This document shows positions 1-64,000 of a DNA stretch of 64,000 bases, piece by piece. Origin of the DNA: an archaeon. Lineage in GTDB: Archaea; Nanobdellota; Nanobdellia; Pacearchaeales; GW2011-AR1. The DNA lies in contig JABHSE010000004.1 of NCBI GenBank assembly GCA_018697035.1, forward strand, positions 259,300-323,299, in the 5' to 3' direction. The position numbers and the translations under genes were made by a program. The notes below the pieces were generated by a model. The model made no database searches. It was not told the DNA's origin and saw nothing but the letters and a program-made list of their open reading frames with translations. How positions within the stretch are numbered: position 1 is the first letter of the stretch; each line of letters opens with the position of its first letter.

Positions 1-530
1 ACAACATCAACCGCATCAACAATAATCTCCCCAAACTTCTCCCTCAAATATTCAACACCCTTCCCAGTCATAGCCGTCTGTGCAACCTTCACCAACTCAT
101 CCCGACTACCAATATCAACAGCCAAACCACCCAAAATTTCCTGAGCCTTATCCCCAGCCCAACGATAACCCCTGCAAATCACAGTAGGATGAATCTTCAT
201 ATCAAGTAATTTCTCAGCATTCTCCAAAAACTTCCCAGCCAACATAACAGCCGTCGTAGTCCCATCCCCAACTTCCTTCTCCTGAGTCTTCGCAATTTCA
301 ACAACCATCTTAGCAGCAGGATGCTCAATCTCCATCTCATCCAAAATCGTCACACCATCATTCGTAACAACAACATTCCCGACTCTATCAACCAGCATCT
401 TGTCCATCCCCATCGGCCCCAAAGTAGTCTTCACAGTCTCCGACACAACACGAGCCGCCAAAATATTGTTCCGCTGAGCATCACGCCCAAGAATCCGATC
501 CCCTTCATTTCCAATAACATCCTCAACCAT
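1..530 (-). CDS. ths: thermosome subunit (group II chaperonin), N-terminal ~176 codons; the rest lies beyond the left edge
   Basis: My translation of the reverse strand from the ATG at 530: [78 protein letters not shown]. This is the canonical thermosome/CCT N-terminus. It is absent from the ORF track because it runs off the window. Confidence 0.9.
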
Positions 531-550
531 AGAACCAAAACCCCATTTCT

Positions 551-572
551 CTTTATAAGAATTATTGCACTC
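551..572 (-). promoter_or_regulatory. thermosome promoter: TATA box plus conserved upstream element (copy 1 of 3)
   Basis: The reverse strand reads GAGTGCAATAATTCTTATAAAG, 20 nt before the thermosome ATG. Near-identical strings occur at 4552-4575 and 34231-34253. Confidence 0.6.
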
Positions 573-629
573 AACTGTCACCCAAAGATACTAAACAAGA
601 TATATAAACAATTCACACATAATTAAACC

Positions 630-1187
630 ATGGACACAGGAATCAAAGTCGGCGACCTAATGACCCGAAGCTTCGTCCACGTCTCTCCAGACACCGACCT
701 AAAAACATGCGCCAAAACCATGGTCAAAAAAAGAGTCGGAAGTCTACTTATAACAGAAGACGACAAACTCAAAGGAATCCTCACAGAAAAGGATATCATT
801 TGGGCAGTAGTGAAAAAATCCTATGATGACCTAGAAAACATAAGAGCTAGTAATCTAATGAAAAGAAAAGTCACAACCATAAAACCAGGAGCAGACATAA
901 CTGACGCGATGAAAAAATTCAAAAAAAAGAAAATTCGTCGTCTTCCAGTTGTAGAAAAGAAAAAATTAATTGGACTCATAACGGCAAATGATATTTTAAG
1001 AATAGACCCAGGACTTTTCCAGGCAATTGCCGAAACAATAAAAATTAAAGAAGAAAAATCCAAATTCAAACGACACGGAATAGAGGCAAAAAGAAAATCT
1101 GGCATATGCGAAGAATGCGGAATATTCGAACTCCTTTACAAAGACGAAGCACAATGGCTATGCGAAGAGTGCTACACCAAAAGATAA
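630..1187 (+). CDS. CBS-domain pair protein with C-terminal CxxC..CxxC zinc ribbon
   Basis: VGDLMTRSFVHVSPDTDL..GILTEKDII and RRLPVVEKKKLIGLITANDIL are CBS repeats. The tail is CEECG..CEEC. A TATA box ATATATAAA lies ~21 nt upstream. Confidence 0.8.
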   Translation: MDTGIKVGDLMTRSFVHVSPDTDLKTCAKTMVKKRVGSLLITEDDKLKGILTEKDIIWAVVKKSYDDLENIRASNLMKRKVTTIKPGADITDAMKKFKKKKIRRLPVVEKKKLIGLITANDILRIDPGLFQAIAETIKIKEEKSKFKRHGIEAKRKSGICEECGIFELLYKDEAQWLCEECYTKR

Positions 1188-1218
1188 TCTTTATATAATC
1201 TATTTCTCTAACTTAATC

Positions 1219-1716
1219 ATGGCCCAGAAAAAACAGGTGTATAAAGAAAAATTAACCCAAGTCGGCTACTGGAATTATGAAGAAGTATACAATATGCTCT
1301 ACAATTGGTTAAAAGATCACGGATACAAACTATACGAAAATAAATACAGAGAGAAACTCTCAAGCGCAGGAAAGGAGGTAATAATACTCTGGGAATCGAA
1401 GAAAAAAATAACAGATTATTTCCTATACAAAATAGAACTAGAGTGGCACATCCTAACAATGAAAGATGCCGAAGTAGAAGTCGAAGGCAAAAAAACAAAA
1501 ACCAATAAGGGAGAATTAGAAATAGTATTCAAGGGTATAATTGTAAAGGACTACGAAAAAAGATGGGAAGACAAGCCCTTCTATAAATTCCTAAGAGGAC
1601 TCTATGAACAATATGTCATACGAACAAGCGTCGATGAATATGAAGACGACCTCGAAGACCAAATCAAAGAACTAATCACTGATCTCAAAGCCCTCCTTAG
1701 AATACCCGTAGGCTAG
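1219..1716 (+). CDS. hypothetical protein
   Basis: Clean ORF with CTTTATATAA ~20 nt upstream of the ATG. No family recognised. Confidence 0.6.
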   Translation: MAQKKQVYKEKLTQVGYWNYEEVYNMLYNWLKDHGYKLYENKYREKLSSAGKEVIILWESKKKITDYFLYKIELEWHILTMKDAEVEVEGKKTKTNKGELEIVFKGIIVKDYEKRWEDKPFYKFLRGLYEQYVIRTSVDEYEDDLEDQIKELITDLKALLRIPVG

Positions 1717-1757
1717 ACCATATAAATCTTTATAAAATAATTTCAACCTCTCAATAT

Positions 1758-3116
1758 ATGAAAAAAATCATATTATTATTTGCAACACTTTTACTCCTAG
1801 CCTCCGTATCAGCTTTAGAAATAGAGGCAAAATACGACACAAACATAATCATCCAAGATTTCGAAAACACAATCGAATTAGAACTAGAAATATCAAACGC
1901 GATACCAGGAACATACAACCTCTACACCTTAGCCGATCTATCAATCCAACCATCAGCAACATTCGAAATCAACGACAGCTTCTTCAAAAAAACATTCACA
2001 ATAAAACCAACATCAAACCTCGACGCCACAGGCAACTACGCGTTCACCTACACATTAAATCATAGAGGAATAGAAAAATACGAACAAAAAATGCTCCTAG
2101 AAATCAAGGATCTCAGCAACACAATCGAAATCGACTCAAACCTAATAGATCCATCATCAACAGAAGTTTCATTCTACATCCAAAATAAAGAAGCAACAAC
2201 ACTAGAAAACATCACCGCAACATTTTCCTCAGTCCTCTTCGAAGAAACAAGAACCTTTACATTAAAACCATACGAGAAATTAGAAATATCAATAAAGCCA
2301 CATGCTGACATTCTCAAAAAAACCTTCGCCGGAGTATACATCGTAACAGCAGCTTTCGAAACAAAAAACGGTAAAAAAATAATAGAAGGCAACCTTAACC
2401 TAGGGGAGAAAAAAGACATAACAACAACTGAAGACGTCTCGGGATTCTTCATAAAAAGAGAAATCATAACAAAGGTCAACACCGGAAACATCGACGAAGC
2501 AATAGAAATCAAAATCAAAAGAAACATATTCGCTCGCCTATTCACAAGCTTCAACAACGAACCGACATTAACCAGACGAAACGGCATGAGCATAGAATAC
2601 ATATGGACAAAAGAAAGACTATCCCCAACCGAAGCATATGTAGTCAAAGCAAAAACAAACTACGCCTTACCATTCTTCATAATCATCTTCGCAACACTAG
2701 CAGCACTAGGATACTATAGATATTCTCAAACCAAACTAGAAATAAAAAAATCCGTATCACCAGTAAAAACAAAAGGTGGAGAATTCGCACTAAAAATAAG
2801 CCTCACACTAAAGGCAAGACAGGAAGTGGAAAACGTAACTTTAATAGACAAAGTCCCAAGCATAGTAAAAATATACAAAAAATTCGGCACTCTCAAGCCA
2901 GACAAAATAGATACAGAGAACAGAAGAGTCCATTGGAACATTGGAAGCCTTGAAGCAGGAGAAGAAAGAGCATTTAGTTACATTGTATATTCAAAAGTCG
3001 GCATCGTCGGAAAATTCTCCCTACCACGTGCCTTAGCTGTATTCGAAAAGGAAGGAAGTATCCATGAAATCGACTCAAACAACGTCTTTTTTATGAACGA
3101 ACAATCCAACGATTAA
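1758..3116 (+). CDS. secreted/membrane-anchored hypothetical protein
   Basis: N-terminal signal-like segment MKKIILLFATLLLLASVSA and an internal TM segment YALPFFIIIFATLAALGYY. TATA box CTTTATAAAA upstream. Confidence 0.6.
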   Translation: MKKIILLFATLLLLASVSALEIEAKYDTNIIIQDFENTIELELEISNAIPGTYNLYTLADLSIQPSATFEINDSFFKKTFTIKPTSNLDATGNYAFTYTLNHRGIEKYEQKMLLEIKDLSNTIEIDSNLIDPSSTEVSFYIQNKEATTLENITATFSSVLFEETRTFTLKPYEKLEISIKPHADILKKTFAGVYIVTAAFETKNGKKIIEGNLNLGEKKDITTTEDVSGFFIKREIITKVNTGNIDEAIEIKIKRNIFARLFTSFNNEPTLTRRNGMSIEYIWTKERLSPTEAYVVKAKTNYALPFFIIIFATLAALGYYRYSQTKLEIKKSVSPVKTKGGEFALKISLTLKARQEVENVTLIDKVPSIVKIYKKFGTLKPDKIDTENRRVHWNIGSLEAGEERAFSYIVYSKVGIVGKFSLPRALAVFEKEGSIHEIDSNNVFFMNEQSND

Positions 3117-3145
3117 CTTTTATAGCAACAATCCTATTTTCTCAG

Positions 3146-4189
3146 ATGGAAAAAATACCAGCAAAATTAAAATACAAAACCGAAGATTTCATAGTAGAAG
3201 AAATTCAGGATAAATGGGTTTGCAAAGCATCAAAAGAATTTATACAACCTCTAATGAAAATAGAGAATTCAGAAAAACCTTTCTTATGGTGTGAGCTAGA
3301 AAAAAAAGATATAGATCATTTCACAACAATCAAAACAATCGCAAATCACCTAAACAAAAACACCCAAGCAATAGGCTACGCCGGAACAAAAGACAAACAA
3401 GCTCACACATCACAAAGAATATCAATTGAATCCCCCGACATAGAAAACCTTCAAACCTTTCAACATCCAAACATAATCCTGAAAAACTTCAAATGGAACA
3501 AACGCAAAATTAAAATGGGATACCTCGACGCCAATCACTTCAAAATCACACTCCGAGACATCGATAAAAAAGACGCAATCAAAATATCATCCCAAATCAG
3601 AAAGAAGACCTTTTTCCCAAACTACTTCGGTCCACAAAGATTCGGAATAAATGAAGGTAATATAAAAATAGGAAAGGCGATCCTAAAAAGAAATTTCAAA
3701 AAAGCAATTCAATCCATTCGAGAAGATCAAAATTGGCAACAAAATGAAACAGACAGGCTTCCTCTATCAGTCTTAAAATGTCTTCCTAGAAAAATTTTAC
3801 TTATGTACGTCCACTCCGTCCAATCCAAAATATTCAATGACATAGTCGAACAAGCACTAGAAGAAAGATTAAACCTAAACCAAAAAGGCCAACAAAGCGG
3901 GATGTTAGTAGGATACAAAACAAGGCTCTCACAAGGACGACTAGGAGAAATAGAACAAGAAGTTTTAGATAAACACAATCTAGAATTAGAAGATTTCGAC
4001 ATCCAGGAAATCCCATTCCTCAGAATCAAAGGCTCATTCCGAAAAGCCATCACATCAATAGAAGACCTAAAGGTAGAAACCCTAGAAGACGAAGAATTCG
4101 AAGGCACCAAAAAAATCATCTTAGAATTCACACTACCATCTGGAACTTACGCAACAACATTCTTAGAAAACTTTTTTATATTCAATTAA
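3146..4189 (+). CDS. truD: tRNA pseudouridine synthase D (TruD/Pus7 family)
   Basis: DFIVEEI, the GYAGTKDKQAHTSQ motif containing the catalytic Asp, and NYFGPQRFG. Confidence 0.85.
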   Translation: MEKIPAKLKYKTEDFIVEEIQDKWVCKASKEFIQPLMKIENSEKPFLWCELEKKDIDHFTTIKTIANHLNKNTQAIGYAGTKDKQAHTSQRISIESPDIENLQTFQHPNIILKNFKWNKRKIKMGYLDANHFKITLRDIDKKDAIKISSQIRKKTFFPNYFGPQRFGINEGNIKIGKAILKRNFKKAIQSIREDQNWQQNETDRLPLSVLKCLPRKILLMYVHSVQSKIFNDIVEQALEERLNLNQKGQQSGMLVGYKTRLSQGRLGEIEQEVLDKHNLELEDFDIQEIPFLRIKGSFRKAITSIEDLKVETLEDEEFEGTKKIILEFTLPSGTYATTFLENFFIFN

Positions 4190-4532
4190 AAATATCTTTT
4201 TCCAAGTTCCTAAGTCCTTCAGTCAACAATCGCCTAGCCCCACGAGCCATCTTACTTCCTTCAATCCAAGAAATATCTTCTCCCCTTTCTAACATTCCCT
4301 TCATAAAATCAGAAGCGACATAGTATATTTTATCCTTAGTTCTAGATACATAAAACATAGGTTCATCCTCAGAATTAACCGAACACAAATTTACAGCTCT
4401 GTAATCAGCAATAGAATGCTTATCATAACCAAGCACAAAAAGAGGCACACCACATGCAGACAATTCATAATAACTCTCGACTTGCTTCCCCATAATTCTC
4501 CTACCCATTACTGGCTCAGACAATAAATCCAT
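4182..4532 (-). CDS. hypothetical protein; start moved to the internal ATG (MDLLSEPV...)
   Basis: The ATG at 4532 lies 19 nt downstream of the conserved promoter element at 4552-4575. The longer track ORF would translate through that promoter. Confidence 0.5.
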   Translation of the reverse strand: MDLLSEPVMGRRIMGKQVESYYELSACGVPLFVLGYDKHSIADYRAVNLCSVNSEDEPMFYVSRTKDKIYYVASDFMKGMLERGEDISWIEGSKMARGARRLLTEGLRNLEKDIFN

Positions 4533-4551
4533 AAAACCGCAAAACAAATAT

Positions 4552-4575
4552 CCTTTATAAAAATTATTACACTCC
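4552..4575 (-). promoter_or_regulatory. TATA box plus conserved upstream element (copy 2 of 3)
   Basis: The reverse strand reads GGAGTGTAATAATTTTTATAAAGG. Confidence 0.55.
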
Positions 4576-4616
4576 ATTTCAAAACATTATTAAACAGAAG
4601 CCTCTTATGAAATCCA

Positions 4617-5090
4617 ATGAACTCCTCCCATAAAACCGGTATAGCATTCGGTCTAACTTCCGGCGTCATAACAACACTCGGCGTCATGATCGGACTAAAC
4701 GCCGCAACTTCTCTCAAGCTCGCAGTCATCGGAGGAATACTAACAATCGCAATCGCCGACGCATTCTCCGACGCATTTGGCATCCACATCTCACAAGAAA
4801 CTTCAAAAAATATAAAACACAAACAAGTCTGGGAAGCAACCTTCGCAACCTTCGCAACAAAACTAATCGTCGCACTAACATTCCTAATCCCAATCCTGAC
4901 CCTTCCGCTCCAAACCGCAATAAAAATCAACCTAGTATGGGGCCTCCTATTGATCACATCCTTCAACTACTACCTAGCAAAATCCCGAAACGAATCCCCA
5001 ACAAAAATAATCACACAACACCTCACAATCGCAATCACAGTCATCGCAATAACGCACTACGTCGGAAAACTCATCTCAATGTACTTCTAA
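4617..5090 (+). CDS. small polytopic membrane protein, weakly VIT1/CCC1-like
   Basis: FGLTSGVITTLGVMIGL...IADAFSDAFGIHISQE resembles VIT-family TM1/TM2 motifs. About 4-5 TM segments. Weak call. Confidence 0.4.
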   Translation: MNSSHKTGIAFGLTSGVITTLGVMIGLNAATSLKLAVIGGILTIAIADAFSDAFGIHISQETSKNIKHKQVWEATFATFATKLIVALTFLIPILTLPLQTAIKINLVWGLLLITSFNYYLAKSRNESPTKIITQHLTIAITVIAITHYVGKLISMYF

Positions 5091-5129
5091 CACAACAATC
5101 TTTAAATAAACAAATCAAATAGACATATT

Positions 5130-5312
5130 ATGATACTAGAAAAAATAGCACTTACATTATTACTAGCAACGGGAACCCCAGAAATACGAAACATAGAAAC
5201 TCCAACAATTCCATATTCAGAACCCGCAAAGCAAGAATTACAACATAGGATACCAGAAGCCATCTACTCAGAAGAAAGACATGATTTTTATCTAAAACAA
5301 ACAAAACTCTAA
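5130..5312 (+). CDS. small hypothetical protein with N-terminal hydrophobic segment
   Basis: 60-aa ORF with CTTTAAATAA ~24 nt upstream of the ATG. Confidence 0.35.
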   Translation: MILEKIALTLLLATGTPEIRNIETPTIPYSEPAKQELQHRIPEAIYSEERHDFYLKQTKL

Positions 5313-5355
5313 GGTCAGCGCCAACATTTAAATACCCAAATCAGATATCCAATCG

Positions 5356-5928
5356 ATGACATTCGATTACGTAAGCTATCTGATACTCCCCCTCCTAATC
5401 TTCCTAGCGAGAGTCGCAGACGTAAGTATCGGAACAGTCCGCCTAATCTTCGTAGCAAAAGGATTCAAATTCTTGTCTCCAATCCTAGGTTTCTTCGAAG
5501 TCTTAATCTACATAATAACGATGAGCAAAATCTTAGCCGACATGACAAACGTCTGGCTATATATCGCATACGCAGCCGGCTTCGCAACAGGAAACTACGT
5601 AGGAATATGCATCGAAGAAAAACTCTCCATCGGAAAAGTGCTAATAAGAATAATCACACAAAAAGATTCAAAGCAATTAATTGAAAATCTAAAAAACCAA
5701 AACTACAATCTAACAACAACAAACGCCAGAGGAAAAAGAGGAAAAGTTAAATTAATTTTCTCAGTAGTAAAGAAAAAAGAACTAGGTAAAATAATCAAAA
5801 TAATAAACGAGACAAACCCAAAATCATTTTATTCAATAGAAGACATACGCTATGCACAAGACAACAGCTTTATGCCTCAAGACATAACATCACTACAAAA
5901 ATCCAAATTCAACTTCAAAAGAAAATAA
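5356..5928 (+). CDS. UPF0316/DUF2179 family membrane protein
   Basis: The N-terminal LLIFLARVADVSIGTVRLIFVAKG pattern, three TM segments and a soluble C-terminal domain are typical of UPF0316. Confidence 0.65.
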   Translation: MTFDYVSYLILPLLIFLARVADVSIGTVRLIFVAKGFKFLSPILGFFEVLIYIITMSKILADMTNVWLYIAYAAGFATGNYVGICIEEKLSIGKVLIRIITQKDSKQLIENLKNQNYNLTTTNARGKRGKVKLIFSVVKKKELGKIIKIINETNPKSFYSIEDIRYAQDNSFMPQDITSLQKSKFNFKRK

Positions 5929-5931
5929 CAT

Positions 5932-6603
5932 CTAAATAATCTCAACAATATCCCCAACGTTCTTCTTCAAAGAATAAAGCATAGGTGGCCTATGCGAAAC
6001 ATTTTTCCTCAAACCTTCCTCTTTCAAAATACCAAGCGAAATAATCTTCTTAGAAAAATTCCTCTTATCAAAGCTCTTATTGAAAACCATTTCATAAATC
6101 TTCTGCACTTCACTTATCGCAAACTTTTTCGGAAGCAATGAAAAAGCAACAGTCGTATACTCAAACTTCCACTTCAGCCTCTTCAAAGAATATTCCAATA
6201 TTTCCTTATGATCAAAGGCAAGTGAAGGAACATCCTTGATAGAAAACCACTTAGCATCAGAAACATCAGTAGCAGCTTTCAATTCTATACCCTCAGAGTT
6301 AACAAGAGCCATATATGCAACAGTAACGACCCTTCCCCTAGGATCCCTTTTGGGTTCCCCGAAACTAAACAATTGTTCAAGATAAACATCTCGCACCCCA
6401 GCCTCTTCCTCTAATTCCCTTTTAGCCGCATCCTCCAAAGACTCATCAATTCTAACAAAACCACCAGGAAACGCCCAGCCACCCTTAAATGGACTGATAT
6501 TCCGCTTCACCAAAAGAACCTTCAACTCACCACCTTCAATAGTAAAAATAACTATATCTGCAGTCAACGACGGCTTCTCAAAATCATGTATACTTTCTTC
6601 CAT
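5932..6603 (-). CDS. nrtR: Nudix-related transcriptional regulator NrtR (Nudix domain plus C-terminal winged helix)
   Basis: Nudix box GGWAFPGGFVRIDESLEDAAKRELEEEAGV, followed by a ~90-aa C-terminal wHTH-like domain. The gene sits at the end of the NAD cluster. Confidence 0.75.
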   Translation of the reverse strand: MEESIHDFEKPSLTADIVIFTIEGGELKVLLVKRNISPFKGGWAFPGGFVRIDESLEDAAKRELEEEAGVRDVYLEQLFSFGEPKRDPRGRVVTVAYMALVNSEGIELKAATDVSDAKWFSIKDVPSLAFDHKEILEYSLKRLKWKFEYTTVAFSLLPKKFAISEVQKIYEMVFNKSFDKRNFSKKIISLGILKEEGLRKNVSHRPPMLYSLKKNVGDIVEII

Positions 6604-6638
6604 AGTGTCAACAAAACAATAACATATTTAAATTTACC

Positions 6639-7418
6639 CTAAATACCCTCGATAGACTGCAACGGCTTATCAGACAATTTAACTTCGACAACATCTCCTC
6701 TGTTGAAATCATACGTCTTAAACCCTATTCCGATAATTCCACCATAATCTCGAGTAGATTCAAAAGAAATATTTTCATCAGATAAAATTTCACCCCTTAA
6801 AACTGTTGGAACGTAAATTCTTTTTCCAAGATATGTTTCTGTAATTACGAACCTAAGCTTTTTTTCATTTGCACCAAATTCGTCTCCGCCTATGGCATTA
6901 AACCAACCTGTAGAACCAGTACCCGTAGAAATAACAGCACCCGAACTTCTATGCTCTTCCCTTTTACCTCTATAATCAATGATATACCTAGAAGTATTCA
7001 ATCTCTTTTCGGCCCCAACATAAACTTCATTAGTAACAAGTTCATCCAAAACCTTATCATTCAATTTAACTTCCCCCCTCTGCCTCTCAATAACATTAAA
7101 TTTTCCACCCAGTATCTCTTCCAACTTTCCCCTCTCATTCATAGACAAACTCGCCAATGCCCCTTCACTAGAAGTCATGTCAGAATTTATTCCCAAAAGA
7201 TAAGAATCCCTTATTCGATTAGCAGCCTCTATATACGTACCATCACCACCAAGAGTTATTACCAAATCCGCACCGGAAAGCTTTTCCTTACTCAAATCAT
7301 CATACATAGTCCAACAAAAATCACGTCCACTCAAAACTTCTCTCAATCTCCGAGAACTTTCCAAGTGTTCGGAACTATCCTTATTACTTTCAACAACAAC
7401 AATCTTCTCAAACTCCAT
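6639..7418 (-). CDS. nadK: NAD kinase
   Basis: DLVITLGGDGT motif, the later TGSTGW motif, and typical length. Confidence 0.85.
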   Translation of the reverse strand: MEFEKIVVVESNKDSSEHLESSRRLREVLSGRDFCWTMYDDLSKEKLSGADLVITLGGDGTYIEAANRIRDSYLLGINSDMTSSEGALASLSMNERGKLEEILGGKFNVIERQRGEVKLNDKVLDELVTNEVYVGAEKRLNTSRYIIDYRGKREEHRSSGAVISTGTGSTGWFNAIGGDEFGANEKKLRFVITETYLGKRIYVPTVLRGEILSDENISFESTRDYGGIIGIGFKTYDFNRGDVVEVKLSDKPLQSIEGI

Positions 7419-8439
7419 TCTTCAACACTCCATCAACAAGATCTTTAACCTTCATAAATCTCTCGTTATAATTTCCAGCAACACTAACAAAATCAACACC
7501 GATACCTTCATACATATCCTTCAGCAACTTATTATTCTTCAATCTCTGCTCATCCGCACCAGCAAAACGCAACCCATCAGAAACCCACTTCACATCTGGC
7601 TCAAGAAATACTACCAAATCATAATTCTGCAATGCAGCAACCTCTTCAATCAACCTCGACTTATTCCCCGAAAAATACATGTCAAGATAATACTGAGTTA
7701 TAACAGCATCGCTGTCAACAAACAAAACCTTATCACTACTCCTAGCCTTCTTATCCTGCAAAATAAAATGCTCCATAGCAATTTTATCAAACATATCCAC
7801 AGTCAAAAGATTAGAATGCCTCTCACAATAATCCCTACCAATCTCATGAACATATTCAGTATTATAAAATTTAGCAAGCTTCTTACATAACGTCGTCTTC
7901 CCACAACTCTCAGTCCCAACAATTGCAACACTCTTAGTGAAATAAGGCTTAACACAATTAGGCAACTTATCCCAATTCCCGTAAAGATCTTTCCTTAATT
8001 CAGTCGCAGAAATCGTAACAGTTTTCCGCTTATCGTCCACAACGACATGTTTTGAATCAGGATAATATTTCTTAAACAATTCATCATATTCTGTTTCAGA
8101 ACTAAAAACATAATCAATCGGCTTGCCTATTTTTTCCTTAATCATATTAGCTCCTTCTTCCCAATCATAATCGTTATCCCAATGATCATCTTCAATATGA
8201 ATTATCTTTATATTATCTAAATCATTCAAAGACTCACCAATCCAGGAAAGCCTAACCTCAGCGGGAATATATTTCATTCCATCTTTTTCGCACAGCTCTC
8301 GATCCCGATTCTTAGAAGACGAAACAACAACATACAACTCATCAACATAATTAGAAGCAGCCATAATAACATACACATGACCCTGATGGAAGGGGAGAAA
8401 CTTCCCTCCTATAAATCCAACAGTTTTCCTACTTACCAC
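7408..8439 (-). CDS. nadR: NadR-type bifunctional NMN adenylyltransferase / ribosylnicotinamide kinase (no HTH domain)
   Basis: GGKFLPFHQGH nucleotidyltransferase motif plus a second P-loop GTESCGKTT. The start is probably the GTG at 8439, overlapping the pnuC stop by 11 nt. The track ORF extends to 8487. Confidence 0.8.
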   Translation of the reverse strand: MVSRKTVGFIGGKFLPFHQGHVYVIMAASNYVDELYVVVSSSKNRDRELCEKDGMKYIPAEVRLSWIGESLNDLDNIKIIHIEDDHWDNDYDWEEGANMIKEKIGKPIDYVFSSETEYDELFKKYYPDSKHVVVDDKRKTVTISATELRKDLYGNWDKLPNCVKPYFTKSVAIVGTESCGKTTLCKKLAKFYNTEYVHEIGRDYCERHSNLLTVDMFDKIAMEHFILQDKKARSSDKVLFVDSDAVITQYYLDMYFSGNKSRLIEEVAALQNYDLVVFLEPDVKWVSDGLRFAGADEQRLKNNKLLKDMYEGIGVDFVSVAGNYNERFMKVKDLVDGVLKNGV

Positions 8440-9127
8440 TATGCTTGCCCTCCAACTTTTTCCAGTTATAATAACCATACACCGCATTAACCAAAAACGC
8501 CGACCACATCACAAGTATACTAACATCTCCACCACTCGTAACGAAAATATAGGCCCACATCACGATAGAAAGCACGTTCACCATTATCCAGAAAAGCCAC
8601 TGCTCCGTCAATCTCTTATTCAGCATAATAGTAGCCACAATCGAAAAAACAGTCGTAGCCGAATCAATAAACGGCAAAGTCCCATTAATCACTTTCAACA
8701 CTAGCCCGTAAACAAGCAAAGCAATAATAGAACCTCCAAACCAAACAAGCCTATCTTTCCAACTCAAACTCTTCACAGCTATCTCGCTACCATTCCGCAT
8801 ATTCTTTTTCCAAAAATAGATACCAACAAAAGCCATCGGCAAGAAGTAAAGCATGTTCAACATAACATCTCCATAGTACCGACTCTGATACGCAACATAC
8901 GAATAGGCCAAAATATTAGCCAAGCCAAAATAAAAACTACTTATCCTCGCCTTCGCAGTCAAAACCACACACAACATCCCAGTCAAAGAAGCAGTCAATC
9001 CAATCCAACTATCTTGCCACGCAAAAAACAAATAAATATTAATCAACGTAAAAGACAAAAGCCAAACCTTTTCAAAAGTATTCCATTCTCCAATAAGACG
9101 AGCAATCTTATCTCTCAAGTCCCTCAT
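8429..9127 (-). CDS. pnuC: nicotinamide riboside transporter PnuC
   Basis: Seven-TM protein with a WQDSWIGL..LTAKARISSFYFGLANILAYSYVAY pattern typical of PnuC. Confidence 0.8.
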   Translation of the reverse strand: MRDLRDKIARLIGEWNTFEKVWLLSFTLINIYLFFAWQDSWIGLTASLTGMLCVVLTAKARISSFYFGLANILAYSYVAYQSRYYGDVMLNMLYFLPMAFVGIYFWKKNMRNGSEIAVKSLSWKDRLVWFGGSIIALLVYGLVLKVINGTLPFIDSATTVFSIVATIMLNKRLTEQWLFWIMVNVLSIVMWAYIFVTSGGDVSILVMWSAFLVNAVYGYYNWKKLEGKHSGK

Positions 9128-9549
9128 TTTACACCTCCCTTAAATTTAGTTATATAGTCCATCAATATCTTCTCATGATCAAAAGCCAACTCAGGCAAAT
9201 TGTCCATTGGAAAAAACCTCACATCCCTAGCATCATCCTTAGCCATAATCTCACCTCTAAAATTCCTAGCAACATAAGCACAAGTAACATAATGCCCCCT
9301 CGGATCTCTACCTGGTTCCGAATAAACTCCAATCAACTCCAAGTCAGAAACTTTCGCTCTCAGTCCCGTCTCTTCAAATAATTCCCTAACACCAGTCTCC
9401 TCAACTGTCTCATCACCATAATTAAGATGCCCGCCAGGAAAAGCCCACATATCCCTAAACGGCTCAATAGCTCTCTTTATCAAAAGCAACTCTTCCCTTC
9501 TTTCAATAATAATATCCGCAGTCACACAGGGGTTCAGATATTCACTCAT
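9124..9549 (-). CDS. Nudix hydrolase (ADP-ribose pyrophosphatase-like)
   Basis: Nudix box PGGHLNYGDETVEETGVRELFEETGL. The start is set at the internal ATG (MSEYLNP), which overlaps the nadD stop by 8 nt. Confidence 0.8.
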   Translation of the reverse strand: MSEYLNPCVTADIIIERREELLLIKRAIEPFRDMWAFPGGHLNYGDETVEETGVRELFEETGLRAKVSDLELIGVYSEPGRDPRGHYVTCAYVARNFRGEIMAKDDARDVRFFPMDNLPELAFDHEKILMDYITKFKGGVK

Positions 9550-10102
9550 GATAAAGTCCCTCCCTAAGTATATATTTCTCAACATCCTCATGAACCAATT
9601 CATAAATAGGCTTATCCGCAGCGACCCTTTCCCTTATCTCAGTAGAAGACGTCCCCAAAAGAGGCTTCTCATAAAATGTCATATCCCGAGAATCTTCCCT
9701 CACAGAATATCCCTTCCTCTCAAAAACCAAGAAATCAATCAACTCTCTTAATTTCGCACCATCTTTCCAACTAGGCAAATCAGACACAGCATCAGAACCC
9801 GCCATAAAATAAAAATCATGATCATATTTACTTTTCAACTTCCGAACAGTATCGATAGTATAATTAACACCCTCAGAATCCAATTCAGTACTATCAACCC
9901 TAACATGATCCATCCCCTTAATCGCATATTCAATCATCTTAACTCTATGCTTCGAATCCGAAAGATTTTTACCAAAAGCATGTCTCTTACACGGAATCAC
10001 CCAAACCTCATCTACAACCTTAGACTCCAGAGCATCACCAATAATCTTAGTATGAAAATTATGTATAGGATCAAAACTACCTCCAAAAATTCCCACCTTC
10101 AT
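9542..10102 (-). CDS. nadD: nicotinate/nicotinamide mononucleotide adenylyltransferase, NadD type
   Basis: GIFGGSFDPIHNFH (GxFxPxHxxH) motif, ~186 aa. Confidence 0.85.
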   Translation of the reverse strand: MKVGIFGGSFDPIHNFHTKIIGDALESKVVDEVWVIPCKRHAFGKNLSDSKHRVKMIEYAIKGMDHVRVDSTELDSEGVNYTIDTVRKLKSKYDHDFYFMAGSDAVSDLPSWKDGAKLRELIDFLVFERKGYSVREDSRDMTFYEKPLLGTSSTEIRERVAADKPIYELVHEDVEKYILREGLYHE

Positions 10103-10923
10103 TCTCGCACCCCATACAATAAACTAACTTTTCCGACCGAAGGAACCTTCCGCTTATGCTCTGTATTAGCATGCCTCATCACAACATCAGAAATGATTCT
10201 ATTATCAAATCCCGTAATCTCTTCGATTTGCGAAGCACTATATCCCTGATCAAAACCATTCTGAATCAACTCCGCCGCATCATAAGTATACCCAAGTTCA
10301 CCTTCATCAGTCTGACCTTCCCACAAGCCAGCAGTCGGAACCCTATTAACAAGATCTTCAGAAACACCCAAGTGCGCCGCAAGTTCCCGAACCAACCTCT
10401 TCGGAAGATTACCCAAAATATTATTATCCACCGCCGCATCCCCCCGCTTAGTACAATACCCCAAAACATAATCCTCGTCCCAGTTCCCAGTTCCCATAAC
10501 CCTATAATTCTTAGAAGCAGCAACCCTGCTCAAAACTACCGCTCTCAACTCAGAATATAAATTACCCCTATGAAACTCACTATCAATACCAGGAACTTGA
10601 CGAGCGAATATATCAGCAATAGGTTCAATCGGAACAACCACAGATTCAATTCCAAGATTCTTAGCAACTCTCAAACCATCCTCCTTATCTTCGTCACGAT
10701 TCGCATCCGATGGCATCACAATACCATAAAGTCCAAGTCCACTGCCCTCACGACCAAAAGCATAATCACACAAATAAGCAGTCGCAGTAGAATCAATACC
10801 ACCACTCAAACCAATAACACCACCATAAGCACCAGTCCCCTTAGTAAGCCGAATCACTTCATCCGCCAACTCATCAACAGCCCGCTCAACTCCATTTGCA
10901 AAATATGCCCGCTCTATTTTCAT
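10099..10923 (-). CDS. nadE: NH3-dependent NAD+ synthetase
   Basis: PP-loop GLSGGIDST. The ATG at 10923 overlaps the upstream stop as ATGA. Confidence 0.85.
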   Translation of the reverse strand: MKIERAYFANGVERAVDELADEVIRLTKGTGAYGGVIGLSGGIDSTATAYLCDYAFGREGSGLGLYGIVMPSDANRDEDKEDGLRVAKNLGIESVVVPIEPIADIFARQVPGIDSEFHRGNLYSELRAVVLSRVAASKNYRVMGTGNWDEDYVLGYCTKRGDAAVDNNILGNLPKRLVRELAAHLGVSEDLVNRVPTAGLWEGQTDEGELGYTYDAAELIQNGFDQGYSASQIEEITGFDNRIISDVVMRHANTEHKRKVPSVGKVSLLYGVRE

Positions 10924-11834
10924 TTTTCCTCCTCCAATAAATAGGGCGTTAAACAAAGCCTACAAAATTTATCTCCCCGCATAAACCCTTCAATCTTATC
11001 ACTAGTATTCGCAAGCAAAAAAACATCACTCACCTTCAAATTCAAACCATGATCCTCATTTATCTCACTAATTATTTTCTCCTGCATCAATTTATACTTA
11101 TCGTACAACTGCCTAGGCCTAATCCTATCAAGAACCCTATCAGTCACAACCAATGAAAAAATATTCTTAAACCACTTATTAGCAACTAACGTCTCAAGCG
11201 GCTTCCGAGTAAAAGTAAAACCCGATCTCAAATAATACATCCCAAAGGGTTTACTCATAGATGCAACAACCGCTACAATATTATCATTACTAACATCAAT
11301 CTCATACAATTCAGTCATCCCCAAATACGCCAAATCATAAACAACCTTATGACTCTCACAAATATCAGTAACAACCTCATTCCTTATCACATTACCATCA
11401 CGCCCAGAAGGATTCGATATAAAAAAATACCCTGGCTTCAACTTCGAAAAATCCTCATCTTCAGAAACCTCAACAATAGTAATACCAAGCCGACTAGCAT
11501 ATTCCTGATATCCCTCATACTCGCCCTCAAAAACATAAATCACCTCATCCGCATTCTTAGCCTTAATCTCAGCAAGCAAATGAAAAATCCCTTGCCGCGA
11601 CCCATCCGTAGAATATCTATATCCAAAATCTTTCAAAGCAGGGACATCCTCAGAATAATACTTCACAAACTTCTCAATAATCGGCTTATCAAAATCATCA
11701 AGACCCGGACTAATCGAACTCAAAAAAACATCATGTGGAAAATTCTCACAAACCTCGTCGATAACTTCCCGAACTTCAGGAAAATAATAACAATATACTC
11801 CCCGAATAGCTTTCATCTCATCCATATTCTTCAT
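10920..11834 (-). CDS. PLP-dependent aminotransferase-fold protein (class I/II-like), function unknown
   Basis: NPSGRDG (NPxNPTG-like) and the SMSKPFG lysine motif. Short for the family at 304 aa. Confidence 0.45.
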   Translation of the reverse strand: MKNMDEMKAIRGVYCYYFPEVREVIDEVCENFPHDVFLSSISPGLDDFDKPIIEKFVKYYSEDVPALKDFGYRYSTDGSRQGIFHLLAEIKAKNADEVIYVFEGEYEGYQEYASRLGITIVEVSEDEDFSKLKPGYFFISNPSGRDGNVIRNEVVTDICESHKVVYDLAYLGMTELYEIDVSNDNIVAVVASMSKPFGMYYLRSGFTFTRKPLETLVANKWFKNIFSLVVTDRVLDRIRPRQLYDKYKLMQEKIISEINEDHGLNLKVSDVFLLANTSDKIEGFMRGDKFCRLCLTPYLLEEEK

Positions 11835-12697
11835 ATCAAAATCGCTCCCTTATACTGCCAATCATATCTCAAATGTCCATCCGGAAAGAAAATAACCTGC
11901 CTCATATTATCCCTCTCCGGCTCAATGGTCAAAGCACTTGTCAAGCAAACATTCTGACCCTCCAAATCATAAACGGTCGCACCATGAGCAAGCGCCAACA
12001 GCTGATTACCATTTTCCTTAACAAACAGTTCAATCTCAGAATAATTTTCATCACCAATCATATTCTCCATAGTCCAATCGTAAACACTCTTACACTCAGA
12101 ACCCTGCGGAGCTGCCAACTTCCTAAGACTCAACTGCTCAACCCCCCACCCCTTAACTTTCTTAATCAAAGCCAAAGCCTCATCCTTACTGTCAACAAAA
12201 CCCTTAACCAAAGTGCAACTAATCCTAACGGTATACCCGATATCATGCAACTTAGCAATCAACTTTTCCAAATCAAAATACTCACCCTCTGGAGTAAAAA
12301 TCAACTTATTCTTATCTCTCTCATAATGGACAATAGAAATAGCAATCGTAGTCAATCCAAGATCATACCACTTCTTCAAATACTCATCACAATCATCCCC
12401 CGCGAGAACAATACCATTCGTCTGAATCTCAATAAAAGGAAACTCAAATCTTTCCAACTTATTCAAAAACTCACTAATTTGTTCAGGAAAAAGGGTGGGC
12501 TCACCCTTACCAGTTATAAGAACAGTACTAACATCATTCATTTTAGAAAAATTACAAGCCTTCTCAAAGTTCCTCCAATTAACAACCGGCTCTTCCAAAC
12601 CAATACCCTGCTTCGGAGTCATCCGCGAAACACAATAGGGACATCTAGCGTTACAAGCCGAACTCCCAGCAACAATCGTCAATGTTTGAATCTTCAT
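11831..12697 (-). CDS. radical SAM enzyme, function unknown
   Basis: CNARCPYC (CxxxCxxC) cluster near the N-terminus, then GKGEPTL and IQTNG motifs. Confidence 0.75.
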   Translation of the reverse strand: MKIQTLTIVAGSSACNARCPYCVSRMTPKQGIGLEEPVVNWRNFEKACNFSKMNDVSTVLITGKGEPTLFPEQISEFLNKLERFEFPFIEIQTNGIVLAGDDCDEYLKKWYDLGLTTIAISIVHYERDKNKLIFTPEGEYFDLEKLIAKLHDIGYTVRISCTLVKGFVDSKDEALALIKKVKGWGVEQLSLRKLAAPQGSECKSVYDWTMENMIGDENYSEIELFVKENGNQLLALAHGATVYDLEGQNVCLTSALTIEPERDNMRQVIFFPDGHLRYDWQYKGAILI

Positions 12698-13350
12698 ACC
12701 CTCCCCTCCAAAACATCTTTAGTCGTCACAAAGTTAACCCCAGCCTCTTCCCAATTTTTCAAAACCACTTTAGTCTCCAAAGGCGTACCAACCAAATGCG
12801 GCAAGTCCCTCATAGCATCCATAACCGCATAAACATTTCGCCCTTTCTTGACATTACCCATCACCGCAAAATTATCACAAACATTCAAGGCAACACCATA
12901 GAGCACAACATTCTCAGGATTCAAAATATCAATAGCCTCCGAAGTCAAAGAATTCCCGCTAAAAACATCAAACTCATATTTCTCAATAACAAGATTCCGA
13001 GCCTTCACTATCTTCTCAGCATCGACATTTTGAGCATCCCGAGTCAACCTATAAATATTATCCATAGGACGAGTCGCAGGAATATACTCAGCACCTTTAG
13101 TCCCAGCCATACAATGAGGAAAATATGTATCCACAAGATCCGGGTTCTCAGCATCAATCTCCTTATCCTCCAACCTATGCCAGTCCGCACTATTAACAAC
13201 ATAAATCCCATTCTGCTTGGCATACCCAGTCAACTTAGCTAAATTACCCTCTATCTCTCGAGCATCAGGCACAGGCAAAGTACCCCTAAAACTTTCGTCA
13301 TCTCGCATAAAATCATACTGAGTATCAACATTCCAAAAAATAGTTCTCAT
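12694..13350 (-). CDS. pncA: nicotinamidase (isochorismatase family)
   Basis: N-terminal VDTQYDF, the FPHCMAGTKGAE metal site, and the GVALNVC catalytic Cys. Confidence 0.8.
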   Translation of the reverse strand: MRTIFWNVDTQYDFMRDDESFRGTLPVPDAREIEGNLAKLTGYAKQNGIYVVNSADWHRLEDKEIDAENPDLVDTYFPHCMAGTKGAEYIPATRPMDNIYRLTRDAQNVDAEKIVKARNLVIEKYEFDVFSGNSLTSEAIDILNPENVVLYGVALNVCDNFAVMGNVKKGRNVYAVMDAMRDLPHLVGTPLETKVVLKNWEEAGVNFVTTKDVLEGRV

Positions 13351-14598
13351 CTAATACACGCACTCCTCCATAGCATATTTAGCATCATCATAATCGAATA
13401 TATCCTTAAATCTAGCAACATCTTCAAGACTACCCATAGTCTTAGCCGGATTGTCACTCAACTTAACAGTCCCATACCCATTAGATTCAACAGCCTTCAT
13501 AACAAGCGAAAGAGGCCTCAGTCCCAAGTCATTAGTAAGATTAGTCCCCCAACCAGCGACAACATTTATCCTATTCCCAAACTCATTCTGCAAGTCAGCA
13601 ATCTTCTCCACATTAAGCCCGTCACTCGGAACAAACAACTTAGTCTTCGGATCAATCCTATTTTTTTCATAAAACCCAATCTGCCTTCTAGCAAAAGCCG
13701 CAGGGTCCCCCGAATCTTGCCGAAGCCCCTTCCAATTACGAGCCTGCTCATAGCTCATATCGTCAAGAAAAAAATCAGATCCATAAGTATCAGTCAAAGC
13801 AATAGACAACCCAACCCCATACTCATCAAACCATTCCTCCAAAAACCTATTATGAGAAGCCTTTATGTCAAGATCACTATCATGATAAATCCCAGACATA
13901 ACCATATCCATCTCATGAGCATTCGTACCCATTGGCTCAAGCCCAAGCTTCATCGCCAAATAAACATTCGACGTACCGACAATTTGATTCGGAACTCTCG
14001 CCTTCAACTTTGAAACAACACCCTCTTGCCACTCCTGATCAAACCTCCGCCTAGTCCCAAATTCCATGAACCTCACATTAGGATTCTCCTCCAAAGTCTC
14101 AATCTTCCTTTCAAGATTATTAGCACCTTTTTCCATAATAACCCGAAGCTGATCAGAATCCATGTTCTGCATAAGACCACGATAATAAAGAGTATTAAAA
14201 GTCGCAAGAGCAGGCGTCTCCCAATATATCCCAGCTCCCCAAGGCCCATCAACTTCAAAATCAAATTCGCCATTCTTCACGGTCAAATTATAATCAGGAA
14301 GCACAATATTCTCTAAGAATCCAAGATAGTCATCCTTAAACAATTGTTCGCCATTATTTTTTAATCCCGCCAAATATGTTAACTCGTTACTAGTAGGCCT
14401 CGTATACTGAATCCTATCCAACTCCTGCCTCAACTTCCCTTCATCAACAACCGCCGGAAGACTAACATCCTTCGTCCTATTTTTGAACGCATACTTAACC
14501 GAAACATCATTATACCTATGAAAAGCAAATTGCCCCATGGTCAACTTATACATATCGGTATCAAGAAACGACTCTGTTGTTCGTGTTGTGTTTACCAT
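13351..14598 (-). CDS. pncB: nicotinate phosphoribosyltransferase
   Basis: LDTDMYKLTMGQ motif. The start is set at the ATG at 14598, 21 nt downstream of CTTTATATA. The track ORF adds 7 codons. Confidence 0.85.
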   Translation of the reverse strand: MVNTTRTTESFLDTDMYKLTMGQFAFHRYNDVSVKYAFKNRTKDVSLPAVVDEGKLRQELDRIQYTRPTSNELTYLAGLKNNGEQLFKDDYLGFLENIVLPDYNLTVKNGEFDFEVDGPWGAGIYWETPALATFNTLYYRGLMQNMDSDQLRVIMEKGANNLERKIETLEENPNVRFMEFGTRRRFDQEWQEGVVSKLKARVPNQIVGTSNVYLAMKLGLEPMGTNAHEMDMVMSGIYHDSDLDIKASHNRFLEEWFDEYGVGLSIALTDTYGSDFFLDDMSYEQARNWKGLRQDSGDPAAFARRQIGFYEKNRIDPKTKLFVPSDGLNVEKIADLQNEFGNRINVVAGWGTNLTNDLGLRPLSLVMKAVESNGYGTVKLSDNPAKTMGSLEDVARFKDIFDYDDAKYAMEECVY

Positions 14599-14602
14599 AA
14601 CA

Positions 14603-14621
14603 TAGTGTATAATATACACTA
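14603..14621. promoter_or_regulatory. perfect 9-1-9 palindrome TAGTGTATA-A-TATACACTA between the TATA box and the pncB ATG; candidate NrtR operator
   Basis: Read directly from the sequence. It lies between the TATA box (14621-14629) and the ATG (14598). Confidence 0.5.
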
Positions 14622-14723
14622 TATAAAGATTATGGCGATTGAGTATATGTATTATTTACACTAAGTATCATAAAAATCCAACAAATACAAACCCATAAAT
14701 ACCAATAAATTCAAAGAACAACA

Positions 14724-15449
14724 ATGGAATACAAAGCATACTCCTTCGATCTAGACGACAATCTCTTAAAACTCCCGACCCTAATTTACCTGGAAAATAA
14801 AGATAAAGAACAAGTAAAACTATCCACTCTGGAATTTGAAAAAATAAGACCAAATTTGAAAAAACTAAATCTGAAAATCACAACAGAATCTTTCAAAGAT
14901 TTCTGCGAAGACTCCCAATTCCTAATCGACATCAACAAAGCCACAAAAGCAGGAAGCTGGGGAAACTTAGTAAACTGTATAGTTCATCACGCAAGTATCT
15001 TCGCAATAATAACAGCAAGGGGACACAGCCCTGAAGCAATAAAAAAGGGGATAAAGTTGACAATAGAAAAATATATACCGAAATCACAATTAAAAAAATT
15101 CAGCGAAACATTCTCAATGAAGTACAACTTACAATTAGAAGACAAATCTCGAGAAGAAATACTAGACATCTACCTAGATCTATGCAAGTTTTATCCAGTA
15201 AATAACAAAAATATTAAAGAAAAACTAAAAGCCGAAGATGTAGGAGAACTAAAATCTTTAGCATTCGAAGACTTCCAAAACTATATAACAAAATACGTAA
15301 AAGAAAAGTTTGGAGAAGAAACAAAAGTAAAAATTGGATTCTCAGACGATTCTATCTTCCATCTCAACAAAATGGTTAATAATATTCTAAAAAAACATGG
15401 GCTATTCTTCTATCAAACAAACGACGAAGGAAAAAACAACTTTATCTAA
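14724..15449 (+). CDS. hypothetical protein, possibly a HAD-like phosphatase
   Basis: N-terminal FDLDDNLL (DxD) and IITARGHS resemble HAD motifs I/II. Weak call. Divergent from pncB. Confidence 0.35.
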   Translation: MEYKAYSFDLDDNLLKLPTLIYLENKDKEQVKLSTLEFEKIRPNLKKLNLKITTESFKDFCEDSQFLIDINKATKAGSWGNLVNCIVHHASIFAIITARGHSPEAIKKGIKLTIEKYIPKSQLKKFSETFSMKYNLQLEDKSREEILDIYLDLCKFYPVNNKNIKEKLKAEDVGELKSLAFEDFQNYITKYVKEKFGEETKVKIGFSDDSIFHLNKMVNNILKKHGLFFYQTNDEGKNNFI

Positions 15450-15488
15450 ATAATACTAATCCCCATCCTAGTATCGAGGCCGAGAGAA

Positions 15489-15529
15489 ACGAAGTCATCC
15501 TTTTAGGAAACAGGGCCTGTTATTCAGGG
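15489..15529. repeat. ~40-nt imperfect direct repeat, left copy (partner at 16954-16995)
   Basis: CGAAGTCATCCTTTTAGGAAACAGGGCCTGTTATTCAGGG versus CGAAGGTTATCCCTATGGGAAACAGGGCTGTTCAAGAGGGG. Confidence 0.5.
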
Positions 15530-15612
15530 AAATTTTGAAGAAATTTATATCCCACCCAAGATAGACCTAATCGGTAACCCCTTTGATGGGATTGTTTTTT
15601 AATTTGCCACTA

Positions 15613-16182
15613 TTATAAGGAAGATATATCCCACCCAGAATTAACAAGGTGCTTAAACCAGTGTTTTTGGTGGAATTCTGGAAGTCCAACCAAATCAATC
15701 AACACAACAGAAATATTATTAGAGATGTAATCAAAACTTCCAGAAAACTTTAAATTAATCTTCCCATTATTATCTCTAATAACGTTCATTGTACCTCTTT
15801 CAAGAATAAATTCTCCAGAATTTTCTCGAGAAAGGTAATAATCGAGAACCTCTTTTTTAAAATGGAACCTTTGGAGATTATTACAAACATCATCTCCATT
15901 TTTTGACCACAAATCTGTAAATGGACCTTTTGGTCTTCCAGTTTTATCGGATTCTTTTCTTTCCAGTTTTTTTCTTATGGCCCTTTTTTTATTTTCTGTA
16001 TGGGTCTTTACCGCATGACAAATTGCACATAAGGCTTGTATATTATCTGGATCATTAGTTCCTCCATCCCATTTAGGCAAAATATGGTCAAAATGAGTTA
16101 TTTTGGGAGTCAATTCTCTTGGACAATCTGCACATTTATTATTTTGTCTTTCTAATATCTTATTTTTTGGTATTCCTGCCAT
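15613..16182 (-). CDS. HNH endonuclease
   Basis: CADCPRE..HFDHILPKWDGGTNDPDNIQALCAICH is an HNH motif. The ATG at 16182 lies 19 nt after TTTTTAAGG. Confidence 0.75.
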   Translation of the reverse strand: MAGIPKNKILERQNNKCADCPRELTPKITHFDHILPKWDGGTNDPDNIQALCAICHAVKTHTENKKRAIRKKLERKESDKTGRPKGPFTDLWSKNGDDVCNNLQRFHFKKEVLDYYLSRENSGEFILERGTMNVIRDNNGKINLKFSGSFDYISNNISVVLIDLVGLPEFHQKHWFKHLVNSGWDISSL

Positions 16183-16211
16183 AAAAAACCAGCGAATCAA
16201 ACCTTAAAAAT

Positions 16212-16853
16212 TTATCCCCAGGACTTTCCCCATTTCATCGGAGTTCCCATAGGTGTTTTGGGTTCAGAGAGATTCCTAACCATTTCATCAATATCTCCCT
16301 CTATCTCTGCCTGTTTCTTTTCTTCTTCAACATCAAAATCATCTCTTTCATCTTCTATATCATCATTACATTTCCAGCAAACACCTTCGAAATTATATTT
16401 ACTCGGACGAAACCATTTTTTCTTGCATCTAGGACATAAATTTCTACGATATTTTGATTTCACAAAATGGCATCTAAAGCATAAGGTCTGAACAAAATCA
16501 AAAGCATAATAATCTTTTAGTGCTAATTCTTTCGTCTTCTCTTTGAGTTCAGGATGATCTCGCATATAAGCCCCAAGTTTCCCAACCTTAATATAACCTT
16601 TAGAGGTAGAAAAACCTCCGCTCTTAGTTAATGCGCAAGGAGGGAATGTGAAATTCATTTCCTCGGACATAGAAATAATTGAAACTTTTCTAAAATTACG
16701 AAGCATATAGGCTTTAAAGGATATTTTATGGTGAGGCGTTAACTTATTTGTAGAACCGCACCATTCACACCTATCTTTTATCTTTCCATCTTCTAGCGCT
16801 AACTTTTTTGCCTCTTGGAATTCTTTTGTTTCCCACGGCTTTCTCTCCGTCAT
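16212..16853 (-). CDS. HNH-like zinc-finger nuclease domain protein
   Basis: CEWCGS..LTPHHK and CFRCH, plus extra CxxC pairs and an acidic tail. Its promoter is paralogous to that of 15613-16182. Confidence 0.6.
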   Translation of the reverse strand: MTERKPWETKEFQEAKKLALEDGKIKDRCEWCGSTNKLTPHHKISFKAYMLRNFRKVSIISMSEEMNFTFPPCALTKSGGFSTSKGYIKVGKLGAYMRDHPELKEKTKELALKDYYAFDFVQTLCFRCHFVKSKYRRNLCPRCKKKWFRPSKYNFEGVCWKCNDDIEDERDDFDVEEEKKQAEIEGDIDEMVRNLSEPKTPMGTPMKWGKSWG

Positions 16854-16953
16854 AAAAAATCCACTCAATCAATCCTTAAATATCTGCTGAATCCCGCTAA
16901 AAAATTATTAAAGAGTTTTATTTCTCTCCCACCCTATGTCGTGGGCAAGCGAA

Positions 16954-16995
16954 GCGAAGGTTATCCCTATGGGAAACAGGGCTGTTCAAGAGGGG
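16954..16995. repeat. right copy of the ~40-nt direct repeat, abutting the tRNA-Tyr 3' end
   Basis: See 15489-15529. It ends 5 nt from the tRNA-Tyr discriminator base. Confidence 0.5.
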
Positions 16996-16999
16996 TTAA

Positions 17000-17070
17000 T
17001 CCCCCCACCCTGAATCGAACAGGGCCACAGCGGGCTACAACCGCCTGCTCTACCGATGAGCTATAGGGGG
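17000..17070 (-). tRNA. tRNA-Tyr: tRNA-Tyr (anticodon GTA)
   Basis: Hand fold: acceptor CCCCCTA/TGGGGGG with C1-G72, D arm GCTC-ATCGGTA-GAGC, anticodon arm GGCGG-TTGTAGC-CCGCT, T arm CCCTG-TTCGATT-CAGGG. No encoded CCA. TATA box ~25 nt upstream. Confidence 0.85.
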
Positions 17071-17116
17071 ACAAAAACAAAACTCTGAATAGCTTTATAA
17101 ATTTTTAGATAAGATG

Positions 17117-17250
17117 TCGGGGAACCCTGAATCGAACAGGACCACAGAAAGGGTTACCGAACACCTTGCTCGAATTTTTCCCAACGAAGTGATTAGAAAA
17201 ATTTTAGAGTAAAGTGTGAGTACGTTTGCTCTGCCATAAATTATAGGGGG
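17117..17250 (-). pseudogene. tRNA-Tyr-derived chimeric or degenerate element with a duplicated promoter
   Basis: It has the same promoter, the 5' acceptor CCCCCTATA and a near-identical T arm. The anticodon region is replaced by ~80 unrelated nt, and the 3' acceptor TTCCCCG cannot pair with the 5' end. Confidence 0.45.
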
Positions 17251-17291
17251 ACAAATACAAAACCTCTAGAAGCTTTATAAATTTTTAGATA

Positions 17292-17795
17292 TCATTTCCC
17301 AGCCCGCAAAACAATCCGCTTAATCGCCTTCATCCCCTCAGCACTAAACTCCGAAACAACAACCCCGAATAAAACCTCGTCCTCATCCTCCGCATGTTTC
17401 CTCAAAACATCAACAAACACCCTCATATCCTTAACCAAAGCCTCACGAACCCTCGCATCACTACCCGAATTAATAGCATCACCAATCTTCTTGACATGCC
17501 CCCTCAAATCCCTATGCTCAAGAAAAATCGTCTCAATCGGAATCGCAAAACCCTCAGCCTTCATCACCTCAAAAAGCTCCTCCTCCATCTTCTCATGCGC
17601 GGTCCAAAGCTCACCAACCTTCCAAAAAGTGTGCACTAAGTTAGAATAATTAATATTGCCGACCTCGTCCACTTCAGTGGATGCCATCTGGGCAGAAGGC
17701 ACACCCTTGGGTACCTCCTTCATAATAAAATCTAACTCTGACAATTCCATCTCGATAGCCTTATGTTCATCTCTCAATATCTTAACCGGATTCAT
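17292..17795 (-). CDS. hemerythrin-like (HHE cation-binding) domain protein carrying an in-frame repeat insertion
   Basis: RDEHKAIE, HEKMEEELF, LEHRDLRGH and HAEDEDEVLF are hemerythrin-like His/Glu motifs. Confidence 0.65.
   Translation of the reverse strand: MNPVKILRDEHKAIEMELSELDFIMKEVPKGVPSAQMASTEVDEVGNINYSNLVHTFWKVGELWTAHEKMEEELFEVMKAEGFAIPIETIFLEHRDLRGHVKKIGDAINSGSDARVREALVKDMRVFVDVLRKHAEDEDEVLFGVVVSEFSAEGMKAIKRIVLRAGK
17658..17716 (-). repeat. in-frame ~57-nt repeat element, copy H (encodes PKGVPSAQMASTEVDEVG)
   Basis: About 49 of 57 nt match 33093-33149 by hand alignment. Confidence 0.7.
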
Positions 17796-17882
17796 AACAA
17801 ACTAAACAAAACCAAATACTTATACCTTACGAAACACCGTTAACAACCCAAATCTTATAAACAAAAGACCCCTTATACAAAA

Positions 17883-18824
17883 ATGAAATTCTTCAACAAG
17901 CTAATAAAAAAACAAAAACCTCTAACAACATCGTCCGTAGGATTCTCATACCCAAATCAAGAAGTCCTCCGCGACATATCCCTCTCAATAAAATCCGGCG
18001 AACTAATCTCAATCATCGGAGAATCTGGATGCGGAAAATCAACCCTTCTAAAAATCATCGCAGGAATAATCTCAACATCATATCAGGGCAAAATCAAAAT
18101 CTTCGGCAAACCAAAACTCTTCAATAAAAACAAAATCGGCTTCACTCCACAAGAAGTATCCCTAATCCCAGACCTATCAATCCTAGACAACATCAAAATC
18201 TTCGGACTAAATTCCGGCATCACAGAAAACCAGGCAATAAAAAAAGCCAATGAACTTATGCAAATATTAAAACTAGAAGAAGACTTAAATAAACTTCCAT
18301 CCCAAATATCAGGCGGACAAAGAGTTAGACTAAACATAATCCTATCCCTCCTTCACGACCCAAAAATTCTGATTCTAGATGAACCCTTCGCTGGACTCGA
18401 CTTTCTAAACCGAAGACTCCTCTGGCATTTCCTAGAATCCCTCCGAAAAAAAGGCAAATCAATCATCCTAACATCCCACCTCCTAACCGAAACACAAGAA
18501 CACGTCGACAGATTAATCATCCTAAAAAAAGGCAAAGTCTTCTTCTCGGGCAACCTAGAAAAACTAAAAGCCAAACTCAAAATAAACTACATATACGAAA
18601 TAAGATTCACTCACCTCTCAAAATCAAACTTAAAAGAAATCAGAAAATACTGCACATACAAGGATGTCAAAATACTAGATTCCTATGAAAAATACCTCAT
18701 GTTCGGAATCAACACTGAAAGGCAAAAATCCTACCTACTAAAACTTTTACAAAAACTAAATCTAAAATGGAGCGAAATAAGTTTCCGTGAACCAAACCTC
18801 GACGAAACATTCCTAAAAGCATGA
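17883..18824 (+). CDS. ABC transporter ATP-binding protein
   Basis: Walker A GESGCGKST, signature SGGQRVR, Walker B ILILDEP. Confidence 0.85.
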   Translation: MKFFNKLIKKQKPLTTSSVGFSYPNQEVLRDISLSIKSGELISIIGESGCGKSTLLKIIAGIISTSYQGKIKIFGKPKLFNKNKIGFTPQEVSLIPDLSILDNIKIFGLNSGITENQAIKKANELMQILKLEEDLNKLPSQISGGQRVRLNIILSLLHDPKILILDEPFAGLDFLNRRLLWHFLESLRKKGKSIILTSHLLTETQEHVDRLIILKKGKVFFSGNLEKLKAKLKINYIYEIRFTHLSKSNLKEIRKYCTYKDVKILDSYEKYLMFGINTERQKSYLLKLLQKLNLKWSEISFREPNLDETFLKA

Positions 18825-20044
18825 TATCTCCAATCCTAAAAACCTACGCCTACCTGAAAAAAGATTCTCTCTTACTTTACAAGCGAAAAAAATACCTCTA
18901 CCTCTTCATCCTCCTTCCCTTAATTATAGCAACCCTTTTCCTCTTCGCACTCAACCCAAAAGACTACGACATCAAGGTAGGCATCTGCGACTTCGACCAA
19001 ACTGACATCTCAACCCAAGCCTTTCAAAATCTAAACGGCTTCAGTCCAATCATCCTAGAAAACAAAAACTGCTTAGAGAAAATGCAAGAACAAATCAAAC
19101 AAAGTAAAATAGATATAGGCTTAGAAATAGGAGAAGGCTTCACTCAAAACCTCGAAGAACTAAAACAATCAAAGTTAGTGGTATACTACGACAACACCGA
19201 CATAGCATTCGCCAATCTCATCTCGTGGAAAATCGATCAATCACTCCAACCATTCAAACGACAAATCATCGACAACCTAAACCAAGAACTAGACACCAAA
19301 ATCAACTCAGTCCGAAGCGGTGTTGACCTAGCACTAGAATTTTCCGACTTCAGCAAAACTCTCCAAAACAAAATCCAAGAAACTGACGACGACCTCAAAT
19401 CACTCGAAGAGATGAACACCGAATTCCTAACAAACCCAATATGGACAGATAAGCAACCAATCTACGACGAAGACCTCAAAAAAGATGCAGGCATAATCTA
19501 CATATTCCCAATCTTAGCAATCTTCATAATCCTAATGCTCAGCAGTACCTCAATCATCTACGACAAAAACTGCGGTTTCATTACAAGAGTTAAAGCATCA
19601 TCTTCCCCGATTTTTTACATCCTAGCCAAACTAATCTTCTTCACAGCTCTTACGGCAATCCAATTCGCGATCATCCTAATCCTATTCATGTTCTACGGTA
19701 CAAAATATGCAATCGACCCAGCAGCCATCCTTCACTTAATTCTCTTCATCGGAATCATCAACACAGCACTAGGCCTAATCATCGGACTAATCGCAAACAA
19801 CGAAGGAATTGCAGTCCTCTTTTCCCTAATGATATCATTCCCACTCATGCTAATATCCGGAATTTTCTTCCCAACCCAAGCTCTCCCAAAAACAATCCAA
19901 TGGATATCAACAATACTCCCTCTTCATTATCAAATAGCCGCGACAAAACAAACCCTCCTTTTCTCCCAAACATTCCAAACAACATGGGTATACCTCGCAA
20001 TAATACTCTTCGCAACAACCTACTACCTAATCAGAAAAAATTAA
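18821..20044 (+). CDS. ABC-2 type transporter permease
   Basis: One N-terminal TM segment, a large loop, then ~5 C-terminal TM segments. The start overlaps the ATPase stop by 4 nt. Confidence 0.7.
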   Translation: MISPILKTYAYLKKDSLLLYKRKKYLYLFILLPLIIATLFLFALNPKDYDIKVGICDFDQTDISTQAFQNLNGFSPIILENKNCLEKMQEQIKQSKIDIGLEIGEGFTQNLEELKQSKLVVYYDNTDIAFANLISWKIDQSLQPFKRQIIDNLNQELDTKINSVRSGVDLALEFSDFSKTLQNKIQETDDDLKSLEEMNTEFLTNPIWTDKQPIYDEDLKKDAGIIYIFPILAIFIILMLSSTSIIYDKNCGFITRVKASSSPIFYILAKLIFFTALTAIQFAIILILFMFYGTKYAIDPAAILHLILFIGIINTALGLIIGLIANNEGIAVLFSLMISFPLMLISGIFFPTQALPKTIQWISTILPLHYQIAATKQTLLFSQTFQTTWVYLAIILFATTYYLIRKN

Positions 20045-20085
20045 CCCATCAGTATCCTTAAATATCAGAGTCCCTTAACACTACG

Positions 20086-21255
20086 ATGCTGCGAAATTTT
20101 TTTAGAAAAAAACAGAAACCTAAAATAGAATTAGAGAAAGTAAACTTTAATGAAATCGAAGATTGGCTTGAAAATAAAAAAAACAAGCTTATCAAAAAAG
20201 AAGAGGAAATTTTCATTATAATAAAAAAACGGGCAAATATCTCAACTTCAAACATAAGCGGAAAAATAAAAAATCTCGAAGCAATAGATATCGAATCAAA
20301 AAAAGTCGAAGAAAGAGCAAAAATAATAGTCAGACAAAGCCTCGACAAATATTTAAGTTTCGTAGAAGTATTCACAAAAGAACTAACCGAAACAAAAAGA
20401 GAAAGACTTAGCAACTTCATCGAAGACACAAACCAAATATTCTCAGATTTTGACAAACGTTCCTACATATTCTACCAAAGAGCAAATTACCTAATCGGTG
20501 ACGAACTTGTAGCAATGAAAGAAGAAATTAACGACCTCTCAAAATATTTCGCTGACCTATTTAACAAAAATGAGAAAATCATGCATTCTCTCAACTTAAT
20601 ATCCTCCATTCAATTAAAATTAGCACAACTAAACGAAATCACCACAACCCTAAATGAAATTAATTCAGAAATAAAATACTTAGACGAAAAAACGACAAAA
20701 GAAAAAGAGAGAACAAACAATATTTTAAATGAAATTAAAAAAGTCAAAATTAGTGAAGATTATATGGAGAATCTAAAAAAGAGAAATGAAATTGAACTAG
20801 TTAAAAAACAACTAACAGATGACATCTCAAAACTAAAATCACTAATCGACTTCAAAAAAATCACCAACGCTTTCCATTCAGATGAAAATAAAATGAAAAT
20901 AATCAAAGACTACAAAGAAAACTTCCAAAGAAAATTTGAAGAGAATAAATGCGAAAATCTCCTAACCTTAATCAATGAAGCCGAACTAAATAATAGTTCC
21001 ATATCCAACAAAATAAAACAAATCAACAAAGAAAAAAATAAGATATCTGAAAATAAAAAACAAATAAAAAAGGATGAGGCCAAGAAGTTATTGGAAGAAA
21101 TAGAAAGAATAGGATCAAAACTTGAATATATGGCTATCGAAAAAATCAAAAACAGCAAAAGGAGTGATAAAATAAAAGAAAACAGGGAGGAAATCCGAGA
21201 ATCTGTATCACTCTATATAACTGAACTAGGCGGAATCTTGTCCCACCAAAATTAA
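20086..21255 (+). CDS. coiled-coil hypothetical protein
   Basis: K/E/N/I-rich heptad-like sequence throughout. TATA box CCTTAAATATC ~26 nt upstream. Confidence 0.55.
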   Translation: MLRNFFRKKQKPKIELEKVNFNEIEDWLENKKNKLIKKEEEIFIIIKKRANISTSNISGKIKNLEAIDIESKKVEERAKIIVRQSLDKYLSFVEVFTKELTETKRERLSNFIEDTNQIFSDFDKRSYIFYQRANYLIGDELVAMKEEINDLSKYFADLFNKNEKIMHSLNLISSIQLKLAQLNEITTTLNEINSEIKYLDEKTTKEKERTNNILNEIKKVKISEDYMENLKKRNEIELVKKQLTDDISKLKSLIDFKKITNAFHSDENKMKIIKDYKENFQRKFEENKCENLLTLINEAELNNSSISNKIKQINKEKNKISENKKQIKKDEAKKLLEEIERIGSKLEYMAIEKIKNSKRSDKIKENREEIRESVSLYITELGGILSHQN

Positions 21256-21287
21256 AAATAAAAAAACTAAAATCTAATCAAACAATC

Positions 21288-21497
21288 CTAATTTCTAGGG
21301 TTATTCTTCTTAAAACAATCCTGACAAAAAACATCTCTGCCTTCAGTAGGTTTGAAAGGCACTTCACATTCTTTCTTACATGCTGTACAGATTGCCTTGT
21401 GCTTCTCTTGAGGACCATTATTGAAATTGTTCCGTCCACCAAAATTGCCTCGTCCACCAGAATTATTGTTCCGGTTATCGAATCTTCTATTTTCCAT
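21288..21497 (-). CDS. CxxC-x17-CxxC zinc-ribbon protein with an RGG/N-rich N-terminus
   Basis: CTACKKECEVPFKPTEGRDVFCQDC matches the CxxC-x17-CxxC domain pattern. Preferred over the overlapping frame 21278-21556. Confidence 0.65.
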   Translation of the reverse strand: MENRRFDNRNNNSGGRGNFGGRNNFNNGPQEKHKAICTACKKECEVPFKPTEGRDVFCQDCFKKNNPRN

Positions 21498-21610
21498 ATT
21501 ACTTTTTCTCCTTTCAACTTATCAACATCAGAAAAAAAGCACACTGACTTTCGCAAAATTCCATAACATCTAAAAATAACACCTTCTATGGGTTTAAAAG
21601 TTTATGTAAT

Positions 21611-22366
21611 CTACTTCAAACCTACCCTTCCCCGCTGCCAATCATCAATAATCCTAATCGCGCACCTATCCTCATCCACAAAACCACCCTTCAAAAGCCA
21701 ACCCTTTTTCTTACCAATTGCCAAAAACACATCGTAAACACTATCTCCATCTTCAACCTCACAACCATAAAATTTCTCAAGTATACCCCTATCTTTCTTC
21801 ATAATAAACTCCACAATCTTCAAAGCAACCTTTTCCGGATTCCGAATCTTATGAGGATCCTTAGAAGCAGTCAAACCAATACTAATCTTATCATCCCCAG
21901 CAGGAATAACACCAGGCGAATCCATAATCCTCAACTTCCCACTCCGAATCCACTCCGTCTTCCGCGTCGTCCCACTAACACTCTTCACCTTAACTCCAGC
22001 ACCTGGCACCAAAGCATTAATCAAACTAGACTTCCCAGCATTAGGATAACCAACAACTCCAACCCGCAAACTCTCCCTCTTCCAGCTATCAGACATATTC
22101 TCAAGTCCCTTCTTCAACTCCTTAATACCTCTCCTCTTCAAAGCCGAAACAAAAAAACCATCAGCATAATCCTTCTTCAAGCTCTTCAAATCTTCAACAC
22201 CAATCAAATCACACTTATTAAAAACATAAACCAATCGCGTCCCCATCTTCTCAACCTTCGAAACAATCTCCGAATTAGCAGCAATCCCAGGCATCCTAGC
22301 ATCAAGCACAAGCAACACAACATCCGAGTTCCGAAGAACATTCAACACAACAGGCCAAAATCCCAT
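21611..22366 (-). CDS. circularly permuted GTPase (YlqF/RbgA/Nog2-like ribosome biogenesis GTPase)
   Basis: G4 NKCDL precedes G1 GYPNAGKSSLIN, and DSPG follows. Start at the ATG at 22366 (MGFWPV). Confidence 0.75.
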   Translation of the reverse strand: MGFWPVVLNVLRNSDVVLLVLDARMPGIAANSEIVSKVEKMGTRLVYVFNKCDLIGVEDLKSLKKDYADGFFVSALKRRGIKELKKGLENMSDSWKRESLRVGVVGYPNAGKSSLINALVPGAGVKVKSVSGTTRKTEWIRSGKLRIMDSPGVIPAGDDKISIGLTASKDPHKIRNPEKVALKIVEFIMKKDRGILEKFYGCEVEDGDSVYDVFLAIGKKKGWLLKGGFVDEDRCAIRIIDDWQRGRVGLK

Positions 22367-22414
22367 AATAAACAAAATAACCAGGAAATTATAAACCTAT
22401 CCCAAACAGTAAAC

Positions 22415-22441
22415 CTTAAAAACAATGTTACCACTACAAAA
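22415..22441. repeat. 27-nt motif CTTAAAAACAATGTTACCACTACAAAA (partner at 34265-34291)
   Basis: 24 of 27 nt are identical to 34265-34291. Both lie at the left edge of an SD-led island and upstream of a minus-strand promoter. Confidence 0.55.
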
Positions 22442-22661
22442 TGCAACATTAATACAACGACATACCAAAAACAGAACCACAGATAACAATTCAAAGAAAT
22501 TTGAATTAAGTAATCCTCAAAGAAATATGTCAAAAAGAAAGGAAATACCTATTGTACCAAGGAGAAATATCTCAAAATAGGCCATTTCAAAAGAAGATAA
22601 AATAGATTCATCTATGTCTATGATAAATATATAATAATAAAATTTAACAATAGGAGGAAAT

Positions 22662-22937
22662 ATGTCCATAATGAACGTAGCAATAGTCCTCATAGAGGCC
22701 GCCATCTTGGCATTCCTAACAGAAAGAGGAATAACGTTATTCCAAAATAACATTACTCCTGAAACAAAAAAACTCAGGATAGTCCAACAGCTCTATACTT
22801 TGGACCCATCAGAACCTCGAAAGATGGAGTTAAGGAAATACACCCGCAAACTAAAAGATTACAAATACACCCTTGCCCTATTACTCACAATAGTAATAAT
22901 AACAATAGGGATAACAGTTTACGCTATAACCAGTTAA
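22662..22937 (+). CDS. island 1: small two-TM membrane protein
   Basis: SD TAGGAGG 6 nt before the ATG. Hydrophobic N- and C-terminal segments. Confidence 0.55.
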   Translation: MSIMNVAIVLIEAAILAFLTERGITLFQNNITPETKKLRIVQQLYTLDPSEPRKMELRKYTRKLKDYKYTLALLLTIVIITIGITVYAITS

Positions 22938-23022
22938 AGGAGGTGCCTGACAAAAACACTGTACAACCGTACAAAACCGTACAACAAAACATTAATTTAT
23001 CTTAAAAGAAAAGGAGTACAAC

Positions 23023-23424
23023 ATGAACTTTATCATCGAATTTTTCATCAGCATAGGTTTCATCGCAAGAACAAAACCGATCATGATCGATTCAAAATTG
23101 GCCGGATTAGCAAAACTCCAAAGGGAACTGAGTGAAGCGAATAGAATCAACGCCAGACTTGCTGCAGACAAAATGAGAGAGGAAGAACGAGCTGAGAAAG
23201 CAGCGAAAAAGGCAGCGGAAAAAGAAGCAGCCGAACTCAAAGCCAAAATTGAAGCTCTTGAAAAAGAAAGCAAGGCAAAACAGGATAGTCTTGAGGCAGG
23301 TCGTAACACAGAAAGACGTAATGCCGCCAAGTTCATTACAACTGCAAAAGAAGAAGCGGAAAAGGCAAGTATTATATCTGGGAACCTTGTTGCCATCACT
23401 ACCAAACGCATCGCAACAAAATAA
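23023..23424 (+). CDS. island 1: membrane-anchored coiled-coil protein
   Basis: SD AAGGAG, an N-terminal hydrophobic segment, then an A/E/K-rich helix. Confidence 0.55.
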   Translation: MNFIIEFFISIGFIARTKPIMIDSKLAGLAKLQRELSEANRINARLAADKMREEERAEKAAKKAAEKEAAELKAKIEALEKESKAKQDSLEAGRNTERRNAAKFITTAKEEAEKASIISGNLVAITTKRIATK

Positions 23425-23498
23425 CCCCTGCCGGAGCAGCCATATCTTAGACAAACAAGATCCCTGGCTGCCTTAATCTTAACCGGGAGGTAATTATT

Positions 23499-23654
23499 AT
23501 GTCAACATGCAAAAAAAACTGCCGACGCACACAAAACTGCCCGAAAAAATGCCGGCCAGTTTGCGTAAAGAAATTCAGAACAGAGAAAATCTCTCAGAAA
23601 AAGAAAAGACAAAGCATGAGAGCATTTTTGAAAAAAATTACAACAAACCCATAA
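23499..23654 (+). CDS. island 1: 51-aa Cys-rich basic peptide (not in the ORF track)
   Basis: SD GGGAGG 9 nt upstream. My translation: MSTCKKNCRRTQNCPKKCRPVCVKKF... Confidence 0.35.
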   Translation: MSTCKKNCRRTQNCPKKCRPVCVKKFRTEKISQKKKRQSMRAFLKKITTNP

Positions 23655-23667
23655 GAAAGGAAACATT

Positions 23668-24303
23668 ATGAATTTCGAAAGAAAAATCGAAAGCATATTT
23701 GATCAGGTAGAAGCCATTTGGCCCATGATTAAGGCAATGATCGAATCTGGACAACTCACCGAAGAAGCGGTCACAGAACTTCTTGACGGACCCTATGAAG
23801 AATTGGTTGCCACATACCGGCCCCTGCTTCCCATCCTTCCCATGATCATCTCCAAACTCGTCATGGAATTCCAACCCATGGTCCTTCCCGTAAGAAAACT
23901 CAAATTCCAACTCCAGTCGAATCCGGCATGGAAGAAAATGCAGAGTGACAACTACACTCTTAAAGCTGAAACCCGCAAGGAAATCTTTGCCGCTTATATG
24001 AGTAAGGATTTCACAAGGGAAGAAGCCTGGGCAATGATGATGGAAGATACCACACCCGTCAAACCGGCTCAAGCCTCCAATGGAAATGCATTCCTTAAAG
24101 GATACAAAGCCGCTGCCGAATCTTCCAAAGAAATCTTGGGCGATAAAAAGAAAATGGCTGCCCTCACAGAACTCCTGGATAGCGTTAAAGAAATGATAAA
24201 AGAAGTCAAAAAAACCCAGGAAAAACCGGAAACTCAACCCGTCACTTTCCCAGAACGGGAAGATGATGAGCTTGAAAAAACTGATCCTGATCAGGAAGAA
24301 TAG
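23668..24303 (+). CDS. island 1: hypothetical protein
   Basis: 211-aa ORF with the RBS context GAAAGGAAACATTATG, which is shared with 24392. Confidence 0.55.
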   Translation: MNFERKIESIFDQVEAIWPMIKAMIESGQLTEEAVTELLDGPYEELVATYRPLLPILPMIISKLVMEFQPMVLPVRKLKFQLQSNPAWKKMQSDNYTLKAETRKEIFAAYMSKDFTREEAWAMMMEDTTPVKPAQASNGNAFLKGYKAAAESSKEILGDKKKMAALTELLDSVKEMIKEVKKTQEKPETQPVTFPEREDDELEKTDPDQEE

Positions 24304-24391
24304 GTAAAACTACCAAACTTGGAGCATGGCTAACAATAGCATCGCTCCAAGCCAAAACCATAAACAACAAACAACCAGGAAAGGAAACATT

Positions 24392-24661
24392 ATGAAAATC
24401 ATGATTGTAGGACCAACCGGAACAGTCATCCCAGTATACCTCGAAGAAGGCTGTGAAAATTGCCCAAAACGGGAACTCTGTCTTTTTCAATCTCTTGCAG
24501 AAGAAGCCATGGAACTTATGGAAATCCTGGAACTTATGGTAAAAGAAATCAGGGGAAATTCCTTGAGTAGTAGCACCTCAAAGTGTAACACCTGCTGGAT
24601 AAAAGGCAAATGTCTTATGGAATCTCAGGTAAGAGAGGCCGACAGAAGCACCATCCATTAG
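24392..24661 (+). CDS. island 1: small Cys-containing hypothetical protein
   Basis: The internal ATG with GAAAGGAAACATTATG is preferred over the track start at 24326. CENC..C and CNTC..C motifs. Confidence 0.45.
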   Translation: MKIMIVGPTGTVIPVYLEEGCENCPKRELCLFQSLAEEAMELMEILELMVKEIRGNSLSSSTSKCNTCWIKGKCLMESQVREADRSTIH

Positions 24662-24675
24662 CCCCTGATTCCATC

Positions 24676-24714
24676 CCGCGCGCAGCAACTTCCCAACATT
24701 CCCGCTGCGCGCGG
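24676..24714. terminator. GC-only 11-bp inverted repeat CCGCGCGCAGC-N17-GCTGCGCGCGG
   Basis: Read directly. It begins 15 nt after the stop of 24392-24661. No T-run follows, so a terminator role is uncertain. Confidence 0.4.
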
Positions 24715-24788
24715 ACCAACTAAAAAAATAAAGGAATTTAAATTCCTAGACATAAAAAAATTTCTTAAAACAAAAAGGAGAAAATTTC

Positions 24789-25409
24789 ATGGAATTCAAA
24801 ATCAAGAGCACGAGAAAAGATATCATCTGGGGAGACAAAGTCTTCGAAAGCGATATCACAAGACAAGCCCAGGAACTAATTAACACCAATGGATTCGCAG
24901 GAACATACATCAGGCATCTCAGCACAGGCAGATCAGAAACAGAAAGCATTAACCTTGCCCTCCTCTGTCTAGCAGAAGAAAACCAAAAAATTGTGGGAAC
25001 AAGCCTCAATCTTCTCATGAAGGATGAATTTTGCAAAAGAGTCCTTCCCCGTTTACCTATGGGAAGAATTCTCTACGAAATGCTCAAGGCACCACACATA
25101 TTCAACATATCAAGCGAAATCATCGAGACAGTGGAATTCCCAAAAAAATATATCGGTGTAGATACATGGAGCAACGGGTTATTCGGTTGGAGATACAGAG
25201 AAGAGAAACACGTGGTGAAAACAAATGAGAAGATTACAAAGATCGGCAGCGAAATTTTGATAGAACTCCAACCAGATTTCGTAGCCAACTTAGGATCTAT
25301 AAACATTAGATACGGACCCTTCAATATCGAGAACATAAGAAGAATGGTAGATAATGGACGAACACCTACGCCTTTCTGGAAAGAACTTTTCAAACACATC
25401 TTCTATTAA
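24789..25409 (+). CDS. island 1: hypothetical protein
   Basis: 206-aa ORF with SD AAAGGAG ~9 nt upstream. No family recognised. Confidence 0.55.
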   Translation: MEFKIKSTRKDIIWGDKVFESDITRQAQELINTNGFAGTYIRHLSTGRSETESINLALLCLAEENQKIVGTSLNLLMKDEFCKRVLPRLPMGRILYEMLKAPHIFNISSEIIETVEFPKKYIGVDTWSNGLFGWRYREEKHVVKTNEKITKIGSEILIELQPDFVANLGSINIRYGPFNIENIRRMVDNGRTPTPFWKELFKHIFY

Positions 25410-25602
25410 TAAATAACAAAACAAAAGGAGAAACAAAAAAAGACAAACATCGTGGAATCTGCAATCAACTAAACCAAAGACTGCAGAAAAACAATCCAAC
25501 CCTCACCCATCCACTAGGTGAAATAAAATAAAAAACAAAAGGAAAATATAGTATCATGCGAATACATAGATAAAAAAACATAAATATTCCTGCCGGTCCC
25601 GA

Positions 25603-25638
25603 GATGGCGCACAATGTATCCAATACATATGCGCCATC
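25603..25638 (+). terminator. hairpin GATGGCGCA...TGCGCCATC preceding the T9 run
   Basis: A 9-bp GC-rich stem plus inner pairing, followed by the T-run at 25656-25664. Confidence 0.5.
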
Positions 25639-25655
25639 CAAAACTCTCCAATATC

Positions 25656-25710
25656 TTTTTTTTTGGCCAAACATAGGTATTCCAATATACTATATTACAC
25701 TATATACATC
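25656..25710 (+). repeat. conserved T-run/AT-rich module, copy 1 of 4
   Basis: TTTTTTTTTGGCCAAACATAGGTATTCCAATATACTATATTACACTATATACATC aligns with 35582-35636, 46823-46876 and 47244-47300. Confidence 0.7.
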
Positions 25711-25882
25711 AAACAAAACAATCACTCACTAAAACCTCATTTTCGCCCGCTACCACTCGCCAATCAACCAGCACCCCTCGTCAGTCAAACGCCTTATAAA
25801 ACAAATCATACTCCAAAATATACTTATCATCTCACACTTCTATATAAATAAAAAACAACTCCAAAGACCAAGGAGGTGAAAA

Positions 25883-26026
25883 ATGATAGTTAAACTACAA
25901 GTTTTATACGACGACCTTAACCCAAACGGCGGAAGAGGACGAGACAAGATAATTCGTGAGATTGATAGAGCAATGGACGGCGCAACATGGGAAGCAAGCG
26001 GCGAAGGTTGGATAGCTAGAAGATAG
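25883..26026 (+). CDS. 47-aa hypothetical peptide (not in the ORF track)
   Basis: Strong SD AAGGAGGTG 5 nt upstream. My translation: MIVKLQVLYDDLNPNGGRGRDKIIREIDRAMDGATWEASGEGWIARR. Confidence 0.35.
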   Translation: MIVKLQVLYDDLNPNGGRGRDKIIREIDRAMDGATWEASGEGWIARR

Positions 26027-26115
26027 TTATGGCAAAAAACTCTACTCGATCTATGACTGCCGACAAGGCCATTAGACACGAATACAAACCCAATTTATTT
26101 TTTATTTAATTTATC

Positions 26116-26742
26116 CTAATCCAATGTCTCCAAACTCTTCACAAAAATTTCCTTCTCCAAATCCTCTCTCAACAACTGATAATCACTCCCAATAATCTCA
26201 CCCTTTCTTCCAACAATATCAACATACTCTAATTCAGAAGTAGTCCGAGCCTTAACCAATATCAACAAAAACGAATGCAACTTCCGACTCCCGACCCCTA
26301 ACTTCTGACTCCCAACCTTAGTAACATGCTCCAACGTCACAGAACAAACCTTCTCAAACTCACACCTAACTCCAAACTTCTTCCCAATTCTCTTCACAGC
26401 ATCCTCAAACCCCTCTCCCTGAATCATCCTCCCAGCCGGGAGCGACAACTTACTAAAGAACGGCCTCTTCTTCCTATCAATCAAAAAAACCCTTCCATCC
26501 CTCTCAATCGCAACCAAAACAACCGGCATCACAAAACGCTTATCCGAAACATAGGGAATCTCCTTCTCTCCCTCTTCCGTCAAAATATACTCATCACTAT
26601 CCTTCATTAAAATTCCCTCGCTCACCAGCTTCCCCAAATGATAACTAAGCTTATTCGACCGAACTCCAACCCCCCGCTCTATCTCACTAAACCGCAGCCT
26701 ACTCTCACACAGAAAACATTCCAAAATCTTATCCTTCATCAA
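26116..26742 (-). CDS. ArsR-like wHTH fused to a degenerate Nudix domain (putative ligand-sensing regulator)
   Basis: N-terminal LRFSEIERGVGVRSNKLSYHLGKLVSEGIL is a wHTH. The Nudix-like box PAGRMIQGEGFEDAVKRIGKKFGV lacks the RExxEE glutamates. Confidence 0.55.
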   Translation of the reverse strand: MMKDKILECFLCESRLRFSEIERGVGVRSNKLSYHLGKLVSEGILMKDSDEYILTEEGEKEIPYVSDKRFVMPVVLVAIERDGRVFLIDRKKRPFFSKLSLPAGRMIQGEGFEDAVKRIGKKFGVRCEFEKVCSVTLEHVTKVGSQKLGVGSRKLHSFLLILVKARTTSELEYVDIVGRKGEIIGSDYQLLREDLEKEIFVKSLETLD

Positions 26743-26788
26743 ATTTTTTGAGCAACTCTTTATATATAAGAACTCATATACTCTACTT

Positions 26789-27358
26789 ATGGATATACCA
26801 ATAAGCCAAAAGATTTCTCAAATAAAAGAAACCCACAAAATGATAAAAGAAATAAAAGAATTCCCAAATCTAGAAAAGTCAAAACCTACATCAGACAAAA
26901 CCCACCAAATCGCCGTAACAGGCATAATAAGAAACAAGGAAGGCAAATATCTAATCTGCAAACGCTCCCCAAATGAAAAAGCCTTCCCAAATAAGTGGTG
27001 CGTCCCAGGTGGCAAAATAGAAACAAAAGATTTCATAAATACCCCGAAAGACACACAAGACCACTGGTTTGATATCTTCGAAAAAACTCTAATGAGAGAA
27101 GTCTTAGAAGAAACAAGCCTAACAATAAAAAACATAGGCTACATATCAAACCTAGCATTCATCCACCCAAACGGCTCCTCATCAATGATAGTCTCCCTCC
27201 ACGCCGACCACGATTCCGGAATTGTAAAACTCCAAGAAGAAGAACTAACGGATCACGCCTGGGTAACAATAGAAGAAGCAAAAGAGTTTAATTTGATTGA
27301 AAACATACTAGAACAAATCATTGCAACAAACGACAAGCTCACTCCCCGAAATTCCTAA
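26789..27358 (+). CDS. Nudix hydrolase
   Basis: WCVPGGKIE...MREVLEETSL, a Nudix box with an insertion. Confidence 0.7.
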   Translation: MDIPISQKISQIKETHKMIKEIKEFPNLEKSKPTSDKTHQIAVTGIIRNKEGKYLICKRSPNEKAFPNKWCVPGGKIETKDFINTPKDTQDHWFDIFEKTLMREVLEETSLTIKNIGYISNLAFIHPNGSSSMIVSLHADHDSGIVKLQEEELTDHAWVTIEEAKEFNLIENILEQIIATNDKLTPRNS

Positions 27359-27941
27359 TCATGCTCTCAAGCTTCTTGATATTCAAAGCCTTCCCATCAT
27401 CTCTCTTTGTACGAGCAATGTCAGTAAAATACTCGTGCCCACAAATAAAGTCCAATTGAAACTTCAAAAAACCCAAACCATATGGAAGCCCAAGCTCTTT
27501 CCGAAGCAACTCTCCTTTATCAAAAAAACATTCTCGCCCCAAGTTATCCAAATCGCAATCACACATCAGCTCTCCCAAATAATTACCAGGATTCTGAGGC
27601 ATAACAGTCGCCATAATAATATCACAACACATCTCAACCCTCTCACTAGAATATCCCAATCCAGGCAAATACCCTCTCATAAATTCCGCAGTCCGAATCT
27701 CGTTATTAGTCCTACCAGGAATCACAATATGATCATGAATCAAAGCCCCACTCTCCAAACAAAATCGCTCCTCATAAGACAACCCCAGCTCAACCGCGTA
27801 ACCACGAGCAGCCGAAAAAGCCTCAAACTCATGCTCAAAGTTATGGTAACAAAGTTTCGGAGCACTCCCCATCCCAAGCTCAACAAGATTCCCAAGTCTA
27901 ACCATATCATCCCTCGCAATCAAATTCTGTTTCGCTTTCAT
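27339..27941 (-). CDS. HD-domain phosphohydrolase
   Basis: HNFEHEFEAF .. GALIHDH (H..HD) motifs. Confidence 0.65.
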   Translation of the reverse strand: MKAKQNLIARDDMVRLGNLVELGMGSAPKLCYHNFEHEFEAFSAARGYAVELGLSYEERFCLESGALIHDHIVIPGRTNNEIRTAEFMRGYLPGLGYSSERVEMCCDIIMATVMPQNPGNYLGELMCDCDLDNLGRECFFDKGELLRKELGLPYGLGFLKFQLDFICGHEYFTDIARTKRDDGKALNIKKLESMIRNFGE

Positions 27942-28033
27942 ACTATATCAATAATATCTATATACAAGAAACATCTCATAGAAAATTACAGATTAAACGC
28001 AAGATTTATAAAATAAATAAGATTTATCCTAGC

Positions 28034-29026
28034 ATGAAATGTCTAGAGAATAAAAATACCAAAGAAATAATTTTAGACATCAAAGATAAAAAAATCCTCT
28101 CAGTCATTTCACAAAATGCAAGAATGCCACTAACTAGGGTCGCAAAAAAAGTAGCCCTCTCAAGAGATTCCATAAACTACAGAATCAAGAACTACGAAAA
28201 ACAAAGACTCATTAAAGGATACCGAACCATAATCAACATCGCCCACTTCGGCTACGACAACTACCATCTCTTTATAAAACTAAACAATCCCTCACCAGAA
28301 CTAGAAAAAAAAATCATCGACAAACTAATCCAAAAACCATTTATAAGAGCCGTCCTAAAATTTAGCGGAAAGTTCGATCTGGAAATAGCAATAGTAGCAA
28401 ACAGTATCTTAAACCTTGACAAGATACTAGATGAGATAAACAACAGCAGCGAGCAAAACATCCTCGATTACGAATTATTAGCAATATCAAAAACATTCAC
28501 AACAAAATCCTTACCAATGAATCAATCCAAACACGAAAAATCCAACAAGACGAAAATAAAAAAGATAGACAAAAAGGATATCCAAATATTAAACTTACTA
28601 AGTAAAAACGCGAAACTTCCCATCTTTGAATTAGCCGAGAAACTAAAACTCTCAACGGACGCAATCATCTACAGGATAAAAAAATTAAAAGAATCAGGCA
28701 CAATAATAAAATTCATCCCAGTGATAAACTTCGATGCTCTCGGATACAACCTCCACGTCGTCCTTCTAAACACAAATATCTCCAAAGAAAAAGATGAGAA
28801 AAATCTATCCAACTTTTTATCAAAAAATGAAAACACTCTATGGGCAGTAAAGGCAATCGGGAAATTCAACGTCATAATTTATCTACTAACAAAAAACGCA
28901 GGAGAACTTCAAAAAACCTTACTAGACTTAAGGAAATTCCTCCCAGGACGACTAAATAAACAAGAACTCCTAATCGCCCATGAACAATTTAAATATGATT
29001 ATTTCCCAGAAGAATTAATAAAATAA
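28034..29026 (+). CDS. tandem Lrp/AsnC-family transcriptional regulator (two HTH-plus-RAM-like modules)
   Basis: DIKDKKILSVISQNARMPLTRVAKKVALSRDSINYRIKN recurs as DKKDIQILNLLSKNAKLPIFELAEKLKLSTDAIIYRIKK. Confidence 0.75.
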   Translation: MKCLENKNTKEIILDIKDKKILSVISQNARMPLTRVAKKVALSRDSINYRIKNYEKQRLIKGYRTIINIAHFGYDNYHLFIKLNNPSPELEKKIIDKLIQKPFIRAVLKFSGKFDLEIAIVANSILNLDKILDEINNSSEQNILDYELLAISKTFTTKSLPMNQSKHEKSNKTKIKKIDKKDIQILNLLSKNAKLPIFELAEKLKLSTDAIIYRIKKLKESGTIIKFIPVINFDALGYNLHVVLLNTNISKEKDEKNLSNFLSKNENTLWAVKAIGKFNVIIYLLTKNAGELQKTLLDLRKFLPGRLNKQELLIAHEQFKYDYFPEELIK

Positions 29027-29095
29027 TTTACCTTAAACTACAAACCCTCCTAAGACTCGTAATTCTAAAATTCACAATGATGATAATTCTTCATA

Positions 29096-30193
29096 CTATC
29101 TAACTCGAATCCGCCCTTCCTGCCAATCCCTCAAAATAATCCGAGCCGTCCGATCCTCATCTACAACCCCACCCTTGATCAAAAACCCTCTCTTCCGACC
29201 AAGCTCCTCAATCAAAATCTCAACATCCCCTCTAGCATCAATCCCATAAAACTCATCAATAGCATGTGCACTCTTCTCTGCATCCACAACAGCCTTCTCT
29301 TCCTTCTCAGTCAAATTCTCCGGATCCACTGCAGGAGCAGCCCGAACCAAAAACATAACCGCCCTCTCAGGATCATGAACATCACTATAACTCCGCGCCC
29401 CAATCCTAACATCCTCCGCGAACCCCTTCCTCTCCGTGGTATACCGGTCCTCAGGAATAACCCCAGGCGTATCAAGTACAAGTATACCCTCACTCATCCG
29501 AATCTTCTGCATCCCCTTTGTAAACCCAGCCTTAGCCCCAGTCTTCGCGCAAGGCCTCCTAGTCATAAAATTAATCACAGAACTCTTCCCCGCATTTGGA
29601 ACACCAATAACACCAACATGAACCCGACCCCAATTCTCATCCCTCTTAACAATCGCCGTCTTCTCTTCAGCTCGAGTCTTCTTCTTTCCCTTTCCTTTCT
29701 TAGTAGGACTATCATCCCCTCTAATAACCGAACTATCCTCTGCAATCCCCTTCGCCTTCCTCTCCGCCAAAATCCTCTTAGCCTCCATCTTAACCCGAGC
29801 CTTCAAATCATTCAACCCAATCCCCTGCGTCGCCGAAACAAAAACATAAGGCCGCATCCATTCAGGAATCCGCTTCTCAAGTTCCTTCCGGTCAACCAAA
29901 TCACACTTATTAAAAATATAAATCAATTTCTTGCCCGATGAAGACGGAACTTCTTTAGAAGTTCCCTTTTTAGAGGGTACATTATTACGTGTCACCAAAG
30001 CACTATTCAAGATCTGCTCCTCAATCTCAACATTCCGCGTCTCTTCAATATACCTCGCATCCAAAATCTCCAAAACAATATCCGAAATCGCAATCACATC
30101 CTTCATAATCTTCGGATACTTCTGCCGCTGCTTCTTAATATTCTCAATCCTACCAGTATGCCGACTCCCAAACGAATATCTTACTCTTACCAT
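29096..30193 (-). CDS. circularly permuted GTPase, paralog of 21611-22366, with a K/E-rich insert
   Basis: NKCDLV precedes GVPNAGKSSVIN and DTPG. The C-terminus GFLIKGGVVDEDRTARIILRDWQEGR matches the paralog. Confidence 0.75.
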   Translation of the reverse strand: MVRVRYSFGSRHTGRIENIKKQRQKYPKIMKDVIAISDIVLEILDARYIEETRNVEIEEQILNSALVTRNNVPSKKGTSKEVPSSSGKKLIYIFNKCDLVDRKELEKRIPEWMRPYVFVSATQGIGLNDLKARVKMEAKRILAERKAKGIAEDSSVIRGDDSPTKKGKGKKKTRAEEKTAIVKRDENWGRVHVGVIGVPNAGKSSVINFMTRRPCAKTGAKAGFTKGMQKIRMSEGILVLDTPGVIPEDRYTTERKGFAEDVRIGARSYSDVHDPERAVMFLVRAAPAVDPENLTEKEEKAVVDAEKSAHAIDEFYGIDARGDVEILIEELGRKRGFLIKGGVVDEDRTARIILRDWQEGRIRVR

Positions 30194-30239
30194 GTATAAA
30201 TAAAATAAAACCGCTATAAAAAACTACTTACAAACAGAA

Positions 30240-30980
30240 TTAACTTTTATTAATAGAAACAGAAACGGGGTTCTCAAAAACACGATCAAAAAATCCATCA
30301 ATATCTGAATTATAACTACACCAATTATTTTTATTTTTCTTAAGGGAATCTAAGTTAATATAATTATCAGGATATAAATCATGTCCACTAGCCCAATTTG
30401 TTTTATATTCCCAATCTCCATGTTTAGCAACAAATATATGATTTCTAGGACGAACACTTCCATGCCACAATTGATCCGATGTAGGATCAGCGACAATGAA
30501 ACCCTTTTCTTCTCCAAGTAAAAACGGGAAGGCTGTATAACAATGATCATGATCACTATCCAAAACACTAGCATTGGGATAACCCATACCCAAACCAGCC
30601 ACCATTAAATTCTGAGCAGAGGGGCAACATTCATAACTAGGAAACGTAGAATCGTTTTTTTTACCAAGAATATAATGCTTATACATTAAATCATAAATAA
30701 TTTTTACATGTTCAAAAAGCTCCTCCCTATCTCCTAATTGCATAGCAGAAAAACCTGGAGAATCTCTATATTTCTCCAAAATTTCTTCTATATTAGATTT
30801 ATTACTGCTTTCTCCATAATTAATTACTCCATTATTAGAAACATCTATATGTCTAGGGATATCTTGATCATTACTAAAGCTCTTTAATTCAAAATTATTC
30901 TTTATATCGAACCTCTCCTCATACGCCCGCGTCCAAATAGAAAACGGATTTATTTCATCATGCACTTTATCTTCAATCAT
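30240..30980 (-). CDS. hypothetical protein with a transglutaminase-like Cys-His-Asp pattern; compositional outlier
   Basis: ECCPSAQNL..(~35 aa)..HDHCYTAF..(~17 aa)..VADPTS resembles a transglutaminase-like cysteine peptidase core. It lacks the local C>>G skew. Confidence 0.4.
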   Translation of the reverse strand: MIEDKVHDEINPFSIWTRAYEERFDIKNNFELKSFSNDQDIPRHIDVSNNGVINYGESSNKSNIEEILEKYRDSPGFSAMQLGDREELFEHVKIIYDLMYKHYILGKKNDSTFPSYECCPSAQNLMVAGLGMGYPNASVLDSDHDHCYTAFPFLLGEEKGFIVADPTSDQLWHGSVRPRNHIFVAKHGDWEYKTNWASGHDLYPDNYINLDSLKKNKNNWCSYNSDIDGFFDRVFENPVSVSINKS

Positions 30981-31045
30981 AAAAGATAGGTTCAGATTAC
31001 CTTTTTAAAACTTTACTATTGTAGCTACTTCAAAATGACATGTAT

Positions 31046-32359
31046 TTACCTTCTAGACCGCGTCCGCCCCATAGCAACCCGCCTAGATCCCGAAACCTTC
31101 CCACCCCTCCGACTCCTAGATTCATTCCGCCTTCCACGAGCCCCACTCTTCCGCCTATCCCGACCTCGCCCCCGACCAATACCTTGCCTCCTAGGCCTAG
31201 GCTTAGCCTCGACACCCTCAGCAGTCTTAGCCGCAACCGAATGCCACTTATGCCCAGCATGCTCAACCTTCCGCTTAATCACCCGCTCAATCTGATTCAA
31301 ATAGTTCCTTTCCTCAGCCGAACAAAAAGAATAAGCAGTGCCACTCTCTCCAGCCCTCGCCGTCCGACCAATCCGATGCACATAATTCTCAGGCTCATTC
31401 GGCAAATCATAATTAACAACATGACTAATATTTGAAACATCAATCCCTCGAGCCGCAATATCAGTCGCAACCAAAACCCGAACAGCTCCACACTTAAATT
31501 CTCTCAATGCCTTCTCCCGCTGAAACTGAGATTTATTCCCATGAATCGCAGCAGCCTCGACACCATTCTTATTCAAAATCATCGCAACCTTATTCGCCTT
31601 ATGCTTCATCCCAACAAAAACCAAAACCCTATCCATATTCTGCTGCTTAATCAAATCCAACAACAGCTCCTCCTTATTCTTCCGATCCACAAAAAAAACA
31701 CACTGCTCAATCTTATCAACCGGAGTAGACTGCGGCGTAACCTCAACTCTAACCGGACTCTTCAAAAAATCATCAGCCAGCTCACTAATCTCCTTAGACA
31801 TTGTCGCCGAAAAAAACAAAACCTGCCTCTCCTCGCGGCATGTCTTAACAATCTTCTTAACATCCCGCAAAAACCCCATATCCAACATCCGATCCGCCTC
31901 ATCCAAAACCAAAAACTCCACATTCTTCAAACTAACTTTCCCTTGATTCATCAAATCAATCAATCTACCAGGAGTCGCAATCAAAACATCAACCCCGGCT
32001 CTCAAAGCTCTAATTTGCGGAACAATTCCTACACCACCATAAACAGCCAAATAATTAAAATTCAAAAACTTCCCATAACTCTTAAACTCTTCCACAATCT
32101 GAGCAGCAAGCTCTCGAGTCGGAGCCAAAACCAAAGCCCGAGGACCCTTCCCATTATATTTCTTCTCATTCAACTTCTGCAAAATAGGTACCCCAAACGC
32201 CGCAGTCTTCCCAGTCCCAGTCTGAGCAATGCCAATAACATCTTTCCCACTCAACAACAAAGGTATAGTCTTCTCCTGAATCGGAGTTGGCTCTATATAT
32301 CCCGCTTCTTTCAATGCCTTCAATATAGGCTCAGCAATTCTGAGTGTTTCAAATTCCAT
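31046..32359 (-). CDS. DEAD-box ATP-dependent RNA helicase with an Arg-rich C-terminal tail
   Basis: AQTGTGKT, PTRELA, DEAD, SAT and HRIGRTARAG motifs. The tail is RPRRQGIGRGRGRDRRK... Confidence 0.9.
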   Translation of the reverse strand: MEFETLRIAEPILKALKEAGYIEPTPIQEKTIPLLLSGKDVIGIAQTGTGKTAAFGVPILQKLNEKKYNGKGPRALVLAPTRELAAQIVEEFKSYGKFLNFNYLAVYGGVGIVPQIRALRAGVDVLIATPGRLIDLMNQGKVSLKNVEFLVLDEADRMLDMGFLRDVKKIVKTCREERQVLFFSATMSKEISELADDFLKSPVRVEVTPQSTPVDKIEQCVFFVDRKNKEELLLDLIKQQNMDRVLVFVGMKHKANKVAMILNKNGVEAAAIHGNKSQFQREKALREFKCGAVRVLVATDIAARGIDVSNISHVVNYDLPNEPENYVHRIGRTARAGESGTAYSFCSAEERNYLNQIERVIKRKVEHAGHKWHSVAAKTAEGVEAKPRPRRQGIGRGRGRDRRKSGARGRRNESRSRRGGKVSGSRRVAMGRTRSRR

Positions 32360-32422
32360 ACCTATTAATCAAAAAATGCCTATATAAACTAACCAGTATA
32401 CTAGTAAATATTGAGGTATACC

Positions 32423-34210
32423 TTACTTCTTAACCTTCTCAAACAAAAACTCAAAATATTCCCCACCAATCGAGCTCGCCATCCTTTCAACAATCAACTC
32501 CGGAGTAGAACTAGCCAATCTTCCTAAAACAGGATTATGATTCACAATCAAATTAAAATCTTCATCAAGCCCACTAGCCTCAATCCCATCCACACGAGCA
32601 CCCTTAGGCAAGTTTTTCGCAATCTCTGCTCCCAAATGCGTAGCCAAAATAATAAAACAACCTTTCCGAACAAAATATTCAGCAGTCGCACCAATAATCT
32701 TCCCAGCAACACCAGGCTCCGTCACAGCCTCAATCTCATCAGCCAGAATCAGCGTGTTATTCCCAGATTTAATCCCAGACATCTGCGTAAGCAATGTCTC
32801 AAACGCCCCCTTAGAAGTACTGCCTTTAGTCTTAGCAAAATAATAAACCTCATCAAAAACCGGACACTCAAAAATACTCCCAACAACTGGCAATCCCATA
32901 CGAAACAACGAAACATTCTGCAACATATGCTCCAGCAAAGTAGTTTTCCCCCCTGAATTAGCCCCAGTCAAAATCGAACACCGAGCCTCATCGTCCAAAA
33001 CAAAACTAACCGGTTGAGCATCACGCAAAAACAGATTCAACCCATCTTCCAACAATAAGCTAGTACCATCTTTAGGCATAGTCATATCTTTACCGACCTT
33101 GTCCGTATCAGCGGATGCCATCTGGGCAGGAGGTACACCCTTGGGTGCCAAACCATCAACATACTTCGCAACCCCATTACAAAAGTCCTCGACAACTATC
33201 TCCGCCTCCAACCTCTGCAAAATCTTCGGTATACCTCTCAATTTCGAAGCATTCCGCTTAATCCTCTCCGCCACATCACTAAACTCATTAGCACTAGCAA
33301 TCCGAATCTGCGCCTCCAATTCCTTATAATCAACAGAAACAGGAACACCTAAATTAAAAATATGCTCCGGTACACCACTCCTCTCAATAGCCTCCCGAAC
33401 TAAAACCAAAATCTCGTCACTCATCTTCCCCTCACCAAGCATCTTCAGCATAACCTCACCTGAAATCATCATACCCTTAATTCCCTCACCAACCTCCTCA
33501 TTAATATCCTCAAGCGCAGCCTCGACCTCGCCCTCCGTTATAATCTTCCCCTCCTTATTCTCAAGCAATGCAAACGGCTCAATCAACAAATCCAAAACCT
33601 CTCGAAGCTCACAAGAAACATCCGCTCCATTAAGCAAAGCAAAATTCTCCCGCCAACCACTTAAGCTCTCCAAAAATCTCTCAAGATAAACATCCTCGAC
33701 GCTATTCAAAAAAACACTCTGCGGCAACCTTTCAAGCATTCCCCGAAAATCATCGCAATCGACAACCTGCACAACATCATATCGTTCCAACTCTGCAACA
33801 TCATTCTGACTAGTCAATAAAACGACTCCACAACTCAATTTATTTAATCTAACAAACGTAGACTCATCCTCAGTTACAACCACAACATCATATCGCGGCT
33901 TCCAACTAGCCCTCGGCTTACTCAATCTTCCCAACACGTCTCCCAATTCCCAATTCCCGACTCCCAACTTCTTAAAAAATTCTTGCCTCGCATAAACTTC
34001 TTTAAGAGAACTATCAATCCCAAAACAATTCCAGACATTTGAACTCTCCGAAAAAACAAACCCACCAGACAACTTTGCCAAAACCTTCCGATGGACAGCC
34101 TTAGCGTCTTTAGTTCGATAAATACTCCCAACCTTCCCGACACTACTCTTCCCAAGACTAAACGGACTCAAACTGTTCTCCGAAACAAACTTAACAAGCT
34201 CTCTTCTCAT
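32423..34210 (-). CDS. MutS-family ATPase (MutS domain V, MutS2-like, no Smr domain seen) carrying an in-frame repeat insertion
   Basis: TGANSGGKTTLLE Walker A and LILADEIEAVTEP Walker B. The start is moved to the ATG at 34210, 20 nt after the promoter element. The track ORF reads through that promoter. Confidence 0.7.
   Translation of the reverse strand: MRRELVKFVSENSLSPFSLGKSSVGKVGSIYRTKDAKAVHRKVLAKLSGGFVFSESSNVWNCFGIDSSLKEVYARQEFFKKLGVGNWELGDVLGRLSKPRASWKPRYDVVVVTEDESTFVRLNKLSCGVVLLTSQNDVAELERYDVVQVVDCDDFRGMLERLPQSVFLNSVEDVYLERFLESLSGWRENFALLNGADVSCELREVLDLLIEPFALLENKEGKIITEGEVEAALEDINEEVGEGIKGMMISGEVMLKMLGEGKMSDEILVLVREAIERSGVPEHIFNLGVPVSVDYKELEAQIRIASANEFSDVAERIKRNASKLRGIPKILQRLEAEIVVEDFCNGVAKYVDGLAPKGVPPAQMASADTDKVGKDMTMPKDGTSLLLEDGLNLFLRDAQPVSFVLDDEARCSILTGANSGGKTTLLEHMLQNVSLFRMGLPVVGSIFECPVFDEVYYFAKTKGSTSKGAFETLLTQMSGIKSGNNTLILADEIEAVTEPGVAGKIIGATAEYFVRKGCFIILATHLGAEIAKNLPKGARVDGIEASGLDEDFNLIVNHNPVLGRLASSTPELIVERMASSIGGEYFEFLFEKVKK
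33093..33149 (-). repeat. in-frame ~57-nt repeat element, copy M (encodes PKGVPPAQMASADTDKVG)
   Basis: See 17658-17716. Same orientation and reading frame. Confidence 0.7.
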
Positions 34211-34230
34211 CTCCGAAAAAATCCAAACCG

Positions 34231-34253
34231 CCTTATAAGAATTATTGCACTCC
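34231..34253 (-). promoter_or_regulatory. TATA box plus conserved upstream element (copy 3 of 3)
   Basis: The reverse strand reads GGAGTGCAATAATTCTTATAAGG. Confidence 0.55.
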
Positions 34254-34264
34254 AAACCAACAAT

Positions 34265-34291
34265 CTTAAAAACAATTTTACCACTGTAAAA
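34265..34291. repeat. 27-nt motif CTTAAAAACAATTTTACCACTGTAAAA (partner at 22415-22441)
   Basis: 24 of 27 nt identical. Weaker similarity (CAAC.ACATAC..AAAACA) continues for ~40 nt. Confidence 0.55.
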
Positions 34292-34449
34292 CCATACAAA
34301 CAACTCCACAACACATACAGAAAACACAATATACATACAGAAATACCTAGAAATCCGTGGAAAACCAGAAATATCCAGAAAAAGAAATAGACTCGTCTCT
34401 GGTAATCCTCAAAATATTTTACAAAACCATTAATCTAAAAGGGGAAATC

Positions 34450-34914
34450 ATGAACTGGCTAAAAAACCAAGCAAAGAAGCTCTTTGGAAAAACAAAACCT
34501 GAAGAAAAAACACCTGAAGAAAAAAACCAACCAGAAAAAGAATTCGAGGAAATTCTAAACACCTTGTTAAAACTAAACATCCTCATCCGAAAAGACCCTC
34601 AACTTGAAGATGAAGTAATGAAAGAAATTGAAGAAACAATCGACAACCTCCAAATTGTAATTCCGAGTATGATGGAAAGGTATCCAGGAGAAACACTGAC
34701 TTACGAACTCAAAAAAATAGGTCAAAACCACCTCTACAAAATCGTCAAAGAATACCTCGACCTCTCCTCAACAAGTCGCAAACAACAAGCCGAGATGTTC
34801 AAAAACAAGATAGCCTCTCTCTACAACGTCGCAAAAAGATCCAAAGATATCATAGAAAACAACGAGGTAGCAGAATTCAAAACCATGGCAAATTTCTTAT
34901 CAACCAAATTTTAA
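34450..34914 (+). CDS. island 2: hypothetical helical protein
   Basis: The internal ATG preceded by AAAGGGG (SD) is preferred over the track start at 34357. Confidence 0.5.
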   Translation: MNWLKNQAKKLFGKTKPEEKTPEEKNQPEKEFEEILNTLLKLNILIRKDPQLEDEVMKEIEETIDNLQIVIPSMMERYPGETLTYELKKIGQNHLYKIVKEYLDLSSTSRKQQAEMFKNKIASLYNVAKRSKDIIENNEVAEFKTMANFLSTKF

Positions 34915-34938
34915 TTCAATCAATCAGGGAGAACAATT

Positions 34939-35100
34939 ATGGAAAACACAGGTGACAAAGACGAGCAACAAAACACACAAGACACAGATAAAAGTGATCA
35001 AGAAAGATGGCGGAGGATAAAACGACCATCAGATTCAGATGAATTTTACTGGTGGAAAGGAGAGCAATATCCAGTTGATCATAAAGGAAGAGTCTGGTAA
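34939..35100 (+). CDS. island 2: 53-aa acidic/Trp-rich peptide (not in the ORF track)
   Basis: SD AGGGAG upstream. My translation: MENTGDKDEQQNTQDTDKSDQERWRRIKRPSDSDEFYWWKGEQYPVDHKGRVW. Confidence 0.35.
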   Translation: MENTGDKDEQQNTQDTDKSDQERWRRIKRPSDSDEFYWWKGEQYPVDHKGRVW

Positions 35101-35162
35101 CAATCCAAAAAACAAACCAACAATCAAAAACAGACTCTCTAAAAATTCAAGGAGGAAGCAAA

Positions 35163-35504
35163 ATGTTTATACCAGATATCATGATAGACATTCTGAATTT
35201 CTATTCAGAATGGACAATAAAAAGCGCAGTATTAAGTCCAATAATTTCCATATTATTATTAATGATAATCATATGGAAATTAAAAATGACAACGGAGAGT
35301 ACTCAAATAATAGGAGCACTCCTACTCTTTACCATATCGCTCCCAATAGGGTTCATGGTAGGATTAATAATAGAAGTATTCTTTTTCCCATATGATCCAC
35401 CAAACGCAGGAGGAATCTTGGGATTGAATATAGCACCCCTATTTTGCCTCCTTGAGATAATGGACGAAAGCACTAGAGAACAACCACTAAAAACCTACTC
35501 ATAA
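35163..35504 (+). CDS. island 2: small three-TM membrane protein
   Basis: SD AAGGAGG 7 nt upstream. Preferred over the overlapping frame 35039-35395. Confidence 0.55.
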   Translation: MFIPDIMIDILNFYSEWTIKSAVLSPIISILLLMIIIWKLKMTTESTQIIGALLLFTISLPIGFMVGLIIEVFFFPYDPPNAGGILGLNIAPLFCLLEIMDESTREQPLKTYS

Positions 35505-35539
35505 ACCATCAAACTTCTTAAAAGATTTAATGCTTAAAA

Positions 35540-35581
35540 GATTGACAAAGCCTCTAGTTCATTAGAACCACTTTGTCAATC
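35540..35581 (+). terminator. hairpin GATTGACAAAG-N20-CTTTGTCAATC followed by T10
   Basis: An 11-bp stem, extendable by AAAA/TTTT, immediately followed by the T-run at 35582-35591. Confidence 0.6.
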
Positions 35582-35636
35582 TTTTTTTTTTCGCCAAAAC
35601 CTATATACTCCAATATGCTACATTAAACAACACACA
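35582..35636 (+). repeat. conserved T-run/AT-rich module, copy 2 of 4
   Basis: TTTTTTTTTTCGCCAAAACCTATATACTCCAATATGCTACATTAAACAACACACA. Confidence 0.7.
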
Positions 35637-35675
35637 TTAAAATCAAAAAAATTTCATAAAATCATATATTCCAAT

Positions 35676-37091
35676 CTATCTCCGAGCAACCCTATTCCGA
35701 GTATTCCTACCACCACCCCGAAACCCATCCTTAGACCCCCGAGCCGGCCTTCTACCATCACTACTCCCTCTATCTCGCCTAACACTTCTCTGCCCACCAG
35801 AACTAGCCCTTCCCCTACTTCCAACATTAGGACTCCGATCATTCCTAGGTCCTCTACTTCTCATTGGTCCCCGACCACCACTACTAGGTCTACCACGTCC
35901 CGAACTCCGACCTCCGAATCTAGAACCTCTTGTATCCTCAAGCATCTCAATCCTAACCCTCTCAAACCGCGGCGTCTCTGTCCTCTTAACCTCAAGTCCC
36001 TCATTCCGCCTCAACACATTCGAAAAATTATCATAATCCCTAGAAGCGACAATATTAACAGCCAACCCACTCTCTCCAGCCCTAGCAGTTCGCCCAATCC
36101 GATGAACATAATCCTTAGCGTCCTTCGGTAAATCATAATTATAAACATGGCTAACTCCCTTAATATCAAGCCCTCGAGCAGCAACATCAGTACAACAAAC
36201 AACACCAGCCATCCCTTCGCTAAACTCCTTCAAAACTCTAATCCGCTTCTTTTGATCCATTCCTCCATGAATCGCTCGAGCACTAACCTTATTCAACCTC
36301 AAATTCTTCTCAACAAAATCCGCATTCCTCCGAGTATTACAAAACACCATCGCAAGGCCATCGTGCTTCTGTTTCAACAAATGCACAAGCAAAGAAAACT
36401 TCTCCCCATCACGAACATCATAATAAATTTGCTTCAACTTAGAAGTATCAACATAATTCTCAACCGCAATCTCAATCGGAGCCTTCATATGCCTATCCGC
36501 AAAATCCGCCAAGTCCCCGCTAATCGTAGCCGAAAAAAGCAAAGTCTGCCTATTTTTAGGACATGCATCAACAATCTTAGAAACATCAAACTTAAATCCC
36601 ATATCCCACATCCGATCTGCCTCATCCAAAACCAAATAATCAACCTTACTCAAATCAACCATACGCTGTTTCAAATGATCTAACAATCTACCAGGCGTAG
36701 CAACAACAATATCCGCGTATACCAACTTCTTCTGCTGATGACTAATCGATACACCACCGTATACCGGCACAACTTCCAAATCTTTATAGTAAGCAAATTC
36801 CCTCAAAGCCTCAGCAACCTGCTCAGCCAACTCACGAGTCGGAGTTAAAATCAAACCCTGAATTCCCTTCCCCTTCTCGACATTCTTAATCATCCCAGAG
36901 CCAAAAGCCAACGTTTTCCCCGAACCAGTGGCAGAACCAGCGACGACATCCTTTCCTTCAAGAATCAACGGTATCGTTTTTTCCTGAATTTCTGAAGGCT
37001 TCGTAAACTTCTTATTCGAAATCACTTTCAAAACATGTTCACAAAGACCCAATTTTTCAAATTGTTCCATTCTAATCTTATAAATTTCCAA
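35676..37091 (-). CDS. DEAD-box ATP-dependent RNA helicase with an RG/S-rich C-terminal tail
   Basis: GSATGSGKT, PTRELA, DEAD, SAT and HRIGRTARAG motifs. The start could instead be the ATG at 37070 (MEQFEKLG). Confidence 0.9.
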   Translation of the reverse strand: MEIYKIRMEQFEKLGLCEHVLKVISNKKFTKPSEIQEKTIPLILEGKDVVAGSATGSGKTLAFGSGMIKNVEKGKGIQGLILTPTRELAEQVAEALREFAYYKDLEVVPVYGGVSISHQQKKLVYADIVVATPGRLLDHLKQRMVDLSKVDYLVLDEADRMWDMGFKFDVSKIVDACPKNRQTLLFSATISGDLADFADRHMKAPIEIAVENYVDTSKLKQIYYDVRDGEKFSLLVHLLKQKHDGLAMVFCNTRRNADFVEKNLRLNKVSARAIHGGMDQKKRIRVLKEFSEGMAGVVCCTDVAARGLDIKGVSHVYNYDLPKDAKDYVHRIGRTARAGESGLAVNIVASRDYDNFSNVLRRNEGLEVKRTETPRFERVRIEMLEDTRGSRFGGRSSGRGRPSSGGRGPMRSRGPRNDRSPNVGSRGRASSGGQRSVRRDRGSSDGRRPARGSKDGFRGGGRNTRNRVARR

Positions 37092-37195
37092 GAATTTTTC
37101 TCAGACCTGAATCCCCATGACCAAGGCCTAAGGACTCTAACTTATAATAAAAAACCAAAAGATAGCTATATAAGTCTTTGCATCCACAAATCTTC

Positions 37196-37333
37196 ATGCC
37201 GAAAAAATGTCCCGCTTGTAACTCAACTCGCTATCAGAAAATCGAAGGTGACTTCAAATGTGCCAGATGTGGATTCATAAACAAACCAAACGAAAACATA
37301 AAACTCGACTCACAAATAACTACTCTTTCTTAA
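37196..37333 (+). CDS. 45-aa zinc-ribbon protein (not in the ORF track)
   Basis: MPKKCPACNSTRYQKIEGDFKCARCGF.. with CxxC-x14-CxxC. TATA box CTATATAAG ~22 nt upstream. Confidence 0.45.
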   Translation: MPKKCPACNSTRYQKIEGDFKCARCGFINKPNENIKLDSQITTLS

Positions 37334-38066
37334 CTTCGTCAACTTCCCCCTTACTCCCTTCCAATTCTTGAAGCTCGCTTTCTTCTTTCTTCAACTTCAT
37401 CTTAACTGCTTCAATCCGAGCCAACTTATCCCTCTCAGCTTTTATCTTCCCAATCTTAACCTCTGTCTCATTCACTCGCTTTTCCATATACTCAAGCTCC
37501 CTATCGTCATCACTTACAACACCCTTACTTTTATATCCGCGTTTCATCATCATAAAAACACCAACCATAACCAAAGCACCAACCAAAAAATACCACCAGT
37601 AAGAAAAACTATCTTTAACATCAGTAACCTTTCCAGTTAAATACGAAGATGCACTCTCAACTTCAGGTTCTTCCCCTTCAATAAGTATACTTTCATTCTT
37701 AACAACATCCGAAACATTTTCAACTTTCCAAACATCAACAACACATTCCGAAGACAAACAGTTAATAAAAACAGGTTTATCTGTTTTCATATTCAAAAAA
37801 TCCGAATCCCTAACTTTCGTCCCAGAATCAAGCACCATAATCTGCAACCTATAATTCTCAACATTCAAAGAAAAAAACGTAGTCTCAAAAAAACCATCAT
37901 CATCAACCAGCCCCTTGTCCAGATTCAAAACCTGACCACCTTCACCAGGCCAAACATAAATCTTAACCTCATTCCCATCATCAGCCTGAACCCGAATCGG
38001 CTCGTCCATAGCGAACACGCCACTCATCATCATCAGAACAAACACACCAAAAACAACACATCTCAT
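37320..38066 (-). CDS. secreted/membrane-anchored protein with a C-terminal cytoplasmic coiled coil
   Basis: Signal peptide MRCVVFGVFVLMMMSGVFA and the TM segment WWYFLVGALVMVGVFMMM. The ATG at 38066 lies 20 nt after the TATA box. Confidence 0.6.
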   Translation of the reverse strand: MRCVVFGVFVLMMMSGVFAMDEPIRVQADDGNEVKIYVWPGEGGQVLNLDKGLVDDDGFFETTFFSLNVENYRLQIMVLDSGTKVRDSDFLNMKTDKPVFINCLSSECVVDVWKVENVSDVVKNESILIEGEEPEVESASSYLTGKVTDVKDSFSYWWYFLVGALVMVGVFMMMKRGYKSKGVVSDDDRELEYMEKRVNETEVKIGKIKAERDKLARIEAVKMKLKKEESELQELEGSKGEVDEVKKE

Positions 38067-38156
38067 CAAAATAACCAAACAACATTCTTTAAAAATATTT
38101 CGCTAACAACACCCAATCACTAACTTTAAAAACAAATCTTATTTCCCTAGATTATA

Positions 38157-38227
38157 GATCCCGTAGTCTAGTGGTAAAACAACTCGTTTACACCGAGTAG
38201 CTCGAAGTTCGATTCTTCGCGGGATCA
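38157..38227 (+). tRNA. tRNA-Val: tRNA-Val (anticodon TAC)
   Basis: Hand fold: acceptor GATCCCG/CGGGATC, anticodon arm ACTCG-TTTACAC-CGAGT, T arm CGAAG-TTCGATT-CTTCG, discriminator A. The D stem is weak. Confidence 0.8.
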
Positions 38228-38340
38228 TTAAGGGATTGTAAATCCCTTCCATCTCGCCAAGCATGGGACAACTGTTCGATTGGAGGAGATGCTATTCTAA
38301 TCAAACTAAATTAAAAATTCATTGATTAGAATTGCTTCGA

Positions 38341-38384
38341 CGATTTATTTCGCGGGATCATAAATCACTTTTCATCTCACTAAG
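38341..38384 (+). repeat. duplicate of the tRNA-Val 3' end plus downstream flank
   Basis: CGATTTATTTCGCGGGATCA-TAAATCACTTTTCATCTCACTAAG versus 38210-38261 CGATTCTTCGCGGGATCA..TAAATCCCTTCCATCTCGCCAAG. Confidence 0.6.
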
Positions 38385-38423
38385 AGTAATAACATTTAAA
38401 AACAAAATCAGCCATATCAAATC

Positions 38424-40286
38424 ATGTCAACCCATAATCCTTCATCTCAGGAAAAATCAGTCGAACAAAACTTAGCAAAAGATTACGTCCCAAAATCCAA
38501 ACCAGGAAACCTCCCAATATCAAATCAGGTAGACCAGGCCATGAAAAAGAAAATGGAAAAAACCCAAAAGGAAATAGAAAAATTCAAAATAGAATTCCTA
38601 AAGAAATACAAAAATACTCAAAGCGTCGGAATCATTCCACAACAAGCCGCTAAAAAAATAGAAGAAGAATACGAAATCTCCGAAGACGACTCCAAGCGAG
38701 AACTAATCCACATCTTAACAATAGTCCCAGAATCCCAATATAAAAAAATCGGGCAAATAAAACTCGACGCGATAGAAATAGCAAAAAAAATCAACGACAA
38801 ACTCTGGGTGCACATAATGACCCCAATAGATTTTTGGAACCTAGGTCTTGACTCAAAATTCGAAGTAATGGAAGCCCTAGCAATGTCATATCCGCTTCAC
38901 GATAAAGGATTCTTGGGAAGCGTCCGAGTAGCTCAAATCCATAAATCTCTAGTCTTGAAAAAATTCGAAAAATACGTCACATCCTACGTAATCGGTGGCT
39001 CCCTAACAAGAGGTGAAACAATCAAAACTTCCGACATAGACGTCTTCATAGTAATCGACGACACCGACGTAAAACGAATGCCGAGAATGGAACTTAAAGA
39101 AAAACTCCGAGGCATAATCTATTCATATATAGGAGAAGCCGAAGCAATATCAGGAGTTAAGAACAAACTATCTCCACAAATCTACTTAATGACAGAATTC
39201 TGGGAAGCCGTAAAAGACGCACACCCAGTAATGTTCTCCTTCATCCGAGACGGCATCCCACTTTACGACCGAGGCGCATTCCTACCTTGGAAGTCACTTC
39301 TAAGAATGGGAAAAATCAAACCATCCCCCGAGGCAATCGATATGTTCATGAGCTCCGGCGACAAAATCAAAGAAATCATAGACAAAAAACTCTTCGACAT
39401 AGCAACACTAGATCTCTTCTGGGGAATCTCAACACCGACACAAGGACTTCTAATGCTTTACGGCCAAGCACCAGGAAACGTCTACGATACAGTCAAAGCC
39501 TTCAGAGAAACATTCGTAACAAAAGAAAAACTAATTGAGAAAAAATACGCCGACATCCTAGATAATATCGCAATCAAACACTTCAAAGCAATGGAACACG
39601 GCAAAATAAAACCAGGCGACATTAAAGGAGAACAAGTTGACAAACTAAGAAAGGATGCGCTAGATTACATCGCAAGACTAAAAGAACTACGAGAACAAAT
39701 AGAAAAACGAATCCAGGAAAAATCAATCGAACAAATATACAAAGACACATTCGGCATGGTAGGCAGTCTCCTAAAGAAAAAATCCGAAGCAACAATAATA
39801 AGCGAATTCGATAAAAAGATAATCCAAAAAGGAAAATTCCCTCCAAGATTCCTAACAAATCTAAAATTCATAGCAAAAACCAGACGAGACATAGCAAAAA
39901 CTCAATTAGAAAAGAAAAAGACAACAAAGAAAAAAGACAATCTAACATTCAAACAATCTCAAAACGTAGACCAAGCAAGGAAACACGCAGCCGAAATAAC
40001 AACAGCCCTAATCGAACACACACAACGTTGCGAACTAGCATCCCTAGAAAAATCCCGCTTCCAAATCAAATCCCACGACACACAAGCCGAAGTCTTCTTC
40101 CTAAAAAACACATTCCTAGTTCAACCAAATCAAATTCAGAAAATATCAAAAGACAAACTAATCAAATCAACACCAAAAGAATTACAAGAACAAATAACAA
40201 CGCAAGGAAATAAAGAAACAAAAATAGACCACAAATCTCTATCAACCCTACATAAAATCTTCGGCGAATTCGATTTAGTTTATTAA
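38424..40286 (+). CDS. nucleotidyltransferase (pol-beta fold) domain protein with long helical extensions
   Basis: GGSLTRGETIKTSDIDVFIVIDD is a GS..DxD NTase motif. Confidence 0.6.
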   Translation: MSTHNPSSQEKSVEQNLAKDYVPKSKPGNLPISNQVDQAMKKKMEKTQKEIEKFKIEFLKKYKNTQSVGIIPQQAAKKIEEEYEISEDDSKRELIHILTIVPESQYKKIGQIKLDAIEIAKKINDKLWVHIMTPIDFWNLGLDSKFEVMEALAMSYPLHDKGFLGSVRVAQIHKSLVLKKFEKYVTSYVIGGSLTRGETIKTSDIDVFIVIDDTDVKRMPRMELKEKLRGIIYSYIGEAEAISGVKNKLSPQIYLMTEFWEAVKDAHPVMFSFIRDGIPLYDRGAFLPWKSLLRMGKIKPSPEAIDMFMSSGDKIKEIIDKKLFDIATLDLFWGISTPTQGLLMLYGQAPGNVYDTVKAFRETFVTKEKLIEKKYADILDNIAIKHFKAMEHGKIKPGDIKGEQVDKLRKDALDYIARLKELREQIEKRIQEKSIEQIYKDTFGMVGSLLKKKSEATIISEFDKKIIQKGKFPPRFLTNLKFIAKTRRDIAKTQLEKKKTTKKKDNLTFKQSQNVDQARKHAAEITTALIEHTQRCELASLEKSRFQIKSHDTQAEVFFLKNTFLVQPNQIQKISKDKLIKSTPKELQEQITTQGNKETKIDHKSLSTLHKIFGEFDLVY

Positions 40287-40339
40287 TATATATTTTAAAA
40301 CACACATCTTCTTTTAAAACATATAAGCATAAACACATT

Positions 40340-40756
40340 ATGACACAGGAATTCCAATACGACATCTACATGATATGCCCAGTAAGAAACGCAACATTAG
40401 AGGAAATAGGACTTCTCAAAGAATACAGAGACAAATTCACAAAAAAAGGAAAAACAGTTTGTTATCCAGCGGAAAGCACTAATCAGAACGACACAACTGG
40501 AGGATATCAGATATGCGAAGACCACTGCAATGAGATTCATTGCTCAGATGAAGTTCATGTTTACTGGAACCCAGACTCAAGCGGAAGCTATGTAGATCTA
40601 GGAACAGCATTCCCAAACCATTTCGTCCACGGCAGAAATATCCAGTTAATAAATAGAAACACAGTAGAAGAGATGGTAGATCAACATAAAAATAACGGAG
40701 TCACAAAAAGCTACGAACACGTCCTCCTAAAACTCGACAACCTAGCAAAACTCTAA
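40340..40756 (+). CDS. hypothetical protein, possibly nucleoside 2-deoxyribosyltransferase-like
   Basis: The pattern IYMICPVR .. VHVYWNPDSSGSYVDLGTAF resembles the Rossmann-like deoxyribosyltransferase-like layout. Weak call. Confidence 0.3.
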   Translation: MTQEFQYDIYMICPVRNATLEEIGLLKEYRDKFTKKGKTVCYPAESTNQNDTTGGYQICEDHCNEIHCSDEVHVYWNPDSSGSYVDLGTAFPNHFVHGRNIQLINRNTVEEMVDQHKNNGVTKSYEHVLLKLDNLAKL

Positions 40757-40798
40757 CCAAACCAAATCTTTAAAAACAAAACTTTCACTTAACTTACC

Positions 40799-41065
40799 AT
40801 GACAATCGCAAAAGTAATTCAATTCAGAAGAGGACGAAAAACATTCAAACCCAGACACTTCCTCCTAGAAATTCCAGGAACAACAACAAGAGAGGCAGCC
40901 TCGGAACTAGTCGGAAAAACAGCCACATGGACATCTCCAGGGAAACAAGCAAAAAAAATCACAGGTAAAATTTCTTCAGCACACGGCGGCAACGGCGTAG
41001 TCCGAGCAATCTTCGAAATAGGTTTGCCAGGTCAGGCAATCGGAACAGAAGTAGAAATCAATTAA
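40799..41065 (+). CDS. rpl35ae: 50S ribosomal protein L35Ae
   Basis: GKISSAHGGNGVVRAIF and overall similarity to eL33/L35Ae. 88 aa. Confidence 0.85.
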   Translation: MTIAKVIQFRRGRKTFKPRHFLLEIPGTTTREAASELVGKTATWTSPGKQAKKITGKISSAHGGNGVVRAIFEIGLPGQAIGTEVEIN

Positions 41066-41066
41066 T

Positions 41067-41612
41067 ATGGCACTAAGAAAAGGATCAGCATACAGCAAAC
41101 GATACGCAAGGCCCTACACTCGTGTCTCCAAAAAACGAGCAAAAACATACATTAAAACAGTTCCAAATGCTAAAATTGTAAAATACAAAATGGGTGACCA
41201 AAGAGCATTTGACGCCGGAGAGTTTCCAGTAGTACTTCACATGATATCAAAAGAGAAATGCCAAATCCGAGACAACTCAATCGAAGCAATCCGTCAGTAC
41301 CTAAACCGTTTCTTACAAGTAAAAGTCGGAAAGGAATTCTATCTCGAAGTAAAAATAGTTCCTCATCACATTCTACGAGAAAACAAAATGCTTACAGGTG
41401 CAGGAGCTGATCGTATGCAGACAGGTATGAGCCGAGCCTTTGGTAAAACCATGGGAAGAGCAGCATTAGTAAAACCAAATCAAGTCCTTTACATTGTAGG
41501 AGTAAAAACATTAAAAGCCGAAGCACAAGCAAGAAAACTAATCCAATCTATCAAAGCACGAATCGCTTGCAAAACCTCAATAACAAATGTCATGCCTCCG
41601 ATTAAGGCGTAA
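41067..41612 (+). CDS. rpl10e: 50S ribosomal protein L10e (uL16)
   Basis: MALRKGSAYSKRYARPYTRVSKK..LTGAGADRMQTGM is canonical L10e. Confidence 0.9.
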   Translation: MALRKGSAYSKRYARPYTRVSKKRAKTYIKTVPNAKIVKYKMGDQRAFDAGEFPVVLHMISKEKCQIRDNSIEAIRQYLNRFLQVKVGKEFYLEVKIVPHHILRENKMLTGAGADRMQTGMSRAFGKTMGRAALVKPNQVLYIVGVKTLKAEAQARKLIQSIKARIACKTSITNVMPPIKA

Positions 41613-41643
41613 ATCTTATTAACTCAATACAATATCAATCTCT

Positions 41644-42723
41644 ATGAAAACTTTTTTTATCCTCGGCAGAAACCCAGAACTTTCTCGTAACGAAATCCTA
41701 GAATTCCTAAAGGCAAGAAACCGAGCCCATAATGAAATTCTCTTTGAAGAAAACCTTTTAGTTATAGAGTTCAACGAAGGTGAAAGACTCGATATACAAG
41801 AATTCGGCGGCACAATGCACCTCGGAGAAATCACATTCGAAGGCACGAACGAAAAACTAAAAATCCATCTAAATAAAAACGAAATAGTTCCCTCAGATAA
41901 ATTCACATACGCCACATTCGGGAACCAAGACCCACAAATTCTAAAAGACAAATTCAAAAAAGAAAAGAAAATAGCATCAATCAAACACGGTAGGAAACTA
42001 ATAAAATTCCAAGACGGAAACAAACAAGAAAACCCAAAGGCCGACTTCTACATCTTCCACCACTCTCACAATGACACAATATACCTAGCAACAGCGACCC
42101 AAACCTACGACCCAACCGAAGTCAAAAATCGAGACATGAATAAACCCGTCAGAAGAGAAGAACTCGCAATATCCCCAAGACTCTCTAAAATACTAATCAA
42201 CCTTTCAGGAGCAAAACCTCACGACAAACTATTAGATCCATTCTGCGGAATCGGAGGAATCCTAGCCGAAGCTCTAATTAAAAAAATAAACGTACACGGA
42301 ATCGACAAAGAAAGAGAAGCAACAATCGGAGCCGAACAAAATCTAAAATGGCTAACTCAGGAATATGCAATACAAACCAAATATCAGATAGAAAACAACG
42401 ACTCCAGACGAGCCCCAGACCTACAATTCAACGCAATAGCAACCGAAACACCACTAGGAAAACTCCTAACCAAAAAACCCTCTGAAAACCAAGCAAGACA
42501 AATCATCACAAATTTCGAAGCTTACATGGTCCCAATCCTAAAACGCCTCAAGAAAGTCAAAAAACCTTCCGCAAAAATCGCAATAACATTCCCAGTAATA
42601 CGAAACCTCCACACAGACGCACAGAAAATAGCCGAAAGATCCGGACTCAGAATATACATCCAACCAATCCAAGAATCAAGATCCGACCAATTCGTCTCCA
42701 GAGACATTCTAGTTCTCCAATAA
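41644..42723 (+). CDS. SAM-dependent RNA methyltransferase, Trm11/TrmG10-like
   Basis: LLDPFCGIGGILAEA is SAM motif I, and the N-terminal domain resembles Trm11. The catalytic motif is divergent (TETPLG). Confidence 0.55.
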   Translation: MKTFFILGRNPELSRNEILEFLKARNRAHNEILFEENLLVIEFNEGERLDIQEFGGTMHLGEITFEGTNEKLKIHLNKNEIVPSDKFTYATFGNQDPQILKDKFKKEKKIASIKHGRKLIKFQDGNKQENPKADFYIFHHSHNDTIYLATATQTYDPTEVKNRDMNKPVRREELAISPRLSKILINLSGAKPHDKLLDPFCGIGGILAEALIKKINVHGIDKEREATIGAEQNLKWLTQEYAIQTKYQIENNDSRRAPDLQFNAIATETPLGKLLTKKPSENQARQIITNFEAYMVPILKRLKKVKKPSAKIAITFPVIRNLHTDAQKIAERSGLRIYIQPIQESRSDQFVSRDILVLQ

Positions 42724-42785
42724 TAATAACTCCTAAATAGAGACAACAATAGAAACATTTAAATAAAATAAAATTCTAAAATAGT

Positions 42786-42986
42786 ATGGAAAATAATTAT
42801 AGAAATCCAGAAAACGAAAGAGAAATCCCTGACAATTTAGGAACCAGGGTATTAATGAAGCACATGAGAAGTAACTCACCTTCCTTCGGTAGGAAAAAGG
42901 ATGGAAAATACACTTTAACAAAAGAAGAGATTAGTAGAGTAACAGATTATTGCGAAACATATAATATATATTTAGAACCTGATTAA
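42786..42986 (+). CDS. small hypothetical protein
   Basis: 66-aa ORF with TATA box CATTTAAATAA ~26 nt upstream. Confidence 0.4.
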   Translation: MENNYRNPENEREIPDNLGTRVLMKHMRSNSPSFGRKKDGKYTLTKEEISRVTDYCETYNIYLEPD

Positions 42987-43062
42987 CCTTTTCTAAAATC
43001 GTCACCACCACGAAATGATAACAAACCCAAAACTTTAAATACTAATAATAACGTATTCCATC

Positions 43063-43464
43063 ATGGAAAATGACACAAACAACTGGAATACCTCAGAAGA
43101 TATTAATTCAGTTGGAAAAGGGAAACTTGATTCTCTAGAAAATAACATTAAAGAATTGGAAAGTATGATCAAAGAAAGGAATACCTTAAGTAATAATTTT
43201 ATAAAAGAAGGTGAAGGCATGAAATCCAACATCAAAACATTTTTAATTGAAAACTCACCCGAAGGAGAAGGTGACTCTGAATTCGCAAGAGAAAGATCCG
43301 AACTCCGAAAGAAACAAATCGAAATCTCAGAACTCCAACTTAATGAAAAAGTAAACTGCTGGCGAGACATCGCACTTCTAAAAAAAGAATTCCGTGAAAA
43401 TATAAAAGAATTAAATGAAAAGAAAAGCCGATCAGATATGCTCGGAAGAATTCTAAGTGAATAA
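43063..43464 (+). CDS. coiled-coil hypothetical protein
   Basis: E/K/L-rich. Its stop overlaps the start of the next gene (TAATG). Confidence 0.55.
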   Translation: MENDTNNWNTSEDINSVGKGKLDSLENNIKELESMIKERNTLSNNFIKEGEGMKSNIKTFLIENSPEGEGDSEFARERSELRKKQIEISELQLNEKVNCWRDIALLKKEFRENIKELNEKKSRSDMLGRILSE

Positions 43465-45389
43465 TGTACCAAAAACCCCTAAGCCCAGAAGAAATATGTA
43501 ACAAACTCAGACCAGTCTTCGGAAAAAAGATAGATGAAATATACTTCCAGTATACCATGGCAAATGGCAGAGAAGAGCAAGAAGAAATAGCCCACGTCCT
43601 AAGCACACTATACCAAAAACACCTCATGCAACTCCTAGACAAATCCGTCTTACTAGAGCCTCCCAAAAAAGAACTAATCGACGGAACTTACAACCTTGCA
43701 AACATAATCTACGCAGGAAAAGAAATCACTCCATTCACACTAAGAGAACAAGACTGGCCACGTCATATCTGCATCACAGGAATGTCCGGATCAGGAAAAA
43801 CAACATTCGCATTCAAAATAATCGAAGCATTAAATGCCCACAAAAAACCATACCTAATCTTCGACTGGAAAAAATCATTCCGACCACTCTTAAAACAAAA
43901 CCCATCAATCCTAGTCTTCACAGTAGGAGACGAAAAAGTAAGCAACCTATTCAAAACAAATATCAACCAACCTCCAAAAAACGTCTCACCAAAAGAATGG
44001 GTAAACGTACTAGCAGACTTCCTAACAGAAGCATTCTCAGCATCATTCGGTGTCCATAAAGTAATCCTAGAAACACTTGACGAAGCCTTCAAAGAATGGG
44101 GAATCTACCACGGCTCCCAAAACTACCCAACATGGAACCACATCAAATGGAGACTCGAAGAGAAACTTGAAAAAGCAAAAAATAGGGAAGGCGGATGGAT
44201 AGAATCAGCCTTAAGAATAGCAACCGTACTAACATTCGGAGAATTCGGAAAAACCCTAAATTACAAAGGAGATAAAGCAATCTCAGTCGAAGAACTCCTT
44301 GACAAAAAAGTAATCATGGAACTAAACTCACTTGGCGGAATCGAAAAAACCGTCTTCTGTGAATTCCTCCTAACGTACATCTACAAACTCAAAAAAGCCA
44401 GACAAAATCACGCCTCACATGGATTCGACCACGCAATCTTAGTAGACGAAGCCCATAATATCTTCCTAAAAAAACCAACAAACTTTGCAAACGAAACAAC
44501 AACAGACATGATCTACCGAGAAATGCGAGAATACGGAACTAGCCTAATATGCCTCGACCAACATATATCCAAAATCTCCGATACAGTAAAGGGAAACTCT
44601 GCATGCCATATCGCATTCCAGCAGCAACTACCACAAGACATATTCGACATCTCCGAACTAACACAACTCCGAGACCAACGACACTACTTCTCAAGCCTAC
44701 CAGTAGGTTCAGCAATAGTTAAGCTCTCCGAACGATACAATCAACCATTCCAAATCAAGGTACCATATACTGAAAATCGAGAAGAAAATATAACTAGCGA
44801 AGATATAAAGTCTAGAATGCAATCTTTCATAATGGGAAAAGGGTACAGCGAAAAATCAGACCTAAAATTCAATAAAGCAATAGAAAAACCAAAAGCAATA
44901 GAAAAGAAAAATCCACTCCCAAAGAAAATTATCGAAACAAAATCAGAAATTAATTTAAATGAAACTCAGCAAATTATCTATGATTATATAACCGAGCACA
45001 TCAAAGCAGGTATACCCCTAGAACAAATTGAAAGCATTTTGGAAAAATCCAAGACACAAGGGAATTACACTTCATCTGATATAGCTCAAGCAATAAACAA
45101 AATTAGAGAAAGAAAACCAATAGACACAGATAAACCATTGGAAACCAAAACAATAATCAACGAGGAAAAACCAACGACTAATCCCTTAACTAAAGACGAA
45201 GAAGTCTTCTTGGAATACCTCCAAAAAAATCCAAAACACAATCTAGCAGCAACCGCAATCTATAAAGAAATTGGACTCTCCGCAAGAAAAGGAACTCAAA
45301 CAAAGAAATCCTTAGAAGAGAAAGGTTTAATTAGGGTTAAGGAAGTTAAATACGACAAGGGCTGGAAAAAAATAATTAGATTACTATAA
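43464..45389 (+). CDS. HerA/FtsK/VirB4-like P-loop ATPase (DUF87-type) with a C-terminal wHTH
   Basis: Walker A GMSGSGKTT and Walker B AILVDEAHN. The C-terminus LAATAIYKEIGLSARKGTQTKKSLEEKGLIRV is wHTH-like. Confidence 0.65.
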   Translation: MYQKPLSPEEICNKLRPVFGKKIDEIYFQYTMANGREEQEEIAHVLSTLYQKHLMQLLDKSVLLEPPKKELIDGTYNLANIIYAGKEITPFTLREQDWPRHICITGMSGSGKTTFAFKIIEALNAHKKPYLIFDWKKSFRPLLKQNPSILVFTVGDEKVSNLFKTNINQPPKNVSPKEWVNVLADFLTEAFSASFGVHKVILETLDEAFKEWGIYHGSQNYPTWNHIKWRLEEKLEKAKNREGGWIESALRIATVLTFGEFGKTLNYKGDKAISVEELLDKKVIMELNSLGGIEKTVFCEFLLTYIYKLKKARQNHASHGFDHAILVDEAHNIFLKKPTNFANETTTDMIYREMREYGTSLICLDQHISKISDTVKGNSACHIAFQQQLPQDIFDISELTQLRDQRHYFSSLPVGSAIVKLSERYNQPFQIKVPYTENREENITSEDIKSRMQSFIMGKGYSEKSDLKFNKAIEKPKAIEKKNPLPKKIIETKSEINLNETQQIIYDYITEHIKAGIPLEQIESILEKSKTQGNYTSSDIAQAINKIRERKPIDTDKPLETKTIINEEKPTTNPLTKDEEVFLEYLQKNPKHNLAATAIYKEIGLSARKGTQTKKSLEEKGLIRVKEVKYDKGWKKIIRLL

Positions 45390-45614
45390 TATTCACAAAA
45401 AAACCGTACCAAAAGAAAACAAGAAATAACTAAAATTCATAACCTGAATTTTAAGAAACATAAAGAAACACGGAAAGGAAAGAAATATGTAAAGGAATAC
45501 GTGTTTAAAAATAAAAAAACCATAGAGGAAACTCTATTAACATATAGAAATACCATGTCGGTGTTTCAAATTATTCTAACAGCATCAAAAGATGCAAAAA
45601 AAGGACATTAATTT

Positions 45615-45767
45615 ATGCCAATTAGAGGAAATACCAGAATCTGTAAGTGTGGAAGGAAAAAATCTCTACAGTTCAAATATTGTAGTTTCTGCAAAAAAAA
45701 GAAGGAATCTTCTATTGAAAGAAAAACATACAGAAAAAGGAAAAGAATCAAAGAAAAATTTATGTAA
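45615..45767 (+). CDS. island 3: 50-aa basic CxC..CxxC peptide (not in the ORF track)
   Basis: My translation: MPIRGNTRICKCGRKKSLQFKYCSFCKKKKE... The RBS is weak. Confidence 0.25.
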   Translation: MPIRGNTRICKCGRKKSLQFKYCSFCKKKKESSIERKTYRKRKRIKEKFM

Positions 45768-45800
45768 TAATAATTAAAACCAATAGCAAGGGAGAACCAA

Positions 45801-46196
45801 ATGCAAAAAGAAAATGAAACACCCAAAATCGCCCTACTTGCAATGGGACTAGTATTCGCAATCTTCTCACCCCTCTGCGCCGGAAATTCTGAAATCACAA
45901 GAATTTTCGGAGTCCCAATAGTAGCATTCGGCATAGCGGGATACTCTTTTATGATCCTGAGCACCTTAGCAAGCACCATTGGACCAAAACCCACAACCTC
46001 AAAAACAATCTATTCAACCTTAGTCACAGGAGGATTCTTTTTCACTATCTTCCTGATCTACAGAAGCATCGAAAATGCTTTCCTATGTCCCCTATGTATG
46101 GGAGTATTAATGATCAACATAGTACTATTCGTCATGTTAATTTGGCCACTACCAACAACACAAAAACAAGCAAACAAATCAGCAACTCCTTCCTAA
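45801..46196 (+). CDS. island 3: VKOR-like (vitamin K epoxide reductase family) four-TM protein
   Basis: The loop Cys plus FGVPIVAFGIAGY and the TM CxxC (CPLCMGV) match VKOR hallmarks. SD AGGGAG upstream. Confidence 0.5.
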   Translation: MQKENETPKIALLAMGLVFAIFSPLCAGNSEITRIFGVPIVAFGIAGYSFMILSTLASTIGPKPTTSKTIYSTLVTGGFFFTIFLIYRSIENAFLCPLCMGVLMINIVLFVMLIWPLPTTQKQANKSATPS

Positions 46197-46288
46197 AAGA
46201 AGGTCTATATATCAACAAGTCCCAAAAAGGAGGCAGGGACAAACTCGCACTTAAACTTAAACTTAATTTTTAAAAAAAGGAAATTGTT

Positions 46289-46750
46289 ATGAAAAAAATT
46301 CTATCAATGATCGCCCTTATGATCCTCTTGGGAACAACCACAGTTCAAGCCCAAGAAAGAGGTAATTATCTCCAAAACGCCGGAGATTCCATCATTACTT
46401 CAGTCAAGGCAATACCTATTCAGGCACTCAACACTGACTATATTGCGGATGAGACAAAGGAACACGGATTTCCGGGAACAACAACAAGTGTTGCAAATAA
46501 CGCAACTCGACCAGTCATTAAACTGGCAAACGGAATATGGGATGCCCTGTCCAACCAAAACACCAGCGGCAACACGGAAGACATTGGAGCATTCAATGAA
46601 TTTGCAGAAAGCAGATTTATTGGATACCTAAAAAATGCAGTCGTATATGGAGGAATCGTATTGGTAACAGGCGGCACCGGAGTAGTAGCGATTATAGCAG
46701 CAACCGGTGGCTTCATGCACAGTATGGGAGTTAACCAAGAGAGACCATAA
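46289..46750 (+). CDS. island 3: secreted/membrane protein
   Basis: Signal peptide MKKILSMIALMILLGTTTVQA and a C-terminal Gly-rich hydrophobic segment. SD AAGGAAA upstream. Confidence 0.55.
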   Translation: MKKILSMIALMILLGTTTVQAQERGNYLQNAGDSIITSVKAIPIQALNTDYIADETKEHGFPGTTTSVANNATRPVIKLANGIWDALSNQNTSGNTEDIGAFNEFAESRFIGYLKNAVVYGGIVLVTGGTGVVAIIAATGGFMHSMGVNQERP

Positions 46751-46776
46751 CATGCTGCCATAAATAATTTTTAAAC

Positions 46777-46815
46777 TTGCTCGAGGCGCTGCGAATAAAA
46801 CGCCGCCTCGAGCAA
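46777..46815 (+). terminator. hairpin TTGCTCGAGGCG-N15-CGCCTCGAGCAA preceding T9
   Basis: A 12-bp GC-rich stem, with the T-run at 46823-46831. Confidence 0.6.
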
Positions 46816-46822
46816 TCCCCTC

Positions 46823-46876
46823 TTTTTTTTTCGCAAAACCTATATATTCCAATATACTATATTACAATATATATAT
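46823..46876 (+). repeat. conserved T-run/AT-rich module, copy 3 of 4
   Basis: TTTTTTTTTCGCAAAACCTATATATTCCAATATACTATATTACAATATATATAT. Confidence 0.7.
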
Positions 46877-46900
46877 TGCCTTTCTAGTTTGTATTAATAA

Positions 46901-46934
46901 ATGCCTCCTAGGCAAAAGGTATACCCTTGGGTGT
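46901..46934. repeat. decayed intergenic copy of the in-frame repeat element
   Basis: ATGCCTCCTAGGCAAAAGGTATACCCTTGGGTGT versus ATGCCATCTGGGCAGGAGGTACACCCTTGGGTGC (33115-33148). Confidence 0.5.
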
Positions 46935-46946
46935 AAACAACAACAA

Positions 46947-47228
46947 TCACGCAGCAGCATAAACCGCATGCGCCCGATTACTAATCCGCCATCTCATCCT
47001 AGCCAAATAATCCTCACCCTTAGAATTCTTAGAAACCCGCACAACCAACCCCTTTCCTTCCAACCCCAACAACAACCTCTTAACAAACTCCTCATCCCTA
47101 GCCAACTCCCTCGCAACATCAACCGTAAAAACCAACCTCGGAAAAACCGAAAACAAATAACTCAAAATCTGTTCCGATATCCTCTCTATCTTAACATCAC
47201 TAATCTTTGGCATCCATTCCCAAAACAA
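46947..47228 (-). CDS. small winged-helix DNA-binding protein
   Basis: FTVDVARELARDEEFVKRLLLGLEGKGLVVRV is wHTH-like. Module copies 3 and 4 bracket the gene. Confidence 0.55.
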   Translation of the reverse strand: MFWEWMPKISDVKIERISEQILSYLFSVFPRLVFTVDVARELARDEEFVKRLLLGLEGKGLVVRVSKNSKGEDYLARMRWRISNRAHAVYAAA

Positions 47229-47243
47229 ACTCCCTTTATATTC

Positions 47244-47300
47244 TTTTTTTTTCTATCTCAACCTATATACTACAATATACCATATTAAACAATATACATA
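47244..47300 (+). repeat. conserved T-run/AT-rich module, copy 4 of 4 (no preceding hairpin or island)
   Basis: TTTTTTTTTCTATCTCAACCTATATACTACAATATACCATATTAAACAATATACATA. Confidence 0.65.
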
Positions 47301-47396
47301 GCCAAGTCATGCGCCACACTCCTAACCCCGAACTCCAAACCAGAAAAAGCTCAGCTTTTTCTAAACATTTATATATAATAAACATCTGGCTACATC

Positions 47397-49799
47397 ATGG
47401 GTGAAAAATTCGTAGCATGGTTATCCGACCTTTCCAAGGCCGACCTAAACCTCGCAGGAGGAAAAGGCGCGAACCTAGGCGAAATGTTCAATTCAGGATT
47501 CCCAGTCCCACAGGCCTTTGCGGTAACAACAGATGCATTCTTCTTCTTCCTAAAACAAGCGAAACTCGAACAACAGATAAAAGATCTCCTTCATAAAATC
47601 GACGTCGACAAAACAGAAGATCTCCAAACAAAATCCAAAGAAATACGAGACTTAATATCAACTGCCGAAATGCCGAAAAACCTAGAAACCGAAATATTGG
47701 AAGCATACGATCATTTCAATGTAGATCTAAACGAAATCCAAAACTCGCCAGGCGCACTAGCAATCCTAAAATCAGCACGAGAACCAGTCTTCGTCTCAGT
47801 CCGAAGCTCAGCAACAGCAGAAGACCTGGGGGACGCATCATTCGCAGGACAACAATCTTCTTTCATAAACATCAAGGGAAACCCAGAGCTAATTCAAAAA
47901 GTAAAAGAATGCTTCGCCTCAATATTCACCGCACGTTCAATTTACTACCGAAAGAAAAAAGGCTTCGATGAATTAGTAGGCATCGCAGCAATCGTACAAA
48001 AGATGATAAATTCTGACAAGTCTGGTGTTATGTTTTCCAAGAACCCAGTTAAAAACAACGACGAAGTTTTAATAGAAGCAGTCTTTGGACAAGGCGAAGG
48101 AATAGTATCAGGAACAATTAAACCAGACCAATACACCCTCAATAGAAGCTTCGAAATCTTAGAAGAACACATTGCCGACAAAAAACTAGCAATCGTAAGA
48201 ACCGCAGGCGGCCAAACAAAAACCGTAACACTAACACCCGAAAAGTCTAACGAACGAGTCCTCAAAACCCACGAACTAAAACAACTAACCGAATTCGCAT
48301 TAAAACTAGAAAAACATTACGACAAACCACAAGACATCGAATTCGCAATAGAAAGCGACACAATATACATCTTACAGACAAGACCGATAACAACATTAAA
48401 AGAAAAATCAGATTCAGATGAACCGCAGGCCGAATTAGACGGACAAGTCATAACACAAGGAATGGCAGCATCCCCAGGAATCGCATCAGGCGTAGTAAAA
48501 ATAATCCATGAAATGTCCGACCTGGAAAAAATCAAACAAGGTGACATCTTAGTAACAACAATGACAAACCCAGATATGGTAGTCTCAATGCAAAAAGCCT
48601 CAGCAATCCTAACTTCAGAAGGAGGAGTAACGGCACATGCAGCGATAGTATCAAGAGAAATGGGAATACCAGCAATCGTCGGAGCACAAAACGCACTAGA
48701 AGTCCTAAAGGATGGAGACGAAATAACAATAGACGGATATACAGGTAAAGTATTCCAGGGAAGAGCCGAAAACAAATCAGTCGAAATCTTACCAATCGTC
48801 TCAACAAAAACAAAGATTAAAGTCCTAGTCGACCTTCCACAATTCGCCGCACGAGCCGCAAAAACAGAAGCATACGGAGTCGGACTAGTAAGACTAGAAG
48901 GACTAATCGCAACCTCAGGAAAACACCCACTAGCATACGAAGCCGAAGGCAAACTAGACGATTATAAAAACATGTTAAAAAAGGGACTCGGAGAAATAGC
49001 AGACACTTTCATTGGAAAACCAATATGGGTAAGATCCTCCGATATCAGAAGCGACGAATACTCAAACCTAGAAGGAGCTCCAAAAGAAATAGAAAAAAAC
49101 CCAATGCTTGGAGATCATGGAATCAGATTCTCATTAAAACATCCAGAGATATTCAAAGCAGAACTACTAGCAATGAAAGAGCTCGCAGACAAAGGCCACA
49201 AATTTGGAGTCATGTTCCCACAAATTATATCAGTAGATGAGGTGAAAAAAGCAAAAGCAATATTCAACGAACTAAAAATAAACAACGTCGCATTCGGAGT
49301 CATGATCGAAACACCAGCAGCAGCAATCCTAATAAAAGACATCTGTGAATGTGGAATCGACTTCGCCTCATTCGGAACAAACGACCTAACACAATATACC
49401 CTAGCAATCGACCGAGGTAATGAAGATGTTCAAGATATATACGACGAAATGAATTGGGCAGTTCTAAAACAAATCAGCCGAGTAATAAGAGAATGTAAAA
49501 AACAAGGAGTAGAATCTTCAATATGTGGACAAGCGGGATCAAAACCAGAGATGGTAAAATTCCTAATCAAGCAGGGAATAGACTCAATCTCTGTAAATGC
49601 CGACGCTGCAAAAGAAATCTCAGAGCTCATCCAAAAACTAGAAACAGATTCCCAAATAGAACCAATAAATAACAAAGAAGATATTAAGGAAGAATTAGAA
49701 GAAGTGAAAAAATCAGATGAAGAAGTGAAAAAGGAAAACATGAATCCAGAACCAGTAGAAGTTATTGAAGAATCCAAAAAGGAAGATATTTTTAATTAA
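47397..49799 (+). CDS. ppsA: phosphoenolpyruvate synthase (pyruvate, water dikinase)
   Basis: GGKGANLGEM, the phosphohistidine loop TSEGGVTAHAAIVSREMGIPA, and a C-terminal PEP-utilising TIM domain. An acidic tail follows. Confidence 0.9.
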   Translation: MGEKFVAWLSDLSKADLNLAGGKGANLGEMFNSGFPVPQAFAVTTDAFFFFLKQAKLEQQIKDLLHKIDVDKTEDLQTKSKEIRDLISTAEMPKNLETEILEAYDHFNVDLNEIQNSPGALAILKSAREPVFVSVRSSATAEDLGDASFAGQQSSFINIKGNPELIQKVKECFASIFTARSIYYRKKKGFDELVGIAAIVQKMINSDKSGVMFSKNPVKNNDEVLIEAVFGQGEGIVSGTIKPDQYTLNRSFEILEEHIADKKLAIVRTAGGQTKTVTLTPEKSNERVLKTHELKQLTEFALKLEKHYDKPQDIEFAIESDTIYILQTRPITTLKEKSDSDEPQAELDGQVITQGMAASPGIASGVVKIIHEMSDLEKIKQGDILVTTMTNPDMVVSMQKASAILTSEGGVTAHAAIVSREMGIPAIVGAQNALEVLKDGDEITIDGYTGKVFQGRAENKSVEILPIVSTKTKIKVLVDLPQFAARAAKTEAYGVGLVRLEGLIATSGKHPLAYEAEGKLDDYKNMLKKGLGEIADTFIGKPIWVRSSDIRSDEYSNLEGAPKEIEKNPMLGDHGIRFSLKHPEIFKAELLAMKELADKGHKFGVMFPQIISVDEVKKAKAIFNELKINNVAFGVMIETPAAAILIKDICECGIDFASFGTNDLTQYTLAIDRGNEDVQDIYDEMNWAVLKQISRVIRECKKQGVESSICGQAGSKPEMVKFLIKQGIDSISVNADAAKEISELIQKLETDSQIEPINNKEDIKEELEEVKKSDEEVKKENMNPEPVEVIEESKKEDIFN

Positions 49800-49863
49800 T
49801 TGTTGTCACTACTAAGATACAACAAATAGAAAACTTTATAAAGTCTAATACCCTACATTAATC

Positions 49864-50619
49864 ATGGCAAAAAAAGCAAAAGATACAAGAACTCCAGGTG
49901 AAAAAGAAGGTCACCAAAATCTATTATCAGCCGGATTAGGTTACTACAACATTTCACAAATAGGAGATACTTCAAACATAGTTGAACAAGCAAAGGGCTT
50001 AGAAAACTATGCAGCAATGCAAGGATTAGATCCAGAAGCAGATCTAAACGGTCTCCCAAGACAAGCAGGATTATTCGGACAACTTATCCCAGAAGAACAA
50101 AAAAGCGCAAGGGAAAAATTAATAAAAGCTACAGAGGCAAATTTCGCTTATGCTCTTAATGGATTGAACGGAGAAAAAGCTGTAGGATTAGCTGCAAAAT
50201 TAGGAATAACTAAAGAAGAATTAGAATTAGAAGGAAAATTATCTAACCCAGAAGCAACAATAGAAGACACAAAAAAAGCTTTCTCTGGAATATATGAACC
50301 AAGCTCTCTAGTTTCTCACTACATAGCTCTAAATCAAAATCCTGAAGAAATAAAACAGGCAGCATATGGAGCACTAAATAGAGCAGAAATGAGAAGGCGA
50401 GGAGAATTCGTATATGCAGTAAAAGATAAAGCAACAGGAAAACCAATAATGAGATACGAAGGCGCAAAAGCAAAAGCATACATAACAGAAAACATAGAAA
50501 AAGCTCCAGAGCAAATAGCAACCGATGTAAAAATGGGAATAGGCTCACACCTAGCCTCAATAGTAGTTGCAAGAGAAATGCAAAAAGCCCAGAAAGCCGC
50601 TGAAGCTCAAAGCGAATAA
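49864..50619 (+). CDS. hypothetical protein (A/E/K-rich)
   Basis: 251-aa ORF with TATA box ACTTTATAAAG ~23 nt upstream. Confidence 0.55.
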   Translation: MAKKAKDTRTPGEKEGHQNLLSAGLGYYNISQIGDTSNIVEQAKGLENYAAMQGLDPEADLNGLPRQAGLFGQLIPEEQKSAREKLIKATEANFAYALNGLNGEKAVGLAAKLGITKEELELEGKLSNPEATIEDTKKAFSGIYEPSSLVSHYIALNQNPEEIKQAAYGALNRAEMRRRGEFVYAVKDKATGKPIMRYEGAKAKAYITENIEKAPEQIATDVKMGIGSHLASIVVAREMQKAQKAAEAQSE

Positions 50620-50653
50620 TTCCAAATATAACTTTTTATTTTTTTATTAAAAA

Positions 50654-51511
50654 CTAATTACCTTTCTCAATCGATAAATCAACAAGCCGAGCCATCTCTC
50701 CCAAAAAATCATCCGCCATCACAAACCACTCATCCAAATCCCTACCTTTAACTCTCGCTTTCTCTCCATGGGCAATCTCTTTTGCCACATCACGAATCTC
50801 ATTATAATATTTCACATACTTCTTATGTAACATTTTCTTCTCAACAAAATGTTTCTTCAAAACGAATCCAATCTCCTCAGGACTGGCAGGTTGAACACCG
50901 GTAGAAATCAAAGCTGCATGAGCTGAATCAACCATTGTCCAATATAAGCCATCAACAACTCCAAGCATTAACTGCCGAGCTCGTGTCAAATGTCCAGGCG
51001 ATCTTTGCAAAAGCGTATAAATTGATTCCGGTGTAGAACGAATCTTTCCCTCTTTTAACAAAACTCTCAATGGATTGAAGAACCCACCAAAGTCAATCAA
51101 AGCATCACCATATCTCAAAACATTAATCACAACCGGATCACCCTTCATCATATCATCCCACCAAGTCGAAAGCTTCACTGTATTAACATGCAACGACTTC
51201 CGATAAGGATTACCAACAATAATCTTCCCTAACTCCTCACGATACCAAGCAATTAACTCCTCATCCCAACGAACCGAAACATCATCAATAATTACAATCA
51301 CATCAATATCCGAACCAGGGGTAGAAACCTTCTTGGCACTAGATCCAAACAGAACAACCGACTTAATCATCTGGTCAAATTTTTCATAAACCTTCATGGC
51401 AAAATCCATCGCAATCTCACGCTCACCAACGATTTTCATAGTAGGAAAATCACTCTTCTTCGGCTTAACTTTCTTCACCTTAGACTTTTGTCCAACAACT
51501 TTCTTCACCAT
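50654..51511 (-). CDS. nucleotidyltransferase domain protein with a helical (HEPN-like) C-terminal half
   Basis: LFGSSAKKVSTPGSDIDVIVIIDD is a GS..DxD motif. Confidence 0.6.
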   Translation of the reverse strand: MVKKVVGQKSKVKKVKPKKSDFPTMKIVGEREIAMDFAMKVYEKFDQMIKSVVLFGSSAKKVSTPGSDIDVIVIIDDVSVRWDEELIAWYREELGKIIVGNPYRKSLHVNTVKLSTWWDDMMKGDPVVINVLRYGDALIDFGGFFNPLRVLLKEGKIRSTPESIYTLLQRSPGHLTRARQLMLGVVDGLYWTMVDSAHAALISTGVQPASPEEIGFVLKKHFVEKKMLHKKYVKYYNEIRDVAKEIAHGEKARVKGRDLDEWFVMADDFLGEMARLVDLSIEKGN

Positions 51512-51618
51512 CTTTTTTTGTTTTACCAGTAAAATAAAAACATGAAAGTTTCTAACTTACCTTTACTTATATCTAGTAATTATATTTTATAAACATAACT
51601 ACCTCAAACTAAACCAAA

Positions 51619-52254
51619 TCAACCATCCTCAAAAATCCGACTCCCAACACGAACCATATTACTCCCCTCCTCAATCGCCATCTCAAAATCCCCACTCATC
51701 CCCATTGACAAAATTTTCATAGAAAAACCCTTCTCTCTCAACTCATCAAACAAAACCTTCATTTTCCCAAATTCATCTCGACGACCTCTAGACCCAATAC
51801 ACATCAAACCAATAACCCGAACATTCTTTAAAACAGAAATCTCACTAATAAAATCCTCGACTTCTCCAGGCAAAACCCCACTCTTACTTTCCTCAAGAGA
51901 AATATTAACTTGAACCAAAACCGGCATCACCTTACCAACCTCACCAGCGAACCTGTCAATCAATCGCGCCACCTTCAGCCTATCGACACTCTGAATCAAA
52001 TCAAAATTCTCAACAATACTCCGAACTTTATTGGATTGAATAGTCCCAATAAAATGCTTCTTAACTTTTCCATCAAACTCACCAAACTTCCCCAACGCCT
52101 CACCAACTTGATTCTCTCCAATATCCCCAACCCCAAAACCAATCAACTCATTAATCTCCGCCACACTCCGCCTCTTCGTAACAGCAACTAATATCACTTC
52201 ACTCCCAATACTCTGTTTAATTCTAGTCAAATTATCTAAAATTTTACTCACCAT
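51619..52254 (-). CDS. yggS: YggS/PROSC-family PLP homeostasis protein
   Basis: LVAVTKRRS contains the PLP Lys. GENQVGEA and FIGTIQSNKV are family motifs. Confidence 0.85.
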   Translation of the reverse strand: MVSKILDNLTRIKQSIGSEVILVAVTKRRSVAEINELIGFGVGDIGENQVGEALGKFGEFDGKVKKHFIGTIQSNKVRSIVENFDLIQSVDRLKVARLIDRFAGEVGKVMPVLVQVNISLEESKSGVLPGEVEDFISEISVLKNVRVIGLMCIGSRGRRDEFGKMKVLFDELREKGFSMKILSMGMSGDFEMAIEEGSNMVRVGSRIFEDG

Positions 52255-52316
52255 AAAAAATCAAACTCTCCAAAACTTATAAAACTTCTGTCAAATAAAA
52301 CCAGTCAATAGTTTTA

Positions 52317-52407
52317 ATTATTAACAGGAAAGTTCGCAGTGTAAAAAAATACGAAGCGTACAAGCGTACGTGAGTATTTATTTTACCAAGAAATTTTCGT
52401 TAATAAT
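52317..52407. ncRNA. 91-nt structured hairpin element X (homolog of 59654-59744)
   Basis: Hand fold: 9-bp helix, bulged A, 5-bp helix, internal loop, 12-bp helix, GAAG junction, then a 5-bp stem with an AAGC loop. See the findings. Confidence 0.45.
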
Positions 52408-52412
52408 AAAAA

Positions 52413-54356
52413 TTAAGCCATCGGAGCCCCGCCAAACCGCGACTGTCCTCCGGCCATTTGTCCTCCAAGCTCAACAGGCATCGTTGTAAACCCAGCACCG
52501 AAATAAGTATGATGCGTCTGCGGATTCAAATTCCCATACCCACCAAAATAGTTACCCTGAAGATTAAAGGCCTGATCCCAGGTAGGACCATTCTTCATGC
52601 CATAAATACCAGAACCAAACGCAGCCAATGTCATAGAATGAGGAGCGACCTTAAAATGCTGAATCATCGAAGGCGCTTCAACAATCTTCCTCATCTCATC
52701 AAATCTCCCAGTTTTCTCCAACTCTTCTAGAATAGCCTTAATCGGAACGTTCCCCATACCAGGTGCCAAGTGTGTATCAGCATAACCAAAATTATCCGTC
52801 AAATGAATATGTTTAACCATCGACTTATCCTTCGAAATAATCTTCGTCTGCTCCACAACATCTTTCTCGGTAAATCCCTTCTTCCTCATAACATTCAAAT
52901 GCCCAACATCCCAAGTTACACCTAACTTATCCTCAGCCAACTTCTTCGCCTTACTCTTACTAACACCCTTATCAATCAAATGCTCCACAAAATTTTCTCT
53001 AGACTTCTCAACCAAATCCTTCATATCCTCAGCCCGCGAAAAGGCCATACCCTGAAACATATTCTCAACAGCCAAAACCGGCGCTTTATCCCCAAACTTA
53101 TCATAACTCCGCGCAGCCAAATTCCCAAAAGTCTTCGCAGCTTTCTCTTTCGCAAAATCCTCTCCCATCTTCCAAACCCCAGGTGTATCACGCCTAGTAA
53201 TCTTCTGCAACTCCTGAATAGACTTATCAATAAGCAACTGCTTCTGCACCGGAGCAAAAATGCCCATAACATTCTGATCTCTAGAAATAGGGACAACGTC
53301 ATGTATCCCCTCCGAAGCCTCAGAATAATTCTCAGATAACTTCTTCAATTTCTTCTTCTGCTCAGGAGTCCCATACTTATACGCTTGCCCAAAAGCCGAA
53401 ATAAACGACAACTCTGCATTCTCCATAAAAAGACTAGCCTTCCTCATCTTCTCATAAGCCCCAACTTGCCCACTATCAGAATCCAACTCCCCAACCTTCT
53501 CCCACGATCTACCTCCATCAATAGGCTTAACAATATGGTTAGTCCCCTCTTTGATAAACATATTCTCATACTCCCCCAAATTTATAGGCGCACTCCCAAT
53601 AATCTCATTAACATGCTTACTCATCTGTGCAACCTCAGTCAATTTATTCGACCACTCTCCATTATTCATAGCTTCAATACTTCCCTCCGCACTAAACAAC
53701 TTCCCAGCCTCACGTCCTTTAATGTGCCGAACCACAGGACGACCATCCGGACCTCTCTCAATAACCCCACCCTTCTCCAACAACTCCGGCATCTCCGGCC
53801 GAAACTTAAACTCCCTCTTAATCGGCTGAGCTTGCCCTGTATCTTGATTAATAGCCGTAGTTCTTTCTATCACATACTTCTTCTCCCCTAATTTCTCATC
53901 ACCAGGCCTCCATTCAGTCCCAGGCGCACCATTAGATGCATGCAAAACAATAGGCAAATTACCACTAGGATCCAAACCTTGCGCTTTCTCAATCGCACCA
54001 AACAGCCTCCTCTCGTTATCCGCTCTACCATCAGCAGTCCAACCCTGCTCCCCAAACCCAGCCGCATCAATAATAGGCGCATGCACAGAAGGCTTAATCC
54101 CAGTCAGTTTCATTAAGGCCCTCATCTCATCAAAATGCTGCCTAGGAATAGTCTCCGAAGCATTAGCATCCACCATAGTCACCTCGAAAGTCTTAGCTCC
54201 GTGCTTAACTGCATTAACAGTTTCTCCTAACTGATTAGCAGTTTGCGCCGATCCAGGAAAACCTAACTGCGAACCGCTCATTTTAAATCCAATACTATAT
54301 TCAGAATCAAAAGAAGAACCCCCTCCACTATAAAACCCTTCATAACTTTCAGCCAT
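52413..54356 (-). CDS. large xylose-isomerase-like TIM-barrel (AP endonuclease 2 superfamily) protein with a long insertion and Gly-rich termini
   Basis: SVHAP, IVLHAS, LAVENM, WDVGHLN and VKHIHLTDN..D.H are spaced like TIM-barrel metal ligands. SD GAGGTGAT 3 nt before the ATG. Confidence 0.5.
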   Translation of the reverse strand: MAESYEGFYSGGGSSFDSEYSIGFKMSGSQLGFPGSAQTANQLGETVNAVKHGAKTFEVTMVDANASETIPRQHFDEMRALMKLTGIKPSVHAPIIDAAGFGEQGWTADGRADNERRLFGAIEKAQGLDPSGNLPIVLHASNGAPGTEWRPGDEKLGEKKYVIERTTAINQDTGQAQPIKREFKFRPEMPELLEKGGVIERGPDGRPVVRHIKGREAGKLFSAEGSIEAMNNGEWSNKLTEVAQMSKHVNEIIGSAPINLGEYENMFIKEGTNHIVKPIDGGRSWEKVGELDSDSGQVGAYEKMRKASLFMENAELSFISAFGQAYKYGTPEQKKKLKKLSENYSEASEGIHDVVPISRDQNVMGIFAPVQKQLLIDKSIQELQKITRRDTPGVWKMGEDFAKEKAAKTFGNLAARSYDKFGDKAPVLAVENMFQGMAFSRAEDMKDLVEKSRENFVEHLIDKGVSKSKAKKLAEDKLGVTWDVGHLNVMRKKGFTEKDVVEQTKIISKDKSMVKHIHLTDNFGYADTHLAPGMGNVPIKAILEELEKTGRFDEMRKIVEAPSMIQHFKVAPHSMTLAAFGSGIYGMKNGPTWDQAFNLQGNYFGGYGNLNPQTHHTYFGAGFTTMPVELGGQMAGGQSRFGGAPMA

Positions 54357-54403
54357 ATAATCACCTCAACATATTAAACAAAATCATTATATAAAATTAC
54401 CCA

Positions 54404-54982
54404 TCACCAAGTCGCCTTCCTCTTCTTATCACGCCGACTCTCAGCCTCGACATCGACAAAACCAGCAACCTCCAGCATAGACTTCCCACGCCGACTCTCA
54501 GCCTCAACATCTACAAAACCCTTACCAACATCTTGCTCCACCGAACTCTCATAATCCGACTTCACATCATCAACATCAACACCTTTGTCCTCATACATCT
54601 TAGAATCATATAACTCCCCAACACCGGCACTCGCCTTATAGAAATCATCACCATCCTTCTTCTGTTCATCAATACCACCAACAGTTTCCTCTAAACCCAA
54701 ACTCGGAGCAAGAAAAACCTCATCAACTTCCGACCCAGCATCATCATTAGAAACATCCCCAAGCCTCAGAGCCTCATCATCAACCTTCTCAACCTCATAA
54801 TCATTCTTGAACCCAACTTTAAACTCTTCAAATTCAGTCTCGCCAAAAACATCCTTATCATCAGAAACCGCATCACTCACCTTCTCAATCAAACCCTTCT
54901 CAAGGACAACAATAGAATCATCATCTACAACAATACGCGGCAAATCTTCAGCCTCAAGCGACCCATCTTCTTTCTCGCCCAT
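54404..54982 (-). CDS. acidic (D/E-rich) hypothetical protein with a basic C-terminal tail
   Basis: ORF with a TATA box ~20 nt upstream. It contains an internal 19-aa tandem duplication, GFVDVEAESRR. Confidence 0.5.
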   Translation of the reverse strand: MGEKEDGSLEAEDLPRIVVDDDSIVVLEKGLIEKVSDAVSDDKDVFGETEFEEFKVGFKNDYEVEKVDDEALRLGDVSNDDAGSEVDEVFLAPSLGLEETVGGIDEQKKDGDDFYKASAGVGELYDSKMYEDKGVDVDDVKSDYESSVEQDVGKGFVDVEAESRRGKSMLEVAGFVDVEAESRRDKKRKATW

Positions 54983-55020
54983 AACAAATCAAAGAAAACA
55001 AACTTTATCTATTTTGCCTT

Positions 55021-55617
55021 TTACAAAATACTAGCACCACGACGTCGGGTTTTCTTTTTCACAGAAATACCTTCCAATCCAGACCTCACTTCTCGCCGCT
55101 TACCTTTCTTTTTTTTCTGCCCCTCAATATTATAAACAGCCCCACCACTATTCTTTTTTTGACCGACAACAGCACCATTATACAAAGAACTATCAGGACC
55201 AGTATTATATACATCACCAGGACCTTTTCCTCCTTGTCCAGAAGCTCCGTATAAATCGAAACTACCTGAAACTGTACCATACAAATCACCACCAGAGCTC
55301 TCTTCCGTCACATCATAAGAAAACTCATCACCACCAAAATCATCATCATCCCCAAACTCTTCAACTTCCTCCCAATCCACCGACTCTTCCAAACTCTCGC
55401 TCCCCCAATTCTCAATAACATCACCCCTAGCCAACATTGTATCACCAATCGAAAACTCCTTCTCTTCCTTCTCCTCAACCTCCTCATCTTCAGAAACAAA
55501 ATCTTGCCTCTCCCAAATACCTTCACCTACCGATTCTTTATTCTCAATTTCCGAATCCCCAGCATCGCTAACCTCACGAACTCCATTATCTAGCTCACGA
55601 ATTTCTTTAACACTCAT
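55021..55617 (-). CDS. acidic hypothetical protein with a K/R-rich C-terminal tail
   Basis: ORF with a TATA box ~19 nt upstream. Its composition parallels 54404-54982. Confidence 0.5.
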   Translation of the reverse strand: MSVKEIRELDNGVREVSDAGDSEIENKESVGEGIWERQDFVSEDEEVEEKEEKEFSIGDTMLARGDVIENWGSESLEESVDWEEVEEFGDDDDFGGDEFSYDVTEESSGGDLYGTVSGSFDLYGASGQGGKGPGDVYNTGPDSSLYNGAVVGQKKNSGGAVYNIEGQKKKKGKRREVRSGLEGISVKKKTRRRGASIL

Positions 55618-55658
55618 AATAGAAAACCCAAAACAACATTTAACTATCTTACTAATCG

Positions 55659-57209
55659 TTAATCCCCTCGTCCCTTAAATGCATCCGTAAACCCAACATC
55701 TCCACCCTCAGATAAACTCTCAGCCGCTTCATCATCATGATTATCAAAACCAAGACCAGGAGATGAGGCCATCCTATGCGCCTTCTTGTAAATATCATAA
55801 ATAAGATAAAGAGTATCGGCCGCTCCAGAAACAGCAGCCCCCCTCATCGTACCCTCAACATAATTATCTTTCTTAATCTCCTCCGCCATCAAAAACTCGC
55901 CATCCTTCTTCTTCTTAATTTTACTTTTCCCAAACAAACCAAACAAAGCCGCAAAAGGATTAATATCCTGCGAAGCTGATTCCTGATTCTTGACTCCCAA
56001 CTCCTTCTCTCGTTCATCCTTACTTTTTAAAAAATAATCCAAATCCTCTTTCAACTCCCTTAACGCATCTCCAGCAACATCCAAAGAAAATTCCATGCTC
56101 TTCTCCAACTCATCCTTCTCTAACAACTTCTTCGCAGCAGTCAACTCCTCATCATTCAAAGCATAAGCATCAAAATACATATCAACATTACCCCCCATCC
56201 CAAAACCATAGTCCCCCTTCTGCGTCACCCTCTGCGAAACATGCCCACGATACTTAAACGTAATAATCACAACTTGATTATATTTCCTCTTAGGCTCATA
56301 CCCCTCAAATCTATCTTCATCTGGACTAACAGGCTTAACCCCCAACAACTGCAACTCAAACATAGTCGTCGAAAACGCATTAACAAGAGCCGCATTTTTC
56401 TCAAACCCCTGCTGCTTCAACTTCTCCGCCGCAACAATATAAGGCTTCATCCACTGAGAATATAACTTCACCGTCTCAACCTGCGACTTCAAATAATTCT
56501 TCTCAATACTAAACCGCTTCCGCAACTCAGCCTCCGAATACTCAACCCATTTCAAAAACTCACTAATCCTAGGCAACAAAATCCTCATAACAGAATCGTT
56601 AATCAAGCCAGACCCACCCTCTTTCTTATCCTCACTATTCATCCTCTTAACATCCTCATGCGAATTCGCAATCATAAAAGCCTCACGTAAAGTCGAAAAC
56701 CCCATTTCAGCCGAGGCCATCTGATGAATCGCTCCGCGCCCCTTCTTCATATCAACATTATCCAACCAAATTTGTTTCAACGCCAACATCCCTTCTTCTT
56801 TCTTCTGCTTATCTTTCTTATCATTCGCATCATCATAGTGCTCCAACCTCAATTCAAACTCCTTCAAATCATAAATCAAATTCAAAATAGATTTAATCAA
56901 CTGATTCATATCCCCAGACATCTTAACAGCCTTATCCTGCATAATCGAAGACTTCTGATTCATCTCACTAAACTGCCCCGACCCCGGGCTCGCCATAAAA
57001 TTATCAACAATCTTCTCCATGTTCGTCCAACCAATCTGCGATGCAAAATCCAAAATCCAATAATAAATCGGCTCCAACTGATTCTGCTGGGAATCAAAGC
57101 TCAAAATATGCGACGAAACCTTAGCCCCATCATTCAACCCCATAGCTCTCAGGTTATTCTTAGATTTCGACATAACCTCACCTATCGCCCACTTTAAATC
57201 ATTCTCCAT
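55659..57209 (-). CDS. hypothetical protein (516 aa)
   Basis: The ATG at 57209 lies 20 nt after GATTTATATAT. No family recognised. Confidence 0.6.
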   Translation of the reverse strand: MENDLKWAIGEVMSKSKNNLRAMGLNDGAKVSSHILSFDSQQNQLEPIYYWILDFASQIGWTNMEKIVDNFMASPGSGQFSEMNQKSSIMQDKAVKMSGDMNQLIKSILNLIYDLKEFELRLEHYDDANDKKDKQKKEEGMLALKQIWLDNVDMKKGRGAIHQMASAEMGFSTLREAFMIANSHEDVKRMNSEDKKEGGSGLINDSVMRILLPRISEFLKWVEYSEAELRKRFSIEKNYLKSQVETVKLYSQWMKPYIVAAEKLKQQGFEKNAALVNAFSTTMFELQLLGVKPVSPDEDRFEGYEPKRKYNQVVIITFKYRGHVSQRVTQKGDYGFGMGGNVDMYFDAYALNDEELTAAKKLLEKDELEKSMEFSLDVAGDALRELKEDLDYFLKSKDEREKELGVKNQESASQDINPFAALFGLFGKSKIKKKKDGEFLMAEEIKKDNYVEGTMRGAAVSGAADTLYLIYDIYKKAHRMASSPGLGFDNHDDEAAESLSEGGDVGFTDAFKGRGD

Positions 57210-57312
57210 ACTAAGAACTAGAATCAAGAATATATAAATCTTAGGCACACCAGGTCATATCACCCAAAACCCAACCCAAAATACTTTAATACTAACAACC
57301 CCTAAATATAAC

Positions 57313-57726
57313 ATGTTATTTGGTAAAAAGAAAAAGGGTATGGTAGACCTCCGAGAGCTCCAAAAACGAGGCGTAGTCCGAATCCCGACAAAAAAAATAT
57401 CAATCCCGGCAGATAACGAAGGCTTCGTAGAATTAGGCAATACTCCCAATTCCCAACTCGGGCCTAATAGGGTCATGTCCACAGAGGAACCAACTCCCAA
57501 CTCTTCAAAAAGCAACACCGACTTCTTCGGATTCATAGACACTCCCGCAACAGACCAAACAGACAATTTCTCAACCGAATCAGACGGCTACAACAAACGA
57601 GAAGTCGACGCAAAAATCACAAATCTCGACAACAAAATTTACAAACTAGAACAAAGAATCGAACTCTTAGAAAAAAAACTAGATGTTAATCAATCAACAA
57701 GTAACGTAGGAGCAATGGGATGGTAA
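57313..57726 (+). CDS. hypothetical protein with a C-terminal coiled coil
   Basis: 137-aa ORF with a TATA box ~24 nt upstream. It overlaps the gltX start by 7 nt. Confidence 0.5.
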   Translation: MLFGKKKKGMVDLRELQKRGVVRIPTKKISIPADNEGFVELGNTPNSQLGPNRVMSTEEPTPNSSKSNTDFFGFIDTPATDQTDNFSTESDGYNKREVDAKITNLDNKIYKLEQRIELLEKKLDVNQSTSNVGAMGW

Positions 57727-59402
57727 AAATTTCCAAAGAAACAATCAAAGCCTACGCTCTAGAGAACGCAATCAAACACAAAGGCAAAGCATCACAAGGA
57801 GCAGTCCTAGCAGGTCTCTTCGCAGAAGGTTTAGAAAAATCCGAAATCAAAAATATGATACCCAAAATCCAACAGGTCCTAAAAAAAATAAACACCATGT
57901 CCGTAGAGCAACAACAGAAAGAATTCGAAAAAATAGATTCTAAAACATCCAAAAGAGAAATTAGAGAAGGGCTAAAGGAATTACCAAACGTAAAAGAAGG
58001 GAAAGTCATAATGAGATTAGCTCCCTTCCCGTCAGGACCTCTCCATATCGGAAACGCCAGAAATATGATTCTAAATGATGAATACGCAAAAATGTACAAC
58101 GGAAAATTATTATTATTTTTCGACGACACAATAGGTTCAGCGAATAAAAGAATAGAGCCAGAATCGTACGAATTAATCAAAGAAGGATTAGATTGGCTTG
58201 AAATAAACTACCATAAAAAAATAATATACAAATCAGATAGAACCAAGAAATACTACGAATATGCAGAAGAACTCCTAAAAAAAGGATACCTCTATGTCTG
58301 CCACTGCGACCAAGAAAAAATGCAAGACCTAAAAGCAAAAGGTATCGAATGCTCCTGTAGAAAATTCCCCCCAATGAAACAACTAACAAGGTGGAAAGAA
58401 ATGTTCACAGCCAAAATGGGTTCAATGACAGTCCGACTAAAAACTTCAATGCAAGATTCAGATCCAGCATTCCGAGATAGAGTCATGTTCAAAATATCAG
58501 ACTTCCCTCACCCAAAAACAAAAAACAAATTCAGAGTCTATCCTTCAATGGAATTCTCATGGGGAATCGACGACCACATCTTCGGCTCAACCCACATCCT
58601 AAGAGGAACCGACCATCAAATGTCAACCCGAGTCCAAGACTTCATAAGAGAAATATTCAAATGGCAAAACCCTGAATCATTTTACAACGGCCAATGCGAA
58701 ATCAAAGGTGTCAAAATATCAAAATCAAAAGGCACCCAAAAAATAAAATCCGGCGAGTACACAGGATGGAACGACCCCCGAACATGGTCACTACAAAGCC
58801 TTCGAGACAGAGGATTCAAACCCGAAGCAATCCGACAATTCATCCTAGCACTAAGCATCAAAAAAGCAAACATCACAACACCAGTAGAAGCTCTCTATAT
58901 CCTAAACAAAAAACTAATCGGAGACGCCCCAAGATACTTCTTCATAGAAAACCCACAAAAAATCACAATCAAGGGATGCCCTCATCTAACGGCGAAAATC
59001 CCTCGACACCCAAATAACAAATTAGGAAACAGAAAGCTAAAAACAACTCAGGAATTCTTAATATCTGAAAACGACTTCAATATAATGAACAATCAAGACT
59101 ATCGCCTAATGCATCTACTAACATTAAAATCAAGTAAAACAGGACTAAACCCCAGGGACTTTTCCTTTATATCAGAAGAACCACCAACCACAAAAACCAA
59201 ATTCCTACACTGGCTTCCAACATCCCCAAGCAATATTCATATACAGGTTGTAATGCCAGATGGAGAAATAAAAAAAGGATTAGGCGAATATGAATTAGAA
59301 AAATTAAAAGTAGGCAACATTATTCAATTCGAAAGGTTTGGATTTTGCAAATTACATAAAAAAGAAAAAGAAAAATTAGAATTCTGGTTTGCACATAATT
59401 AA
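57720..59402 (+). CDS. gltX: glutamyl-tRNA synthetase (archaeal/eukaryotic type) with an N-terminal GatB/YqeY-like appended domain
   Basis: PSGPLHIGNARN (HIGH) and VKISKSKG (KMSKS-like). The N-terminus KAYALENAIKHKGKASQGAVLAGLF is YqeY-like. Confidence 0.85.
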   Translation: MVKISKETIKAYALENAIKHKGKASQGAVLAGLFAEGLEKSEIKNMIPKIQQVLKKINTMSVEQQQKEFEKIDSKTSKREIREGLKELPNVKEGKVIMRLAPFPSGPLHIGNARNMILNDEYAKMYNGKLLLFFDDTIGSANKRIEPESYELIKEGLDWLEINYHKKIIYKSDRTKKYYEYAEELLKKGYLYVCHCDQEKMQDLKAKGIECSCRKFPPMKQLTRWKEMFTAKMGSMTVRLKTSMQDSDPAFRDRVMFKISDFPHPKTKNKFRVYPSMEFSWGIDDHIFGSTHILRGTDHQMSTRVQDFIREIFKWQNPESFYNGQCEIKGVKISKSKGTQKIKSGEYTGWNDPRTWSLQSLRDRGFKPEAIRQFILALSIKKANITTPVEALYILNKKLIGDAPRYFFIENPQKITIKGCPHLTAKIPRHPNNKLGNRKLKTTQEFLISENDFNIMNNQDYRLMHLLTLKSSKTGLNPRDFSFISEEPPTTKTKFLHWLPTSPSNIHIQVVMPDGEIKKGLGEYELEKLKVGNIIQFERFGFCKLHKKEKEKLEFWFAHN

Positions 59403-59602
59403 ATATTTTTATTCCGCAACCAAAACAAAATTCCCACAACACCAACAAACAAAACTCCAGTCAAAACATACCATCCAAAATTACTCTCTGGCTCAGGAAA
59501 CAAAAACAAAACAACAATCCCCACAATCACCACAACCGGAATCAACCTATCAACACTCTCGCCAACATTATTCAGAAACCCACCTCTACTAATCCATTTC
59601 AT
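59399..59602 (-). CDS. small two-TM membrane protein
   Basis: Start moved to the ATG at 59602 (MKWISRGG). The track N-terminus overlaps structured element Y. Confidence 0.4.
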   Translation of the reverse strand: MKWISRGGFLNNVGESVDRLIPVVVIVGIVVLFLFPEPESNFGWYVLTGVLFVGVVGILFWLRNKNI

Positions 59603-59653
59603 AAATATAAAAATTATCCAATCCTTAAAAATATTACTTTTCCAAACATTTTC

Positions 59654-59744
59654 AATTCTTAGCAGGTTTAGACGAGGCGAATAGTTCCGAAGTGTGCAAG
59701 CGCACATAAGGGTTTATTCAACGAAGTATAAACCGCTAAGAATT
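59654..59744. ncRNA. 91-nt structured hairpin element Y (homolog of 52317-52407)
   Basis: Same architecture as X, with compensatory helix changes. Confidence 0.45.
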
Positions 59745-59752
59745 AAAAATAA

Positions 59753-60151
59753 TCAACAACAATATAACTTATCCCTATCAATCTTCCCTTTCCCAAACGG
59801 ACTCCCCGTCTTCCTAATATTTGCAACCATCTCCTCATTCCCCTTCAAACCCTTCCCCATCAAAACCATAGCCTGCCTACATTTAAGCACCCCATCACAA
59901 ACCCAAATATTCAACGGACACGAAACACTGCAAGCCCGACACATATTACATTCAAATATAATCTTGTCCTGTACCTTAGCCGACAACAAATCCCCATGCC
60001 CTCTAGGCGAATACTGCTCCTCCCTCAAAACCCGAAACACTCCACACCGAGCCTTACACATCCCACACTGAACACAACTATCAAAAACCTCCGCAGCTTC
60101 CTCCATAAGATTACCCGCTTCAATCCTCGCAGCCTTACTAATTTTTGCCAT
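59753..60151 (-). CDS. 2x[4Fe-4S] ferredoxin-type iron-sulfur protein (GlcF/HdrC-like)
   Basis: CVQCGMCKARC and CNMCRACSVSCP cluster motifs. Start at the ATG at 60151. Confidence 0.7.
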   Translation of the reverse strand: MAKISKAARIEAGNLMEEAAEVFDSCVQCGMCKARCGVFRVLREEQYSPRGHGDLLSAKVQDKIIFECNMCRACSVSCPLNIWVCDGVLKCRQAMVLMGKGLKGNEEMVANIRKTGSPFGKGKIDRDKLYCC

Positions 60152-60224
60152 TATTTCATTAATATATATTGGTACTCTTTGAGAGCAGCCATATAAATAA
60201 AACAACTTAACACTACTTAAAAAT

Positions 60225-61043
60225 TTATATCCTCAACCCTTCACTTTTCCGCCCCCGAAAAACCAAAACCTCACTACACCCAATCTCTCGCAACATCTCA
60301 AAAGCCTGATCAATACCCATATCCAAACTACCATGTTTTAACTTATGAAAATCATTCCCAACTGTTACGCCAATTCCCATATCAACTGCCTTCTCAATAA
60401 TCCACCTCTGAGGAAACTGCTCACCCAAAATACCCCACCCTGCACAATTAAACTCTAAAGCAATGCCTTTACTTTCCATCAACTTCAACAAATCCAAAAC
60501 CTCCTCACGATACCAATCATTATCCAAGACCTCATTCCCTTCCAACCTCTCCCGAAAAACATCCAAATGTGCAACACAATCAATTAACCCGAACTCGATC
60601 ATTTTACGAATCTCCTTGAGATATAATTCAATAAAAGCCCTCTCTCCTCCGAAAACCTCCAATCCGCCTTTAGGAAAATGTGGCCTATTCATTCGACCAG
60701 TAGCATCTCGCAACCAATGAACCGACCCCAAAACAAAATCATAGTTACGATCTCCAAGTTCTTCGACAAACCATTTCTCATATCCCTCCAACCAATCCAA
60801 CTCAACTCCAATCAAAACCTTAACCTTACCAAAAAACTCCCGCCTTAATAAATTCAATTCCTCATAATATGAATCCAAATGCTTCCTCTCATCCCTATAA
60901 TCATTAACATCTTTTGGCATCCTAAAGTGATCCGTAAAACAAATATGCGTCAACCCCTCATCAACAGCCATCTCAACAATCTCCCTCGGCTCAAGCTCCC
61001 CATCGCTCTCCGTACTATGAACATGACAATTAACTCTTACCAT
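60225..61043 (-). CDS. PHP-domain (histidinol-phosphatase family) metal-dependent phosphoesterase
   Basis: N-terminal NCHVHSTESDG plus later H/D/E ligands. Start at the ATG at 61043. Confidence 0.75.
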   Translation of the reverse strand: MVRVNCHVHSTESDGELEPREIVEMAVDEGLTHICFTDHFRMPKDVNDYRDERKHLDSYYEELNLLRREFFGKVKVLIGVELDWLEGYEKWFVEELGDRNYDFVLGSVHWLRDATGRMNRPHFPKGGLEVFGGERAFIELYLKEIRKMIEFGLIDCVAHLDVFRERLEGNEVLDNDWYREEVLDLLKLMESKGIALEFNCAGWGILGEQFPQRWIIEKAVDMGIGVTVGNDFHKLKHGSLDMGIDQAFEMLREIGCSEVLVFRGRKSEGLRI

Positions 61044-61093
61044 ACTAACAAAAACAAACAACCCTACTTAAAATTTTATATATTCAAGCCCAA

Positions 61094-61297
61094 CTAATCA
61101 TCCAAAACAGGTTCTTCCAAAGTATAGCAAATCTTATCCTTAGAAGCATAAATCTCTGCAATCTTCAACTTGTCATCCTCGGGCAAATCATCAATAATAT
61201 CTCCCAAAAGCCGCCTAAGTCCACCAATAGTTTGGATATCACCAATAGAATAATCGGCACCACCAAGAAGCTTCTGATAGTATTTTTTTACTTCCAT
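61094..61297 (-). CDS. small hypothetical protein
   Basis: 67-aa ORF with GGGAG ~9 nt upstream. Confidence 0.4.
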   Translation of the reverse strand: MEVKKYYQKLLGGADYSIGDIQTIGGLRRLLGDIIDDLPEDDKLKIAEIYASKDKICYTLEEPVLDD

Positions 61298-61406
61298 ACA
61301 CTAAGCTCCCAAGAGGAACAAACACAAAGTTCAATCATAAAAACAACTTCTCCATTATAAAAGATAAAACAAAGATTCTTATTTAAAATTTTAGGTGATT
61401 AATAAA

Positions 61407-61440
61407 ATCCGTGAGAATCCATGCAATCCGTGAATTAATT
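61407..61440. repeat. 34-nt block of three 9-nt ATCCGTG-containing units, copy A
   Basis: ATCCGTGAGAATCCATGCAATCCGTGAATTAATT. 32 of 34 nt match 61866-61899. Confidence 0.65.
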
Positions 61441-61833
61441 TCCCTTCTTCTCTAAATATTTCTTTAGCCCATTATCATAAATCTTCCTCTTAACCTGAGC
61501 TTTTTCTCCAAAATTTAAAAGCAAACCAACTTCCTTATCGGTCGCAGTCAAATAATTCAACAACTGATTCTCTTCCTTCCCAGAAAACTCAATAATAGCT
61601 TTAATCTCCACAATGATTTTTCCTTCAACAACAAAATCTGCAATATAATCTCCAACAACATCACCCTCGTAAAGAACCTTGATTGGAACCTGATTCTCGT
61701 ACAACAATCCCACCTTCCTAAATTCAATCATCAAAGCATTTTCATAAACTCTTTCCATAAACCCGTAACCCAGAGTATTATAAACAGAATAAAAGGCCTT
61801 AATTATCTTCTCACTAATCTCCTCATATTTCAT
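61435..61833 (-). CDS. GxxExxY family protein (PD-(D/E)XK nuclease-like fold)
   Basis: LGYGFMERVYENAL (GxxExxY) followed by ADFVVEGKIIVEIKA (D..E.K). Confidence 0.8.
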   Translation of the reverse strand: MKYEEISEKIIKAFYSVYNTLGYGFMERVYENALMIEFRKVGLLYENQVPIKVLYEGDVVGDYIADFVVEGKIIVEIKAIIEFSGKEENQLLNYLTATDKEVGLLLNFGEKAQVKRKIYDNGLKKYLEKKGN

Positions 61834-61865
61834 ACATCAAAACAATATAGGTAATATTTATACCT

Positions 61866-61899
61866 ATCCGTGAGAATCCGTGCAATCCGTGAACTAATT
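61866..61899. repeat. 34-nt block of three 9-nt units, copy B
   Basis: ATCCGTGAGAATCCGTGCAATCCGTGAACTAATT. Confidence 0.65.
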
Positions 61900-61902
61900 T
61901 TT

Positions 61903-62457
61903 CTACCCCCCAAAACACAAATCCAAATCCTCCTTCTTCAAAACCACATACCGAAAATCCCCCGACCGTAAATCCCGAGAGTACCCTCTCCCAACACTCG
62001 CCGTAATAACCTCGCTCCCCTGTCTCTTAATAACATCCATCGCCGGCAAAAAATCAGCATCCCCAGACAACAATATACAAACATCACACTTAGAATCAAC
62101 CAAACAAAAATCAATCATATCAGCCGCAATCATAACGTCAACTCCTTTCTCAATCCTAAGTTTCTTCCCCATACTATTAACAACCTTCAACTTCCGCGTA
62201 TTCACAACAACCCCTTTCTTCTTCAGCCCCGCCAAAAAAACCATATGCTTATAATAATTCTCCTCGCCCAGGTCTATATCCGGTACCGAATTATAATACC
62301 TCACCTCGACAAAATCCAAACCAAACCTATCACAAACCAACTTCCCAATTTTCTCAAAATCTAAACCCCTCGGCTTCCGTACAATCGATTTCACATTATG
62401 ATACCAATTATTCCCATCAACAAAAACTATTGCACTTCTCTTATTCTCCAAAGCCAT
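61903..62457 (-). CDS. NYN/LabA-like (DUF88) ribonuclease-fold protein
   Basis: AIVFVDGNNWYH .. VDVMIAADM .. ILLSGDADFLP. The start is ambiguous (62457, 62481 or the track's 62487). Confidence 0.7.
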   Translation of the reverse strand: MALENKRSAIVFVDGNNWYHNVKSIVRKPRGLDFEKIGKLVCDRFGLDFVEVRYYNSVPDIDLGEENYYKHMVFLAGLKKKGVVVNTRKLKVVNSMGKKLRIEKGVDVMIAADMIDFCLVDSKCDVCILLSGDADFLPAMDVIKRQGSEVITASVGRGYSRDLRSGDFRYVVLKKEDLDLCFGG

Positions 62458-62539
62458 TATAAAAAAGGTAAAGCCCGGCATTCCCAAAGGTCATACCGGG
62501 GACGTAATACATATCATAAACATCAAATATATTTAAACC

Positions 62540-63088
62540 TTACTGTCCCAAGAATTTCATAAATTGGAAAGTCACTTGCTTAAATTCAGAAACTTTATCT
62601 GCTAGCCCAAAATTATGTTCTTTTGACTTAGGAGATGATGTATATACATAATCCAATAAATTCTTATAATTGAATTTCACAGCGTCTCTCTTTAGGCCAA
62701 AACCAAGCATATCATCTCCAACATAATTTTGCTCACTTAAAAATCCCAAAGCATGACTCACTATCATAAAATTCATTGGTCTAATCGAATTATTATCCAT
62801 AGCATATCTAATAACATCTGCTCCATATAAAAACTGAGAATCACTTAACCATCGAGCTCGCTGAGAATGCTCAGCAAAATCATCTATTATATATGGAAGT
62901 CCCAAAAACCTCTCTATCTTTTGAGAATATCTTCTATTAAACATCTTCCGCCTTTCATCTCCACTTTCTTTAAAAATTGAAAAATTTATTTCCGGGAAAT
63001 TCCATTCTTCATCATACTTTATTTCCAGGATATGAGAAGTTCCAAGTAATATCTTTTCAATTTCCTTTGAACTTTTTTCTTTTCCCAT
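62540..63088 (-). CDS. hypothetical protein; compositional outlier
   Basis: The ATG at 63088 lies 21 nt after a TATA-like GATTTATTATG. The track start at 63139 is a TTG. No family recognised. Confidence 0.5.
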   Translation of the reverse strand: MGKEKSSKEIEKILLGTSHILEIKYDEEWNFPEINFSIFKESGDERRKMFNRRYSQKIERFLGLPYIIDDFAEHSQRARWLSDSQFLYGADVIRYAMDNNSIRPMNFMIVSHALGFLSEQNYVGDDMLGFGLKRDAVKFNYKNLLDYVYTSSPKSKEHNFGLADKVSEFKQVTFQFMKFLGQ

Positions 63089-63122
63089 AACTCTTCTCAA
63101 AAAAATGACATAATAAATCTTT

Positions 63123-63374
63123 TCATTCAATATCTTCAATTAAACACTTAGCAACCCTATTTCTATAGATGTAACTCTTCTCAAAAAAATCACCTAAAGT
63201 TTTATTTTTATTAAAAACAACAAAATAAAGATATTTCATAGTATCTCCCCACATACCACAAAGATCCCTAACATCACCAGGGTGAGCCATTTTATCTAAC
63301 TCCGACCAACATAAACATCCAAGCTCTCTTTCAACTTTACAATAAACATCATGGAAATCTTCATCTATTCTCAT
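63123..63374 (-). CDS. small hypothetical protein; compositional outlier
   Basis: The ATG at 63374 lies 20 nt after AAATATTATAAAC. No family recognised. Confidence 0.45.
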   Translation of the reverse strand: MRIDEDFHDVYCKVERELGCLCWSELDKMAHPGDVRDLCGMWGDTMKYLYFVVFNKNKTLGDFFEKSYIYRNRVAKCLIEDIE

Positions 63375-63427
63375 ACTCAAGTCAATTCAAAACAGTTTAT
63401 AATATTTTATACATCCCAACATACATA

Positions 63428-64000
63428 TCACATCCGCCCTTCAACTTCCCCAACATATCTCTCCGCAAAATCCTTAACAAAAGCATACCTACCTACAGCC
63501 AATTCCCGAGCCTTAGGAGTATGAAACGAGTCAGGCGTAATCTTCAAAATCTTCTCATAAATATGATTAATCATAGTAGACTTACTCCCATCATAAACAT
63601 CCTTAATCGGAATACTTGGATCATAAAACGGCCTCCCCCACGCAACAGTCGCTTCAACCATCCTCACAAGAATAATCGCACCCAACGCATCAAGCCTATC
63701 CGCATCCTGCAAAACCTGAGCTTCCCGAGTCTTAGCCTCCAACCCCTTACTATAACGATGAACCGCAACCGAATGAACAACTGAGTCAATCTTCCCATAA
63801 GGAAAAGCCGTCTTCCTCAAAATACCAGGAACCATTTTAGCACCCTCCTCCGCATGACAAAGACTTCCCTTAAATCCAGTAGGCGTATCTCGCATCTTCT
63901 CCTTACTCCGCGCCACATCATGCAACAAAACAGAAGCCCGAACAATATCCATATCAACACTCTCACCTTGGCTAATATTCAAAGCCAACCCATAAACCCT
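63428..64000 (-). CDS. HD-domain phosphohydrolase; the N-terminus probably lies beyond the right edge
   Basis: LLHDVAR and DADRLDALGA motifs. The frame stays open to the window end (..RVYGLALNISQ), and the track start is a TTG. Confidence 0.7.
   Translation of the reverse strand, partial: RVYGLALNISQGESVDMDIVRASVLLHDVARSKEKMRDTPTGFKGSLCHAEEGAKMVPGILRKTAFPYGKIDSVVHSVAVHRYSKGLEAKTREAQVLQDADRLDALGAIILVRMVEATVAWGRPFYDPSIPIKDVYDGSKSTMINHIYEKILKITPDSFHTPKARELAVGRYAFVKDFAERYVGEVEGRM

Follow-up and report, generated by a model that had tools for sequence, protein, structure and literature searches.

A predicted NrtR-controlled NAD(P) salvage operon with bacterial-type parts in a DPANN archaeon

Gene content of the NAD cluster

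How does an archaeon come to hold NAD salvage genes of largely bacterial type in one compact cluster, and what controls them? The question is raised by eleven genes, all on the minus strand, at 5932-14598 of a 64,000-nucleotide stretch of DNA (the window) from a small-genome, symbiont-type DPANN archaeon of the Pacearchaeota/Nanoarchaeota type (genome of 0.81 Mb, 84% complete). We consider it likely that they form an NrtR-controlled NAD(P) salvage operon, made of old bacterial parts, with an inherited core that was later remodelled. The initial annotation of the window had named the eleven genes of this cluster, and each identity is backed by Pfam or NCBIfam. In gene order, with window coordinates, they are:

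13351-14598, minus strand: pncB, nicotinate phosphoribosyltransferase, 415 aa (NF003704, 406 bits, cut-off 379; TIGR01514, 320 bits)
12694-13350, minus strand: pncA, nicotinamidase, 218 aa (PF00857, isochorismatase fold)
11831-12697, minus strand: radical SAM enzyme, 288 aa (PF04055; CNARCPYC motif)
10920-11834, minus strand: PLP enzyme, short fold-type I, 304 aa (PF00155; SMSK lysine motif)
10099-10923, minus strand: nadE, NH3-dependent NAD synthetase, 274 aa from ATG 10923 (TIGR00552, 172 bits, cut-off 64)
9542-10102, minus strand: nadD, nicotinate-mononucleotide adenylyltransferase, 186 aa (NF000840, 152.7 bits, cut-off 150)
9124-9549, minus strand: Nudix hydrolase, ADP-ribose pyrophosphatase-like, 141 aa from ATG 9549 (PF00293)
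8429-9127, minus strand: pnuC, nicotinamide riboside transporter, 232 aa (TIGR01528, 144 bits, cut-off 42)
7408-8487, minus strand: nadR, NMN adenylyltransferase plus ribosylnicotinamide kinase (NF005988, 238 bits, cut-off 201)
6639-7418, minus strand: nadK, divergent NAD kinase-like, 259 aa (Pfam, 24.8 bits against 25.5; NCBIfam NAD kinase models, about 1e-11)
5932-6603, minus strand: nrtR, Nudix-related transcriptional regulator, 223 aa (PF00293, 82 bits; PF21906 NrtR_WHD, 68.5 bits)

PncB retains the invariant GT-AHE histidine, and the catalytic Asp, Lys and Cys of PncA, together with its DWH/HC metal-binding motifs, align with those of the P. horikoshii nicotinamidase (1IM5). NadE has the SGGIDS PP-loop, finds 2E18 as its top solved match and resembles the NadE type that archaea have; its start codon is backed by the orthologous cluster of the closest relative found (GCA_023133415.1; locus L107 of genome G487). 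The top solved match of NadD is 1KAM, and the Nudix hydrolase is nearest to the Nudix domains of NadM-Nudix and NrtR. NadR, which may start at GTG 8439 or at ATG 8478 or 8487, matches the solved NadR structures 9X6F, 8X7F and 1LW7. The NadK-like protein was not detected in a PF20143 search; its identity as a putative NadK, drawn from sub-threshold family matches, is weakly but consistently supported. It carries GGDGT and TGTGSTGW motifs, matches PDB entries of NADK2 and T. maritima NadK, and has orthologues in L107 (70%) and in a further locus, L027 (49%).

Predicted salvage routes and dependence on salvage

Pathway roles were deduced from family membership. On this basis, PnuC would admit nicotinamide riboside, which NadR would trap as NMN and then adenylylate to NAD, while nicotinamide would be deamidated by PncA and carried on to NAD by PncB, NadD and NadE along the Preiss-Handler route. 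NADP would be made by the NadK-like enzyme, and the Nudix enzyme would split ADP-ribose. The enzyme families are the same as in bacterial PnuC-NadR salvage and the bacterial Preiss-Handler route (PncA, PncB, NadD, NadE), with most of the proteins beating curated cut-offs and with catalytic motifs intact. Unlike in the bacterial systems, all steps are gathered here with NadK and the ADPR-type Nudix enzyme in one unit, and NadR lacks the enterobacterial HTH domain, its match spanning only positions 62-408 of NF005988 (the NMNAT and RNK parts). The archaeal NadM route leads to the same end product and shares the NadE type seen here; in the present genome, however, NadD and NadR would perform the adenylyl transfer. 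A NadM-like gene occurs in 83 of 300 genomes of the same class.

The host of the cluster probably depends on NAD salvage: NadA, NadB, NadC (QRPTase) and NadM were all searched for and not found in the rest of the 84%-complete genome, just as the cluster itself had initially been described as having no nadA, nadB or nadC. PRPP synthetase was likewise not found in this incomplete genome, so that the co-substrate of PncB has no visible source. Nor did the genome yield the nicotinamide-releasing NAD consumers Sir2, Tpt1 or LigA, which makes the case for the ‘recycling’ part of the proposed role less strong than that for the ‘scavenging’ part.

The radical SAM and PLP enzymes

Two genes of the cluster encode proteins outside the classical salvage enzymes. 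The AF2 model of the radical SAM enzyme (pLDDT 90.6) has MoaA (TM 0.69) and viperin (TM 0.68) as its top Foldseek matches, which points to a MoaA/viperin-like fold. The protein has the CxxxCxxC motif and a size similar to those of MoaA (GTP 3′,8-cyclase) and viperin (CTP dehydratase), but identity is only 15-18%, scores fall far under both model cut-offs, and its neighbours belong to NAD salvage whereas theirs belong to molybdopterin synthesis or antiviral defence. The PLP enzyme (pLDDT 93.7) appears from its model to be HisC/CobD-like, HisC and CobD being the top matches, and its K195, D167, N141 and R203 are invariant in 41 homologues.

Both enzymes are conserved within the NAD module, and CPR bacteria and phage-like contigs likewise have the pair in the company of NAD genes. 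It is a real possibility, if one that we lean against, that the two are passengers, merely co-transcribed, with a job outside NAD metabolism, such as the modification of nucleotide-sugars, tRNA or cofactors. On paper, the NAD route needs neither of them; most viral contigs carry the radical SAM gene with no detectable NAD neighbour; and CPR Collierbacteria have the pair on its own, surrounded by an MTTB gene, small genes that are unannotated or toxin-antitoxin-like, and ribosomal and RNA-polymerase operons. Set against this, the radical SAM gene has been retained within NAD clusters of many different gene orders, among DPANN genomes, at a Saccharibacteria locus (L051) and on phage-like contigs; six of the nine strong radical SAM matches from the phylum sample have nrtR no more than 12 kb away; and in the window 4-nt overlaps flank the pair on both sides.

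Operon layout, promoters and predicted NrtR operators

Computed with homologue-supported start codons, the junctions from pncB to nadK are 0, -4, -4, -4, -4, -8, -4, -11 and -11 nt, leaving zero intergenic space. The recomputed values agree with the initial description of 0-nt gaps or 4-11-nt overlaps and tight coupling. Between nadK and nrtR lies a 35-nt gap holding the TATA box that had been assigned to nrtR, and this box is indeed present. The predicted control elements are:

14602-14622, either strand: operator O1, predicted, a 21-bp perfect palindrome, ATAGTGTATATTATACACTAT, with a GT-N7-AC core
14621-14627, minus strand: TATA-like box TTTATAT of the pncB promoter, 29 nt ahead of the ATG
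14644-14664, minus strand: candidate auxiliary NrtR site O2, TTAGTGTAAATAATACATATA, with a TGTA-N5-TACA core
6602-6632, minus strand: nrtR promoter, with TATA box TTTAAATA (6625-6632) and a weaker NrtR-type site TTATTGTTTTGTTGACACTAT (6602-6622)

O1 separates the TATA box from the ATG of pncB and overlaps the former. The pncB start is most likely the ATG at 14598 rather than the GTG at 14619, with the predicted operator taking up the sequence from one to the other, and the transcript is probably leaderless. The 809-kb genome has no second strict copy of O1. An identical or near-identical site precedes the first NAD gene in five other DPANN loci; in L002/L003 the site ahead of the cluster's first gene is identical, and L004, L026, L007 and L107 have similar ones. 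Passages on NrtR sites in Rodionov et al. 2008 (PMC2330246) give the operator rule as a 21-bp palindrome with GT-N7-AC. We predict O1 to be an NrtR operator because it is unique in the genome, fits this rule and recurs at other DPANN loci. O2 is found 42 nt upstream of O1, beyond the TATA box, in a block about 86-90% nucleotide-identical to L107 (against about 45% in the flanks), and tandem sites also precede the clusters of L004 and L026. The site before nrtR adjoins the nrtR ATG and shares its right arm, ACACTAT, with O1; TTATTGT-N7-ACA sites also stand before nrtR in L002/L003 and L026 and, in part, in L107.

The arrangement suggests that NrtR would bind the palindrome overlapping the pncB TATA box and transcription start, and probably also the upstream partner site and the weaker site on its own promoter. 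Bound NrtR would block the archaeal basal machinery until released by an NAD-derived effector. In bacteria, the NrtR effector is ADP-ribose. Bacterial NrtR regulons (Rodionov et al. 2008, PMC2330246; MsNrtR, PMC6800001) likewise combine a Nudix and winged-helix regulator, a 21-bp GT-N7-AC palindrome before pncA/pncB, nadD/nadE and pnuC/nadR-type genes, and a second site at the regulator's own promoter. The present case differs in its archaeal host, in a role for NrtR that is read from sequence, and in predicted operators set at and near the TATA box of a probably leaderless transcript, where bacteria have a sigma-70 promoter. The Nudix box of the archaeal NrtR is intact, a further difference. 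The regulon here also includes the radical SAM enzyme and the PLP enzyme, neither of which appears in the passages on NrtR sites in PMC2330246.

Could the ten packed genes be several units split by internal promoters or terminators, rather than one transcript? TATA-like motifs occur within nadE (10561) and nadR (7868), the coding strand inside the cluster has nine T runs of at least six, which could terminate some archaeal transcripts, and pnuC-nadR as a later insert may retain signals of its own. We think such a split unlikely given the gap-free packing from pncB through nadK; T runs are abundant on the coding strand (196 across the window), the only intergenic TATA-like motifs of the cluster are two, one per predicted promoter, and NrtR-type operators are confined to those two intergenic promoters.

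Bacterial-type families and their age in DPANN

NadD, NadR, PnuC and NrtR had been described as predominantly bacterial families; that these four and PncB are of bacterial type is upheld by named control genomes and by the PncB and NrtR trees. Among 14 named control genomes, NadR and NrtR_WHD match bacteria only. In the PncB tree, a DPANN clade of 19 (SH-aLRT 98) has a CPR Sungiibacteriota sequence as its sister (95), and both lie within CPR, Acidobacteria and Proteobacteria. In the NrtR tree, the label count requires only one change between archaea and bacteria (93/95), and a group of six to seven DPANN NrtRs is supported at 89-93%, a further DPANN row (L007) being unresolved. PncB and NrtR thus form DPANN-only clades nested among bacteria, where nesting in these unrooted trees presumes a root off the short DPANN stem, and this argues that the inter-domain transfer is old. 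The bacterial-type parts would have entered DPANN long ago, probably from CPR-like bacteria, next to which the PncB and NrtR clades stand. The nearest homologues of every cluster gene are from DPANN, at 61-83% identity, while bacterial ones reach at most 54%.

Within DPANN, the NAD operon is a rare accessory module. The radical SAM marker was found in 9 of 200 genomes of the order and in none of 14 congeneric species representatives, and NadR, PncB and NrtR were each found in none of the 13 family genomes of the phylum sample. The skew of the cluster had been called fully native, and the cluster does match the extreme strand skew of the genome, which L107 and a congener (G085), among relatives, lack. 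Since this skew is the host lineage's own, it suggests long residence in the host.

A mosaic operon seen against the closest relative

The core of the cluster (pncA to nadD, Nudix, nadK and nrtR) is colinear with L107 at 61-83% protein identity; as a yardstick, the housekeeping protein AlaRS and a DEAD helicase show 74% and 75% to the same genome. The radical SAM tree pairs the window copy with that of L107 (100) inside a clade of the same family and order (97). The core would thus have been inherited from a common ancestor with GCA_023133415.1. Behind the same promoter, L107 encodes a NAPRTase of the PRK08662 type that is not related to PncB, yet the first seven residues of the two proteins are nearly equal (MVNTTQT in PncB, MVNTTRT in L107), the shared stretch extending over seven or eight codons. 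Conservation between the loci covers about 91 nt, taking in the promoter, the operators and the first codons, and the junction between NAPRTase and pncB falls about 25 nt into the reading frame. The L107 cluster is without pnuC-nadR, neither NadR nor PncB was found in G487, and pnuC and nadR of the window are nearest to L027/L028 (64-74%). Since L107 has a non-orthologous NAPRTase and no pnuC-nadR, we read the operon as a mosaic rather than one imported block, and pncB and pnuC-nadR have histories separate from the core. In the later remodelled operon, pnuC-nadR is present between the Nudix gene and nadK, and a canonical pncB stands where the relative has its NAPRTase; the exchange may have gone in either direction. 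A precise NAPRTase replacement and a pnuC-nadR indel are thereby documented against a close relative, in a genus whose other sampled species lack the module.

It is improbable that a virus or integrative element brought the cluster in as its cargo, as an auxiliary module for NAD that landed beside tRNA-Tyr. Within 1-2.5 kb of the pncB promoter stand two HNH nuclease genes and a tRNA-Tyr with a duplicated pseudo-copy, radical SAM homologues occur at at least 43 IMG/VR loci (about 11 adjoining pncB, nadD or nadE), and in relatives the cluster lies at another site (SpoIIM-Nre). However, the repeat of the tRNA 3′ end is absent from the cluster side, the flanking genes include no integrase or phage hallmark (PHROGs matches for HNH only), composition is native, the orthologous L107 cluster lacks the HNH/tRNA-Tyr flanks, and the SpoIIM-Nre junction in this genome shows no cluster remnant.

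Scarcely credible, finally, is a single-step uptake of all eleven genes from a bacterium, whether by this organism or by a recent ancestor: most parts are of bacterial-type families and the module is missing from sampled congeners and family genomes, as such uptake would have it, but the idea is largely refuted by the DPANN-nearest homologues, the DPANN-only clades and the colinear core at housekeeping-level identity, and is further opposed by the differing nearest neighbours of pncB and pnuC-nadR and by a fully host-like composition, even if the host skew is lineage-specific. Of the whole-module transfer first proposed, the bacterial-type parts stand, while acquisition by this organism does not, given also the archaeal look of NadE.

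Gene content and layout of the NAD cluster

The source genome (808,832 bp in four contigs, C1 to C4, 83.9% complete, rRNA not recovered) carries eleven reading frames in the window (C3:259300-323299); they span 5932-14598, all on the minus strand. They were identified with Pfam and NCBIfam families and are given here in cluster order.

PncB; minus strand; above the curated NCBIfam cut-off
PncA; minus strand; isochorismatase fold, with catalytic triad and metal-binding motifs that align to 1IM5
Radical SAM protein; minus strand; Pfam/NCBIfam assignment
PLP gene; minus strand; class I/II aminotransferase fold
NadE; minus strand; single-domain, solved-structure match 2E18
NadD; minus strand; above cut-off, solved-structure match 1KAM
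Nudix hydrolase; minus strand; closest to ADP-ribose pyrophosphatase domains
PnuC; minus strand; TIGR01528, 144 bits (cut-off 42)
NadR; minus strand; NMNAT and RNK parts without an HTH domain, matching solved NadR structures
Divergent NAD kinase-like protein; minus strand; motifs align to NADK2 and the T. maritima enzyme
NrtR; 5932-6603, minus strand; PF00293 at 82.4 bits and PF21906 at 68.5 bits (cut-off 27)

These families and the junction lengths bear out the eleven-gene content and tight junctions described in the initial annotation. Its gene set stands, and the sole correction to the cluster's extent is the start of pncB, which we move to the ATG at 14598. With starts placed as in homologues, the junctions from pncB through nadK measure 0, -4, -4, -4, -4, -8, -4, -11 and -11 nt, and a 35-nt spacer containing TTTAAATA separates nadK from nrtR. 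The cluster has just two intergenic TATA-like motifs, at the pncB and nrtR promoters. What speaks for a single polycistronic operon from pncB to nadK, as predicted here, is this gene spacing and promoter layout. NadE appears to be the one part of archaeal aspect, as its best solved match, 2E18, is presumably a Pyrococcus enzyme.

Predicted NrtR operators on archaeal promoters

The regulator has the domain order of an NrtR protein: a Nudix domain at the N terminus and the NrtR winged helix at the C terminus. The sites relevant to its predicted action are as follows.

14602-14622; O1, ATAGTGTATATTATACACTAT, a perfect 21-bp palindrome with a GT-N7-AC core
14621-14627; TTTATAT box of the pncB promoter
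14644-14664; O2, a candidate second site with the same TGTA-N5-TACA core
6602-6622; a weaker candidate site, TTATTGTTTTGTTGACACTAT, adjoining the nrtR ATG

O1 lies between the TTTATAT box and the pncB ATG and is the only strict copy in the genome. It stands upstream of NAD genes and fits exactly the rule for bacterial NrtR operators, namely a 21-bp palindrome with a GT-N7-AC core (PMC2330246). The operator is conserved before orthologous or analogous NAD loci in related genomes: an identical 21-mer precedes the first NAD gene of the DPANN locus L002/L003, and near-identical sites stand before the clusters of three further DPANN loci (L004 and L026, with two tandem copies each, and L007) and of L107, the cluster locus of the closest relative found. 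O2 lies 42 nt upstream of O1, on the far side of the TATA box, within a block conserved with L107. Sites of the TTATTGT type also precede nrtR in other loci. As these predicted sites suggest, NrtR would repress both promoters by occluding the TATA box and the start site. Its release from DNA would be expected to follow binding of an NAD-derived effector, which for bacterial NrtR is ADP-ribose.

To our knowledge, the hosts of described NrtR regulon members are bacterial in all cases, whereas the host here is archaeal. The context includes TFIIE-alpha, TruD, an archaeal-type GluRS and TATA promoters, and homologues are named Nanoarchaeota, Pacearchaeota or Woesearchaeota. The locus would be an NrtR regulon transplanted into archaea. 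In the literature collection searched, no paper dealt with NAD operons of DPANN or CPR, with NrtR in archaea, or with a radical SAM gene beside pncB. The locus offers a tidy natural example of a repressor family of bacteria placed on archaeal promoters, and a single protein and a 21-bp site would suffice to test it.

The Nudix box of NrtR (5932-6603) is complete, as GGFVRIDESLEDAAKRELEEEAGV fits GX5EX7REUXEEXGU, and the protein may still hydrolyse its effector besides sensing it.

Salvage capacity and the rest of the genome

The earlier pathway reading holds. PncA, PncB, NadD and NadE, the Preiss-Handler set, are all present with catalytic residues intact, and nicotinamide riboside salvage is represented by the PnuC transporter and a NadR with both NMNAT and RNK domains. 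NadR scores 238 bits with NF005988 (cut-off 201) and 245 bits with TIGR01526, under its cut-off of 341, and contains the motifs GGKFLPFHQGH and GTESCGKTT. The NadK-like protein falls below the curated cut-offs (24.8 versus 25.5 bits for PF01513; 44 versus 260 for the best NCBIfam model), but its GGDGT, NEV and TGTGSTGW motifs align to human NADK2 and T. maritima NadK. A PF20143 search of the source genome missed its own NadK-like gene, so a genus-wide survey with that family is uninformative.

Searches of the 84%-complete genome found no NadA, QRPTase or NadB, in line with the claim that de novo nadA/B/C are absent, no NadM beyond a weak match that is NadR itself, and no further NAPRTase or NadV-family gene besides pncB. 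Because NadA, QRPTase, NadB and NadM were not found in the rest of the genome, dependence on salvage is supported as a prediction within the limit of 84% completeness. PncB needs PRPP as a substrate; the PRPP synthetase search (TIGR01251) gave no candidate in the 84%-complete genome, leaving the PRPP supply of the Preiss-Handler pathway without a match there, and matched 14 of 14 control genomes. Nor did the genome yield the NAD consumers (Sir2, Tpt1, LigA) that would justify the word 'recycling' in the initial annotation.

Remodelling of the module between close relatives

The genome that carries L107 (GCA_023133415.1) is nearer to the source genome than is the congener G085, with AlaRS identities of 74% and 66%, respectively. 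L107 reads NAPRTase, pncA, radical SAM, PLP, nadE, nadD, Nudix, nadK, nrtR, and from pncA to nrtR its genes are, in order, 70, 75, 83, 70, 61, 67, 70 and 79% identical to those of the window. The first gene of L107 encodes a NAPRTase of PRK08662 type. No similarity between this protein and PncB was detected, yet their first seven residues are nearly alike (MVNTTQT in L107, MVNTTRT in the window PncB). Between the two loci, identity is about 86-90% over a block of about 91 nt that takes in O2, the TATA box, O1, the start ATG and the opening seven or eight codons; in the 100 nt flanking the block on each side it is about 45%. This is an in-place, non-orthologous displacement, in one direction or the other, and its junction falls about 25 nt inside the reading frame. 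Neither NadR nor PncB was found anywhere in the L107 genome.

Other genes have their nearest counterparts elsewhere. The window pnuC and nadR are closest to DPANN loci L027 and L028 (64-74%), and pncB to the homologue rows P0122 and P0124 (71-72%). The DPANN locus L003 is syntenic with C3:61-76 kb, on the contig of the window, and has a differently composed NAD cluster between SpoIIM and Nre. No cluster remnant was found at the corresponding junction of the source genome (C3:69371-69689), where the two genes are adjacent. In relatives the NAD cluster can lie at this junction instead (L003:6229-12084); in the source genome the junction contains only a small ORF of about 90 aa. DNA-level comparison with congeners matched only scattered pieces, the sequences being too diverged. 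Given the NAPRTase displacement, the separate nearest loci for pnuC, nadR and pncB, and the SpoIIM-Nre site, the module has apparently been rebuilt gene by gene and changes place. The comparison with L107 shows this rebuilding at base-pair resolution, with an enzyme swapped behind an unchanged promoter and first codons.

Other DPANN NAD clusters (the P0124 contig; L004:14599-15447) have added genes for an ADP-ribosylglycohydrolase, a nucleoside 2-deoxyribosyltransferase-like protein, a second Nudix protein and a 541-aa methyltransferase. At L026:17728-20186, a form III-type RuBisCO large subunit and a phosphoribulokinase lie between the NAD genes and nrtR, which hints that AMP/ribose-bisphosphate recycling may share the NrtR regulon there.

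Origin and distribution of the parts

The initial annotation had proposed that the whole module was acquired by horizontal transfer. Phylogenies of PncB and NrtR (both unrooted) uphold the bacterial type of the parts; they place the genes in DPANN clades and do not agree with a recent import of the whole module. Hundreds of homologues exist of the radical SAM, PncB and PLP proteins; most top matches have no source name, and the closest that do are archaeal, mostly DPANN (Nanoarchaeota, Pacearchaeota), some being labelled just 'archaeon'. When each species is represented by a single genome, three DPANN archaea hold the closest PncB sequences (55-61% identity), and those from CPR and other bacteria reach at most 54%. 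In the PncB tree the window falls within a 19-row clade (SH-aLRT 98) whose four named rows are all archaeal; its sister is a CPR Sungiibacteriota sequence (support 95), and around the two of them radiate sequences of CPR, Acidobacteria and Proteobacteria. The NrtR tree needs no more than one split between archaea and bacteria (93/95): a group of six to seven DPANN NrtRs (89-93% support) stands beside CPR and other bacteria, and one further DPANN row, L007, is not resolved in the tree. Among 14 named control genomes, NadR and NrtR_WHD match bacteria only, and NadM is above cut-off in the four archaeal ones. Based on the two trees and these control matches, the parts appear bacterial in type, and the inter-domain step would be old and common to a DPANN clade.

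Matches in the 300-genome phylum sample (all of the same class; source genome excluded from counts)
NadM-like; 83/300
NrtR_WHD; 43/300
PF04095 NAPRTase; 12/300
Strong radical SAM homologue; about 9/300
Full-length NadR; 3/300

None of the 13 family members in this sample has NrtR, NadR, PncB or the radical SAM gene. In a 200-genome sample of the order, 6 of 155 family genomes and 3 of 45 others carry the radical SAM marker, and none of 14 congeners does; in the radical SAM tree the same-order copies group with the window (support 97). Distribution and tree would fit either a long-standing presence followed by many losses or transfer between closely related genomes. In place of whole-module transfer, we favour a bacterial origin far in the past, followed by patchy retention and remodelling piece by piece. 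DPANN archaea are generally regarded as dependent on hosts, and a regulated operon for NAD import and rebuilding would show which vitamin currency this lineage takes; most sampled relatives are without these genes.

Composition and flanking sequence

The skew of the cluster is native, as the initial annotation had held: at -0.46 it equals that of other minus-strand genes in the genome. Since L107, L003 and G085 lack this extreme skew, the cluster has probably been resident for long, while the host skew built up.

Across the genome, C1 has a GC skew of +0.40 and C2-C4 have values of -0.30 to -0.39; AT skew is opposite in sign, and neither changes sign inside contigs. The skew is far weaker in G085 and other relatives, and its extreme form is therefore specific to this lineage. 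Outside the window, about 60 kb of the same contig (C3:120000-180000) has a GC skew of 0.03-0.08, versus about -0.35 elsewhere on it, and may be an island, a mix of inversions or an assembly join.

Beside the cluster, at 15613-17293, two HNH-type genes adjoin tRNA-Tyr (16999-17071). Immediately upstream of the tRNA, a partial copy of its promoter, 5′ end and T arm occupies 17124-17298. An island bounded by tRNA-Tyr was considered and rejected: there is no att-like repeat on the NAD-cluster side, and the flanks have no phage hallmark genes.

The radical SAM and PLP enzymes

A model of the radical SAM protein (pLDDT 90.6) comes nearest in fold to MoaA and viperin, two enzymes that work on nucleotides. 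It scores well below the equivalog models of either (48 versus 284 bits for MoaA, TIGR02666; 28 versus 180 for viperin, NF038283), so that the likeness is one of fold alone. The PLP protein (pLDDT 93.7) is modelled as a short enzyme of fold-type I, for which HisC and CobD are the nearest matches; its PLP lysine and Asp/Asn/Arg ligands are invariant among homologues. It too falls short of the HisC and CobD equivalog scores (31 versus 290 bits for TIGR01140; 29 versus 277 for TIGR01141). Sequence searches of the pair against solved structures returned only remote matches (MoaA; HisC/CobD).

The radical SAM gene is embedded in NAD clusters of many differing gene orders, and a homologue with 51% identity sits in a Saccharibacteria NAD locus (L051). 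A profile search gave 435 clusters at E <= 1e-30. The gene occurs on at least 43 viral-catalogue loci, of which about 11 have it adjoining pncB, nadD or nadE; on others it stands alone among phage genes. From linkage and fold, our best guess is that the enzyme would carry out radical chemistry directed at a nucleotide, in connection with nicotinate-nucleotide metabolism. It might, for instance, act on ADP-ribose or on a nucleotide of nicotinate or nicotinamide, at the ribose or the base, with a transamination to follow. An undescribed step of this kind would account for the association of the gene with PncB, NadD and NadE in DPANN archaea, CPR bacteria and large phage-like contigs. We advance only tentatively, and with some doubt, the combined proposal that the radical SAM enzyme, often with the PLP enzyme, catalyses an undescribed pyridine-nucleotide step and that NrtR is functionally wired onto archaeal TATA promoters. 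The conserved pair is a concrete lead to undescribed NAD-related chemistry. In a locus of CPR Collierbacteria (L108:7129-8951) with no NAD genes nearby, the pair stands alone between an MTTB gene and the rpsL/rpsG-rpoBC region.

Follow-up and report, generated by a model that had tools for sequence, protein, structure and literature searches.

A radical SAM protein and its PLP-dependent partner encoded in a predicted NrtR-controlled NAD operon of a DPANN archaeon

Few areas of biochemistry have been charted as well as NAD metabolism and, to our knowledge, a radical SAM enzyme takes part in none of its textbook routes. What, then, do a radical SAM protein and a short PLP-dependent protein do in an NAD operon of a DPANN archaeon? 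Here we describe the genes concerned on a stretch of 64,000 nucleotides (in the following, the window) and compare them with homologous loci from other genomes and from phage-like contigs. No description of a radical SAM–PLP pair in NAD metabolism was found in the searchable literature.

Organization of the operon and coupling of its genes

The two genes are part of an NAD operon of 11 genes on the minus strand of the window. In the direction of transcription the operon begins with pncB (13351..14598), whose product scored 406 bits against the nicotinate phosphoribosyltransferase profile NF003704 (cut-off 379). The likely start codon of pncB is the ATG at 14598, while an alternative GTG at 14619 falls within the operator described below. 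The product of pncA (12694..13350) belongs to the isochorismatase family (PF00857) and matched the NCBIfam nicotinamidase profile only weakly; by eye, VDTQYDF, DWH...HC and the catalytic Cys presumably correspond to the catalytic and metal-binding motifs of nicotinamidase. The genes for the radical SAM protein (11831..12697; 288 amino acids, CNARCPYC motif; MBT6690551.1) and the PLP protein (10920..11834; 304 amino acids; MBT6690550.1) follow, and then nadE for an NH3-dependent NAD synthetase (10099..10923; PF02540, 186 bits) and nadD for a nicotinate-nucleotide adenylyltransferase (9542..10102; NF000840, 152.7 bits with a cut-off of 150). For nadE, the list of open reading frames contains an upstream TTG at 10956, and the ATG at 10923 is the coupled start. 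The distal part of the operon encodes a Nudix hydrolase resembling ADP-ribose pyrophosphatases by profile match (9124..9603), the nicotinamide riboside transporter PnuC (8429..9127; PF04973, 165 bits), a NadR-like NMN adenylyltransferase/ribosylnicotinamide kinase (7408..8487; NF005988, 237.6 bits with a cut-off of 201), a divergent NAD kinase-like protein whose top match of 44 bits compares with cut-offs of about 260-490 (6639..7418) and an NrtR-like regulator with Nudix and winged-helix domains (5932..6603; NF050029, 182 bits over residues 6-212). By these profile scores the genes flanking the pair are bona fide NAD genes, which confirms the view of the initial annotation that the pair is embedded in an NAD operon. 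The operon lacks no known step of NAD metabolism. NadA is absent from the operon region, and among the best 120 matches no NadA with at least 54% identity was found on the 783,805-bp contig of this genome.

Translational coupling of the pair to its neighbours had been claimed from 4-nt overlaps, and all three overlaps were seen as ATGA: between the pncA stop and the radical SAM start (12694-12697), between the radical SAM stop and the PLP start (11831-11834) and between the PLP stop and the nadE ATG (10920-10923). The coupling of the radical SAM and PLP genes is not due to chance, because 47 of the 75 evaluable pairs from other genomes overlap by the same 4 nt and 63 of the 75 have a spacing between -20 and +10 nt. 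Both gene orders occur across genomes and, where present, the PLP gene nearly always adjoins the radical SAM gene, mostly with the 4-nt overlap. Furthermore, a natural fusion of the two proteins (P0337) was found on one 3.7-kb contig only, with 37% identity to each of the window proteins; among the best 150 representatives no other domain fusion was detected. Clearly, the two genes constitute a translationally coupled module within the 11-gene NAD operon with its NrtR-type operator. Their near-constant adjacency and the single fusion indicate that the proteins most likely form a complex or act in consecutive steps.

A shared NrtR-type operator

A perfect 19-bp palindrome, TAGTGTATA-T-TATACACTA, is located at 14603..14621 within a 21-bp site that ends 5 nt before the start codon of pncB (ATG). 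Its motif gave no match in 100 shuffles of the sequence. A probable second, weaker operator with 2 mismatches over 12 core positions was detected at 14644..14664; tandem sites are also present at five other loci (L021, L068, L217, L220 and L222). The NrtR motif has been described with the core GT-N7-AC (PMC2330246), with which the core of the first operator agrees. In 80 loci, the 21-bp palindrome was found at 44 sites compared with 4.25 expected, upstream of NAD genes and of radical SAM genes. It lies 2-6 nt upstream of radical SAM–PLP pairs that stand alone and also precedes those of Collierbacteria, and these pairs thus belong to the same predicted ADP-ribose-responsive regulon.

The window operon combines the operator with an encoded NrtR-like regulator, as expected of an NrtR regulon, and homologues of this regulator in other loci carry WHD_NrtR. 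Binding of NrtR at the operator and its response to ADP-ribose are predicted. The system resembles the NrtR regulons of Rodionov et al. (2008; PMC2330246), which likewise have a Nudix-wHTH regulator and a 21-bp operator with the GT-N7-AC core, and the operator precedes genes of the same types (pncB, pncA, nadA, nadE, nadK and pnuC). It differs in its location in DPANN archaea and CPR bacteria and in including the radical SAM(-PLP) module; the word 'radical' does not occur in the main text of PMC2330246. The radical SAM gene is a member of this predicted NrtR (ADP-ribose-responsive) regulon in both groups of organisms, and the shared operator is the strongest new evidence linking it to NAD.

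The radical SAM protein and its optional partner

The radical SAM protein scored 50.2 bits against Pfam Radical_SAM (PF04055; gathering threshold 29.5). The family comprises proteins of about 290 amino acids with a GKGEP motif and a single CX3CX2C motif (CNAxCP[YF]C in the family signature), corresponding to one [4Fe-4S]/SAM site. An AF2 model (pLDDT 94) has the fold of a partial TIM-barrel, and all its top Foldseek matches, BlsE among them, are radical SAM enzymes. Motif, profile and modelled fold thus place the protein in the radical SAM superfamily. C15, C19 and C22 occur without exception in 54 cellular homologues and in 42 of 42 viral ones, and the signature of the family further includes E90-Q92-N94, S121, R158, Q248-N249-x-C251, R266, IFFPDGH and W280. 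Retention of the invariant residues is consistent with an active enzyme. The only conserved cysteines besides those of the CX3CX2C motif are C48 and C251, so that cysteines for an auxiliary cluster are lacking.

The nucleotide-acting enzymes MoaA (GTP 3',8-cyclase) and viperin (CTP dehydratase) share with the protein the N-terminal CX3CX2C core, the GxGEP motif and a similar size. They are its best PDB matches (TM 0.69 for MoaA, 0.68-0.69 for viperin; identity 12-18%), and MoaA is also the best profile match (E 1e-6). The protein differs from both by its unique C-terminal signature GQNxC...R...IFFPDGH...W and by its NAD genes in place of a molybdopterin or defence context, and from MoaA by the absence of the C-terminal auxiliary-cluster cysteines. 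An identity as MoaA was rejected on the curated profiles (48.4 bits versus 284 and 32 versus 231 for TIGR02666/NF001199) and the missing auxiliary cluster. Viperin/pVip was rejected on NF038283 (28 bits versus 180), with a PADLOC pVip match of 3e-8, and on the NAD-gene context. NrdG, QueE and SPASM maturases failed on curated cut-offs, the missing auxiliary cluster and context. The protein thus appears to belong to an uncharacterised, MoaA/viperin-like family that reaches no curated cut-off of a characterised one. This family is large, with 435 clusters at 50% identity (E 1e-30 or better). Archaeal and bacterial members share about 50% identity, and the phylogeny mainly reflects horizontal transfer. 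No homologue was found in GenBank phages and no close one in BFVD.

The partner is a minimal enzyme of about 300 amino acids with similarity to HisC and CobD. It scored 28.6 bits against Pfam Aminotran_1_2 (gathering threshold 19.7), and in its homologues K195 is conserved and N141, D167, Y170, S192 and R203 are invariant. K195 (SMSKPFG) aligns with the Schiff-base Lys in the SxSK motif of T. maritima HisC, and the Asp, Asn, Tyr and Arg contacts align with their HisC counterparts. HisC and CobD were the best Foldseek matches of its model (pLDDT 95), and C-S lyases are among the structural neighbours. Profile score, predicted PLP contacts and modelled fold together support a fold-type-I PLP enzyme. 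Unlike HisC and CobD, it is shorter, has motifs of its own (N-terminal VYxYYFPExR and C-terminal RxCLTPY, with a nearly invariant Cys294), is never accompanied by his or cob genes and lies beside the radical SAM gene in nearly every case. Its identification as HisC was dismissed (TIGR01141, 28.7 bits versus 276.55; no his genes in more than 160 loci), as was that as CobD (TIGR01140, 31.4 bits versus 290.55; no cob genes seen nearby); AspC was ruled out by curated cut-offs and context. Hence neither protein reaches a curated cut-off of a characterised family. Membership in a well-characterised unrelated pathway, which would have refuted the initial proposal, was not found by these profiles.

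The PLP partner is encoded in 34 of 80 genomes (about 40%), and in genomes lacking it a search for a replacing gene found none. The radical SAM protein is the conserved core and the PLP protein an optional partner. The initial annotation had treated the two as a unit, but it is the radical SAM protein that is generally conserved. No specificity-determining positions were found between PLP-linked and PLP-less radical SAM proteins, which suggests that both run the same reaction. A similar logic is known from DesII/DesI, BlsE/BlsH and BtrN with its aminotransferase, in which a radical enzyme makes or uses a keto-sugar and is coupled to a fold-type-I aminotransferase, and BlsE is a structural neighbour of the window protein. 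Those systems, however, belong to secondary-metabolite pathways and are unrelated in sequence, whereas the window pair lies in a regulon of primary metabolism, its PLP partner is optional and sugar-nucleotide genes do not accompany it.

Genomic context and candidate reactions

Neighbours were counted in 80 GTDB species-representative loci within 5 kb on either side of the radical SAM gene. Nudix/NrtR genes were found at 47 loci, NadK at 36, NadE/NadD at 33, NAPRT at 27, PncA at 26, NadA at 13, PnuC at 9 and ARH at 7. All recurrent neighbour families common to several lineages are NAD-related, and at least one NAD gene is present at 53 of the 80 loci, in shuffled gene orders. None lies within range in 12 of the 80 genomes and on about 30 phage-like contigs. 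In 48 IMG/VR loci from predicted huge-phage contigs the most widespread recurrent neighbours were PncB, PncA, NadE and NadD. The gene thus accompanies NAD genes in DPANN archaea, CPR bacteria, Obscuribacterales, other phyla and predicted huge phages, and this association is strongly non-random. Conservation beside NAD genes elsewhere had been set beforehand as the test of the proposed link to NAD, and it was borne out in these groups for pncA, pncB, nadE, nadD, nadK and nrtR.

The link is not specific for salvage. The radical SAM and PLP genes are found together with nadA/nadC/nadB, pncA/pncB/nadD/nadE, pnuC/nadR and nadK. The pair thus accompanies the de novo, the Preiss–Handler and the riboside route alike and is bound to none of them, and its presence in nadA-nadC-nadB operons and beside nadK weakens an alternative route to quinolinate or nicotinate as a simple gap-filler.

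The supply of NAD decides the outcome of conflicts between phages and their hosts. Among the phage NAD reconstitution pathways, NARP1 works with ADPR-PP/Namat and NARP2 with Nampt/NMNAT, and NARP3 consists of PnuC and NadR; a radical SAM enzyme is not mentioned in the NARP3 paper. Like these systems, the IMG/VR contigs carry NAD-restoring genes (PncA-PncB-NadD-NadE) beside the radical SAM gene; a counter-defence role of the latter would be hypothetical.

The size of the family, its strong conservation, its NAD operons and the shared operator argue for a real reaction, yet to be assigned. On balance, we slightly favour that the radical SAM protein, alone or with the PLP protein, would catalyse a new O2-independent reaction in the biosynthesis, recycling or repair of NAD(P), under NrtR control, spread by horizontal transfer among DPANN archaea, CPR bacteria and further bacterial phyla, and carried as an auxiliary gene by huge phages. 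As to the reaction itself, the best explanation is a tentative one: the radical SAM protein may act on a phosphorylated metabolite of NAD turnover, the PLP partner may process the product, and the NAD(P) pool would thereby be restored. The radical SAM protein would abstract hydrogen from a compound that is small, anionic and phosphorylated, with ADP-ribose, the effector of the regulon, or a pyridine (di)nucleotide as the likeliest substrates, and would yield a keto, deoxy or otherwise rearranged product. The HisC/CobD-like partner could transaminate or otherwise process this product, as HisC and CobD relatives handle carbonyl and amine groups beside a phospho-ester. Physiologically, the reaction might serve the O2-independent recycling or conversion of an NAD breakdown product or pathway intermediate when ADP-ribose signals NAD consumption. 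However, no known step is missing from the window operon, so that the proposed conversion has no defined physiological product. The likeness to MoaA and viperin is that of a generic partial TIM barrel (TM about 0.7) and therefore implies a nucleotide substrate only weakly. HisC/CobD relatives also include C-S lyases and enzymes for non-phosphorylated amino acids, which counts against this explanation, as do the genomes and phage-like contigs in which the radical SAM gene has no NAD gene within range.

Replacement of NadB is an unlikely alternative, in which the radical SAM protein would convert L-aspartate to iminoaspartate without O2, the PLP protein would supply aspartate from oxaloacetate, and NadA would form quinolinate. 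In anaerobes, radical SAM enzymes such as HemN and ThiH stand in for flavin oxidases, and the replacement would parallel HemN versus HemF and ThiH versus ThiO. NadA is encoded at 31 radical SAM/PLP loci, 20 of which lack NadB and NadC in the range covered, and on several radical SAM contigs; compact NadA-PLP-rSAM-NrtR units (L201, L202 and L210-212) and two operons with the order operator-PLP-rSAM-rSAM-nadC-nadA-nadB (L220 and L222) were found. Yet NadB co-occurs with the radical SAM gene at 9 of the 31 NadA loci, including that of a close relative (L016), NadA is absent from most radical SAM loci, from the window and from all phage modules, and relatives of the same clade vary in NadABC while all keep the pair. 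As a general explanation, a bypass of NadB, NadA or NadC was rejected because all three accompany the radical SAM and PLP genes at six loci (L016, L030, L036, L178, L217 and L222) and because NadA is missing from the window and the phage modules.

A similarly small likelihood is assigned to the formation of nicotinate or nicotinamide for the Preiss-Handler pathway from another pyridine compound, for example an N-substituted, reduced or otherwise modified pyridine taken from the host or the surroundings. PncA, NAPRT, NadD and NadE are the most consistent enzymatic context in DPANN archaea and phage modules, NrtR control would suit an enzyme that provides more precursor, and the organisms are host-dependent scavengers. 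The operator-controlled pairs of Collierbacteria are self-contained, and a gene for an MttB-family methyltransferase is transcribed divergently from them. On the other hand, PnuC is the sole co-occurring transporter and no candidate substrate emerged, clusters with NadK, NadR and NadABC are equally strongly associated, and the need for radical chemistry is not obvious.

Repair of damaged NAD(P)(H), for example by radical dehydration of NAD(P)HX or by a cleavage of NAD dimers or isomers like that catalysed by spore-photoproduct lyase on its own substrate, would stand in for the usual repair enzymes in anaerobes and appears improbable. The independence of the family from the precursor route and the frequent adjacency of NadK (36 of 80 loci) agree with it, as do the single cluster with one extra conserved Cys (C251) and the existence of radical dehydratases of similar size, viperin and BlsE being among the Foldseek matches. 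Repair would, however, leave the PLP partner without a role and bring phages little benefit; NrtR regulons are not known to hold repair genes, and PMC2330246 lists synthesis, salvage and transport.

An unrelated pathway, such as a viperin-like antiviral function or the modification of nucleosides or amino-sugars, that horizontal transfer merely carries along with NAD genes seems less probable still. The dominance of horizontal transfer, the weak pVip matches and the heterogeneous surroundings of pairs that stand alone in Chloroflexota, Holophagae and Isosphaeraceae would fit, and in large genomes the neighbours of such pairs include an amidohydrolase, a patatin, other radical SAM proteins and a sulfate permease. 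But in archaea, bacteria and phage-like contigs alike the association with NAD genes is kept despite shuffled gene order, physically isolated pairs carry the shared operator too, and the viperin score is far under its cut-off. Finally, maturation of an Fe-S or NAD-pathway protein, with the PLP protein as a C-S lyase/desulfurase-like sulfur donor, the radical SAM protein as a maturase or activase, or both, is the least probable: it would explain the optional partner beside an unchanged radical SAM active site, the C-S lyase neighbours with Cys294 and a SufBD-NadA-PLP-rSAM arrangement in one lineage, but the closest PLP relatives are HisC and CobD and not NifS or SufS, no candidate target protein co-varies with the radical SAM protein, the identity retained across domains suggests a fixed small-molecule substrate, and phage copies occur without any partner.

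The question lends itself to direct tests, as both proteins are small and look soluble and few candidate substrates come into consideration. Most members of the family come from ultra-small archaea and bacteria that depend on hosts and whose economy of cofactors is little understood. Once identified, the reaction could extend the pathways of NAD by a further step or by an anaerobic alternative, could make the metabolism reconstructed from DPANN and CPR genomes more accurate and could uncover a new way in which phages keep NAD available.

Organization and predicted operators of the NAD operon

Eleven minus-strand genes lie in a row in the window, their ends overlapping or almost touching. In operon order, these are pncB (13351-14598/14619), pncA (12694-13350), the radical SAM gene (11831-12697), the PLP-fold gene (10920-11834), nadE (10099-10923), nadD (9542-10102), a Nudix gene (9124-9603), pnuC (8429-9127), a nadR-like gene (7408-8487), a NAD-kinase-like gene (6639-7418) and the gene of an NrtR-like regulator (5932-6603). 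The three junction overlaps that the initial annotation had placed around the radical SAM and PLP genes are all ATGA in the sequence itself. The NAD genes of the operon were confirmed by Pfam and NCBIfam, with PncB, NadD and NadR exceeding curated cut-offs. The radical SAM protein (rSAM; Radical_SAM, 50.2 bits) and the PLP protein (Aminotran_1_2, 28.6 bits) matched at superfamily level only. The operon is complete in known NAD steps, and no nadA, nadB or nadC was found in the 64 kb of the window. Proteins identical to the pair are deposited from a 783,805-bp contig as MBT6690551.1 ('radical SAM protein [archaeon]') and MBT6690550.1 ('aminotransferase class I/II-fold...'); near homologues carry the labels Pacearchaeota, Woesearchaeota or Nanoarchaeota, which makes the host a DPANN archaeon.

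NrtR operators are characterized by a 21-bp symmetry and a GT-N7-AC core (PMC2330246), both of which are shared by a perfect palindrome, TAGTGTATA-T-TATACACTA, located at 14603-14621, five nt upstream of the pncB ATG. No match to this palindrome occurred in the shuffled window, and a weaker second copy is found 42 nt further upstream. The intergenic region upstream of pncB (14599-14723) contains two NrtR-type operators, the first of them immediately preceded by a TATA-like TTTATAT. As the predicted GTG start at 14619 falls inside the operator, translation of pncB probably begins at the ATG at 14598, possibly on a leaderless transcript. A divergent 241-aa ORF (14724-15449, plus strand), for which no sequence match was found in the PDB, shares this region. 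Further along, two adjoining ORFs beside a tRNA-Tyr (15613-16868 and 16999-17071) border the operon; the first (15613-16200) has an HNH-nuclease motif, and together they may be a mobile-element remnant. Base composition is skewed along the entire window (1-64000): a strongly negative GC skew (-0.04 to -0.56), whichever strand the genes are on, is combined with a positive AT skew. The coding strands are rich in G and very poor in C, and the asymmetry is unusually strong.

With at most one mismatch tolerated in 12 core positions, 44 operator sites were detected in 80 rSAM loci compared with 4.25 expected, nearly all of them immediately before a NAD gene. The motif was also present 2-6 nt upstream of 'stand-alone' rSAM-PLP pairs of Collierbacteria and Woesebacteria, for example at the homologous loci L052, L054, L055, L058, L059, L061, L063, L065 and L066, at the look-up loci L006, L007, L010 and L011 and at ten metagenome loci. 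Even pairs that are physically isolated therefore have the predicted operator in common with the NAD genes. No such motif occurred in 748 kb of viral loci. The operator-bearing pair of Collierbacteria and Woesebacteria has two divergently transcribed neighbours, an MttB-family methyltransferase gene and a small unknown gene (L006/L007/L010, 5016-7010, minus strand; L059), which, owing to this arrangement, may be under the same control. Relatives of MttB act as demethylases of quaternary amines, a chemistry that calls trigonelline (N-methylnicotinate) to mind.

Radical SAM and PLP protein families

A word-indexed search gave 1380 matches to the window rSAM; the best 120 are 52-100% identical to it and nearly all 284-317 aa long, apart from two fragments truncated to 237 and 261 aa. 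In an exhaustive profile search (E <= 1e-30), 435 cluster representatives at 50% identity were recovered. rSAM forms a large, tight, unnamed family. Its closest named families, MoaA (48 bits against a cut-off of 284; PDB profile E 1e-6) and viperin (28 bits against 180), both remain far under their curated cut-offs. They are also the nearest folds to the confident AlphaFold model (pLDDT 94), with TM values of 0.68-0.69 at 12-18% identity; NifB, SuiB and BlsE come next. Invariant positions extend far outside the cluster motif and include T27, W41, GKGEP, E90-Q92-N94, S121, N130, R158, Q248-N249, C251, R266, IFFPDGH and W280. Besides CX3CX2C, C48 and C251 are the only conserved cysteines, and an auxiliary cluster is therefore lacking.

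For the PLP protein, 150 homologues were detectable in DPANN and CPR. Their alignment shows the complete fold-type-I PLP-binding set (N141, D167, Y170, S192, K195, R203) together with N- and C-terminal motifs specific to the family. In profile and fold searches, HisC of T. maritima and CobD were its nearest relatives, with equivalog cut-offs of ~280 compared with ~30 bits for the PLP protein.

The rSAM gene lies directly upstream of the PLP gene in 42 of the 57 metagenome loci having room upstream (PLP-based search), and the order is inverted in at least eight others, such as NadA-PLP-rSAM-NrtR and PLP-rSAM-rSAM-nadC-nadA-nadB. A 4-nt overlap joins the two genes in 47 of 75 evaluable pairs. 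In the 666-aa protein P0337, known from one short contig only, both are fused head to tail, and each window protein is 37% identical to it. PLP-linked rSAMs form two clades, mixing DPANN with CPR or with other bacteria, and those lacking the partner fall in other clades. No conserved position separating the two groups was found, which suggests that the rSAM reaction is probably the same with or without the partner and the PLP step an add-on. Several loci carry additional genes around the pair: a second rSAM paralogue directly after the PLP gene (L035, L195, L196, L220, L222), two unrelated flanking radical SAM genes, behind two operator sites (L068, 8543-12551), or, in one lineage, a SufB/D Fe-S assembly gene directly before NadA-PLP-rSAM (L210-L212; e.g. 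L211, 3432-7819).

Gene neighbourhood in cellular genomes and phage-like contigs

Varied gene orders in NAD contexts were already seen in five single-homologue look-ups. Two PLP-less archaeal loci read NAPRT-PncA-NadE-Nudix-NadD-rSAM and NAPRT-rSAM-PncA-NadE, a Patescibacteria locus of a PLP-partner homologue reads NrtR-PnuC-NadR-rSAM-PLP-NadK-PncB-PncA, and in two Collierbacteria the pair stands alone, flanked by ribosomal genes. Scanning one genome per GTDB species yielded 224 rSAM relatives. For the best 80 loci, all ORFs within +/-5 kb were clustered all-against-all with no prior labels. The families ranking highest by locus number were NAD families only: Nudix/NrtR (47 of 80 loci), NadK-like (36), the PLP partner (34), NadE/NadD (33), NAPRT (27), PncA (26), NadA (13), PnuC (9) and ADP-ribosylglycohydrolase (ARH; 7). 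The neighbourhood analysis proposed in the initial annotation thus places rSAM near NAD genes in other genomes too, with at least one such gene in 53 of the 80 loci. That the module belongs to an unrelated pathway hitch-hiking with NAD genes is very improbable. Hosts further included Saccharibacteria, Planctomycetota, Acidobacteriota, Chloroflexota and Obscuribacterales, where RNK-like, NMNAT-like and NadK-like genes precede rSAM.

The NadK-like family is the most frequent specific neighbour. Its members beside rSAM are highly divergent (44-63 bits against curated cut-offs of ~210-490; e.g. window 6639-7418, L025 8974-9960, L073 8844-10004) and might not be ordinary NAD kinases. In NAD clusters without nadB, an FAD oxidoreductase (LhgO/Mqo/DAO-like, ~460 aa) occurs beside nadA or elsewhere in the cluster (L069, L087, L083, L051, L077, L230, L249), at L087 behind an NrtR-type site, and could be a non-orthologous substitute for L-aspartate oxidase. 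Saccharibacteria and Sungbacteria clusters encode a ~390-aa protein with a nucleoside 2-deoxyribosyltransferase-like domain (L057 10954-12126; L078 6738-7922; L087 4410-5627, the last with an additional weak Nudix match under the Pfam threshold), a possible pyridine nucleotide glycosidase or base-exchange enzyme.

IMG/VR contains ~48 full-length rSAM relatives at 30-52% identity; they keep the family invariants, and in many cases their contigs measure 100-460 kb. Their most widespread recurrent neighbours are PncB (12 loci), PncA (10), NadE (10) and NadD (6); PncB is bona fide (417-473 bits against a cut-off of 379) and PncA of the isochorismatase type. The surroundings are phage-like, with RtcB, ThyX, RNA ligase, tRNA nucleotidyltransferase, a sigma factor and dense small co-directional ORFs. 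As no homologue was found in GenBank phages and no close one in BFVD, viral status rests on the IMG/VR predictions and gene content. On roughly 30 of the contigs predicted to be huge phages (within L092-L139), no NAD gene lies within +/-8 kb of rSAM, and at L110 another radical SAM gene lies just upstream.

Possible role of the module

There is firm support for a real module, with translational coupling and predicted catalytic competence, and for its place in the NAD neighbourhood and the predicted NrtR regulon, with rSAM as its core and the PLP enzyme as a physically coupled accessory. The ~50% identity between archaeal and CPR members, together with several conserved Arg, His and Lys, points to a small, invariant, probably anionic metabolite as the rSAM substrate. 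Tentatively, this would be a phosphorylated ribosyl compound of NAD turnover, either ADP-ribose or a pyridine nucleotide. The suggestion has three weak arguments behind it: ADP-ribose acts as the effector of the regulon, enzymes with the nearest folds use nucleotides as substrates, and relatives of the PLP partner handle groups next to phospho-esters.

Both genes accompany every type of NAD route, and the module is therefore no simple hole-filler for one of them. The close relative L016 combines NAPRT, PncA, rSAM, PLP, NadE, Nudix, PnuC, NadR, NadA, NadC, NadB and ARH in one cluster; DPANN phosphoribosyltransferases are NAPRT-like. Of 31 NadA-bearing loci, NadB and NadC were also present in 8 and neither was in range in 20. 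As to other roles, a NadB-like, oxygen-independent entry into the de novo branch is unlikely. Formation of nicotinate or nicotinamide from another pyridine is likewise doubtful, NAD(P)H repair still more so, and a maturation role is the least probable.

A literature search across 8 million full texts for a radical SAM enzyme tied to NrtR, NAD salvage, nicotinamidase, NaMN, NAD kinase or Patescibacteria gave nothing relevant; neither the founding NrtR paper (PMC2330246) nor the paper on the phage NAD reconstitution pathway NARP3 mentions one, and database names of both proteins are generic only. The radical SAM/PLP module carried by this predicted NrtR-controlled NAD operon is unprecedented, and chances are fair that a reaction new to NAD metabolism lies behind it.

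What the first reader, a model, noticed from the sequence alone, without database searches (positions are those of the whole stretch)
17658..17716. A ~57-nt repeat inserted in frame into two unrelated proteins (RPE-like behaviour in an archaeon)
The hemerythrin-like gene (17658-17716) and the MutS-like gene (33093-33149) share a DNA segment that is ~49 of 57 nt identical by hand alignment: CCGACCTYGTCC...CAGYGGATGCCATCTGGGCAGRAGGYACACCCTTGGGTRCC. It is in the same orientation and frame in both, adding PKGVPSAQMASTEVDEVG and PKGVPPAQMASADTDKVG to otherwise unrelated proteins. A decayed copy lies in the intergenic region at 46901-46934. The core contains the inverted repeat CACCC-TT-GGGTG. Short palindromic elements that insert in frame into ORFs are known from Rickettsia (RPEs). 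I know of nothing equivalent described for archaea.
Basis: seen in the sequence. Interest (0 to 1): 0.7.

Follow-up and report, generated by a model that had tools for sequence, protein, structure and literature searches.

The report
In-frame mobile mini-element in DPANN archaea
A 57-base hairpin-bearing DNA element has copied itself into dozens of unrelated genes of a group of tiny DPANN archaea, including ribosomal protein genes, always in one orientation and one reading frame, so each host protein gains a harmless 19-residue loop; this resembles the Rickettsia palindromic elements and I found no report of it in archaea.

Summary
The window holds three copies of a 57-nt element: two lie in frame in the hemerythrin-like and MutS-like genes, and one decayed copy lies 12 nt after the stop codon of a small gene. 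Pattern scans and a covariance model found about 50 further insertion sites in about 35 unrelated gene families of Pacearchaeota/Woesearchaeota-type MAGs and metagenomes. Every genic copy is sense-oriented and in the frame that reads APKGVPPAQMASADADKVG. Orthologs and syntenic loci show empty sites. The insert is exactly 57 nt, has no target duplication and no terminal inverted repeats, and sits 5' of AA. A 5-bp hairpin covaries, while substitutions ignore codon position, so the constraint is on nucleic acid, not on the peptide. The element's sense strand is always on the G-rich chromosome strand. Best reading: a non-autonomous mobile element that behaves like the Rickettsia RPEs and is built like IS200/IS605-derived PATEs. 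It inserts strand-specifically and survives in genes only in the one benign frame. The mobilising enzyme is unknown. Copies at orthologous sites are far better conserved than their flanks, and this is unexplained. I found no description of it in archaea.

The parts
17658..17714 (-). Copy 1 of the 57-nt element, in frame in the hemerythrin-like gene. It encodes VPKGVPSAQMASTEVDEVG. The target AA is at 17656-17657.
   Evidence: Covariance-model hit 17656-17714, 80.3 bits. Orthologs of 149 aa lack it. AF2 loop with pLDDT about 55.
17668..17681 (-). Covarying hairpin of copy 1. The sense strand reads TCCAC-TGAA-GTGGA; the A-T pair replaces the consensus G-C pair.
33092..33148 (-). Copy 2 of the element, in frame in the MutS-like gene. 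It encodes APKGVPPAQMASADTDKVG. AA follows at 33090-33091.
   Evidence: Covariance-model hit, 87.3 bits. Absent from the other 119 homologs listed and from syntenic L063-L065.
33102..33115 (-). Hairpin of copy 2. The sense strand, TCCGC-TGAT-ACGGA, has a C.A mismatch; on the complementary strand this is a G.T wobble.
46878..46934 (-). Copy 3: a decayed, AT-drifted, non-coding insertion 12 nt after the TGA stop of the small ORF. It has the same chromosome orientation as the other copies and is followed by AA.
   Evidence: Covariance-model hit, 53.8 bits. Empty site in syntenic L064: TGA AGGTTGTCGCGC|AATATAC.
17292..17795 (-). Host gene 1: hemerythrin-like protein, 167 aa (Pfam PF01814).
32423..34210 (-). 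Host gene 2: MutS2-like ATPase. It is 595 aa as called in public records; the mechanical ORF extends to 34336. The insert lies about 40 residues upstream of the weak MutS_V match (residues 455-584 of the 637-aa ORF).
46947..47228 (-). Small ORF (93-aa mechanical ORF; the public gene call is 88 aa). It has no Pfam match, and a homologous gene is present in syntenic L064. Copy 3 lies in its 3' flank, in the same frame after the stop codon.

Best explanation
This is a family of 57-nt, non-autonomous mobile DNA elements. The sense consensus is GCACCCAAGGGTGTACCTCCTGCCCAGATGGCATCCGCTGACGCGGACAAGGTCGGC. The family colonises the genomes of a clade of DPANN archaea (Pacearchaeota/Woesearchaeota-type).

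Shown:
- The element is dispersed in about 35 unrelated gene families and at least one intergenic site.
- It is an insertion relative to orthologs.
- It adds exactly 57 nt, with no target-site duplication and no terminal inverted repeats, immediately 5' of AA.
- It carries a near-terminal palindrome at one end and, 10 nt from the other end, a 5-bp GC hairpin that is kept by compensatory changes.
- All copies on a contig point the same way, with the sense strand on the G-rich chromosome strand.
- Every genic copy is in the one frame that gives a Pro/Gly/Ala/Asp/Lys-rich 19-mer.
- Where it could be checked, this 19-mer falls in a low-confidence loop (hemerythrin), in a stretch of uL3 that aligned poorly to solved archaeal uL3 structures, or in Lys/Glu-rich terminal stretches of ribosomal proteins.

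Inferred:
- Insertion is specific for one DNA strand relative to replication, as in single-strand 'peel and paste' transposition of IS200/IS605 elements and their transposase-free PATE derivatives. The hairpin would then be the recognition structure.
- Protein-level selection removes every genic insertion that is not in the benign sense frame. As a result, only genes whose coding strand is the G-rich strand carry the element.
- Old copies decay as ordinary coding or non-coding sequence.
- The near-consensus state of many copies reflects recent activity, overwriting by other copies (gene conversion or re-insertion), or both.

The mobilising enzyme is unknown.
For: - Family size and in-frame rule. 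There are 46 distinct sites from strand-neutral DNA pattern scans, plus 4 more full-length model matches and 2 in-frame deletion derivatives. Every genic copy is in frame 1 and sense. Five of the six frames are stop-free in the consensus (my reading of the consensus).
- Sharp edges, no flank consensus, AA at positions 58-59 in 30 of 31 families.
- Empty versus filled sites: Dus-like L002 versus L038, exactly 57 nt. Window copy 3 versus L064. Hemerythrin and MutS orthologs. No copy in 65 kb of synteny.
- Hairpin covariation: 4 of 5 pairs have compensatory changes, and 0 of 500 shuffles reach the observed covariation score. L058 carries an entirely different stem, and L029 also keeps a stem by my reading.
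- No amino-acid-level constraint: 10 synonymous versus 37 non-synonymous substitution types, and 17:17:13 by codon position.
- Polarity: GC skew is positive on the element's sense strand in all loci of 5 kb or more. The mean of the skews of same-strand and opposite-strand genes is also positive in all of them (my calculation). The six further matches that belong to this family lie on the same strand as the first copy in their locus, and multiple copies on one contig point the same way.
- Loop location.
- Architecture matches the published definition of PATEs, including 52-bp terminal-only forms (PMC3119063).
- Strand-specific targeting of the lagging-strand template is established for IS608 and ISDra2 (PMC5027513 and PMC6006769, abstracts listed).
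Against: - No transposase or full-length parent element was found. A tblastn probe with an IS200 TnpA sequence recalled from memory found nothing in 525 kb. Pfam annotations of neighbouring genes show none.
- The conserved target is only 2 nt, against 4-5 nt in IS200/IS605.
- It is unresolved which strand is the active one. The AA/TT target side and the G.T-wobble asymmetry point to the antisense strand (8 of 9 non-Watson-Crick cells). The usual skew rule would put the sense strand on the lagging-strand template.
- Folding energies are not better than shuffled sequence (z -0.2 to -1.5).
- Copies at orthologous sites in lineages with only 45-80% identical host proteins are 85-100% identical (68% for the length variant L029). 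In most pairs 19-20 of 20 third codon positions match, against 27-78% in the flanks of the diverged pairs. Simple neutral decay of a selfish insert does not predict this.
- Intergenic copies are very rare (1 of about 50). Random insertion followed by a 1-in-6 frame filter would predict many more.
Confidence: 0.6

Rival explanations
1. The element is a domesticated or primarily functional cis-acting nucleic-acid signal, not mere selfish DNA. It could be a polar chromosome signal read on one strand during replication, recombination or segregation. Or it could be an mRNA element that ties many translation-related genes into one post-transcriptional regulon. Selection would then hold its nucleotide sequence constant, and the open frame would only be the price of sitting inside genes.
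For: In most orthologous pairs 19-20 of 20 third codon positions of the element match, against 27-78% in the flanks of the diverged pairs. Substitutions ignore codon position. The hairpin is kept by compensation, apparently also in resident copies: TatD copies at the same site have different stems, and L031 versus L059 differ by a compensatory double change where the 180 nt upstream are 99% identical. Polarity with strand skew is strict. Many hosts are ribosomal or translation proteins. The only non-coding copy in the window has decayed.
Against: Presence is patchy. The three window sites are empty in three relatives. Several genic copies are clearly decaying (L023:1194, L046:3895 and hemerythrin P0002). 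Copy number is low, about 1 per 20 kb in the window. No Rfam family matches even at E up to 10. Thermodynamic stability is unremarkable. The high conservation could instead come from overwriting by other copies, and the search pattern fixed 22 of the 57 positions.
Confidence: 0.2
2. The 19-residue peptide is the functional unit. It would be a short linear motif, such as an interaction, modification or degradation tag, that spreads between proteins on a mobile DNA cassette.
For: Use of a single reading frame is absolute at about 50 sites, although five of the six frames are open (frame count is my reading of the consensus). The peptide sits in exposed or disordered positions.
Against: There is no excess of synonymous change: 21% of substitution types are synonymous, against 26% expected with no constraint, and the distribution over codon positions is flat. 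Compensatory stem changes alter residues freely (A to D with A to S, A to T with A to V). L029 and L058 replace the middle of the peptide altogether. Decayed copies keep only the frame.
Confidence: 0.05
3. The insert is removed or skipped during expression. It would be an archaeal bulge-helix-bulge intron in the mRNA, or a translational-bypass ('byp', T4 gene 60-like) element, so that host proteins are made without it.
For: It is a short GC-rich hairpin-bearing insert inside coding regions, which superficially resembles the bypass elements discussed in 10.1101/2022.08.31.505936 and PMC8211752.
Against: Removal or skipping would impose no reading-frame rule and no need for a stop-free multiple of 3, yet every genic copy is 57 nt (or an in-frame variant) in one frame. 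Decayed copies continue to evolve as open coding sequence. Flanking exons differ at every site, so they cannot supply the exon-intron pairing of a BHB motif (BHB requirements from my own knowledge). Matching take-off and landing codons are not present in frame (my reading of the sequence).
Confidence: 0.03
4. Artefact: the shared segment comes from metagenome mis-assembly or contamination, not from real genomes.
For: One contig, L019, is an evident chimera that joins two host genes at the element. Three ortholog pairs change identity abruptly at the element.
Against: The same sites recur in independent assemblies from different projects and assemblers. Copies differ by in-frame substitutions, compensatory changes and decay. 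The hemerythrin protein with the insert was read on 23 contigs.
Confidence: 0.01

Closest known systems
Rickettsia palindromic elements (RPE), as summarised in PMC10969869
   Same: A short palindrome-bearing repeat dispersed in unrelated genes. It is inserted in frame, so each host protein gains a conserved extra peptide that is compatible with its fold. Non-coding copies also occur. It is found in reduced genomes of host-dependent organisms.
   Different: The element is 57 nt, against about 100-150 bp for RPEs. The hosts are archaeal (DPANN), not alphaproteobacterial. Orientation follows the chromosome strand strictly, and almost all detected copies are genic. A defined AA target without duplication is shown here. 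No sequence relationship to RPEs was tested.
PATEs (palindrome-associated transposable elements), including 52-bp terminal-only derivatives of IS605/IS1341-type transposons in Haloquadratum (PMC3119063)
   Same: Archaeal and transposase-free. No terminal inverted repeats and no target duplication. Near-terminal palindromes. A short conserved flanking oligonucleotide. Similar size to the 52-bp forms.
   Different: PATEs are not reported there as in-frame parts of genes. No IS200/IS605 parent or TnpA was found here. The target is only 2 nt. The termini were not shown to match any IS.
IS200/IS605 single-strand 'peel and paste' transposition (IS608, ISDra2; PMC5027513, PMC3201880, PMC6006769)
   Same: Strand-specific orientation relative to replication. 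Subterminal hairpins as recognition structures. Insertion next to a short target without duplication.
   Different: No transposase gene. The element is roughly twenty to thirty times shorter than a typical IS of this family (from my own knowledge of IS sizes). The conserved target dinucleotide lies on the side that would make the antisense strand the 'top' strand, which conflicts with the usual skew rule.
REP/BIME elements with RAYT transposases, and intragenic ERIC/RU small mobile sequences of enterobacteria (PMC3733652, PMC2759123)
   Same: Short GC-rich stem-loop repeats with compensatory stem changes. Some enterobacterial small repeats occur inside genes and carry open frames.
   Different: REPs are extragenic and carry a GTAG or CGTC tag, which is absent here (my reading of the consensus). 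No RAYT was found.
Translational-bypass inserts (T4 gene 60 type; mitochondrial 'byps')
   Same: Short mobile GC-rich inserts inside coding sequence.
   Different: Those are skipped by the ribosome and need not be open or in frame. This element is always open and in frame, and it decays as coding sequence.

Membership tests
RPE-like in-frame intragenic repeat (behavioural class) | The same nucleotide repeat occurs in several unrelated protein-coding genes. | tested here: met
   About 31 host families from the DNA scans, plus IscU, L24, S17 and L13 from the peptide search.
RPE-like in-frame intragenic repeat (behavioural class) | The repeat is inserted in frame and is absent from orthologs. | tested here: met
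RPE-like in-frame intragenic repeat (behavioural class) | The extra peptide lies at an exposed or loop position compatible with the fold. | tested here: met
   The hemerythrin insert falls between helices 1 and 2 at pLDDT about 55. In uL3, the stretch around the insert (residues about 96-135) is unaligned in the best match to a solved archaeal structure and gap-rich in the second. Only two hosts were examined.
RPE (Rickettsia families RPE-1 to RPE-10) | Sequence homology to a Rickettsia RPE family. | not tested
   No Rickettsia sequences were compared. The size (57 nt against about 100-150 bp) and the host domain differ, so I do not file it as an RPE.
Classical MITE | Terminal inverted repeats. 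| tested here: not met
   The ends, GCACCCAAG... and ...GGTCGGC, are not inverted copies of each other (my reading of the consensus).
Classical MITE | Target-site duplication. | tested here: not met
   Empty and filled pairs differ by exactly the 57 nt. Flanks have no consensus and no repeat.
PATE / IS200-IS605-derived miniature element | No terminal inverted repeats, no target duplication, too short to encode a transposase. | tested here: met
   Definition from PMC3119063.
PATE / IS200-IS605-derived miniature element | Palindromes close to both termini. | tested here: met
   CACCC-AA-GGGTG occupies positions 2-13. TCCGC-NNNN-GCGGA occupies positions 34-47, 10 nt from the other end. Only the second palindrome varies enough to show covariation.
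PATE / IS200-IS605-derived miniature element | A conserved short target oligonucleotide (4-5 nt) abuts one end. | tested here: inconclusive
   Only AA (TT on the other strand) is conserved, in 30 of 31 families. The next positions carry less than 0.6 bit.
PATE / IS200-IS605-derived miniature element | Orientation is tied to the replication strand. | tested here: met
   The sense strand is on the G-rich strand in all loci. Copies on one contig point the same way. The replication direction itself is inferred from skew, not known.
PATE / IS200-IS605-derived miniature element | An IS200/IS605 transposon or TnpA (Y1 HUH) in the same genomes shares the termini. | tested here: inconclusive
   None was seen in 525 kb by tblastn with a probe recalled from memory, or in the Pfam annotation of neighbouring genes. 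Whole genomes could not be scanned.
REP/RAYT | A GTAG or CGTC tag at one end, an extragenic location, and an associated RAYT gene. | tested here: not met
   No such tag is in the consensus. Copies are genic. No RAYT was seen, though the search was limited.
Archaeal BHB intron | A bulge-helix-bulge motif formed with the flanking exon; no reading-frame constraint. | tested here: not met
   Flanks are unrelated between sites. The frame rule is strict, and decayed copies stay open.
Known RNA families (Rfam 15) | A match to a curated covariance model. | tested here: not met
   No hit at gathering score in the whole window other than the tRNA family itself. No hit at E up to 10 on copy 2.

The most novel reading that the evidence does not exclude
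The element is more than tolerated junk. It would be a strand-polar signal whose nucleotide sequence is under selection, embedded in genes whose coding strand is the G-rich strand. These include core ribosomal protein genes of ultra-small DPANN genomes. It would be kept near-identical across lineages whose host proteins have diverged to 45-60% identity. It would then be either a new kind of chromosome or mRNA-level cis-signal that travels as a coding-neutral cassette, or a new class of single-strand-mobilised element with an unknown archaeal enzyme that persists by overwriting its own resident copies.
Probability: 0.2. Interest if true: 0.85.

Novelty: new variant of a known kind. Interest (0 to 1): 0.66.

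Why it matters
If this holds, it is an archaeal counterpart of the Rickettsia palindromic elements. It occurs in organisms with some of the smallest and least IS-ridden genomes known. A mobile element there writes the same 19 residues into ribosomal proteins (uL3, uL22, uL24, uS17, uL13 and a probable stalk protein), ABCE1, IscU, GatE-like, CCA-adding enzyme and TatD.

It would matter in four ways:
- It shows how new loops and tails can enter essential proteins.
- Its strict polarity marks the replication strand in genomes whose origins are unmapped.
- It offers a compact substrate (57 nt, one covarying hairpin, an AA target) for finding an unknown archaeal single-strand DNA transposition or conversion activity.
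- As a practical point, it breaks metagenome assemblies and inflates apparent protein divergence in DPANN phylogenomic markers.

Tried and rejected
- Rfam: nothing at gathering score in the window apart from the tRNA family itself, and nothing at E up to 10 on copy 2.
- Viral contigs: no copy of the element.
- Peptide search: I queried with all six frame translations joined together. This is weak support for frame exclusivity.
- Contig look-up for the 595-aa MutS-like protein: not on record.
- IS200 TnpA tblastn probe, written from memory: no hit in 525 kb. This is a weak negative.
- Diversity-generating retroelement variable or template repeat: rejected. Differences between copies are not confined to adenines, and no reverse transcriptase appears in the Pfam annotation of neighbouring genes.
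- Antisense small RNA made from copy 3 using the adjacent AT-rich D2 motif as promoter: not supported. The syntenic relative has the D2-like AT-rich sequence without the element, so copy 3 is simply an insertion next to it.
- BHB intron and ribosomal bypass: rejected on the frame rule and on the decay of copies as coding sequence.
- Three-way-junction closing helix (positions 15-18 with 50-53): I entered the columns wrongly as 17-20 with 50-53, and that helix scored 54% paired. The intended helix was not properly tested. By inspection, the GTC-to-GGA variants at positions 52-54 are not compensated.
- Thermodynamic stability: not different from shuffled sequence.

Full report
**Observation.** The repeat finder groups 17656-17715, 33090-33149 and 46876-46935 into one family at 100/85/63% identity. 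Degenerate cores of 34 and 22 nt match 2 and 3 times in the window, against 0.00 expected in shuffles. Both host genes are on the minus strand, and the repeat is read in the same frame in both. Pfam identifies a hemerythrin-domain protein and gives a weak MutS domain V match for the second host.

**The family outside the window.** I scanned one genome per species of bacteria and archaea with a 22-nt degenerate core, on both strands. This gave 12 true hits, all in DPANN MAGs, and one chance hit in a proteobacterial bin: an unnamed 'archaeon' MAG (CSMAG_2291) with 6 hits, another (SI037S2_bin49) with 3, a Pacearchaeota MAG, a Woesearchaeota MAG and one further MAG. The metagenome scan gave 42 loci, of which one was a chance match.
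- Together with the window these are 57 copies at 46 distinct sites.
- After masking the insert, the host ORFs fall into about 31 unrelated families. By my reading of their sequences these include uL3, uL22, a probable ribosomal stalk protein, ABCE1, a GatE-like protein, a CCA-adding enzyme, TatD, a Dus-like TIM-barrel protein, GTPases and a surface protein of more than 2,600 aa.
- A protein search added IscU, uL24, uS17 and uL13.
- A covariance model built from 39 distinct copies found four more full-length copies and two in-frame deletion derivatives in the fetched loci. It also gave one match to a second, shorter family and one weak hit that is probably chance.

**The frame and orientation rule.** The DNA pattern search is blind to strand and frame. 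Yet every genic copy lies in a long ORF, in sense orientation, in the frame that reads APKGVPPAQMASADADKVG. By my reading of the consensus, five of its six frames have no stop codon, so this is not a trivial consequence of stop avoidance.

**It is an insertion.**
- Most hemerythrin orthologs are 149 aa and lack the segment. A few carry degenerate inserts in the same loop.
- Of 120 MutS-like homologs, only the window's own protein has it.
- The syntenic regions of three relatives (65 kb, filters off) contain no copy.

Two pairs give nucleotide-level empty sites.
- The Dus-like gene of L002 reads TCTGGG|AACGTT. Its ortholog in L038 reads TCTGGC[57 nt]AATGTT.
- Downstream of the small ORF, the relative L064 reads TGA AGGTTGTCGCGC|AATATAC. 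The window reads TGA TTGTTGTTGTTT[57 nt]AATATAT.

So the element is 57 nt, makes no target duplication, has no terminal inverted repeats and lands 5' of AA. It can also land in non-coding DNA, in the same chromosome orientation. The MutS and hemerythrin loops vary too much in length to fix their boundaries to the base.

**Constraint is on nucleic acid, not on the peptide.**
- Among 39 distinct copies there are 10 synonymous and 37 non-synonymous substitution types. That is 21% synonymous, against 26% expected without constraint. They are spread 17:17:13 over the three codon positions.
- Variation follows the anatomy instead. There is an almost invariant 5' arm (partly fixed by my search pattern), then a hairpin at positions 34-38/43-47, then a conserved tail.
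- In the hairpin, 4 of 5 pairs show compensatory double changes. The cells with changes on both sides and the covariation score exceed all 500 shuffles, and all slid controls.
- L058 carries an entirely different stem (CCTGA/TCAGG). By my reading, L029 keeps a stem around a much longer loop.
- Eight of the nine non-Watson-Crick cells are C.A in the sense strand, which is G.U or G.T in the complement. This hints that the complementary strand is the folded one. However, the changes involved (Ala to Thr, Asp to Asn) are also conservative at the protein level, so I treat it as a hint only.
- Predicted folding energies are not better than shuffled sequence.

**Polarity.**
- GC skew across the window is strongly negative on the + strand in every 2-kb block. 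It is negative in genes of both orientations.
- In every locus of at least 5 kb, the element's sense strand is the G-rich strand. The average of the skews of same-strand and opposite-strand genes, which removes the gene-orientation effect, is also positive in all of them (my calculation).
- Copies that share a contig always point the same way: three in the window, four on one 285-kb contig, and pairs on several others.
- Coding bases are split about evenly between the two strands in the window (27.8 versus 26.3 kb). The restriction to genes of one strand is therefore a property of the element, not of gene distribution.

**Location in the proteins.** An AlphaFold model of the hemerythrin-like protein (pTM 0.75) places the insert between helices 1 and 2. 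There pLDDT falls to about 55, and below 50 at residues 40-45. In uL3, the stretch around the insert is left unaligned in the best match to a solved archaeal structure and is gap-rich in the second.

**An unexplained feature.** Copies at orthologous sites are 85-100% identical; the length variant L029 is the exception at 68%. In most pairs 19-20 of 20 third codon positions match. In the diverged pairs the flanking codons match at only 27-78% of third positions, and the host proteins are as little as 45-60% identical, as in TatD.
- Yet clearly decaying copies also exist, and the window's non-coding copy has drifted to 39% GC.
- TatD copies at the same site belong to different hairpin subfamilies.
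- L031 and L059, which are 99% identical over the 180 nt upstream, differ in the element by a compensatory double transversion plus other changes.
- Three of five ortholog pairs change identity abruptly at the element. One contig, L019, is an outright chimera of two host genes joined at the element.
- These facts fit overwriting of resident copies by other copies (conversion or re-insertion), recombination at the element, or assembly switching between strains. I cannot separate these possibilities with the tools available here.

**Mechanism.** The best-supported account is a non-autonomous mobile element that inserts in a strand-specific way. In genes it survives only in the one frame that yields a flexible, hydrophilic peptide.
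- Its architecture matches the published definition of archaeal PATEs, which include 52-bp terminal-only derivatives of IS605-type transposons. The shared features are no inverted termini, no duplication, near-terminal palindromes, a short flanking target and a length of 57 nt.
- Strand-specific insertion at the replication fork is established for IS608 and ISDra2 (PMC5027513 and PMC6006769, from the abstracts listed).
- Against membership: no transposase or parent element was found, the target is only 2 nt, and the active strand is ambiguous.
- The behaviour is that of Rickettsia palindromic elements as summarised in PMC10969869.

**Literature.** Full-text searches that combined archaea, DPANN, Pacearchaeota or Woesearchaeota with in-frame, palindromic, MITE or repeat-element terms found no description of such an element in archaea. 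The library holds only open-access papers, so this is absence of evidence.

**Verdict.** I file the element as a new variant of a known kind. It behaves like an RPE and is built like a PATE, but it is not shown to be a member of either family.

Noticed in passing
window 1-64000 (whole window); also L001-L058: Very strong strand compositional asymmetry. GC skew on the + strand is -0.04 to -0.56 in every 2-kb block. It keeps the same sign in genes of both orientations: in the element's sense orientation it is +0.47 for same-strand genes and +0.22 for opposite-strand genes. Related DPANN loci show the same pattern. The strand-specific component (about 0.35 in the window) seems large to me, from my own knowledge of typical replication skews.
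   Followed up: partly
window 25654-25709, 35582-35637, 46821-46876, 47244-47299; L001:3714, L007:1478; a related AT-rich sequence downstream of the small ORF in L064: A 56-nt AT-rich intergenic motif (T9 run, then AAACCTATATAYTCCAATATACTATATTA). It occurs four times in the window, always in the same orientation, and is conserved in related genomes. It looks like a terminator-plus-promoter cassette. Copy 3 of the element abuts one of these motifs by insertion.
   Followed up: partly
L011:3572-3591 (also L042 and L056), L036:367-386, L049:1254-1290; protein P0032: A second, shorter in-frame repeat family. It reads GCGCCTCSGCAAGTACCCTC-NNNN-GAGGGCAA and encodes APPQVPS(E/D)EGK. It also has a 5-bp GC hairpin with a 4-nt loop and ends in GGCAA. 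It is not present in the window beyond chance level.
   Followed up: partly
L040/L043, L022/L038, L031/L059; L019: Nucleotide identity between orthologous contigs jumps at the element, for example from 100% upstream to about 80% downstream. L019 joins the upstream half of a Dus-like gene to the downstream half of TatD at the element. This means either recombination junctions or metagenome assembly chimeras at the 57-mer.
   Followed up: partly
window 46935-46949: Copy 3 is in the same reading frame as the small ORF, directly after its TGA stop (...AVYAAA*LLLFTPKGIPFA*). The syntenic relative ends at the same TGA without the element, so the shared frame is probably a coincidence.
   Followed up: yes
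hemerythrin orthologs P0005, P0008, P0011, P0013 (alignment A2): Several orthologs carry a different insert of similar length in the same helix 1-2 loop (GDSGCP(T/Y)S...G). P0002 carries what looks like a decayed copy of the element (KEGAPFSQVAVAYDGRQG). The loop appears to be a repeated landing or expansion site.
   Followed up: no
window 31341-31428 / 36067-36154 and 31800-31990 / 36523-36713: Direct repeats D1 and D4 fall within two minus-strand ORFs, 31046-32359 and 35676-37091, that flank the MutS-like gene. The corresponding genes in the syntenic loci are annotated as DEAD-box helicases, so these repeats are probably ordinary paralogy.
   Followed up: no
window 17062-17118 and 17242-17298: A 57-nt direct repeat (82% identical) containing TTTATAAATTTTTAGATA. 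One copy lies just upstream of tRNA-Tyr (16999-17071, minus strand). The other lies at the 3' end of the hemerythrin-like gene. It may be a duplicated promoter.
   Followed up: no
window 61407-61456 and 61866-61915: A 50-nt repeat that itself contains three ATCCGTG(A) units. The two copies overlap the stop-proximal ends of two adjacent minus-strand ORFs (61435-61833 and 61903-62487). Its role is unknown.
   Followed up: no
window 15613-16200 (-): An HNH endonuclease gene (PF01844, PF14279) lies about 1.1 kb downstream of the hemerythrin-like gene, beyond tRNA-Tyr. No link to the element was found.
   Followed up: no
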